This document shows, piece by piece, positions 1 through 29,174 of a stretch of DNA of 29,174 nucleotides. Source of the stretch: a virus (lineage: Duplodnaviria; Caudoviricetes); the IMG/VR virus record IMGVR_UViG_3300033067_000671, positions 1-29,174 of that record; one strand, given 5' to 3'. The notes beneath the pieces were generated by a model, which made no database searches, had not been told where the DNA came from, and saw only the letters and a program-made list of their open reading frames with translations. The position numbers were made by a program, and so were the translations under genes. Every line of letters starts with the position of its first letter. Positions within the stretch are counted from its first letter, which is position 1.

Positions 1-97
1 GCGGGTCTCTGGCAATGCGCGGGTCTATGGCGATGCGTGGGTCTATGGCGATGCGTGGGTCTCTGGCGATGCGTGGGTCTATGGCGATGCGCGGGTA
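1..97 (+). repeat. 18-bp coding tandem repeat GGC(G/A)ATGCG(T/C)GGGTCT(A/C)T, about 5 copies
   Basis: Directly visible; encodes G(D/N)A(W/R)V(Y/S) units. Confidence 0.95.
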
Positions 98-337
98 TCA
101 TCCTTAGAGGCTATCTGTATGTTCTCTGGTTTTGGCTCGACCTATCGAACAACCACGGCGTACATCGATAAAAGCGGTAGAATCAAAGTCTCTTGCGGAT
201 GCTTTTTTGGCACTCTCGACGAATTTCGGGATAAAGTGGTTGAAACTCATGGGGATAGTAGCCGTCATGGAAAGCTGTATTTAGGCATGGCAAACATGAT
301 CGAGTATCGACTGTCCGAGGATGTAGATGCTAAATGA
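2..337 (+). CDS. Hexapeptide-repeat (left-handed beta-helix-like) phage protein, 5'-truncated by window edge
   Basis: Frame is open from base 2: RVSGNA RVYGDA WVYGDA WVSGDA WVYGDA RVSS... into the listed ORF 119..337, whose C-terminus (GS..RTTT...V.CGCF.GTLDEF..KV.ETHG) is typical of these phage proteins. Confidence 0.85.
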   Translation, partial: RVSGNARVYGDAWVYGDAWVSGDAWVYGDARVSSLEAICMFSGFGSTYRTTTAYIDKSGRIKVSCGCFFGTLDEFRDKVVETHGDSSRHGKLYLGMANMIEYRLSEDVDAK

Positions 338-738
338 CATCGGCACTACATAAGACGTTTGTACTGAGAGACAAAGGGTGCGCCCAAGTGTTATGGGCGT
401 TCCTGCGGGCCAATTGGCAGGCTATGGCCGCAGCAGGCAAGCCCCTTGCCGTGACGGTCTCAGAGTACAAGACAAGACGGAGCATTGAGCAAAATAAACG
501 CTATTGGGATTTGCTTGGAGAGATCGCCACAGGCGCATGGTTAGACGGTCGGCAGTTTGGCCGTGAGGCATGGCATGAGTATTTCAAGGGTTTGTTTATT
601 GGCTTTGAGGATGTACCGGGGGGCAGGCAGGTTGCCATGTCGACCACACGCCTCTCGGTCTCAGAGTTTGCAGACTACATGACAAGAGTCGAAGCTTTCG
701 CAGCGCAGGAGCTAGGAGTGACGTATGACATTAAGTGA
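334..738 (+). CDS. ninB: NinB-family recombination protein
   Basis: RRSIEQNKRYW, WHEYFK, STTRLSVSEFADYMTRVEAFAA motifs; ATGA-coupled to upstream gene. Confidence 0.85.
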   Translation: MTSALHKTFVLRDKGCAQVLWAFLRANWQAMAAAGKPLAVTVSEYKTRRSIEQNKRYWDLLGEIATGAWLDGRQFGREAWHEYFKGLFIGFEDVPGGRQVAMSTTRLSVSEFADYMTRVEAFAAQELGVTYDIK

Positions 739-1009
739 CTTTTTACGCAAGTACAACAAGTGGCGGCGAGGCGACGAACGTATTAAGCAGCCAAACCCAA
801 CACAGCTAGGCAAGATGATTGATGCGGCAGCAAACCGGCTTGATGTGCTTGAGGACGTGGCCAGCAAGGCGCAAGACGTGATTAAAGCGTTTGAGCTGCT
901 TGGCAAGGCCAGAGGCATCACAGAGGATCGCCAAGCCCGCCTAGAGTGCGAGGGTACGATGCTGGCGTTAAAAGAGGCGCTTAAAAAGATCGAGCGGAGC
1001 GAAAAATGA
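725..1009 (+). CDS. Hypothetical phage protein
   Basis: GGAG RBS upstream; YNKWRRG..QPNP..LG..ID motif seen in small phage proteins. Confidence 0.7.
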   Translation: MTLSDFLRKYNKWRRGDERIKQPNPTQLGKMIDAAANRLDVLEDVASKAQDVIKAFELLGKARGITEDRQARLECEGTMLALKEALKKIERSEK

Positions 1010-1206
1010 GCCAGCCTACACACAAGATCACGTTTGCCATTGTCGGCAAATACCCGCACGGAGCCACACAAGAGGCGACCGTATCAATCAGCGGTAACGG
1101 CGACCTAGACCACATGGTCGAAGCGTTTAAAACTGCCCTAGTTGCTTGTGGCTATGCCCTAGAATCATTTATGGATGCCGTTTTAGCGGCAATTGAAGAG
1201 GATTAA
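1006..1206 (+). CDS. Hypothetical phage protein
   Basis: ATGA overlap with upstream ORF, GGAG RBS. Confidence 0.65.
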   Translation: MSQPTHKITFAIVGKYPHGATQEATVSISGNGDLDHMVEAFKTALVACGYALESFMDAVLAAIEED

Positions 1207-1211
1207 ACAAA

Positions 1212-1433
1212 ATGCAATACACCCACCGGATTACACAGATCACAGTTTGCCCTGAAGGTAAAAAGACTTTCGACGAACTATCTACCGTCGTAGAGATTGG
1301 CGATAACGGGTCAGGCGAGTTTGTACAGGTCAATCAAAATGACGGAGAGGCAAGCAGGATAAGGATTGATAAGTCCGAGTGGCCAGCTTTGCGTGACGCC
1401 ATCGACAGAATGATTGCGGAGTGCCGAGAGTGA
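1212..1433 (+). CDS. Hypothetical phage protein
   Basis: GAGG RBS, tight packing in operon. Confidence 0.7.
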   Translation: MQYTHRITQITVCPEGKKTFDELSTVVEIGDNGSGEFVQVNQNDGEASRIRIDKSEWPALRDAIDRMIAECRE

Positions 1434-1627
1434 GCGATACAATTTTAGACTTTGTAAAAAAACTAAAAACTCGCCTTGCTGAAAAAAAGAGTAATTATGT
1501 TGTGCATCATTCGATGCTTGGCGATACGGAAACCGGGTTTTATTCGGAAGACGATTTCAGCTTTGAAAAGTTGATTAAAGAAATTGACGAATTTTCAACA
1601 GAGTTTCAAGGCAAGCGGCCAAAATGA
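1421..1627 (+). CDS. Hypothetical phage protein (start may be GTG at 1430)
   Basis: Operon packing, overlaps both neighbours. Confidence 0.6.
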   Translation: MPRVSDTILDFVKKLKTRLAEKKSNYVVHHSMLGDTETGFYSEDDFSFEKLIKEIDEFSTEFQGKRPK

Positions 1628-1815
1628 ATAATAAAAAGCAAAGCACACAGCGCGATGCACAGCTAAACGCTCTTCGCCAGCGAGAGCTAAAGGCAAGGCG
1701 GGCAAGCCAAGGGCTTTACAAGGTCAATGGCTTGTTTGCCCCAAAAGAGCATCACAAAGCCATTAAAGAGTTTGCGGCCAGCCTGCAAAACTCTACAAGC
1801 CGGAGTAGAGCATGA
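1624..1815 (+). CDS. Small basic protein, possible DNA-binding regulator
   Basis: ATGA coupling; basic helix RQRELKARRASQGL followed by a beta-strand/helix pattern. Confidence 0.55.
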   Translation: MNNKKQSTQRDAQLNALRQRELKARRASQGLYKVNGLFAPKEHHKAIKEFAASLQNSTSRSRA

Positions 1816-1878
1816 GCTGGGCAGAAACTGTTGGGTTCTGTACGGCTGCGATAGACATCGGCGGGAAAAAGAAAATTA

Positions 1879-1930
1879 TTGACAAACCAAAGAATATGTA
1901 ATAAAAACACTCTGAGGGCGTCGCTCGCCC
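1879..1930 (+). promoter_or_regulatory. Putative late (pR'-like) promoter with downstream GGGCG-N5-CGCCC hairpin
   Basis: Perfect TTGACA at 1879-1884 after an A-rich tract; weak -10 (TAAAAA at 17-bp spacing); located upstream of the terminase operon. Confidence 0.5.
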
Positions 1931-1973
1931 ATAGAAAACAGAATCCTACTAATCTTTAGGTAGATTAGTACAT

Positions 1974-2010
1974 AACCCGCCCTGAGAAATCACGGCGGGT
2001 TTTTATTTTT
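1974..2010 (+). terminator. Rho-independent terminator (tR'-like)
   Basis: AACCCGCC-N12-GGCGGGTT followed by TTTATTTTT. Confidence 0.85.
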
Positions 2011-2050
2011 GCGCAAACGGAGCGCGATTTGTCCGTGAGGAGTAAATGCC

Positions 2051-2308
2051 GTGAATGCAAGGCAAGCAGTAAGAGATGCAGAGCCAAGCCCGCACTTTGC
2101 AAAGCCGCCATATAAGGCTGAGCTGCTAGGTGGCCCCTATGAGTGGGCTGGCGTCGTGAATGCTAATGGCGTCAATGTGCTTAATTTTCGAAGCAAGCCC
2201 GGAGCGGTTGTGTCAAGTATCAAGACATGCACGCTAATTGCTCGGCGCTGGAATCGTGCAGCATCTCAAAGCCAGCCAAGCACGGCATCTATTGTAGATA
2301 GGGGCTGA
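2051..2308 (+). CDS. Hypothetical protein
   Basis: GAGGAG upstream; ends 2 nt before terS. Confidence 0.55.
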   Translation: MNARQAVRDAEPSPHFAKPPYKAELLGGPYEWAGVVNANGVNVLNFRSKPGAVVSSIKTCTLIARRWNRAASQSQPSTASIVDRG

Positions 2309-2310
2309 CT

Positions 2311-2616
2311 ATGGCTAAAGGCATAAAGACGGGTGGGCGCTCATCAGGCACCCCTAACAAGGTCAATGCCGAGTTTCGGCAAACGGTGACTGCGCTGCTA
2401 GAGAACAACGCGGCAAACGTCAATGTGTGGCTACAGCAAGTGGCAAACGGTCACGGCGACACAAAGCCTGATCCGGCCAAAGCATTAGGCTTGCTTGCTC
2501 AGCTGGCTGAGTTCGCGGCACCGAAGCTAAGCAGGACTGAGGTGCGCGGGGCTAACGAGGACGGATCGCACACTCTAAGGCATAAGATTGAGATTGTCCC
2601 CGTTAAGCCAAAATGA
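2311..2616 (+). CDS. terS: Terminase small subunit (putative)
   Basis: KTGGRxxGTPNK N-terminus, PKLSRTEV.G C-terminus, coupled to terL. Confidence 0.75.
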   Translation: MAKGIKTGGRSSGTPNKVNAEFRQTVTALLENNAANVNVWLQQVANGHGDTKPDPAKALGLLAQLAEFAAPKLSRTEVRGANEDGSHTLRHKIEIVPVKPK

Positions 2617-3854
2617 TAAGCGGGGAGATTGAGCTACCGCAGAAGATCGCGGAGATATTCGAGGCCCCTAGAGGGTCTTATGATTATCGTTATGCTTATG
2701 GTGGGCGCGCATCTGGCAAGTCTGCATCCTTTGCGACGATGGCGGCTGTATGGGGATACGCAGAAAGCTTGCGTATCCTATGTTGTCGAGAGTTGCAAGT
2801 ATCAATTCGTGAAAGCTTTTATGCCGAGGTTAAGCGGGCAATTGAACGCTATGACTGGCTGGCTGCTGCATACGATATTGGCGAGAACTACATAAGGTGC
2901 CGGCATAACGATACGGAGTTCATCTTCCGTGGTATGCGCCACAACACAAACGCGATTAAGTCGATGTCTAACATTGGTCTTGCGATTGTCGAAGAGGCGG
3001 AAGACGTCCCCGATTCGAGTTGGGAAGATTTAACCGGCACTATCCGGGAACCGGACGCAGAAATTTGGGTGATTTGGAACCCTAAAACAGAGGGCAGCCC
3101 GGTAGATAATCGGTTTAGAAAGTCTCCCCCGCCTAGATCAATTGGTGTCGAAGTTAATTATGACGACAATCCATGGTTTTCTGAGCGGTCGCGCCGTGAA
3201 ATGGAGTATGACCGGTCGAGAGACTTAGATAAGTACGCATGGAAGTGGATGGGGAAATACCTGCAAAGGTCAGAGGCGAGGGTATTCAGGAATTGGCGCA
3301 TTGAAGAGATTGAGCCGCCGCCGGGAACGGTATTCCGGCTAGGCGCAGACTGGGGATTCAGTGTTGATCCCTCAGTTCTAGTGCGATGCTGGGTAGAGGG
3401 TAATAACCTCTACGTAGATTATGAGGCGTACATGGTGGGCTGCGAGATCGTAAATCTCCCAGCCCTTTTTTTATCCGTGCCAGACGCCGAAAAGTGGCCG
3501 ATTGTTGCTGACTCCGCGAGGCCGGAGACGATCAGCCACATGCAGCGAAACGGATTCCCAAAGATTTTCCCGGCTATCAAAGGGGCTAAATCGCTGGAAG
3601 AGGGTGTCGAGTTTCTGAAGTCATTCGATATTGTCGTACATCCACGCTGCAAGCATTTAATCGACGAGCTGACCTTGTACAGCTACAAGATTGACAAGGA
3701 TACGGACAAAGTTTTACCAATCCTGCAAGACAAAGACAACCACATCATTGATGCGCTGAGATACGCATGCGAGGGCTTGCGTCGTGCATCAAAACCAAGA
3801 GTTGCTAAACGATCAATTCAACGGCCAGTTGGCCCTAATAAATGGATGGCTTAA
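2613..3854 (+). CDS. terL: Terminase large subunit, PBSX family
   Basis: Walker A YGGRASGKS, Walker B IVEEAE, WNP, GADWGF..DP, HIIDALRY nuclease motif. Confidence 0.96.
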   Translation: MISGEIELPQKIAEIFEAPRGSYDYRYAYGGRASGKSASFATMAAVWGYAESLRILCCRELQVSIRESFYAEVKRAIERYDWLAAAYDIGENYIRCRHNDTEFIFRGMRHNTNAIKSMSNIGLAIVEEAEDVPDSSWEDLTGTIREPDAEIWVIWNPKTEGSPVDNRFRKSPPPRSIGVEVNYDDNPWFSERSRREMEYDRSRDLDKYAWKWMGKYLQRSEARVFRNWRIEEIEPPPGTVFRLGADWGFSVDPSVLVRCWVEGNNLYVDYEAYMVGCEIVNLPALFLSVPDAEKWPIVADSARPETISHMQRNGFPKIFPAIKGAKSLEEGVEFLKSFDIVVHPRCKHLIDELTLYSYKIDKDTDKVLPILQDKDNHIIDALRYACEGLRRASKPRVAKRSIQRPVGPNKWMA

Positions 3855-6010
3855 TGGACAAGAAAAACGATGACATTCTGACGGAGGCAAAAGAACGCTT
3901 CCAGAAGTGTCAAGACTTCTGGTCGCCCATTTATAACGACTGCCTAGAGGATTTACGTTTCAGCCTTGGCAATCAGTGGGACGACGAAACAAGACGAGGC
4001 AGAGAAAACGATCCGGATGGGGCTAGGCCATGTCTGACAGTCGATAAATTGGAACAATACGTTCGTCAGGTAACAAATGACGCACGACAAAACAAGCCGG
4101 CACCAAAAGCACGACCGATACATGATAGTGACGAAGACGTGGCCGAGTTGGTGTCTGGCTTGTTCCGGCATATTGCCAATAATTCACGCGCAGATATTGC
4201 TTACGATACAGCCACAGAGTTTGCCGTCCGTTCTGGCTTTGGCTGGATTCGCGTCTGTACCGATTACGCAGACCAAGAGAGTTTTGAGCAAGAAATTCTT
4301 GTCAAGGCAGTTCGCAATCCGTTTAGCGTTTATATCGACCCTGATTTTCAGTCGATCAACGGGTCGGATTCTGAATATGCTTTTGTGTTTGACAATCTCC
4401 CCAGAAAGACCTTCGAGCGCCAATACCCTGACGCCGAGACCGTATCGTTTGAAGACCCTGATCTAGTTGCTCAGGGATGGTCGTCTGAAGAGCATGTTCG
4501 GGTCGCCGAATACTGGTCTGTTGAGTATGACGTAACCACGATTGACCCGCCAGAAGGATCAAATGCGCAGCCCCGCAAGGTTTACAAGAAGCGGGTGATG
4601 TGGCGCAAGATCACAGCATCAGAAGTGCTCGATGAGCGCGAGTGGCCTTGTCAATACATTGGCGTCATCCCTGTTTGGGGGCGCGTGATTGATGAGGCTG
4701 GCGTGTTGCGCGTACGGTCTTTGATCCACCCAGCCATTGATGCGCAGCGCATGTACAACTACGCCGCATCGAGTGCTGTTGAGCGTGTATCGCTTGCCCC
4801 TAAGGCCAAGTATCTGGCATCTGCCGAGGCTATTGAAGGCCATGAGGACAAGTGGGGACGCGCTCACATCAGCAATGACCCGGTGCTGACTTGGAATCAC
4901 ACGATTGATGGCCAGCCCATCCCGGCTCCGCAGTACATGGGCGGGGCGGAAGTGCCTAGCGGGTGGGTCAATCTCATGCAGGCGCACGAGCATGACATCC
5001 AAGCTGCTCTGGGTATGTACAACGCATCGCTAGGCGCTCCCAGTAACGAAAAGTCGGGCAAGGCAATCCTTGCTAGACAGCGTGAGGCCGACACATCCAC
5101 GTTTGATTTTATCGACAACCTCTCCCGTGCCATTGAGCAAACGTGGCGTGTTGTGCTCGGGCTGCTTCCGGCTATCTACGATACGCCGCGAGTCTTGCGC
5201 ATTGTTGGCGAGGACGGATCAGGAGAGACCGCAACACTTGACCCGCGCCTAGAAAAGCCTGTGATTGAGCAGCCAGACCCTATAACAGGGGCAATGCAGA
5301 AGCTGTTTAACCCGTTTATCGGCAAGTATGACGTCGAGGTGACGGTCGGCCCTGCTTACGCAACCAAGCGCCAAGAGACGGCGGAGTGGCTGACGCAAGT
5401 CACCCAAGGCAATCCGCAGATGTTGCAGCTTGTTGGCGACTTGATGTTTAAAGCATTAGACATGCCGATGGCCGATGAGGTAGCCAAGCGATTTAAAGCC
5501 ATGCTCCCGCCGCAGATTCAGCAGGCCGAATCAAAAGATGCTGGAGAGCAAATCCCGCCCGCAGTGCAAATGCAAATGCAGCAGATGCAACAAGGCTTGC
5601 AGCAGTCAATGCAGATCATCCAAAAACTACAGGCAGACCTACAGCAAGCCAAGGGCGAAGAGGACGTGACCCGCGCTGACTACATGCTCAAGGCTCAAAG
5701 CGCCAAGCTCGAACAGATGCAAGTGCAGATTAAGCAGGCCGAGCTAGAGCTGAAAGCAAAAGAAATCGCCGTGAAAGAGTACGAAGCCGAGACAGAGCGC
5801 CTGCAATTGATCTCACCCGCTGATGATAAAGGCGCGCAAGAAGAGATCGAAGCGCAAAAGGACGCGATGCAATTGCAAGTGCTTGCGCAAATCGCTGACA
5901 CCCTATCGAAAACATCGGCGGCGCTGTCTTTCCTGATGACAAAGCCGCATGAGGCTGACGATATGGAGTCTTACCCGCCAGAAGCCGGTGAGATGAGAGA
6001 TGGCGACTAG
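3854..6010 (+). CDS. P22-like portal protein
   Basis: Follows terL (TAATG overlap); GNQWD..R...RPCLT, SNEKSGKAILARQ, GKYDV.V.VGP, Gln-rich C-terminal coiled coil. Confidence 0.92.
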   Translation: MDKKNDDILTEAKERFQKCQDFWSPIYNDCLEDLRFSLGNQWDDETRRGRENDPDGARPCLTVDKLEQYVRQVTNDARQNKPAPKARPIHDSDEDVAELVSGLFRHIANNSRADIAYDTATEFAVRSGFGWIRVCTDYADQESFEQEILVKAVRNPFSVYIDPDFQSINGSDSEYAFVFDNLPRKTFERQYPDAETVSFEDPDLVAQGWSSEEHVRVAEYWSVEYDVTTIDPPEGSNAQPRKVYKKRVMWRKITASEVLDEREWPCQYIGVIPVWGRVIDEAGVLRVRSLIHPAIDAQRMYNYAASSAVERVSLAPKAKYLASAEAIEGHEDKWGRAHISNDPVLTWNHTIDGQPIPAPQYMGGAEVPSGWVNLMQAHEHDIQAALGMYNASLGAPSNEKSGKAILARQREADTSTFDFIDNLSRAIEQTWRVVLGLLPAIYDTPRVLRIVGEDGSGETATLDPRLEKPVIEQPDPITGAMQKLFNPFIGKYDVEVTVGPAYATKRQETAEWLTQVTQGNPQMLQLVGDLMFKALDMPMADEVAKRFKAMLPPQIQQAESKDAGEQIPPAVQMQMQQMQQGLQQSMQIIQKLQADLQQAKGEEDVTRADYMLKAQSAKLEQMQVQIKQAELELKAKEIAVKEYEAETERLQLISPADDKGAQEEIEAQKDAMQLQVLAQIADTLSKTSAALSFLMTKPHEADDMESYPPEAGEMRDGD

Positions 6011-6299
6011 AGAGGATGACGATAGGCAGATTGTGATTGATCGGAAGGTATCAATCACATGGCTTGCCGGTATTGTTCTTGTTGGCATGGGGTGGGGTGT
6101 TTCTCAATACTACGGTTATCAAGAATTTGCCAGAACCACGTCTGCCGCAATGGCTGAAAACACTTTAGCTCTTAAAGAGATTATCCGCGAAATGAGAGAA
6201 AAAGATTTAAGAGATCAGATTCGAGACGTAAAGCTAGCCGAGCACGATATTCGTATCTCAGATCATCAGCGGGCAATCGAGAAAATTATTAGCCGTTAA
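6000..6299 (+). CDS. Small single-TM membrane protein with coiled coil
   Basis: Hydrophobic segment VSITWLAGIVLVGMGWGV. Confidence 0.6.
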   Translation: MATREDDDRQIVIDRKVSITWLAGIVLVGMGWGVSQYYGYQEFARTTSAAMAENTLALKEIIREMREKDLRDQIRDVKLAEHDIRISDHQRAIEKIISR

Positions 6300-6312
6300 A
6301 AAGGGGTTTTAA

Positions 6313-6597
6313 ATGTCTTCAGGATTAAATGGAGCAATCGCAAAAACGCTAGAGAATACAACGCCGGTCGTTTTTTCTCTCTTTGATAATTCCTGCACCG
6401 CGCCGATCACTGCGACGCTGAAATCTAGCTACGCAAGCCGCTTGGTTGAGTTCTCAACAGATGGCGGTGTCGAATACTTTACGCCTTCATACGATTACAC
6501 GAGCGCGACGATGATTGTTGTTAGCTCGGTTGTGCCAATTACTCACATTCGCTTTACCGGCCAAGCCAATGACTACTATCTTGTAAAGGGGGCTTGA
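6313..6597 (+). CDS. Hypothetical beta-rich protein
   Basis: AAGGGG RBS, operon packing. Confidence 0.65.
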   Translation: MSSGLNGAIAKTLENTTPVVFSLFDNSCTAPITATLKSSYASRLVEFSTDGGVEYFTPSYDYTSATMIVVSSVVPITHIRFTGQANDYYLVKGA

Positions 6598-6598
6598 T

Positions 6599-7741
6599 AT
6601 GTTCCCGAGAAAAGAAAAGCTAGTCCGCTCACTTGTCGGCGCTGAGAAGATTTGGTCTCCTTCACCGTACCCTGCCGGAACGACCAACGTAACAATCGTC
6701 AATCAGATCCCAGTCCCAACAAGTGGCGTGACGGGCTTCAAGCTGATCTACGAAAACCCCACGACGACCGCTAGTACTCTCACTACAAGCAAATGGGCAA
6801 CTACAACGTCTGACGCCGATAACGGCTCTAGCCTGACTTGGACTTCCACGACGTTTTCTGGCGCAACGTCTATTGCATTGCCGGTGACTGTTGGTACTGC
6901 CCCGAATAATGTCAATAGTCCGATTGTTAGCGATCATATTTCAAAATACATTGCTAGCGGCTATCTGCAAGTGCGCAGCTACTTTTCAGGCTCTGGATGT
7001 GCTTTAAACCCGGCGGCGGGTGAATTGGCGGCTTTTGCATCTGCGACTTCTCGCACGTTTAAAACAGGCTTTGCGGCTGGTGCCGTGACGGATGTAACGG
7101 GCATGACGCTGACAAGCGGCCAGTTGATTGTCCCGTCTGGTGTGCTATGGACGTTTGGCCGATCTGCCGTGACACTGGCATGTTCCGGCGGCTCTACGCT
7201 TCGCGGCCAAGGCACAACGGCAAACGCCATGGGCATGGTTTATCGCGCAGCGGCATTGCTGACCAATAGCACCGTTGCGGTGACACCGTACGTGCAGGCA
7301 GTGAGTGGGCAAGGCTCTCAGACGAGTATGGATCAGATCGTAAAACTTGTCGACGCAGTCCGTCCGAATTACCTAGTACTGCTTCCCGGGTCGGGGAATG
7401 ATAGCGACTTGACCTCTGCCGGATTTGAGCAAATGAAGGGGCGGTTTGCGCAGTCTCTTGATTACTGCCGCAGAAATGGCGTGACACCGATTGCCGGAAC
7501 GCTGATGCCCAGCTCTTCGCTGACTGCTCCACAAGAGGCTTTGCGAGTCGCTCAGAACTCTTGGCTTCGGTCGCTTGGCGGTGTGCTGGTAGCTGATATT
7601 GCCGCCGTTGTCGAGAACCCGGCAAACCAAGCCCAAATTCTCCCCGCTTATGACTCCGGGGACGGTACTCACCTGAACGACGCTGGCGCTGCCGCGACTG
7701 CTGCGGCTATTGCTGGCGCGGTGTCTCAATCGCTTTACTGA
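6599..7741 (+). CDS. SGNH/GDSL hydrolase-domain protein with Thr/Ser-rich N-terminal domain
   Basis: Block I-like ACSGGST, block II AVSG, block III GSGND, block V DGTHLN. Confidence 0.75.
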   Translation: MFPRKEKLVRSLVGAEKIWSPSPYPAGTTNVTIVNQIPVPTSGVTGFKLIYENPTTTASTLTTSKWATTTSDADNGSSLTWTSTTFSGATSIALPVTVGTAPNNVNSPIVSDHISKYIASGYLQVRSYFSGSGCALNPAAGELAAFASATSRTFKTGFAAGAVTDVTGMTLTSGQLIVPSGVLWTFGRSAVTLACSGGSTLRGQGTTANAMGMVYRAAALLTNSTVAVTPYVQAVSGQGSQTSMDQIVKLVDAVRPNYLVLLPGSGNDSDLTSAGFEQMKGRFAQSLDYCRRNGVTPIAGTLMPSSSLTAPQEALRVAQNSWLRSLGGVLVADIAAVVENPANQAQILPAYDSGDGTHLNDAGAAATAAAIAGAVSQSLY

Positions 7742-7803
7742 GTTGTATCTAGCAACACCCTAACGGGCGGGTCTGCCCGGTTACTCTAATGAGAGATAAA
7801 TCA

Positions 7804-8589
7804 ATGGAAAACATCCCAGAAGTCGAGGGAGGCAAAGTCGCGCCGGTAGAAAACGTGACGAGCCAACCGACTGAGCCTAATACGCCTGAAACACAAGAGG
7901 CGGAACAGAAAGAAGTGAAGCAAGAGGAGAGAGAGGACGCGCCGCTACCCAAGGGGGTGCAGCGAAGAATCGACCGACTCACTAAACAGAAGTATGAATT
8001 GCAAGGGCGGCTTGAGGCACTAGAGCGGCAAATGCAACCACCGGCGCAGTCACAGCCGCAAAACGTGACGAGCAAGCCTCAGCGCTACGAATATGCCTCA
8101 GACGAGGATTTTGTCGAAGCGATGACGGATTACAAGCTGCAACAAGTGCAGCGGCAACACATGACACAGCAGCAGCTAGCCCAACAAGAGCGAGCGCGAT
8201 CACAAATGCAACAAGAGTTTTCGCGCAAGGCAATTGAAGCGGCGAAGGCTTACCCGGACTTTATCGAAGCGATTGAAGAAGCAGATGCGCAAGTTGCGCC
8301 GCATGTCGAGGCTGCCATTTATGCCAGCGACAAGAGCGCAGACATTGCCTATTTCTTTGCAAAAAACCCTGACGAATTGGAGCGCATCAACGCTCTTCAT
8401 CCAGTCAAGGCCGCAATGGAAATTGCCCGAATCGAAGCGAAGGTAACGCGCCCTACGAAACAAACAAGCAGCGCCCCACCGCCGATTAACCCGGTCGGCT
8501 CTAGGGCTGCTGTGAATAAAGACCCTTCCCAAATGACTGACCGCGAGTTCTCCGAATGGCGCAAGCGTCAGATCAAAGCACGTTCTTAA
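7804..8589 (+). CDS. Capsid scaffolding protein
   Basis: Directly upstream of coat gene; GVQRRIDRLT, IAYFFAKNP, SSAPPPINPV, MTD.EFSEWRKRQ. Confidence 0.85.
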   Translation: MENIPEVEGGKVAPVENVTSQPTEPNTPETQEAEQKEVKQEEREDAPLPKGVQRRIDRLTKQKYELQGRLEALERQMQPPAQSQPQNVTSKPQRYEYASDEDFVEAMTDYKLQQVQRQHMTQQQLAQQERARSQMQQEFSRKAIEAAKAYPDFIEAIEEADAQVAPHVEAAIYASDKSADIAYFFAKNPDELERINALHPVKAAMEIARIEAKVTRPTKQTSSAPPPINPVGSRAAVNKDPSQMTDREFSEWRKRQIKARS

Positions 8590-8609
8590 CTTTCAAAAGG
8601 AAATAAATC

Positions 8610-9803
8610 ATGTCTAATAGTCTTGTTACCATTGATATGGTGACGCGTGAAGCTTTGCGCATCGCCCACGAAAAAACCCAATTCATCAACACCACCGACC
8701 GCCAATACGACGATTCATACGCTAAGACCGGTGCCAAGATCGGCGCTGCTCTGCGTGTTCGCAAGCCTAACCAGTACCTACGTACCCAAGGCTCTCGCGT
8801 CATGGATGTGCAGGATCAAAACGAAGAAACCGGCACTATCACTGTCGCAACTCAGGATCACGTCGATATGCGTTTTAACTCGGCGGAGCTGGCTTTGTCG
8901 ATTGACGAAATCAGCCGCCGTTATATTGAGCCTGCCGTCTCGACGCTTATCTCTGGTATCGAGGCTGACTATCTTGCCTACGCAACCAAATCCACCTATC
9001 AGGTGGCTGGCACTGCTGGCACTGCTGTCAATTCGCTTGTCGCTCCCGGCGCTGCCCGCGCAAAACTGAACCAACAACTTGCCCCTAAAGACAATCGAAA
9101 CATCCAGATGGATTCGGTGACGATGGGCGGTCTTGTCAATGGCATGGCGGCTTATTTCAACCCCTCTAGCGCGATTGGCGATCAGTACAAGGAGGGCTTG
9201 ATTGCCCGCACCTCGATGGCTGATTACTACGAAAACGAACGAGTCTGGACGCTGCCGAACTCTTCGGACGTTGCTGGCGAAATCAACGGCGGTACGCTGA
9301 CCTCCGGTATCTCGACGCTTACCGTCGATGGCTTTACCGCCGCGCCGGTTGCTGGCATGGTCTTTACGGTTGAAGGCATCTATGACGTACATCCCGAAAC
9401 CAAAGTTGCTTACTCGCACCTGAAACAGTTTGTCGTGACCTCGGCTACGGCTACTAGCATTTCCTTCAGCCCCGCGATGATCTTCAGCACGAGCAACCCG
9501 CGCCAGAACTGCTCCGGTACGCCTGTCGATAACGCAGATATTACCTTTGTCGGCGCGGCCTCTACCAACTACATCCAGCCCTTGATGTACCACAAAGAAG
9601 CGTTCCAGTTCGTGACCGCCGACCTCCCCTTGATGGATGACGCGCACAAGTGCGTTCGCCGGAATCAAGACGGTCTGTCAATGCGTGTATGGCAAGCATC
9701 CGACATTCGCAACGATGAATTGCTGATGCGTATCGACATTCTGTACGGCTTCGCTGCACTTCGCCCCGAATGGGCTTGTCGCTTGATCGGTTCGGCAGGC
9801 TAA
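8610..9803 (+). CDS. Major capsid protein, P22 gp5 family
   Basis: MSNSLVTIDMVTREAL, KIG..LRVRKP, YHKEAF, RIDILYGF...RPEWACR; AAAGGA RBS. Confidence 0.95.
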   Translation: MSNSLVTIDMVTREALRIAHEKTQFINTTDRQYDDSYAKTGAKIGAALRVRKPNQYLRTQGSRVMDVQDQNEETGTITVATQDHVDMRFNSAELALSIDEISRRYIEPAVSTLISGIEADYLAYATKSTYQVAGTAGTAVNSLVAPGAARAKLNQQLAPKDNRNIQMDSVTMGGLVNGMAAYFNPSSAIGDQYKEGLIARTSMADYYENERVWTLPNSSDVAGEINGGTLTSGISTLTVDGFTAAPVAGMVFTVEGIYDVHPETKVAYSHLKQFVVTSATATSISFSPAMIFSTSNPRQNCSGTPVDNADITFVGAASTNYIQPLMYHKEAFQFVTADLPLMDDAHKCVRRNQDGLSMRVWQASDIRNDELLMRIDILYGFAALRPEWACRLIGSAG

Positions 9804-9829
9804 TTAACTAATTAACGAAAGGAAATATC

Positions 9830-10321
9830 ATGGCAATTTCAGCAGATTTGGAACGAGTAAGCTACGGAGGCCCGTCGGGCTGTATCGCAACCGGCCAGCA
9901 TCGCCAAGTGATTCAAAGTGTAGGCGCTACCCGCACATTGTTGGCCGAAGAATCTGGCGCGCTGTGTTTGTTTGACCGTGCCGCAGGGAATGTCTATACC
10001 CTGCCCGCCCCGGTTGAAGGTATGCAATTTGAGTTCAGCTCTACCGTTCTGGTGACCTCAAATGCTTACAAGGTAATCACTAACTCCGCAAGCGTGTTCC
10101 TTGTCGGTTCGCTGACAGGCGGCTCTTTGACTGTTGCCGATGCTGGCGACGTGTTCCAAGGCGACGGTACCACGCATGTGGCTGTGACGATGAACGGCTC
10201 TACCACTGGCGGCTTGGTCGGCGGCTCTATGAAATTTACGGCAATCAGCTCTACAAAATGGCTGGTTGAAGGTGATTTCGTGGCCTCTGGCACTGTCGCT
10301 ACGCCGTTCGCAACGTCTTAA
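9830..10321 (+). CDS. Putative capsid decoration/virion protein
   Basis: Between coat gene and terminator, strong RBS, beta-rich. Confidence 0.6.
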   Translation: MAISADLERVSYGGPSGCIATGQHRQVIQSVGATRTLLAEESGALCLFDRAAGNVYTLPAPVEGMQFEFSSTVLVTSNAYKVITNSASVFLVGSLTGGSLTVADAGDVFQGDGTTHVAVTMNGSTTGGLVGGSMKFTAISSTKWLVEGDFVASGTVATPFATS

Positions 10322-10335
10322 TATTTCCACGCTTG

Positions 10336-10368
10336 GCCCCTCTTGGAGATTCTGAGAGGGGCTTTTTT
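10336..10368 (+). terminator. Rho-independent terminator after capsid genes
   Basis: GCCCCTCT-N11-AGAGGGGC then TTTTTT. Confidence 0.85.
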
Positions 10369-10381
10369 AAGGGATAGAAAC

Positions 10382-10582
10382 ATGATGATCCGACTTATCC
10401 ACGCTGAGCATGGGCGGCACATTGCGGCCACATCGCTAGAGGCGGAAGAGTGCAAGAAAAACGGATGGGTTGAGGTTGATTGCTGGCCGGAAAAGAGGGA
10501 TTTGCCAGAAGAGGCAGCTTTGCCATCAGATGTGCAAGAGGTTGAGCGAGTCAAGCGCCCCTATAATCGTAAGGTGAAATAA
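10382..10582 (+). CDS. Hypothetical protein
   Basis: Start after terminator; basic C-terminus KRPYNRK. Confidence 0.6.
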   Translation: MMIRLIHAEHGRHIAATSLEAEECKKNGWVEVDCWPEKRDLPEEAALPSDVQEVERVKRPYNRKVK

Positions 10583-11289
10583 TGACCACGGCCATTAGCT
10601 TAATCAATCGCGCCTACTCTTTAATTGGAGTTCTGGCAGAAGGCGAAGCGCTTACCGGAGAGCAGGCCATTAGTGGGCTTGAAACCCTAAATGCTTTGCT
10701 GGATGAATGGCGGCTTGAGCGATTGATGTGCTATGCGCTGCAACGTGAGCAGTTTTCGCTTGTTGCAAATCAGGCTTCTTACACGATTGGCTCGTCTGCA
10801 AACTTTAATACGACTCGCCCCGTAGAGGTAAGCGGGTGCTATGTGAGAGACGGCGGCATTGATTACCCCGTAAGACAGATGGGCGCTGAAGCCTATCGCC
10901 GAATCCCGGACAAGACTACGTCGACAAATTACCCTGAGTATTTCTACTACGAGCCAAACATGCCGCTCGGCACGGTTTATTTCTGGCCTGTTCCATCAAG
11001 TGCCTTAAATGTTTATTTAGAGACACAGCGGGTAATCACTGAGTTTGCAACAACAAGCACGGACATTGAACTCGCGCCGGGTTATGAAAACGCGATTATC
11101 TATAATCTAGCAATTGATCTAAGCGACGCTAACGACCGGAAACTCACCGAAACCATTGTTGCAAGGGCGCGCATTACAAAGCAAAAGATTAAACGGCAAA
11201 ACGCCTCGGCTATCCGAAAAGATAATGAAGTTGCCGCAATGCTGCGAGGAAATCGTTCTAGCTACTATCGGATTGTGGGCGGGATATGA
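10582..11289 (+). CDS. Head-tail adaptor, P22 gp4-like
   Basis: LI.RA..LIGVLA.GE, GL..LN.LLD.W, PGYE.AI.YNLA; located before gp10-like gene. Confidence 0.75.
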   Translation: MTTAISLINRAYSLIGVLAEGEALTGEQAISGLETLNALLDEWRLERLMCYALQREQFSLVANQASYTIGSSANFNTTRPVEVSGCYVRDGGIDYPVRQMGAEAYRRIPDKTTSTNYPEYFYYEPNMPLGTVYFWPVPSSALNVYLETQRVITEFATTSTDIELAPGYENAIIYNLAIDLSDANDRKLTETIVARARITKQKIKRQNASAIRKDNEVAAMLRGNRSSYYRIVGGI

Positions 11290-12707
11290 AATCGCCGATT
11301 TTAGGGCAGGCATATGCTGCAAGGTCTAAAACCTTTGCCTGTGATCGGATGGTTAATTTCTATCCTGAGAGAGCGCCATCAGATTCGAAAGAGGCCGCAG
11401 CTTTATATGGCACACCGGGGCTTAGCTTATTGGAACAAGGGCCATCTGGCGAGGTTCGTGCAATATATGTGACCTCTACCGATATTTGCCTAGTCGTAAT
11501 AGGTAATACTGTATATACTTACAGTGCTGGCACCCTCACGTCTATAGGGACAATAAATACGTCTGCTGGGCGTGTTTGCATTCGAGATAACGGGCTGGAG
11601 GCTATTATTGTCGATGGATCAAACGGCTACCTAACCCCGCTTTCTGCTCCTGCTGTATCTGTTATCACGGACGTCGATTTCCCGAACGGCGCAACAAACG
11701 TTGCGTACATCGACACGTATTTCATTGCAGCAATCCCCGGATCGCAAGAGTATCAAATCAGTGGGCAGCTTGATGGCTCGACATGGGATTCTTTGGATTT
11801 TGCATCAGCCGAGGGTAATCCAGACCCTCTGGTGTCGCTGATTGAAGTAAATCGCCAGCTTGCTTTGTTCGGCCCCGGCTCGACTGAGTTTGCAACAAAT
11901 TCCGGCGACGCAGACCTTCCATTTACTCGCATCCCCGGCGCTTATATAGAGCAAGGCTGCTTAGCTGCATACAGTGTTGCGGTAATGGACAACACTGTAT
12001 TTTGGCTGGGGAAAAACGACAACGGTGCCGGTACGGTATTCAGGGCAAGCGGCTACACGCCCATCAGGATTAGCACCCACGCTATTGAGTATGCGATTGC
12101 ATCCTATGCAACGGTGGAGGATGCGTTTGCGATCACTTACCAAGACGAGGGGCATGCCTTCTACTGCCTAGTCTTCCCGACCGAGGGTAAAACTTGGTGC
12201 TACGACGTCGTGACAGGCGCATGGCACGAGCGTGCATCGTTTGAAAATGGCGAGTTCGTGCGCTGGCGCGTCAATTGCCACGCCTACTTTGAGGGAAAGC
12301 ATATTGTTGGAGATTATCAAAACGGCAGGCTGTATGAAATGTCTTTGGATTTCTTCGACGAGGCCGGGCAGCCACTAAAAAGCCTTCGCTCTTGGCGGCA
12401 TCAGAATAATGAGAAGAAGCGGGTATTTTATTCGTGCTTAGAGCTTGACTGCGAAACGGGCATCGGGCTTGATGGAAGCGTACAAGGATCTGACCCTCAG
12501 TGGGTGCTTAGATTCTCAAATGACGGCGGTTTCACTTGGTCAAATGAAAAGTGGAAGTCTGCCGGAAAGATCGGGGAGTATTCCTCCCGCGTTCGCTGGT
12601 GGCGTCTTGGGGAAGCACGAGACAGGGTTTGGGAGGTGTCTATTACTGATCCCGTGAAGCGCTGCATTGTCGGCGCTTATGCAGACGTGAAGGCTAGTAC
12701 AGAGTAA
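11286..12707 (+). CDS. Packaged-DNA stabilization / tail hub protein, P22 gp10-like
   Basis: NFYPE, L.GTPGL, FASAEGNPD, RISTHAIE, SNDGGFTWS, GKIGEY..RV.W.RLG..RDRV. Confidence 0.9.
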   Translation: MKSPILGQAYAARSKTFACDRMVNFYPERAPSDSKEAAALYGTPGLSLLEQGPSGEVRAIYVTSTDICLVVIGNTVYTYSAGTLTSIGTINTSAGRVCIRDNGLEAIIVDGSNGYLTPLSAPAVSVITDVDFPNGATNVAYIDTYFIAAIPGSQEYQISGQLDGSTWDSLDFASAEGNPDPLVSLIEVNRQLALFGPGSTEFATNSGDADLPFTRIPGAYIEQGCLAAYSVAVMDNTVFWLGKNDNGAGTVFRASGYTPIRISTHAIEYAIASYATVEDAFAITYQDEGHAFYCLVFPTEGKTWCYDVVTGAWHERASFENGEFVRWRVNCHAYFEGKHIVGDYQNGRLYEMSLDFFDEAGQPLKSLRSWRHQNNEKKRVFYSCLELDCETGIGLDGSVQGSDPQWVLRFSNDGGFTWSNEKWKSAGKIGEYSSRVRWWRLGEARDRVWEVSITDPVKRCIVGAYADVKASTE

Positions 12708-13270
12708 TGTCAGACATCAGCATACCCCGCGACCGGCTTGGAACAATTCAGCCGGATGGAAGCGTCTTGGTTTCAAAGTCTTGGCTTCGTTTTTTTATGC
12801 AGCTTACCGGCGCAGTCAATTCACTAGGCGGCACATCCTTATATGGAGAGCAAATCCCGTTAGGCCTTCTTTATGCATCGGATGACGCAAGCCATGACGA
12901 CGCAAGCTTTGCTGACGCAAGCCCTTTATTTATACCGCAAGAATTTATAGACAAAGAAAGCGTCATTGAAATAAAGGCTGAGGCCGCTCAATCAGAAGCG
13001 GCTTTTTTTATGCCTGTTTCGGATGTTAATTCAGAAGTTAAAGCGCAGCCCGTATCTGTTTCGCCGGGGGTTAGTCCTGCAACGATTACAGCAAGTAGAA
13101 ATGGCTGGTACATCGTCTCAGCCGGTACTGTTTCTGCGCTTGATTATTCCCGCGCGGGGGGAAGTTTTATTTCACTAGGCGTCTCGGCAGGCATGTTCCC
13201 CGTGTCTTCTGGCGACGCAATCAAGATCACTTATACGGTTGTTCCCACCGTGTATTTTGTACCGAGGTAA
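12707..13270 (+). CDS. Virion-associated hypothetical protein
   Basis: TAATG coupling; W.RFF N-terminal motif; tail-module position. Confidence 0.65.
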   Translation: MSDISIPRDRLGTIQPDGSVLVSKSWLRFFMQLTGAVNSLGGTSLYGEQIPLGLLYASDDASHDDASFADASPLFIPQEFIDKESVIEIKAEAAQSEAAFFMPVSDVNSEVKAQPVSVSPGVSPATITASRNGWYIVSAGTVSALDYSRAGGSFISLGVSAGMFPVSSGDAIKITYTVVPTVYFVPR

Positions 13271-13275
13271 ATAAC

Positions 13276-13620
13276 ATGGCTACTCGATTAAAACGCGGCA
13301 TTGCAGGCTCACAGCTAACAACGTCCGCCGCGACGTATTACACGGCCCCTGCCAATACTTCTGTTCAGATTATTGGTATTCGCCTGACTAATACATCTGC
13401 AAGTAATATCACTGCGACTGTTTATTTAATCGCATCCGGCGGGTCTGCCTCGGCAAGTAACACGGTTATTTCTGCCCGAACCTTAGCGCCGGGAGAAACA
13501 TATAACTGCCCTGAGCTAACCGGGCAAGTTCTAGAGGCTGGCGGGTTTTTGCAGGCGCTTGCCAGTTCGAACGCATCAATCTCTATTTCCGGCTCCGTTG
13601 TGGAGGTAACAAATGGCTGA
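13276..13620 (+). CDS. Virion-associated hypothetical protein
   Basis: GAGG RBS; YTAP, GETY.CPEL.GQVL.AGG. Confidence 0.7.
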   Translation: MATRLKRGIAGSQLTTSAATYYTAPANTSVQIIGIRLTNTSASNITATVYLIASGGSASASNTVISARTLAPGETYNCPELTGQVLEAGGFLQALASSNASISISGSVVEVTNG

Positions 13621-14464
13621 CTTTGATTGGGGGGGCGCATTAGGCGGACTTGCTCAATTGGGCGGGGCTGTGCTGGCGAATAACCAAAACCAACGCGCAA
13701 TTGATCGGGCGACCGGCATTCAGCGGGATTCAACGCAGCAGGCTCAACAGTATTTGCAAGAGCAGCAGGCCAAAGCTAATGCAATGATGGCCCCGTATCA
13801 AGCCCTTGGCGGTTATGCAACTACCAAGCTACTGTCTGGCAACGTCATGGACGAACCGGGCTACCAATTCACGCAAAGCGAAGGCGAAAAGGCTATCAAT
13901 CGTGCCGCTGCCGCTAGAGGCGGATTCGGATCCGGTAAGCGGCTAAAAGACCTTGTGCGATTCAATCAAGACAACGCAACTCGCGGATACAACAACAGCT
14001 ACAACCGATTGGCGGGCATGGCTAACCTTGGCCTAGGCTCGACCAATTCCCTTATGAGCAACAACTCTAACGTGGCCAGCGGCCTAGGGAATCTTGCCTC
14101 TGCCTTTGGTAATGCAAACGCAGCCGGAACGTTGCAGGGGGCCAATAGCACGAACAACCTATTGGGTACGGGTCTTGGGCTGGTTGGTAATTTCCTCGGC
14201 AGCAAGAGCAGTAACGGCAAGACCAATGGGCAGAACGCCCTAGACGGCATCAGCTCTTTGTGGGGGTCAATGTTTGGCGGGGGAAGCTCTAGCAGTAATA
14301 ACGACGCCTATAACAATTGGCAAAACTACGGCAGCTCTAGCTATCAGCCCTATACTGATAACAGTGTTGGCGATTCTTCAATATGGTCTGGAACTGGCGG
14401 CTATCAAGGATACGGCACAGGTAACGTAGATTACAACCCGTACGAGTGGAACGAGGGGCCATAA
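13613..14464 (+). CDS. DNA ejection protein, P22 gp7-like
   Basis: G/A/N/Q-rich; PGYQF...EG..A..R.AAARGG..SG..LK motif. Confidence 0.8.
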   Translation: MADFDWGGALGGLAQLGGAVLANNQNQRAIDRATGIQRDSTQQAQQYLQEQQAKANAMMAPYQALGGYATTKLLSGNVMDEPGYQFTQSEGEKAINRAAAARGGFGSGKRLKDLVRFNQDNATRGYNNSYNRLAGMANLGLGSTNSLMSNNSNVASGLGNLASAFGNANAAGTLQGANSTNNLLGTGLGLVGNFLGSKSSNGKTNGQNALDGISSLWGSMFGGGSSSSNNDAYNNWQNYGSSSYQPYTDNSVGDSSIWSGTGGYQGYGTGNVDYNPYEWNEGP

Positions 14465-15978
14465 TGCGTACCTTGGCAGACTTGATCCGCATAAAGGGCG
14501 CGATTAACTCAAAGGGCGGGCAGGACACTATCACCGCTCACATTAACCCGCAAGAGGCCATGCTGCTGAAAATGCTTGGCGGCTCAGGGCGGGTCGATCC
14601 TGATACCGGCTTCCTGCATTTTGAAGATAGCGGTGAAGGTTATGACGGAGGGCTTGATGGATCAGACCCTGACGATTCCAGCCCTAGCGGGCCAAGCGAT
14701 CAAGGCCCGGGGGATGTTGATGGCGGTCTTGATGGAGCAGACCCAGACGACCCCGGCCCGAATGATCCTTCCCCAGCCGATCCTGACGGGTATAACGCGA
14801 ACCCCTCTCCCGCCCCATCTGATCTTGCTCAGCCCGGTCTTGATTTAAGCATTCCCGACGATCCTGTTACCGTCACTTCGCTGACTCCCGCAGAAATAAC
14901 TGGATACACACAATCAGGCGCGCCCGGATCGCAAGGCACCGGTGGCTGGGGTTCGATTGGCAATGAGAACAATCTGGGCGGTGTTGATGCTCCGGGTGCT
15001 GGCATGTCTGGTTTTACATGGGGCGGCTTATTCTCTCCACCCGAAGAGGACAAAGAAAACCAGATCGCCATATCAAGAACGGTCGGCCAGCAGCCGGGTT
15101 TGTGGGGTGTCGAGGGTTTTGTCCATGGCGCACAGCCCACAACAGGGCTGACAGGCTTGATAAACTCGCTTATCAATGGCCGAAACTCTCCAGAACAAGC
15201 AGGCAAAGGCTGGCAGGTAGCCCAGCAAATAGAAAACGTAGTCGCTCCAACTGCCTTGGCTGCGATCAATCCAGCGCTTGCAGGCCTGTACTCGATTGGC
15301 CGAGGTGTTGAGCAGGGTAGAGCTGGCCCCGCAGTAGGGTATGGCTTAAACGCAGCATTCGGCCCCGCCACAAGTCTTGCCGGTATGCTTGGCAGAAGTT
15401 TTGTTGCAAACTTTGTCGATACGCTAGACCCGACGCAAGCCGCGATCAATTCGGCGCTTGGATATGGGCGCGGTCAAGTGGGAAATCTTGGCGCTCAGAT
15501 TGGATTCGACGCCCTTGGCCCAGCAGGTGCGCAGCTTGGCGGAAACCTCGGCGCTCTCGGGTTTAATGCAGCAGCAAATGCCGTGGCCAGCGCAGCCAAT
15601 TCACCGGGGGGCGGGCAGTCGGCAGGGGGGCAGTCAGACGGAGAAGGAGGCGGCACTGGAGACGGGCAGTCAGAAAGCATCAGCGGAATGGTTGCCTCTG
15701 TGCTTGGCGATAGCATGGTATCTAATCACGCGGTGCGAACCCCTGTAAGCGTTGCAGGCATTCCAGCGGGGATGTCTATCCCGTCTCAAGCAAGGCAAGG
15801 GCAAATGGTCAATGCAATGTTTGACGGCTCTTTGCCAATTCTGGACATACCCGACTACATGCCGACCGCACAACCGAACGTAAGGCCTCAGCCTATTGGC
15901 TCATCCTTCGCCCAGCCAAGCTTCGCCCCGCAGGGCTTCGCCCAGCGCAGACAATTATCAGATTTACTCAGGAGATAA
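14464..15978 (+). CDS. Gly/Asp-rich virion (ejection-module) protein
   Basis: N-terminal G.DT..AHINPQEA.LLK.LGGSG...P.TG..F motif; low-complexity acidic region. Confidence 0.65.
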   Translation: MRTLADLIRIKGAINSKGGQDTITAHINPQEAMLLKMLGGSGRVDPDTGFLHFEDSGEGYDGGLDGSDPDDSSPSGPSDQGPGDVDGGLDGADPDDPGPNDPSPADPDGYNANPSPAPSDLAQPGLDLSIPDDPVTVTSLTPAEITGYTQSGAPGSQGTGGWGSIGNENNLGGVDAPGAGMSGFTWGGLFSPPEEDKENQIAISRTVGQQPGLWGVEGFVHGAQPTTGLTGLINSLINGRNSPEQAGKGWQVAQQIENVVAPTALAAINPALAGLYSIGRGVEQGRAGPAVGYGLNAAFGPATSLAGMLGRSFVANFVDTLDPTQAAINSALGYGRGQVGNLGAQIGFDALGPAGAQLGGNLGALGFNAAANAVASAANSPGGGQSAGGQSDGEGGGTGDGQSESISGMVASVLGDSMVSNHAVRTPVSVAGIPAGMSIPSQARQGQMVNAMFDGSLPILDIPDYMPTAQPNVRPQPIGSSFAQPSFAPQGFAQRRQLSDLLRR

Positions 15979-15979
15979 A

Positions 15980-17293
15980 ATGCCAGCAGAATCCTCTATC
16001 TACGGGCTTGTTGATACACAAGCACCCGCTAGGCTCTCTAGCTTGCTCGACCCGATGAATGCCAAGATTCGCCAAGCAAAGCAGATGGAGCTTGACGACC
16101 AAATGTCGACGATGCAGGACAAGATGGCATTGCGTGACCTATTAAAAACATCTGGCACTCGTGACCCCGAACAATTGGCGCAGATGGCCTATGAAAAAGG
16201 CCTTTACGGCGCAGGTCAGGATTTCAGCAAGCAGGCGCAAGCAGTAAAGCAAGCGTCTTTGCAAGAGCAAAAGAATAAGCTCGACATGGCAAACGCTCAA
16301 CTTGCGTATAGAAAAAACGCACAAGAGCTTGCATCTTCTGGCGCTGGGCTTATCTTCGCCAATCCAACCGATGAAAACATGAAGAAATTGCTTTTGTCGC
16401 AAGGCGTACCAGAAAATGAAGTTCCTGAAATACTGGAGCGCCAAATCCCTAAAGATATACTAGGACGCCAGCGCTTTATGGTGGCTGCCTTCTCTGACTG
16501 GAAGAGCAGGTCAGAGCAGATGAACCCCAAACAGTCTTCGCCTACAGAACTATCTCGGCTCATCGCAGAGCGCGAAGCGGCGGCAAAGGCAGGTAATGCG
16601 CAGGCTGTACGCATGTACGATTCTGCGATCAATAAGGCTACGACTCACGCGCCAAACCAAGCAGCCATACAAGTGCCTTTGCAATACCTGCAAACAGATC
16701 AGGGGTATGTCGCCGCACCAACTCGCATGACACCCGGCCAGCAAGTAACGCCGCAGCCTGTCATGGTTGATGGTAAGCAGGTAAAGCCTGTGGGCGCAGC
16801 GGGCACTGGAAAATTGCCAGCAGAGATACAGCGCATGAACATTGCAATGCGATCGCTCCAGACTGGTCTTGATGCTTACGAGAATGCCTTAACAAAATTT
16901 GACCCGAGATCATCCGACCAGATAAACCCGACCAAACGGGCGGCGATGGAATCTCTGCGATCCAGTCTTTTGAACCAAGCAAAAGAGGCCGATGCTCTTG
17001 GCGCTCTTACCGGCCCCGACTTAAAGCTGATGAATGACCTCCTCGGCGATCCTGCATCATTTATGGGGGCGGTGTATGGCAAAGGCGGGATGAAAGCAAA
17101 GATAACAGAGGCCAGAAATGCGCTGGAGCGCAGGAAGCAAGCGCTAAGAGATCAGTACGGGGATACTGCCGCGCCTAGTGCCGCGCCTAATGCAGCCCCC
17201 AACGTGGATACCTTTGTTCAGGACTCGGCTCGACGCGTAAGCGAAGAAAGGAAAAGAACAAATCAATCTTCCCCGTCTGTTTCTAACTGGTAA
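15980..17293 (+). CDS. DNA ejection protein (gp20 position)
   Basis: AGGAG RBS; helical, Q/A-rich; LGALTGPDL motif. Confidence 0.65.
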   Translation: MPAESSIYGLVDTQAPARLSSLLDPMNAKIRQAKQMELDDQMSTMQDKMALRDLLKTSGTRDPEQLAQMAYEKGLYGAGQDFSKQAQAVKQASLQEQKNKLDMANAQLAYRKNAQELASSGAGLIFANPTDENMKKLLLSQGVPENEVPEILERQIPKDILGRQRFMVAAFSDWKSRSEQMNPKQSSPTELSRLIAEREAAAKAGNAQAVRMYDSAINKATTHAPNQAAIQVPLQYLQTDQGYVAAPTRMTPGQQVTPQPVMVDGKQVKPVGAAGTGKLPAEIQRMNIAMRSLQTGLDAYENALTKFDPRSSDQINPTKRAAMESLRSSLLNQAKEADALGALTGPDLKLMNDLLGDPASFMGAVYGKGGMKAKITEARNALERRKQALRDQYGDTAAPSAAPNAAPNVDTFVQDSARRVSEERKRTNQSSPSVSNW

Positions 17294-17298
17294 CTATC

Positions 17299-19341
17299 AT
17301 GCCCAGAAATATCACAGTCACTTTTGATGACGGGTCTCAGCACGTCTATAACAATGCGCCCGACGACATTACTCCTGATGCGGCTATTGCCAGGGCATCA
17401 AAGGATTTTGGCAAGGCAGTGAAGTCGATTGATGGTGGTCGCGCCGGGATGGCGGATACGTCACAGCCTGTTAGTCAAAAGGCGTCTTTGCCTAAAGACG
17501 TTGATGGACAAAGTAAACAAGCTGTAGATGATGTTTTTTCTTCTGTGCTTAATGACGCAATCAAGGCAGAGAAAGACGCGTTATCTGGCGCGCTTAGAGG
17601 CGTGGCCGGAATTGGCTCCACCCTCATGTGGCCTATTGACAAATTGACTGACGCTATAAAGGGAGACCGAAGCCAGACTTTATCAGGGGCCATTACTGGG
17701 CGGCAGCCATTAAGCAGAAATGAAGAGCGTCGAAAAGCTATTGAGTATGCCATTCAGTACGGCCTTGGCGCAGATCCTGAGTCTGGTTTTTATCGCGCAG
17801 GAAAGCTTGCTTCAGAATTGGCAGGAACCGCTGGAGCTGGGGGGGTGGCTGCAAATACGATAAGAGCTGCAGCCCCTATTTTTGCATCGTCAAAGCTAGG
17901 AAGCGGGCTCCTCTCCGCACTGGAGACTAGCGGCGCTCGTGGCGGGAATTTGGCAACAAGAACTATCGGCGGCGCGGCATCTGGCGGAATCCAAGCCGCC
18001 GCGATTGATCCAGAATCGGCAAAGGCAGGCGCGCTGGTTGGGATGCTTAGCCCGTCGTTCATGAAGCTGGCGGGCGTAAGTGGTGATTTTGTCGCAAATC
18101 TTATTAGGCCATTTTACAAGAGCGGGCAAGAGAAAATTGTATCGGATGTGTTAAACAGATTTGCAAGCGATCCGAAAAGAGCAATTGCCGAACTGCAAAA
18201 AGCTCAAGAATTGATCCCCGGATCAAGGCCGATAGCGGCGGCTGCCGCTGGCGACGTTGGGCTGTCAGGATTAACTCGCGCCATGCAGAACACTCCTGAT
18301 TTTGCCGCTGAAATGGCAATGCGGCAAGCGCAGCAAAACGCGGCTAGAACTCAGTCGCTTGAGTCGGTGGCAGGTAATTCAGGCAAGATAAGTGCGGCAA
18401 AAGCTGAAAGAGATGCGGCGACTGGAGCCATGCGAGAAGGCGCTTTATCTCGCGCCGGAAAAATGGATGCCATGCCGATTTTGCAGCAACTTGACACCCT
18501 TTTGTCGAATCCAAATAACGCAGGCCAAACGGCGCAGATTGCCTTGAAGCGGATGCGCGATCAGGTTGCCAGTACAGCCAAGGAAGGGAAGATTGACGCA
18601 AGGGCGCTGTATGAGATTAGAAAAGATGCAGGACTCGCTATGCAAGGAAAATTGCAGGGAGATGCGTCTAATCTTCGTTATGCAAAAGGCCAGCTAGGAG
18701 AAGTGCAAAACATTTTTGACGATGCTATTGAGCGCGCTTCTGCGGGCGGAGGGAAAGCCGTTATTCCCAGCTCACAGCCTAGCGGTGGATGGAAAGAGTA
18801 TTTATCAAAATACTCTGAAGCATCAAAGCCTATCAACCAGATGGAAGTCTTAAGAGATGTTATGTCGCGCATTCAGACTGGAACCTCTGACGCGCAAGGA
18901 AACCTTATCCTTTCCCCGGCAAAACTAAACAACATACTTAAAATAGAAGGCGCTGAGCTGCAAAAGATTTTAACTAAAGAGCAATTCCAGCTTTTGAGAA
19001 ATCTATCGACCGACCTTAACGGCAACTCTGTAGGATTAAATGCTGGCCGATCTGTTGGAAGTAATACCGTGCAAAACTTAGCGGGAGACAACCTTTTGCA
19101 AAGTACGCTTGGTAATCTGGTCGGCGGCTCTACTGCTGCAAAAACTACGCTGGGAAGTCTGCTTAAGGTGCCTTATGTTAGAGCAAATCAAGACATCCAA
19201 GATGTTTTGGGAAGCGCCCTGTTAGATCCGGCGTATGCATCCAAACTATTGTCTATGGCGCAACAATCGGGCGCGCGTGGGAATACATTGAAATCCCTTA
19301 TTTATCGTTCTGCTCCTGCTCTTCCAGCGAGTTCCCAGTAA
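17299..19341 (+). CDS. DNA ejection protein (gp16 position)
   Basis: Large A/G-rich helical protein; GSNTVQNL and ALLDP..A..LL C-terminal motifs. Confidence 0.65.
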   Translation: MPRNITVTFDDGSQHVYNNAPDDITPDAAIARASKDFGKAVKSIDGGRAGMADTSQPVSQKASLPKDVDGQSKQAVDDVFSSVLNDAIKAEKDALSGALRGVAGIGSTLMWPIDKLTDAIKGDRSQTLSGAITGRQPLSRNEERRKAIEYAIQYGLGADPESGFYRAGKLASELAGTAGAGGVAANTIRAAAPIFASSKLGSGLLSALETSGARGGNLATRTIGGAASGGIQAAAIDPESAKAGALVGMLSPSFMKLAGVSGDFVANLIRPFYKSGQEKIVSDVLNRFASDPKRAIAELQKAQELIPGSRPIAAAAAGDVGLSGLTRAMQNTPDFAAEMAMRQAQQNAARTQSLESVAGNSGKISAAKAERDAATGAMREGALSRAGKMDAMPILQQLDTLLSNPNNAGQTAQIALKRMRDQVASTAKEGKIDARALYEIRKDAGLAMQGKLQGDASNLRYAKGQLGEVQNIFDDAIERASAGGGKAVIPSSQPSGGWKEYLSKYSEASKPINQMEVLRDVMSRIQTGTSDAQGNLILSPAKLNNILKIEGAELQKILTKEQFQLLRNLSTDLNGNSVGLNAGRSVGSNTVQNLAGDNLLQSTLGNLVGGSTAAKTTLGSLLKVPYVRANQDIQDVLGSALLDPAYASKLLSMAQQSGARGNTLKSLIYRSAPALPASSQ

Positions 19342-19426
19342 CAAGTCTAAAGACAAAGTGACATACAAACACGATTGCTCCAGAAATTCCAAGAATCCAT
19401 AGTTTAGCTTCAATAAAGTCGTTCAT
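19298..19426 (-). CDS. 42-aa single-TM membrane protein (not in ORF track), possible superinfection-exclusion moron
   Basis: Manual translation MNDFIEAKLWILGISGAIVFVCHFVFRLVTGNSLEEQEQNDK; GGAGGCGGGG upstream of ATG. Confidence 0.5.
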   Translation of the reverse strand: MNDFIEAKLWILGISGAIVFVCHFVFRLVTGNSLEEQEQNDK

Positions 19427-19431
19427 TTAAC

Positions 19432-19458
19432 CCCGCCTCCGTGCGGGTCTTTGTTTAT
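19432..19458 (+). terminator. Putative terminator
   Basis: CCCGC-CTCCGT-GCGGG followed by TCTTTGTTT. Confidence 0.5.
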
Positions 19459-19478
19459 CTCTTAATGGAGTTTACCTC

Positions 19479-20888
19479 ATGGCCGGTCTTGCATGCCTAC
19501 GACAGCAGTATTTAGCCAGTACCGTATCGTTTCTCGCTGGCGGGAAACTTTACTCTTATGCCGCCGGGACTACAACCCCGCTGGCAACCTATACCGATTC
19601 GACAGGGGTAACGCCTAACGCCAATCCTCAAATACTTGACGCATACGGCGCGGCAAACACTTGGCTAACGCCCGGAGTTGGCTACAAGTTTGTGATGAAA
19701 GACGCCACAGATCAAACGCTATGGACAATCGACAACATCAAGATTGTTGATCCTGACCTAGACGGGACGGACGGGGCTGGCAATGTTGGTTACGACGCAT
19801 CTTTGACCTACCCGGCTGATAGCGTGGGCGAAGCCCTGCAAAACGCATCAAGATACGAGTTTCGAGACATTGGGGCAGGCGCTACCGGAACTCTGACAGT
19901 TCCGGCTTGGGCCAAGCTGATGATTATGTACATGACTGGCGCAGGCGGTGGCGGTGGTGGTGGAAACGATCACTATGCAGGCGGAGGCGGCGGTAGCGGG
20001 AATCATGCGATGTGGGCTTTCACAGGCGATACGCTGGCCGGGAAAGTGCTAACTTACTCTTGCGGAACAGCAGGCGCTCCGGGTGCCTACAATGCAACGA
20101 CCGGCACCAACGGCGGTCAAGGAACGCAGACAAGCATGGTGTGGCCGAACGCTTGGACGCAAATTGCAGGTGGCGGCGAAGGCGGTATTGGCGGCACCGG
20201 AACGCCTACGTCTGGATATATTTCAGGGCAAGGTGGGCGCGGGGGGAATACGGCTGAGACCGGCTCAGTCCCTGCTGGCATCTCCTACGGTCAATTTAAC
20301 CTATCATCGGCGATTGGGCAATCGGCACAAATCAGGAAGTTTTCTGGCACATGGACGCCAGTTCTTACTTTTACGACGCCGGGCGATGTTGCTGTCACTT
20401 ACGCAACGCAGCTAGGCACCTACGAAATAGACGGAGATATTCTCACAGCTTGGTTTCAAGTGCAGACAAGCTCTTTTACATTCACGACTGCTTCAGGGAA
20501 TATGATTTTATCCGGCCTCCCTATTGCTCCCACCGGATCAAATCGCAACCAAGGCCCGCTGGTATTCTCGGGGATCAACAAGGCCAGTTACACACAAGTA
20601 CAGACAGATATCAATGCCACATCTACTGACATAGGTTTTTTTGCGTCAGGCATGGGTCAGGTCATCTCCTCTATCACTCCCGGCGGCGGAGTAACGTCTG
20701 CCACAAACGTAAGCCTACGCGGCTCGGTGTCTTACCAAGTGGCTGGCGGTAGCGGATCAGTAGGCGGGTGGGGTGCGAAGCAAGGCGATATCGGCGGCGG
20801 CGGAAAAGGAGGCAATCCGGGCGCTGGAGGCGGTACTGGTACTGACGAGGCTCAGGGCGGCTACATCCATATAGAGTTCTACGGATAA
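19479..20888 (+). CDS. Tail fibre/spike with head-binding-type N-terminus and glycine-rich domain
   Basis: LAGGKLY.Y.AGTTTP..TY.D..G...NANP..LD..G.A..WL N-terminus; GGGGGG-rich region; GTWTP..SGLP module. Confidence 0.8.
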   Translation: MAGLACLRQQYLASTVSFLAGGKLYSYAAGTTTPLATYTDSTGVTPNANPQILDAYGAANTWLTPGVGYKFVMKDATDQTLWTIDNIKIVDPDLDGTDGAGNVGYDASLTYPADSVGEALQNASRYEFRDIGAGATGTLTVPAWAKLMIMYMTGAGGGGGGGNDHYAGGGGGSGNHAMWAFTGDTLAGKVLTYSCGTAGAPGAYNATTGTNGGQGTQTSMVWPNAWTQIAGGGEGGIGGTGTPTSGYISGQGGRGGNTAETGSVPAGISYGQFNLSSAIGQSAQIRKFSGTWTPVLTFTTPGDVAVTYATQLGTYEIDGDILTAWFQVQTSSFTFTTASGNMILSGLPIAPTGSNRNQGPLVFSGINKASYTQVQTDINATSTDIGFFASGMGQVISSITPGGGVTSATNVSLRGSVSYQVAGGSGSVGGWGAKQGDIGGGGKGGNPGAGGGTGTDEAQGGYIHIEFYG

Positions 20889-20895
20889 CAAATCT

Positions 20896-21411
20896 ATGGA
20901 CTGGAAATCACTTGTAAAAACGGTCGCCCCGTGGATAGGGACGGCGCTTGGCTCACCGCTTGGAGGTATGGCGGTGAGTGCTATTTGTGACGCGCTAGGG
21001 ATTGACGACAAGACAGAAGAGGGCGTGCGCGCTGCGCTCAGTGGCGCAACACCCGATCAGCTTTTAGCGCTTAAAAAAGCAGATCAGGACTTTGCGCTAC
21101 GCATGCAAGAACTAGGCTTTGCCAATCAGGAAAAACTAGCGTCTCTCGACGTCGAAAACACAAAAGACGCTCGCGGCATGCAGATTGCAACGCAAAGCAA
21201 GATACCCGGCACGCTGGCCATACTCATCACCATCGGTTTTTTTGGCATCCTGATCGGCATGCTGGGCGGCTGGCTCAAGGCGTCAGACAATCAGGCGCTA
21301 CTTATCATGCTGGGTGCCTTGGGTGCGGCATGGGGTGCCGTGGTGAATTATTACTACGGCTCAAGCGCAGGGAGCGATGCCAAGACTAGGATTCTGGCTG
21401 GGAAATCCTGA
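20896..21411 (+). CDS. Holin-like protein (GTA 3TM holin type)
   Basis: APWIGTALGSPLGG, DAR.MQ, two C-terminal TM segments, YYYGSS.GS..K. Confidence 0.75.
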   Translation: MDWKSLVKTVAPWIGTALGSPLGGMAVSAICDALGIDDKTEEGVRAALSGATPDQLLALKKADQDFALRMQELGFANQEKLASLDVENTKDARGMQIATQSKIPGTLAILITIGFFGILIGMLGGWLKASDNQALLIMLGALGAAWGAVVNYYYGSSAGSDAKTRILAGKS

Positions 21412-21415
21412 TGTA

Positions 21416-21718
21416 CTAACCCCCCGCCGTTTTAGTTTTGTTGGTTTTCTGTTTTTTAACCAATTTGACGGATTGTTTTTGCTCGGAAAACTCGACGCCA
21501 AGGTGTTCAGCGAGTAGGCTTACAGCGTCACTCAGCTCGACAGACGGCCACTGAATTCCGCAGCCAAAGTAGACTGGCGGGAATTTATCGACGTAAATCT
21601 TAAACCTCTCTTCAGTGCGTATTTTTTGCTTTCTTCCCTCATGCTCAAGCTCCGAAACCATCTTCTCAAGCTCCGAAACCCTCTTCTCAAGCTGTTCTAT
21701 TCGTTTATTCCCAAACAT
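21416..21718 (-). CDS. Hypothetical protein with heptad repeat
   Basis: GAGGG RBS; last gene of convergent operon. Confidence 0.6.
   Translation of the reverse strand: MFGNKRIEQLEKRVSELEKMVSELEHEGRKQKIRTEERFKIYVDKFPPVYFGCGIQWPSVELSDAVSLLAEHLGVEFSEQKQSVKLVKKQKTNKTKTAGG
21644..21693. repeat. 21-bp coding tandem repeat CTCAAGCTCCGAAACC(A/C)TCTT, about 2.4 copies
   Basis: Directly visible; encodes LEKRVSELEKMVSELE. Confidence 0.85.
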
Positions 21719-21740
21719 TTTTGCCCTCGCGTTTAAAAAA

Positions 21741-22166
21741 TTAAGGATTCACTACCTCATAAAAATGCTTTTGAAACATGATATGCCACCTATCTTTTGG
21801 GGCTGCCCACTCATAAAGCCCTGACTTTTTATTGAGCAATACCACATAATCGCCGTCCGAAAACTCAAGCCGCGCATGATCTCTAGCAGCTTCCGGCGAA
21901 ACAAAACCAGAAACGTGGTGTACGCGGGTCTTTTCTGACTCGTCTTTTTTTATTATGCCGCGTTCAATGATCTTTTCCTTGGCATTCCAAAGGGCGTCAT
22001 ACGCCTCATCAGATTCTGATAGCTTTGCCAATTCGTTCAAAAGGCTTGCGCATTCAAATCTTTCTCTTTCGGCACCTATTTTCATCCATGTTTTTTCGCT
22101 ATCAGAATAGCGAAACGCTCCTGTATCTTCTTTGCTTAAGAAAATTTTTTTAAGCCATCGGATCAT
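21741..22166 (-). CDS. Hypothetical phage protein
   Basis: ATG 1 nt after upstream stop; ER.ECA..L...A...I..RG motif. Confidence 0.6.
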   Translation of the reverse strand: MIRWLKKIFLSKEDTGAFRYSDSEKTWMKIGAERERFECASLLNELAKLSESDEAYDALWNAKEKIIERGIIKKDESEKTRVHHVSGFVSPEAARDHARLEFSDGDYVVLLNKKSGLYEWAAPKDRWHIMFQKHFYEVVNP

Positions 22167-22167
22167 G

Positions 22168-22476
22168 TCAGCATCTTTCAATGCTAGGAGTTACTGTAAA
22201 TACCCTCTCGCCAGACTCGGCAAGCACTGCAATTCTCATCGGATGGCATATAGTTGCCTCAAGTCTCGGCAGGTAATCTAACTCAAAAATAAGGATTTCC
22301 TCACCGCCTGAAGTGCCGCCTACTTTACCGGCAATGATCGGATATTCGGAACCATCCGAATGCTGAATTGCCGTGCTGTAAAGATATTTACCTTTTCCTA
22401 GCAAGACTTCCTTTGCTGCTTCAAAACATTTCTTGCAGTAGATGTACTCTGTAACAAAAGATCCTCTCTCACTCAT
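22168..22476 (-). CDS. Hypothetical protein (CxxC)
   Basis: Overlaps upstream stop; operon packing. Confidence 0.6.
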   Translation of the reverse strand: MSERGSFVTEYIYCKKCFEAAKEVLLGKGKYLYSTAIQHSDGSEYPIIAGKVGGTSGGEEILIFELDYLPRLEATICHPMRIAVLAESGERVFTVTPSIERC

Positions 22477-22906
22477 GTTTCACCATTTTCTCGCGTTTAA
22501 ATGAGTTTTTGCAATAGGCTGGCAATAGCCCTCTGTATCGCATCAGCGACTTTTTATCTGGCGCAACAGATGCACCATCATTGCCAGAACACTCGGTAAT
22601 CAACGCGTCAAGCGCTAACGTCATTTCCCTTAGAGAAAGTTCTAATATTTCCACATCGTTTGTTTTTTTCACTTTCCCACTAAAATCTATCTCTCTGTAG
22701 AGCATCGCGTCGGCACACAATTCAGGGAGCTGCTCAAGCAACAAAGCTATCCATTCTCTGTAAAAGCGCGATCCATGAATCTCGGCATAGCCGGACGGCC
22801 ACTGCACAAGCGCACAGTTTGGGTCATCCCACTCGCGGTTCCAACGCGCCTTATGCATAACTATTTTATCAACAGGAGATTGGGCGTCTAGCGCCTTCTT
22901 ACTCAC
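22469..22906 (-). CDS. Hypothetical protein
   Basis: GTGA coupling, GGGAGG RBS. Confidence 0.6.
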   Translation of the reverse strand: MSKKALDAQSPVDKIVMHKARWNREWDDPNCALVQWPSGYAEIHGSRFYREWIALLLEQLPELCADAMLYREIDFSGKVKKTNDVEILELSLREMTLALDALITECSGNDGASVAPDKKSLMRYRGLLPAYCKNSFKREKMVKHE

Positions 22907-23109
22907 ACTTCACCCTCCCCGGAAAGTTTTTGTGCAGCAGCAAATAAAAGCCCGTCGACGATATTTTCGTTCATTTCCTCTATTTCTGTTTTGCACGCAT
23001 CCATTACCTTTTTGCCAAAAAGAAAGAACCTTTCTTCTTCGTCCAAATCAATTGAGCCATAGTTTTGGCAAAAATGCTCTGCCAAAAGGAACAGCTTGTC
23101 GTTTGTCAT
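22903..23109 (-). CDS. Hypothetical acidic protein
   Basis: ATGA coupling. Confidence 0.55.
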   Translation of the reverse strand: MTNDKLFLLAEHFCQNYGSIDLDEEERFFLFGKKVMDACKTEIEEMNENIVDGLLFAAAQKLSGEGEV

Positions 23110-23351
23110 CCCATGACCCTCTGAAAAGTATCAACCACCTTCCCGCCGCCTTTGCTCAAAACCCAATCCAGAGAATATTTGTCAATATCAGTCTTAACCC
23201 CGTTATCGTAAACGGCAACGGCTTGATTCTGTTTTATTCCGCTAGGGAATAATATAGTCACATATTCAATTGTTTTTATATGTGGCGGGTTACAGTCGGG
23301 AGTGCCTTTTTCATACCAAGCCCAGTATAGTTTTTTATCTACCCAAGTCAT
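23106..23351 (-). CDS. Hypothetical protein
   Basis: ATGA-coupled to Q-like gene, AAGGGG RBS. Confidence 0.55.
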   Translation of the reverse strand: MTWVDKKLYWAWYEKGTPDCNPPHIKTIEYVTILFPSGIKQNQAVAVYDNGVKTDIDKYSLDWVLSKGGGKVVDTFQRVMG

Positions 23352-23716
23352 GACAGCCCCTTCGATTGCGCGTCTCGCCAATACTTCTTTACGGCCTCTT
23401 GGTACATTTCTATTTTTTCCTGATCCGTCCTCACCCGGCCAAAGCGAAAAACGCTATGCAGGTGGATGTGCTGGATGATCGCACCCTGCATGGGCGGCAG
23501 GTCTTGGATCACTTGCCAGCTTATCCTCGCGGCCTCAGAATCAGCATCGTCACACATGATCTCAAAGTAGTCCTCGCCTACTACTTTGGCTGTTTGTAGC
23601 CCAGCGCTCTTCGATGGGTAGCCTAGCCTTGTGTCTGACGAACGCATCCATCTAGCCCAATTGTTTAAATGCCACTCTGCAATTCTTGGGGTGTCTGCAA
23701 TGATTGTAAAATCCAT
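23348..23716 (-). CDS. Antitermination protein Q-like late regulator
   Basis: L.NWARWM...LGYP.KS, I.DLP..Q...I pattern; AAGGG RBS. Confidence 0.6.
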   Translation of the reverse strand: MDFTIIADTPRIAEWHLNNWARWMRSSDTRLGYPSKSAGLQTAKVVGEDYFEIMCDDADSEAARISWQVIQDLPPMQGAIIQHIHLHSVFRFGRVRTDQEKIEMYQEAVKKYWRDAQSKGLS

Positions 23717-23731
23717 TTTTACCCTTTTAGG

Positions 23732-23884
23732 TTATGGCACCAGCCCAAGAATAGGGGATTTGCTTGCATCCTTGATTGTCAGAGCTTGGCCTCGTGGCGC
23801 ATCGGTGAAGGATATGTGCGCATAGCCAGACCGGCACCCGGCAGCGGCTAGGCGGTACTGAGGCGGGATAAGATCGGCAATCAT
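23732..23884 (-). pseudogene. Possible truncated Rz/i-spanin remnant (50-aa ORF)
   Basis: ATGA-coupled to endolysin; begins MIADLIPPQYRLAAAG like spanin N-termini but lacks the full TM and coiled coil. Confidence 0.35.
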
Positions 23885-24411
23885 GCCAGTGCCGCCTTGA
23901 TCTTGGTGTAGCGTTCTCGACGCTGCACAGCCTCCAGCATGCCGGGGCCGTTTATTCGTCGCGTAATGCGCTCAAACAGCCCTGCGTCGGCCAGCTCGTT
24001 CAAGCCGTTCGACTGCCAGAACCACGCAGCCGACATAGCAGCATGGTCGGGGCGCCCCAACAATTCTGGGCTGGATAACAGATCAAGCCCGAGAGCCTTT
24101 CCGCACAGATCGTAATTGCGCCGGCCAGTGACTTGGATCAGCCCTCGCCCACAGAACCGCCGCCCGTCACCCGGCTGAGTATTCCCAAGGCTGGCGCTCC
24201 CCTCGTACTTAACCTGCCACTTAGTCGGCCCCCAAATCTCGCGGACGTAGGCAAGGCGTCCAGATTCAACCATGATCTGTGCCAGAAATGCCGATATCCT
24301 GTCAGGAGTGTTGATTTCAAAGCGATCCATCGCAGCGCTTAGCGGCGCAGCCCACTTCGCGGCTCTTGTAGCTCCGCACCCGGTCAGTCTGTCCAGCTCT
24401 TCGGCAGTCAT
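23881..24411 (-). CDS. Glycoside hydrolase family 19 endolysin
   Basis: R.SAFLAQ..ESG, LGNTQPGDG.RF.GRGLIQVTGR.NY, SAAWFW, ITRRING. Confidence 0.93.
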   Translation of the reverse strand: MTAEELDRLTGCGATRAAKWAAPLSAAMDRFEINTPDRISAFLAQIMVESGRLAYVREIWGPTKWQVKYEGSASLGNTQPGDGRRFCGRGLIQVTGRRNYDLCGKALGLDLLSSPELLGRPDHAAMSAAWFWQSNGLNELADAGLFERITRRINGPGMLEAVQRRERYTKIKAALA

Positions 24412-24491
24412 TGAATATCCTCTGGTAGATTCGACCGCAAGTATTTGCTGGCTGTCATCTCGGCAAGAGTGAAATTTTCGGTTAGTCGCAT
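24408..24491 (-). pseudogene. 27-aa remnant resembling a peptidase M15A endolysin N-terminus
   Basis: Manual translation MRLTENFTLAEMTASKYLRSNLPEDIQ; stop overlaps the GH19 ATG. Confidence 0.4.
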
Positions 24492-24541
24492 CGTTCCCGC
24501 CGATAGGTTAGGCTTTGATTTTATCACTTTACCAAAGTCTA

Positions 24542-25117
24542 TTACCTTGATTTCCTAAGTTTTTTTATGATTCTAGCCTTCTTCAAAAAAATACCGTGAA
24601 GCCTTAAAAGGTATTCCCTTGTCCATTTTATGGAACCATTGTTATTCAGTATCGCATCGACCCTATCCCTTCCAATCTTTGCAACCAAAGCAGCTTCATA
24701 GGCTTCACGGTTTGACCCTTTCCACTTGTTGCAATACTTGCATTGCTTCCAAATGTTGAGCGTGTAGTAACGCAAGTGATCTGCCGCCGCCCGGCTTCTG
24801 AAGTGGCCGGCATCATACGATCCGCCAACTCTTTGCGCAAACTCACCGCCACAAGATATGCAAGGCTTGTCCGCATCCCTCAGCCTTATATAAGCATGAC
24901 ACGACCTCTCGACAAACTTTTTAAGCTGCGGGATTGTCTTCATCGCATCAAGTTTTTCTTTGCACTCCTTGCGCTCCTCCCTCTCCTGCTTTGCGCGCTC
25001 TTTGTCTCCCTTGCTTTGTCCGTAGGCAATGGCGCAGGCCATGCTGCATGCGGTTTGCATTGGCCGGATCGGGCTAAATGGCACCTTGCATATCCGACAC
25101 CTCTTTTGCTTCGTCAT
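24542..25117 (-). CDS. ninG: NinG/Rap-family recombination endonuclease
   Basis: CRICK..F.P...Q..CS..CA, YIRLRD...PCISCG, DAGHFRSR....LRY...NI.KQC..CN. Confidence 0.9.
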   Translation of the reverse strand: MTKQKRCRICKVPFSPIRPMQTACSMACAIAYGQSKGDKERAKQEREERKECKEKLDAMKTIPQLKKFVERSCHAYIRLRDADKPCISCGGEFAQRVGGSYDAGHFRSRAAADHLRYYTLNIWKQCKYCNKWKGSNREAYEAALVAKIGRDRVDAILNNNGSIKWTREYLLRLHGIFLKKARIIKKLRKSR

Positions 25118-25163
25118 ACGGGCTTACCCTAATAAAATGTCGCAAAACTCGCCTTGCAGTGTT

Positions 25164-25199
25164 GTTATTGGACACTTTGGGGTCTACTTCTCGTTATGC
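25164..25199 (+). other. attI-like left junction of cassette array
   Basis: R box GTTATGC (25193-25199); GTTATGCGTCA matches 9/11 the complement of attC1 R'' flank; preceded by GGTCTAC + 5 nt and an upstream GTTATTG direct repeat; no attC stem. Confidence 0.45.
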
Positions 25200-25200
25200 G

Positions 25201-25410
25201 TCAAGGTTGTTCTGGTAAATACGCCCAGTGCGTAATGTCCATATCGTCCGCATCACCCATTGGCAAAATCCACTTCCCCGGCGACGATTTGCCTCCGATG
25301 GTGTGCCGCCACGCGTTCCAGCCGACGTGCTCTTCTCCGTATTTCGCGTCAAAAATTAAAACGCGCTCATTGTCTTCGGGGTAACGCTGAGTAGTTGAAA
25401 CCCATTCCAT
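25201..25410 (-). CDS. DUF551-family protein (cassette 1)
   Basis: MEWVS...R.PED..RVL ... ITHWAYLPEQP; GGAG RBS just inside R''. Confidence 0.85.
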   Translation of the reverse strand: MEWVSTTQRYPEDNERVLIFDAKYGEEHVGWNAWRHTIGGKSSPGKWILPMGDADDMDITHWAYLPEQP

Positions 25411-25428
25411 GCTTATCTCCAAAATTAC

Positions 25429-25507
25429 GCCTAACAATTCGGTCAAACGGACGCCCCTTGCGGGGTTCGTTCGCTACGCTCACCGCCGCTTACCTCAAGC
25501 GTTAGAA
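25429..25507 (+). repeat. attC site 1 (79 bp)
   Basis: GCCTAAC-AATTC-GGT[C]AAAC...GCTTACC-TCAAGC-GTTAGAA. Confidence 0.93.
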
Positions 25508-25689
25508 GGCGGCGGCGGCATGGGCATCCAGTGCGTGACGTGAAATTCCTCTTTCATCACATCGCGGCACCATTTCTTGCCTGTCCAAAATGCCGTGATC
25601 GGCCACGGCACATCAGGCCGACCAACGATGCACGACTCATACTCTTGCGGCATCCGCTCGGTGCAGGCAACCCAATTCATTTCCATCAC
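25495..25689 (-). CDS. DUF551-family protein (cassette 2)
   Basis: NWVACTERMP ... VTHWMPMPPPP; stop lies inside attC1. Confidence 0.88.
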   Translation of the reverse strand: MMEMNWVACTERMPQEYESCIVGRPDVPWPITAFWTGKKWCRDVMKEEFHVTHWMPMPPPPSNA

Positions 25690-26144
25690 GAACCCCCTTC
25701 TAACACGTCATTCGAGAGGGACGCTTCGCCTAACGGCTTCGCGCCCCTCAATTCGGCGTTAGATGCCACACTCTTTTGTCGCGCCCGGTATTCCTTCGCG
25801 TACTCGCGCATGTGATCGCGGTTCTTTGCGCGCCATGCCGCATTCTGCTTTTCCTTCCGTCGCGCCCGATCAATCAGCAGCCCAAGCACTGCGTGGAATT
25901 GATCTTTTGAGAAACCCAGCGCCTGCGCATCCTCCACGGCTCGAAAGTACATCGCCAGCGCCTCTGGCGATTTACGGGCGACACAAGAGCCAAGCCCCTT
26001 CCCCAATTTCTCACGCGGGGCGTTCCGAAAATACGCGGCACCGATGTCCAGCAACTTTTGACGCGGCGTCTTTTCACGCACGCGCACAGGCTTTACCGGC
26101 TTCGCCACTTTTGCCTTCTGCAACTGCTCCAAAATCGTCAGCAT
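25686..26144 (-). CDS. Basic hypothetical protein (cassette 3), reads through attC2
   Basis: GGGGGA RBS before ATG 26144; WRAKNRDHMREYAKEYR basic helix. Confidence 0.7.
   Translation of the reverse strand: MLTILEQLQKAKVAKPVKPVRVREKTPRQKLLDIGAAYFRNAPREKLGKGLGSCVARKSPEALAMYFRAVEDAQALGFSKDQFHAVLGLLIDRARRKEKQNAAWRAKNRDHMREYAKEYRARQKSVASNAELRGAKPLGEASLSNDVLEGGS
25698..25764 (+). repeat. attC site 2 (67 bp)
   Basis: TTCTAAC-ACGTC-ATT[C]GAGA...CCTCAAT-TCGGC-GTTAGAT. Confidence 0.93.
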
Positions 26145-26157
26145 TTGTTCCCCCGGC

Positions 26158-26213
26158 ATCTAACCTGTCATTCCAGCGAACGCCTATCGGCGTCGCTGAA
26201 TTTATCGTTAGGC
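26158..26213 (+). repeat. attC site 3 (56 bp)
   Basis: ATCTAAC-CTGTC-ATT[C]CAGC...GCTGAAT-TTATC-GTTAGGC; perfect L pairing. Confidence 0.95.
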
Positions 26214-26461
26214 GGCAAATCGGGGAAAGGCCGCGTAAATGAGAACCCTAGTTCTCTGCATTTTCTACGTCCTGCTTCAAAAACGCCTCGTGAAAAGCTG
26301 CTCTTATACGGGTTTCCAGAGATGCCGCGCGCTTCTGCCTCCCATCCCATGCGGAACGATGACGGGCTTCCCCAGCACAGCCGCGCCAGAGTGGCCCACT
26401 GGCCAACATTCATATCAAGCATCTCGTTGTATCCACCATGCGGGCATTCGCTTGGGTGCAT
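26168..26461 (-). CDS. Hypothetical protein (cassette 4)
   Basis: AAGGAG RBS; GW.A...G...NPY......F.AG motif; ends inside attC3. Confidence 0.7.
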   Translation of the reverse strand: MHPSECPHGGYNEMLDMNVGQWATLARLCWGSPSSFRMGWEAEARGISGNPYKSSFSRGVFEAGRRKCRELGFSFTRPFPDLPPNDKFSDADRRSLE

Positions 26462-26477
26462 AATTTCTCCTTGTTAC

Positions 26478-26544
26478 GCCTAACAGTTCATTGCACCGGA
26501 CCTGCGCAAAAATCCGCGCAGGCCGTTGAATTCAGGCGTTATGC
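26478..26544 (+). repeat. attC site 4 (67 bp)
   Basis: GCCTAAC-AGTTC-ATT[G]CACC...GTTGAAT-TCAGGC-GTTATGC. Confidence 0.93.
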
Positions 26545-26745
26545 CGCACCCGTCTGATCCATCATCACCGTGCGGGCCAGTGCCTCGCACGTTGGGCAGG
26601 TGTTAAACGGTGTCTGTGGCGGTGGCGCTGCCTGATCCATCGCCAAGTAAATGCGCTCCAGCAAGCTGGAAGAAAGAACGAAGTCGCCTTTCGCCAGCAT
26701 CACGTCATGCGCAGCGCCGATCATTTCTCGGGTCACAATCGTCAC
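26539..26745 (-). CDS. Hypothetical protein (cassette 5, gene 2)
   Basis: AAGGAG RBS, GTGA coupling; stop TAA is within R' of attC4. Confidence 0.7.
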   Translation of the reverse strand: MTIVTREMIGAAHDVMLAKGDFVLSSSLLERIYLAMDQAAPPPQTPFNTCPTCEALARTVMMDQTGAA

Positions 26746-27218
26746 TTGAAATACTCCTTATGTTCTCGCAGCAAGCGCAGCGATCTTTCGTCGTGGTTTT
26801 CCCACAACTGCAAGCCTCTGGCACGGAGCATTTCCTCGACTTCGTTCAGGCACTTGCGCCCGAAGTTCGGCCACTTCCTCATTTCGCTCCGGCTGAACAT
26901 GCATAAGTGGCGCACAGTAAAAGGCGGCTCGATGTCGAATGTTCCAGTTCCAGCGTATGAGGCGAACCCTGCCAGTTCGGCCCGAATGATGTTTGCCGGT
27001 CGTGTTGTCATGTCAGCCAAAAACACTTCAAGCGGAAAATCTAGCGGGTGTATCTTGCGCAGTTGTTGGGCCTCCATTTTTTGGAGAGCCTTCAGTTCCG
27101 CAATTTCTGTCAGCGTCTGCTCCGGGTCGCCGCATCCGTCGTCGCCAATCCCGAGCGCCTCATCAATCGCTGCCAGCGTGCGCACCGCCTGTTCAAACAT
27201 GCACTTGTAGTCTGTCAT
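26742..27218 (-). CDS. Protein with RNA polymerase alpha C-terminal-domain-like domain (cassette 5, gene 1)
   Basis: DMTTRPANIIRAE...TVRHL...S.SEMRKWPNFGRKCLNEVEEMLRARGL parallels RpoA CTD ELTVRSANCLKAE...[24 protein letters not shown]. Confidence 0.8.
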   Translation of the reverse strand: MTDYKCMFEQAVRTLAAIDEALGIGDDGCGDPEQTLTEIAELKALQKMEAQQLRKIHPLDFPLEVFLADMTTRPANIIRAELAGFASYAGTGTFDIEPPFTVRHLCMFSRSEMRKWPNFGRKCLNEVEEMLRARGLQLWENHDERSLRLLREHKEYFK

Positions 27219-27640
27219 TTACGTTCTCCGTTTCCGCCAGCGGCATAACCCGGCAGTCCAGCGGACGCCGTTCCGGCGCCGCTGACTTTTGCGTTAGATC
27301 GCGCACGGATTGCCTCTGCACAATCTTTTGCTTCATGGTTGTAAAAGGATTCGCAAACCTTCGCGCAAGCCTCGCGCTCTTCTACCACGGCAAACAGCTT
27401 TTGTTTTTCGATGTTGAAAACGGCGCACCAATACACCGCATAAGCAGCGTACCCAATAAACGCCAATTGAAATATCACATCAAGAAAATGCTTAAACGGC
27501 GCACCAAAGATCAATGACTCAGCGGTTGCCTCAAGGACGTTAAACATCACGAAAAACAACATCACAAGAACCGTCGTAAAGATAGGGTTTCCATCGCAAG
27601 ATTGCGCCAGCCTGAAAGTCATCAATTGCACTTTGTTCAC
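27215..27640 (-). CDS. Two-TM membrane protein with EREACAK motif (cassette 6), reads through attC5
   Basis: AAGG RBS + GTG; two hydrophobic segments; EREACAKVCE...CAEAIRAR. Confidence 0.7.
   Translation of the reverse strand: MNKVQLMTFRLAQSCDGNPIFTTVLVMLFFVMFNVLEATAESLIFGAPFKHFLDVIFQLAFIGYAAYAVYWCAVFNIEKQKLFAVVEEREACAKVCESFYNHEAKDCAEAIRARSNAKVSGAGTASAGLPGYAAGGNGERK
27243..27299 (+). repeat. attC site 5 (57 bp)
   Basis: GCATAAC-CCGGC-AGT[C]CAGC...GCTGACT-TTTGC-GTTAGAT; perfect L pairing. Confidence 0.95.
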
Positions 27641-27656
27641 AATTGCCTTTCAAAAA

Positions 27657-27700
27657 ATCTAACAGTCCGGTCAAGCCGACCTTCGGCGGCTTACCTCAAT
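27657..27700 (+). repeat. attC site 6, truncated (R' missing)
   Basis: ATCTAAC-AGTCC-GGT[C]AAGC...GCTTACC-TCAAT then TTATCTC instead of GTTRRRY. Confidence 0.85.
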
Positions 27701-27893
27701 TTATCTCAGCCCCTTGCAACATCGTCAGCCTGATCGACTCGACGATCCGCTCCCATGCTAGATCGCATTTTATCCACTTCGGGCGCTGCAGATACACTAG
27801 CGGCATGTGCTGCGCTCCGTCGCCGCCCCATATCGCACATTGCTTACAGACCCCGGCTATCGGGCCGCTAACAGCGTACGTTTCTACTTTCAT
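27696..27893 (-). CDS. Hypothetical protein (cassette 7)
   Basis: AAGGT RBS; PLVYLQRPKWI motif. Confidence 0.65.
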   Translation of the reverse strand: MKVETYAVSGPIAGVCKQCAIWGGDGAQHMPLVYLQRPKWIKCDLAWERIVESIRLTMLQGAEIN

Positions 27894-27912
27894 TTTTTAC
27901 CTTTCAAATGCC

Positions 27913-27969
27913 GCCTAACAGGTCGTTCGTTCGGACTCGCTGCGCTCGCCGCTGACCTCCACGTTAGGT
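27913..27969 (+). repeat. attC site 7 (57 bp), L boxes mismatched
   Basis: GCCTAAC-AGGTC-GTTCGTTC...GCTGACC-TCCAC-GTTAGGT. Confidence 0.8.
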
Positions 27970-27977
27970 GTCAGTTT

Positions 27978-28160
27978 TCAGTAAATTGACATTACTTTTT
28001 TAGTTTCGATCACTTGCGCAACCGTAACATTACATTCATGCTCGCCGCCCTCAAATGCCATTTCGGCAAGCCACTTATCCCGCTGCGCGTTGGCTTCTTC
28101 AATCGCGCCAAAATATAAAACCGAGGGGTAATACGGGTTGTCTTTTGTTACTACATACAT
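27978..28160 (-). CDS. Hypothetical protein (cassette 8)
   Basis: GGAGAG RBS inside cassette. Confidence 0.65.
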   Translation of the reverse strand: MYVVTKDNPYYPSVLYFGAIEEANAQRDKWLAEMAFEGGEHECNVTVAQVIETKKVMSIY

Positions 28161-28182
28161 ATAACTCTCCAGTTCAGCAGCC

Positions 28183-28239
28183 GCCTAACCCTTCAATCCA
28201 GCGAACCGGCTTGGCCTGTCGCTGATTTAATCGTTAGGC
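28183..28239 (+). repeat. attC site 8 (57 bp)
   Basis: GCCTAAC-CCTTC-AAT[C]CAGC...GCTGATT-TAATC-GTTAGGC; perfect L pairing. Confidence 0.95.
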
Positions 28240-28539
28240 CACTACGCTACGCCTCACAACGGCGACCATCTTCACGCTGCCGTTGTTAATAGTAATCTCA
28301 CCAAGACAATGCGAAAATTCCCCTGTGAGTGCGCTTTGCATTGGCGAAGCCAGCATCACCACACGACCAAGCAATTCCGCTAGGGTTGTCTCGAAGCCAT
28401 CCCCAAGATTGATTGTCTGCTCACACGCATCTTGCGAAAGCTCAAAGTAGTGATCTTCGTCGTCGCTAATGTGCTCAGGGTACGTCAAGCGAAGTACCTC
28501 GTGCATTTCAAGGTCATCAAGCGGTCGTGGTGTTTTCAT
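28234..28539 (-). CDS. Acidic hypothetical protein (cassette 9)
   Basis: AAAGGA RBS; stop TAA within R' of attC8. Confidence 0.7.
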   Translation of the reverse strand: MKTPRPLDDLEMHEVLRLTYPEHISDDEDHYFELSQDACEQTINLGDGFETTLAELLGRVVMLASPMQSALTGEFSHCLGEITINNGSVKMVAVVRRSVVA

Positions 28540-28582
28540 GTCGTTCCTTTCGTCATTGTTTGCATGCCTTTCTTTCCGTGCT

Positions 28583-28651
28583 GCCTAACATGGCGGTCAA
28601 GAGGGACGCTGCGCAAAAAGCCGCGCATCGCCCCTTGCCTAATCGTTAGAA
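28583..28651 (+). repeat. attC site 9 (69 bp)
   Basis: GCCTAAC-ATGGC-GGT[C]AAGA...CCTTGCC-TAATC-GTTAGAA. Confidence 0.92.
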
Positions 28652-28866
28652 GTCAGCCAGTTGTTACGGAATCCCCGCCACCATGACGCGGTATAGACAA
28701 AAGTTAGTGCAAGTATTCCCCATTGCCCAGCCGACCATGCCGAGTAAAACCAGAACGGCTGCCCGCATAGTCCGAAAATACAAGCCCATTTGCGCCACGG
28801 CTCACGCTTGTCATTTGCAAGCCAGATCGCAACACACCCAGTTAGAGCAATCGCTATTTGTTCCAT
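28639..28866 (-). CDS. Small Trp-rich multi-TM membrane protein (cassette 10)
   Basis: AIWL...W.KWA.IFGL.GQPFWFY.A..A.QWGI; ends inside attC9. Confidence 0.75.
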   Translation of the reverse strand: MEQIAIALTGCVAIWLANDKREPWRKWACIFGLCGQPFWFYSAWSAGQWGILALTFVYTASWWRGFRNNWLTSND

Positions 28867-28881
28867 TTCCGCCTTTCAGAC

Positions 28882-28950
28882 TTCTAACTTTACAGTCAAG
28901 GGGACTGCCAAAAGCTGCGCTTTTGTCATCCCCTTACTTCCACGTTATGG
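28882..28950 (+). repeat. attC site 10 (69 bp)
   Basis: TTCTAAC-TTTAC-AGT[C]AAGG...CCTTACT-TCCAC-GTTATGG; perfect L pairing. Confidence 0.95.
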
Positions 28951-29171
28951 GTCACAACCATTTTGTTGGCGTCAGCAATATGGTCGTCGTAATACAGCGC
29001 CTTGTGACACTCGCTTGTGGCATGCATCCCCGGCATACAGCACTCGCCGGGAAATAAGCAGCCAAATTCTGGCGGCTCAAAATCATCATCATCGTCTTGC
29101 AAATCAACCGCCTCGCCGCAGTCAATGCAACCGGCGGTCTTGCAAGCAGGAAAAGTACATAGATATGTCAT
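28926..29171 (-). CDS. Cys/Asp-rich hypothetical protein (cassette 11)
   Basis: Eight Cys plus poly-Asp; ends HNVEVRG inside attC10; true start may lie beyond the window. Confidence 0.55.
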   Translation of the reverse strand: MTYLCTFPACKTAGCIDCGEAVDLQDDDDDFEPPEFGCLFPGECCMPGMHATSECHKALYYDDHIADANKMVVTHNVEVRG

Positions 29172-29174
29172 CCT

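What the first reader, a model, noticed from the sequence alone, without database searches (positions are those of the whole stretch)
25194..29174. Phage-borne integron-type cassette array with all genes inverted relative to attC
Seen: ten attC sites in about 3.5 kb (56-79 bp when intact; RYYYAAC-like R'', 5-nt spacer, L'' with one extrahelical base, variable hairpin, L', GTT-led R'). They separate blocks of one or two short ORFs, and all ORFs lie on the strand opposite to the attC top strand. Established: in classical integrons the ORF is usually co-oriented with attC, ends near R'', and arrays sit on chromosomes, plasmids or transposons beside intI. Here the cargo is phage-type (DUF551 x2, EREACAK motif, alpha-CTD-like) and co-directional with ninG, endolysin and the Q-like gene. 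Inference: the phage's hypervariable early/nin region is built as a shufflable cassette array expressed from a phage promoter at the far end. To my knowledge this is not a recognised feature of phage genomes.
Basis: partly seen in the sequence, partly recalled or inferred. Interest (0 to 1): 0.97.

Follow-up and report, generated by a model that had tools for sequence, protein, structure and literature searches.

The report
Phage integron platform with reversed genes
This phage keeps a dozen small accessory genes in swappable integron-type cassettes behind a docking site like that of bacterial integrons, but every gene faces backwards, and the swapping is likely done by an enzyme borrowed from the host, which suggests that phages run their own version of the gene-capture system known from antibiotic resistance.

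Summary
Confirmed and extended. A model trained on bacterial attC sites finds all ten sites (25429-28950), all in one orientation, and no other site on the contig at E<0.1. The genes lie on the attC bottom strand, the reverse of normal integrons. Cassette ends pair as excised circles would (7 of 9 perfect, p=0.0005). Cassettes 3, 5 and 6 recur elsewhere with other neighbours, joined at the G|TT crossover. The 29-kb fragment has no integrase, nor do 8 of 8 near-complete phage records with such sites. Other viral contigs carry a true IntI behind reversed arrays, 60 of them in one clade. Reversed genes are the rule in viral loci (140 reversed, 9 normal, 72 undecided of 221 gaps), not in bacterial ones (7, 38, 11 of 56). 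Phage attC clusters are published (PMC9892861); I found no paper on the reversal or on attI without intI. This scan has noted the same pattern on other phage DNA. Recombination itself is untested.

The parts
25126..25199 (+). attI-like docking site; L box about 25180-25187, 5-nt spacer, R box 25193-25199, predicted crossover G25193|T; lies just upstream of the ninG start
   Evidence: Rank 1 of 807 GTT sites under a matrix from 34 bacterial intI-adjacent sites (10.3 bits, next 3.9), rank 29 under the phage-clade matrix; like the array heads of L052 and L086
25201..25410 (-). Cassette 1 gene, DUF551 (69 aa)
   Evidence: Pfam PF04448
25429..25507 (+). attC 1 (top strand +)
   Evidence: 55.4 bits
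25495..25686 (-). Cassette 2 gene, DUF551 (63 aa); stop codon supplied by attC 1
   Evidence: PF04448
25698..25764 (+). attC 2
   Evidence: 32.0 bits
25686..26144 (-). Cassette 3 gene (152 aa, unknown); frame reads through attC 2 and stops on the next start
   Evidence: 99% copy with other neighbours in run X5
26158..26213 (+). attC 3
   Evidence: 41.9 bits
26168..26461 (-). Cassette 4 gene (97 aa, unknown); stop inside attC 3
   Evidence: 61% relative in a reversed cassette of L020
26478..26544 (+). attC 4
   Evidence: 47.5 bits
26539..26745 (-). Cassette 5, second gene (68 aa, unknown); stop codon in the R box
   Evidence: 82-91% relatives in L019, L008, L018, L036, L250
26742..27218 (-). 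Cassette 5, first gene (158 aa) with an RNA polymerase alpha-CTD-like domain
   Evidence: PF03118; 234 relatives
27243..27299 (+). attC 5, a very widespread type
   Evidence: 46.7 bits; its pattern hits 54 viral and at least 121 genome stretches
27215..27625 (-). Cassette 6 gene (about 136 aa, start uncertain, EREACAK motif); reads through attC 5 and stops on the next start
   Evidence: copy starting at 27292 behind other DNA in run X3
27657..27706 (+). attC 6, truncated (no GTT box; likely locked)
   Evidence: 26.6 bits
27696..27893 (-). Cassette 7 gene (65 aa, unknown)
27913..27969 (+). attC 7, L'' arm mispaired
   Evidence: 28.3 bits; folding z -0.1
27978..28160 (-). Cassette 8 gene (60 aa, unknown)
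28183..28239 (+). attC 8
   Evidence: 40.1 bits on '-', 14.1 on '+'
28234..28539 (-). Cassette 9 gene (101 aa, unknown); stop codon in the R box
28583..28651 (+). attC 9
   Evidence: 31.2 bits
28639..28866 (-). Cassette 10 gene (75 aa small membrane protein)
   Evidence: phrog_22312; 81% relative in L055 with a different attC
28882..28950 (+). attC 10
   Evidence: 18.3 bits; clean hairpin in circle form
28926..29171 (-). Cassette 11 gene (81 aa); its attC would lie beyond the contig end
   Evidence: Relatives in reversed cassettes of L252 and L004
24542..25117 (-). ninG, first fixed gene after the docking site, where intI would stand in a complete integron
   Evidence: PF05766, phrog_171

Best explanation
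The region is a row of ten attC sites and an attI-like site inside a P22-like phage, with each small gene on the strand opposite to that of bacterial cassettes, and it likely works as an integron platform whose integrase is supplied in trans, most likely by the host. Shown: site anatomy, strand, reversed genes, circle-type pairing of cassette ends, and the same cassettes beside other neighbours with joints at G|TT. Inferred: an IntI folds on the attC bottom strand, excises a cassette as a circle and inserts circles at G25193|T. New cassettes would enter next to ninG, at the downstream end of the block, and push older ones towards a phage early promoter beyond the contig end. That promoter would read through all cassettes into ninG, so no Pc promoter is needed. 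Hairpins sit ahead of each gene (start 11-43 nt after R''), and 7 of 11 frames run on into the neighbour's attC, two of them stopping on the next start codon, which would couple translation across the hairpin. A speculative reason for the reversal: host cassettes landing in the phage attI, and phage cassettes landing in the host attI, would both face away from the promoter and stay silent.
For: Model hits and strand. Left core of each cassette is the exact reverse complement of its own R'' in 7 of 9 testable cassettes (2 mismatches in all; permutation p=0.0005), against 1 of 9 for pairing within a site; same pattern in 79 of 111 and 82 of 110 viral gaps and 44 of 56 bacterial gaps. Cassette 5 relatives begin or end at the crossover with different neighbours in L019, L008/L018, L036. 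In another study's runs cassette 3 (5 differences) is joined at 28943|25758 to an attC-10-like site, and cassette 6 starts at 27292 behind other DNA. attI rank 1 of 807. A host-type attI heads 9 of 41 viral array ends examined, in 8 of 9 with an R box exactly matching the first attC; L031 and L046 share one attI with different first cassettes. No IntI in 8 of 8 records at least 90% complete, 1 of 27 overall; IntI over cut-off in 124 of 301 genomes of the order whose attI matches. PH101_attC2, which IntI1 recombined, best by its bottom strand (PMC9892861 text and Table S3), has its genes on that strand.
Against: The contig is a fragment, so an intI in the missing part cannot be excluded. The host is unknown; the Burkholderiales link rests on the attI matrix, built from that order. 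The attI score (10.3 bits) is at the low end of the training sites (most 12-27). Sites 6 and 7 are damaged, so part of the array is likely frozen. No joint at the phage's own depth that skips a cassette was listed for the best-holding run (contigs only, tables cut). Some exchange does not follow the crossover: the cassette 10 gene has another attC in L055 and a cassette 1 copy diverges inside attC 1. Only 1 of 26 portal-related records has attC sites, 0 of 5 near-complete ones, so it is not general for P22-like phages. TJE1 carries phage-type cassettes the normal way round. No expression data.
Confidence: 0.72

Rival explanations
1. Same array, but the phage encodes its own IntI in the missing part of the genome, or relies on IntI from co-infecting phages of the viral IntI clade.
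For: Viral contigs with true IntI exist (L038: TIGR02249 474.6 bits, cut-off 265); 48 of 79 viral intI loci have attC upstream, bottom strand co-directional with intI (counted by hand); relatives of cassette 5 and 11 genes lie in their arrays (L224, L250, L252).
Against: In those phages intI starts close behind attI; here ninG holds that place. The window's site fits the bacterial matrix, not the phage-clade one (rank 1 against 29). Complete phages with host-type attI lack IntI.
Confidence: 0.15
2. The sites are attC in origin but the array is now a relic, or is reshuffled mainly by homologous recombination (NinB, NinG, Red-type) with attC as boundary sequences.
For: Two damaged sites; ninB and ninG in the genome; gene-attC pairings differ between phages; relatives of the cassette 10 gene occur with no attC within 600 nt in 5 loci.
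Against: The ten sites differ much in sequence; circle pairing is nearly perfect; a 99%-identical cassette has new neighbours with the joint at the crossover, which implies recent site-specific movement.
Confidence: 0.08
3. A piece of a host chromosomal integron was captured whole by the phage.
For: Host-type attI; the same attC types occur in bacterial genomes; precedent in Vibrio and Shewanella prophages.
Against: Flipping a block cannot reverse genes relative to their own attC. Bacterial gaps are mostly normal (38 normal, 7 reversed, 11 undecided of 56), and 3 of the 7 lie in L086, a contig with a ninB relative. Cargo relatives are in viral arrays.
Confidence: 0.02
4. Assembly chimera made at multi-copy attC sites.
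For: Sites 2, 4 and 5 are extremely multi-copy in the best-holding run, and its contigs do not bridge 26356-27267.
Against: One exact contig spans 23300-25729 (endolysin, ninG, attI, attC 1, into attC 2) and another 27267-29166; exact pieces between have like depth, 5.6-8.8. That run may be the source sample. At worst the order around cassettes 4-5 is uncertain.
Confidence: 0.03

Closest known systems
CALINs and integrons in phage genomes (Qi, Rajabal, Ghaly, Tetu, Gillings 2023, PMC9892861; main text through the conclusion and part 1 of 2 of the supplement read; the Dryad annotation file not seen)
   Same: attC clusters without intI in phages; phage attC sites recombine with IntI1 and attI1; DNA methyltransferase cargo.
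   Different: They found 17 CALINs (2-4 sites in those tabulated) and treat them mainly as carriers of bacterial cassettes. The parts I read do not mention genes reversed relative to attC, attI in phages lacking any intI, or a viral IntI clade. By my model two of their examples (PH101, ctTUS972) are reversed and two (TJE1, M16-3) are not.
Sedentary chromosomal integrons of Betaproteobacteria/Burkholderiales (IntI, attI, attC, Pc)
   Same: attC anatomy, bottom-strand asymmetry, G|TT crossover, attI consensus.
   Different: Genes antisense to the attC top strand; no intI or Pc at attI; platform inside a phage operon; newest cassette would be farthest from the promoter; shorter cassettes (median gap 376 against 554 nt).
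Inverted-integrase integrons (definition as quoted in PMC13323075, passage seen)
   Same: In the IntI-bearing viral relatives intI is co-directional with the cassette genes.
   Different: There intI and attC are on the same strand; here intI and attC keep the regular geometry and the genes are flipped.
Cassette insertion in opposite orientation by top-strand recombination (Nivina et al. 2016, PMC5027507, passages seen)
   Same: Gene faces away from the usual promoter position.
   Different: That flips the whole cassette including attC; here all attC sites face attI normally and only the genes are reversed.

Membership tests
attC site | R''-spacer-L'' ... L'-spacer-R' with AAC/GTT triplets, folding into a hairpin | tested here: met
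   8 of 10 intact; site 6 lacks GTT, site 7 has a mispaired L arm; folding z -3.1 to -5.7 for sites 2-5 and 8-10, -2.2 for site 6, about 0 for sites 1 and 7 (site 10 offset by one base there)
attC site | Extrahelical bases and strand asymmetry marking the bottom strand | tested here: met
   Bottom-strand model scores '-' far above '+'
attC site | Recombined by IntI as folded single strand | not testable with these tools
   Shown only for other phage attC sites (PMC9892861)
Integron gene cassette | Mobile unit bounded by G|TT crossovers, ends pairing in the circle | tested here: met
Integron gene cassette | Gene usually on the top strand, ending near R'' | tested here: not met
   Genes start near R'' on the bottom strand
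Complete integron | intI next to attI | tested here: not met
   ninG follows attI; no IntI match in the window; missing genome part untested
Complete integron | attI site | tested here: met
   By sequence only: rank 1 of 807, 10.3 bits; function untested
Complete integron | Pc promoter upstream of attI driving the cassettes | tested here: inconclusive
   One 9-of-12 match at 25111-25138 on +, but 7 found against 7.0 expected by chance; it would be antisense to the genes
CALIN | Two or more attC sites with no integrase nearby | tested here: met
   Ten sites; no IntI on the contig; the array runs off the contig end

The most novel reading that the evidence does not exclude
Phages run a parallel integron system: their own pool of reversed cassettes (small early genes, DNA methyltransferases and other counter-defence-type genes), docked either at a phage-specific attI with a phage-specific IntI clade or, as here, at a mimic of the host attI that hijacks the host integrase, with the reversed polarity acting as a firewall that silences host defence cassettes in the phage and phage cassettes in the host.
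Probability: 0.45. Interest if true: 0.9.

Novelty: new variant of a known kind. Interest (0 to 1): 0.76.

Why it matters
Integrons are viewed as bacterial devices for resistance and anti-phage genes. A working phage counterpart would give a site-specific mechanism for the mosaic early regions of tailed phages, beyond homologous or illegitimate recombination. It marks out accessory genes with exact borders, a ready screen for counter-defence functions: 12 of 110 sampled reversed genes match DNA methyltransferases, 2 Mom-like, 2 PAPS-reductase-like and 1 Lar-like. It bears on the open question of where cassettes come from, since relatives of one gene occur both with and without a nearby attC. 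It also opens a two-way route between phage and bacterial cassette pools.

Tried and rejected
Rfam: 0 matches. NinG search of IMG/VR: no confirmed relative. Exact attI-region patterns: 0 viral hits, 6 unrelated repeats in metagenomes with no attC, 1 of 401 genomes for a looser pattern. Longest-ORF strand test was uninformative for viral gaps (33 reversed, 25 normal, 43 undecided of 101) and was replaced by a ribosome-site test (74 against 4 of 101) and a self-trained codon model (11 and 16 duplicate viral gaps skipped). Three rows (L008, L018) were labelled 'co' by a looser detector; searches show them reversed. Site 10 was off by one base, corrected. My first attI candidate (25126-25141, like the Shewanella attI printed in PMC9892861) lacks GTT and was set aside for 25193; it may be an accessory site. 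Promoter and terminator scans were at chance level. PADLOC: 0 of 12 window cassette proteins. ESM Atlas for the alpha-CTD-like protein: best 0.82, a lead only; the paper search on it listed nothing on a phage alpha-CTD homologue. No RNA holder listed. Two joints in run X2 near sites 4-5 come from short multi-copy attC contigs and were not counted. The mirror-image idea (top strand active) was rejected because shared-cassette borders and circle pairing put the crossover at the + strand GTT. Phage-type attI pattern: 4 of 301 host genomes, contexts not examined. Sequence look-up in earlier scan notes: nothing.
Full report
Setting. The window is the whole record, a 29,174-base virus contig. It encodes a P22-like head (terminase, portal PF16510, scaffold, coat PF11651) and tail on +, with ninB near the left end. 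From 21,416 the called genes are on -: unknown genes, a GH19 endolysin, ninG, then the region in question, which runs off the contig. No tyrosine recombinase was matched among 51 proteins scanned, and tblastn with an IntI gave nothing in the window.

The sites are real. Ten sites lie between 25429 and 28950. A covariance model from 30 attC bottom strands (29 from bacterial genome loci, one from the canonical integron of prophage M16-3) finds all ten at 18-55 bits, bottom strand on -, and nothing else at E<0.1. The training loci were fetched with a pattern from site 5; pattern-matching sites were left out. Site 6 has lost its GTT box and site 7 pairs badly.

They delimit cassettes. The left core of a cassette is the exact reverse complement of its own R'' box in 7 of 9 testable cases (cassette 7 left out, its left core being lost; p=0.0005 over all 362,880 permutations), whereas a site pairs perfectly with itself in 1 of 9. 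This is what excision and reinsertion of circles at G|TT leave behind. Cassette 5 relatives start at the crossover behind a different attC in L019 and end at the crossover before different DNA in L036 and L008/L018. In runs of a separate freshwater study, cassette 3 (5 differences in 456 bases) is joined at 28943|25758 to an attC-10-like site and followed by other DNA, cassette 6 starts at 27292 behind 97 other letters, and attC 1 is followed by another cassette. Against a pure crossover model, the cassette 10 gene has another attC in L055, and one cassette 1 copy diverges inside attC 1.

The genes are reversed. In the window the codon model favours - in 7 of 10 cassettes and + in none; starts lie 11-43 nt after R'' on the bottom strand. 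Across viral loci found by attC pattern the count is 73 reversed, 3 normal, 35 undecided of 111; in viral intI loci 67, 6, 37 of 110; in bacterial genome loci 7, 38, 11 of 56. Three of those 7 are in L086, a binned contig where the array ends at an attI-like site before a ninB relative. 43 of 110 randomly drawn reversed genes (of 165) match PHROGs at 1e-5 on that strand, against 7 of 35 bacterial cassette genes (counted by hand).

A docking site. A matrix learned from 34 of 35 bacterial intI-upstream regions (mostly one order, that of a Thiobacillus bin) ranks G25193 first among 807 GTT sites of the window, 10.3 bits against 3.9 for the next; none of the attC ends is in the top six. Its R box differs by one base from the complement of site 1's R''. 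Such host-type sites head 9 of 41 viral array ends examined, 8 with an exactly matching R box; many of the rest lack upstream sequence, and I ran no chance control for the 8-bit threshold. L031 and L046 have an identical site followed by different cassettes. None of 8 near-complete records with such attC sites encodes IntI, 1 of 27 records overall; for most the first look found no candidate at all. IntI passes its cut-off in 124 of 301 genomes of the candidate host order (the tally includes two genomes marked unpublished, on which nothing else rests).

Phages with their own IntI. L038, with repressor-like, integrase and endolysin genes, has three attC sites, a distinct attI, then a true IntI (TIGR02249, 474.6 bits) co-directional with the cassette genes. 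A profile scan of IMG/VR gave 376 stretches at E<=1e-3 (this may include other tyrosine recombinases); the best 80 were kept. Of 165 model hits in 79 of these loci 160 have the bottom strand co-directional with intI, upstream of it in 48 loci. Identical intI-attI stretches are followed by different first cassettes (L221/L222, L226/L227, L292/L294). In a FastTree of 118 IntI, 60 viral sequences form one clade (support 0.995); L290 and L278 nest among bacterial ones. The viral set was chosen by likeness to L038 and the bacterial set by model score, so the clade needs an unbiased test. The window's site does not fit this clade's attI (rank 29).

Mechanism. Shown: anatomy, strand, unit mobility. 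Inferred: IntI in trans, likely the host's, excises and inserts cassettes at 25193; a phage promoter beyond the contig end reads through the block into ninG. Seven of 11 frames run past their crossover into the neighbouring attC, and two stop on the next start codon; in other viral arrays 35 of 137 run past, 39 stop in the R box, 63 before it. Published work on attC hairpins and translation exists (Jacquier 2009, seen only as a reference). The firewall idea is speculation; anti-phage genes in bacterial cassettes are reported in two preprints seen as search listings only (10.1101/2024.07.02.601686, 10.1101/2024.07.02.601719).

Assembly. In the best-holding run, perhaps the source, one exact contig joins endolysin, ninG, attI and attC 1-2 (23300-25729), another spans 27267-29166; 26356-27267 is covered only by short pieces at similar depth. 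The order around cassettes 4-5 is therefore not independently confirmed.

Prevalence. Not universal: 1 of 26 portal-related records has attC sites. Among GenBank phages only MW202573 matched the array.

Literature. Eight searches on integrons in phages or on cassette orientation listed one study devoted to the subject, PMC9892861 (main text through the conclusion and supplement part 1 of 2 read; its Dryad annotation file and figures not seen, and they may show gene strands). It reports 17 phage CALINs, 3 complete integrons and IntI1 recombination of 5 of 6 tested sites. It calls the PH101 array typical, yet the PH101_attC2 strand in its forward primer (which I take as the bottom strand, by analogy with its control; colour marking was lost) is the coding strand of the flanking genes. 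ctTUS972 is also reversed; TJE1 and M16-3 are normal. Passages only were seen of PMC5027507, PMC8946536, PMC11551772, PMC13323075, 10.1101/2022.09.11.507474 and 10.64898/2026.09.14.751636; none of those passages describes reversed phage arrays. PMC13676570 (Acinetobacter phages, mentions CALINs) was seen as a listing only. The library lacks most subscription papers. Earlier notes of this scan describe the same pattern on other phage DNA; they are not independent support.

Verdict. A real, recently mobile, reversed cassette array with a host-type docking site in a phage: a new variant of the integron, part of a wider viral pattern that includes phages with their own IntI. Interest 0.76.

Noticed in passing
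L038 (IMGVR_UViG_3300020042_007480) 4126-6472 and L218-L298: Viral contigs with a complete integron: true IntI, conserved attI close upstream of the intI start, reversed cassettes co-directional with intI; 60 sequences form one clade.
   Followed up: partly
KR534323 (phage PH101) 76228-77987: A published, experimentally tested phage attC cluster has its genes on the attC bottom strand, not remarked in the text I read.
   Followed up: yes
HQ225832 (phage TJE1) 77-1519: Normal-orientation cassettes whose first gene looks DUF551-like by eye, beside a methyltransferase: phage-type cargo also occurs the usual way round.
   Followed up: partly
window 26742-27218: RNA polymerase alpha-CTD-like protein with 234 relatives; its first 44 residues recur on unrelated C-terminal parts, so cassette 5 is itself modular. 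Possible decoy for host transcription activators (guess).
   Followed up: partly
window 25686-26144 and 27215-27625: Frames read through a whole attC and stop on the next gene's start; the attC-5-encoded peptide recurs at protein ends in many viral loci.
   Followed up: partly
L086 (CAZRFC010000109.1) 4613-7830: Contig binned in a Mycobacterium MAG carries a reversed array, an attI-like site close to the window's, and a ninB relative; probably a misbinned phage.
   Followed up: partly
L248 8489-9857, L278 3755-3814: Viral intI loci with attC downstream of intI in the other orientation, like inverted-integrase integrons.
   Followed up: no
L004 4501-7663 and 11397-11713: Two attC groups in opposite orientation in one complete phage genome without IntI.
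   Followed up: no
window 21416-24527: Endolysin and several unknown genes lie on the early-arm strand, converging on the tail genes, unlike the P22 order (recalled); ninB and ninG sit on opposite arms.
   Followed up: no
window 6599-7741: GDSL-like lipase/acylhydrolase gene (PF13472) between portal and scaffold.
   Followed up: no
window 25138-25186: Run X3 holds this stretch alone in another context, followed by a GTT box at the same spacing: the docking site occurs as a shared module.
   Followed up: partly
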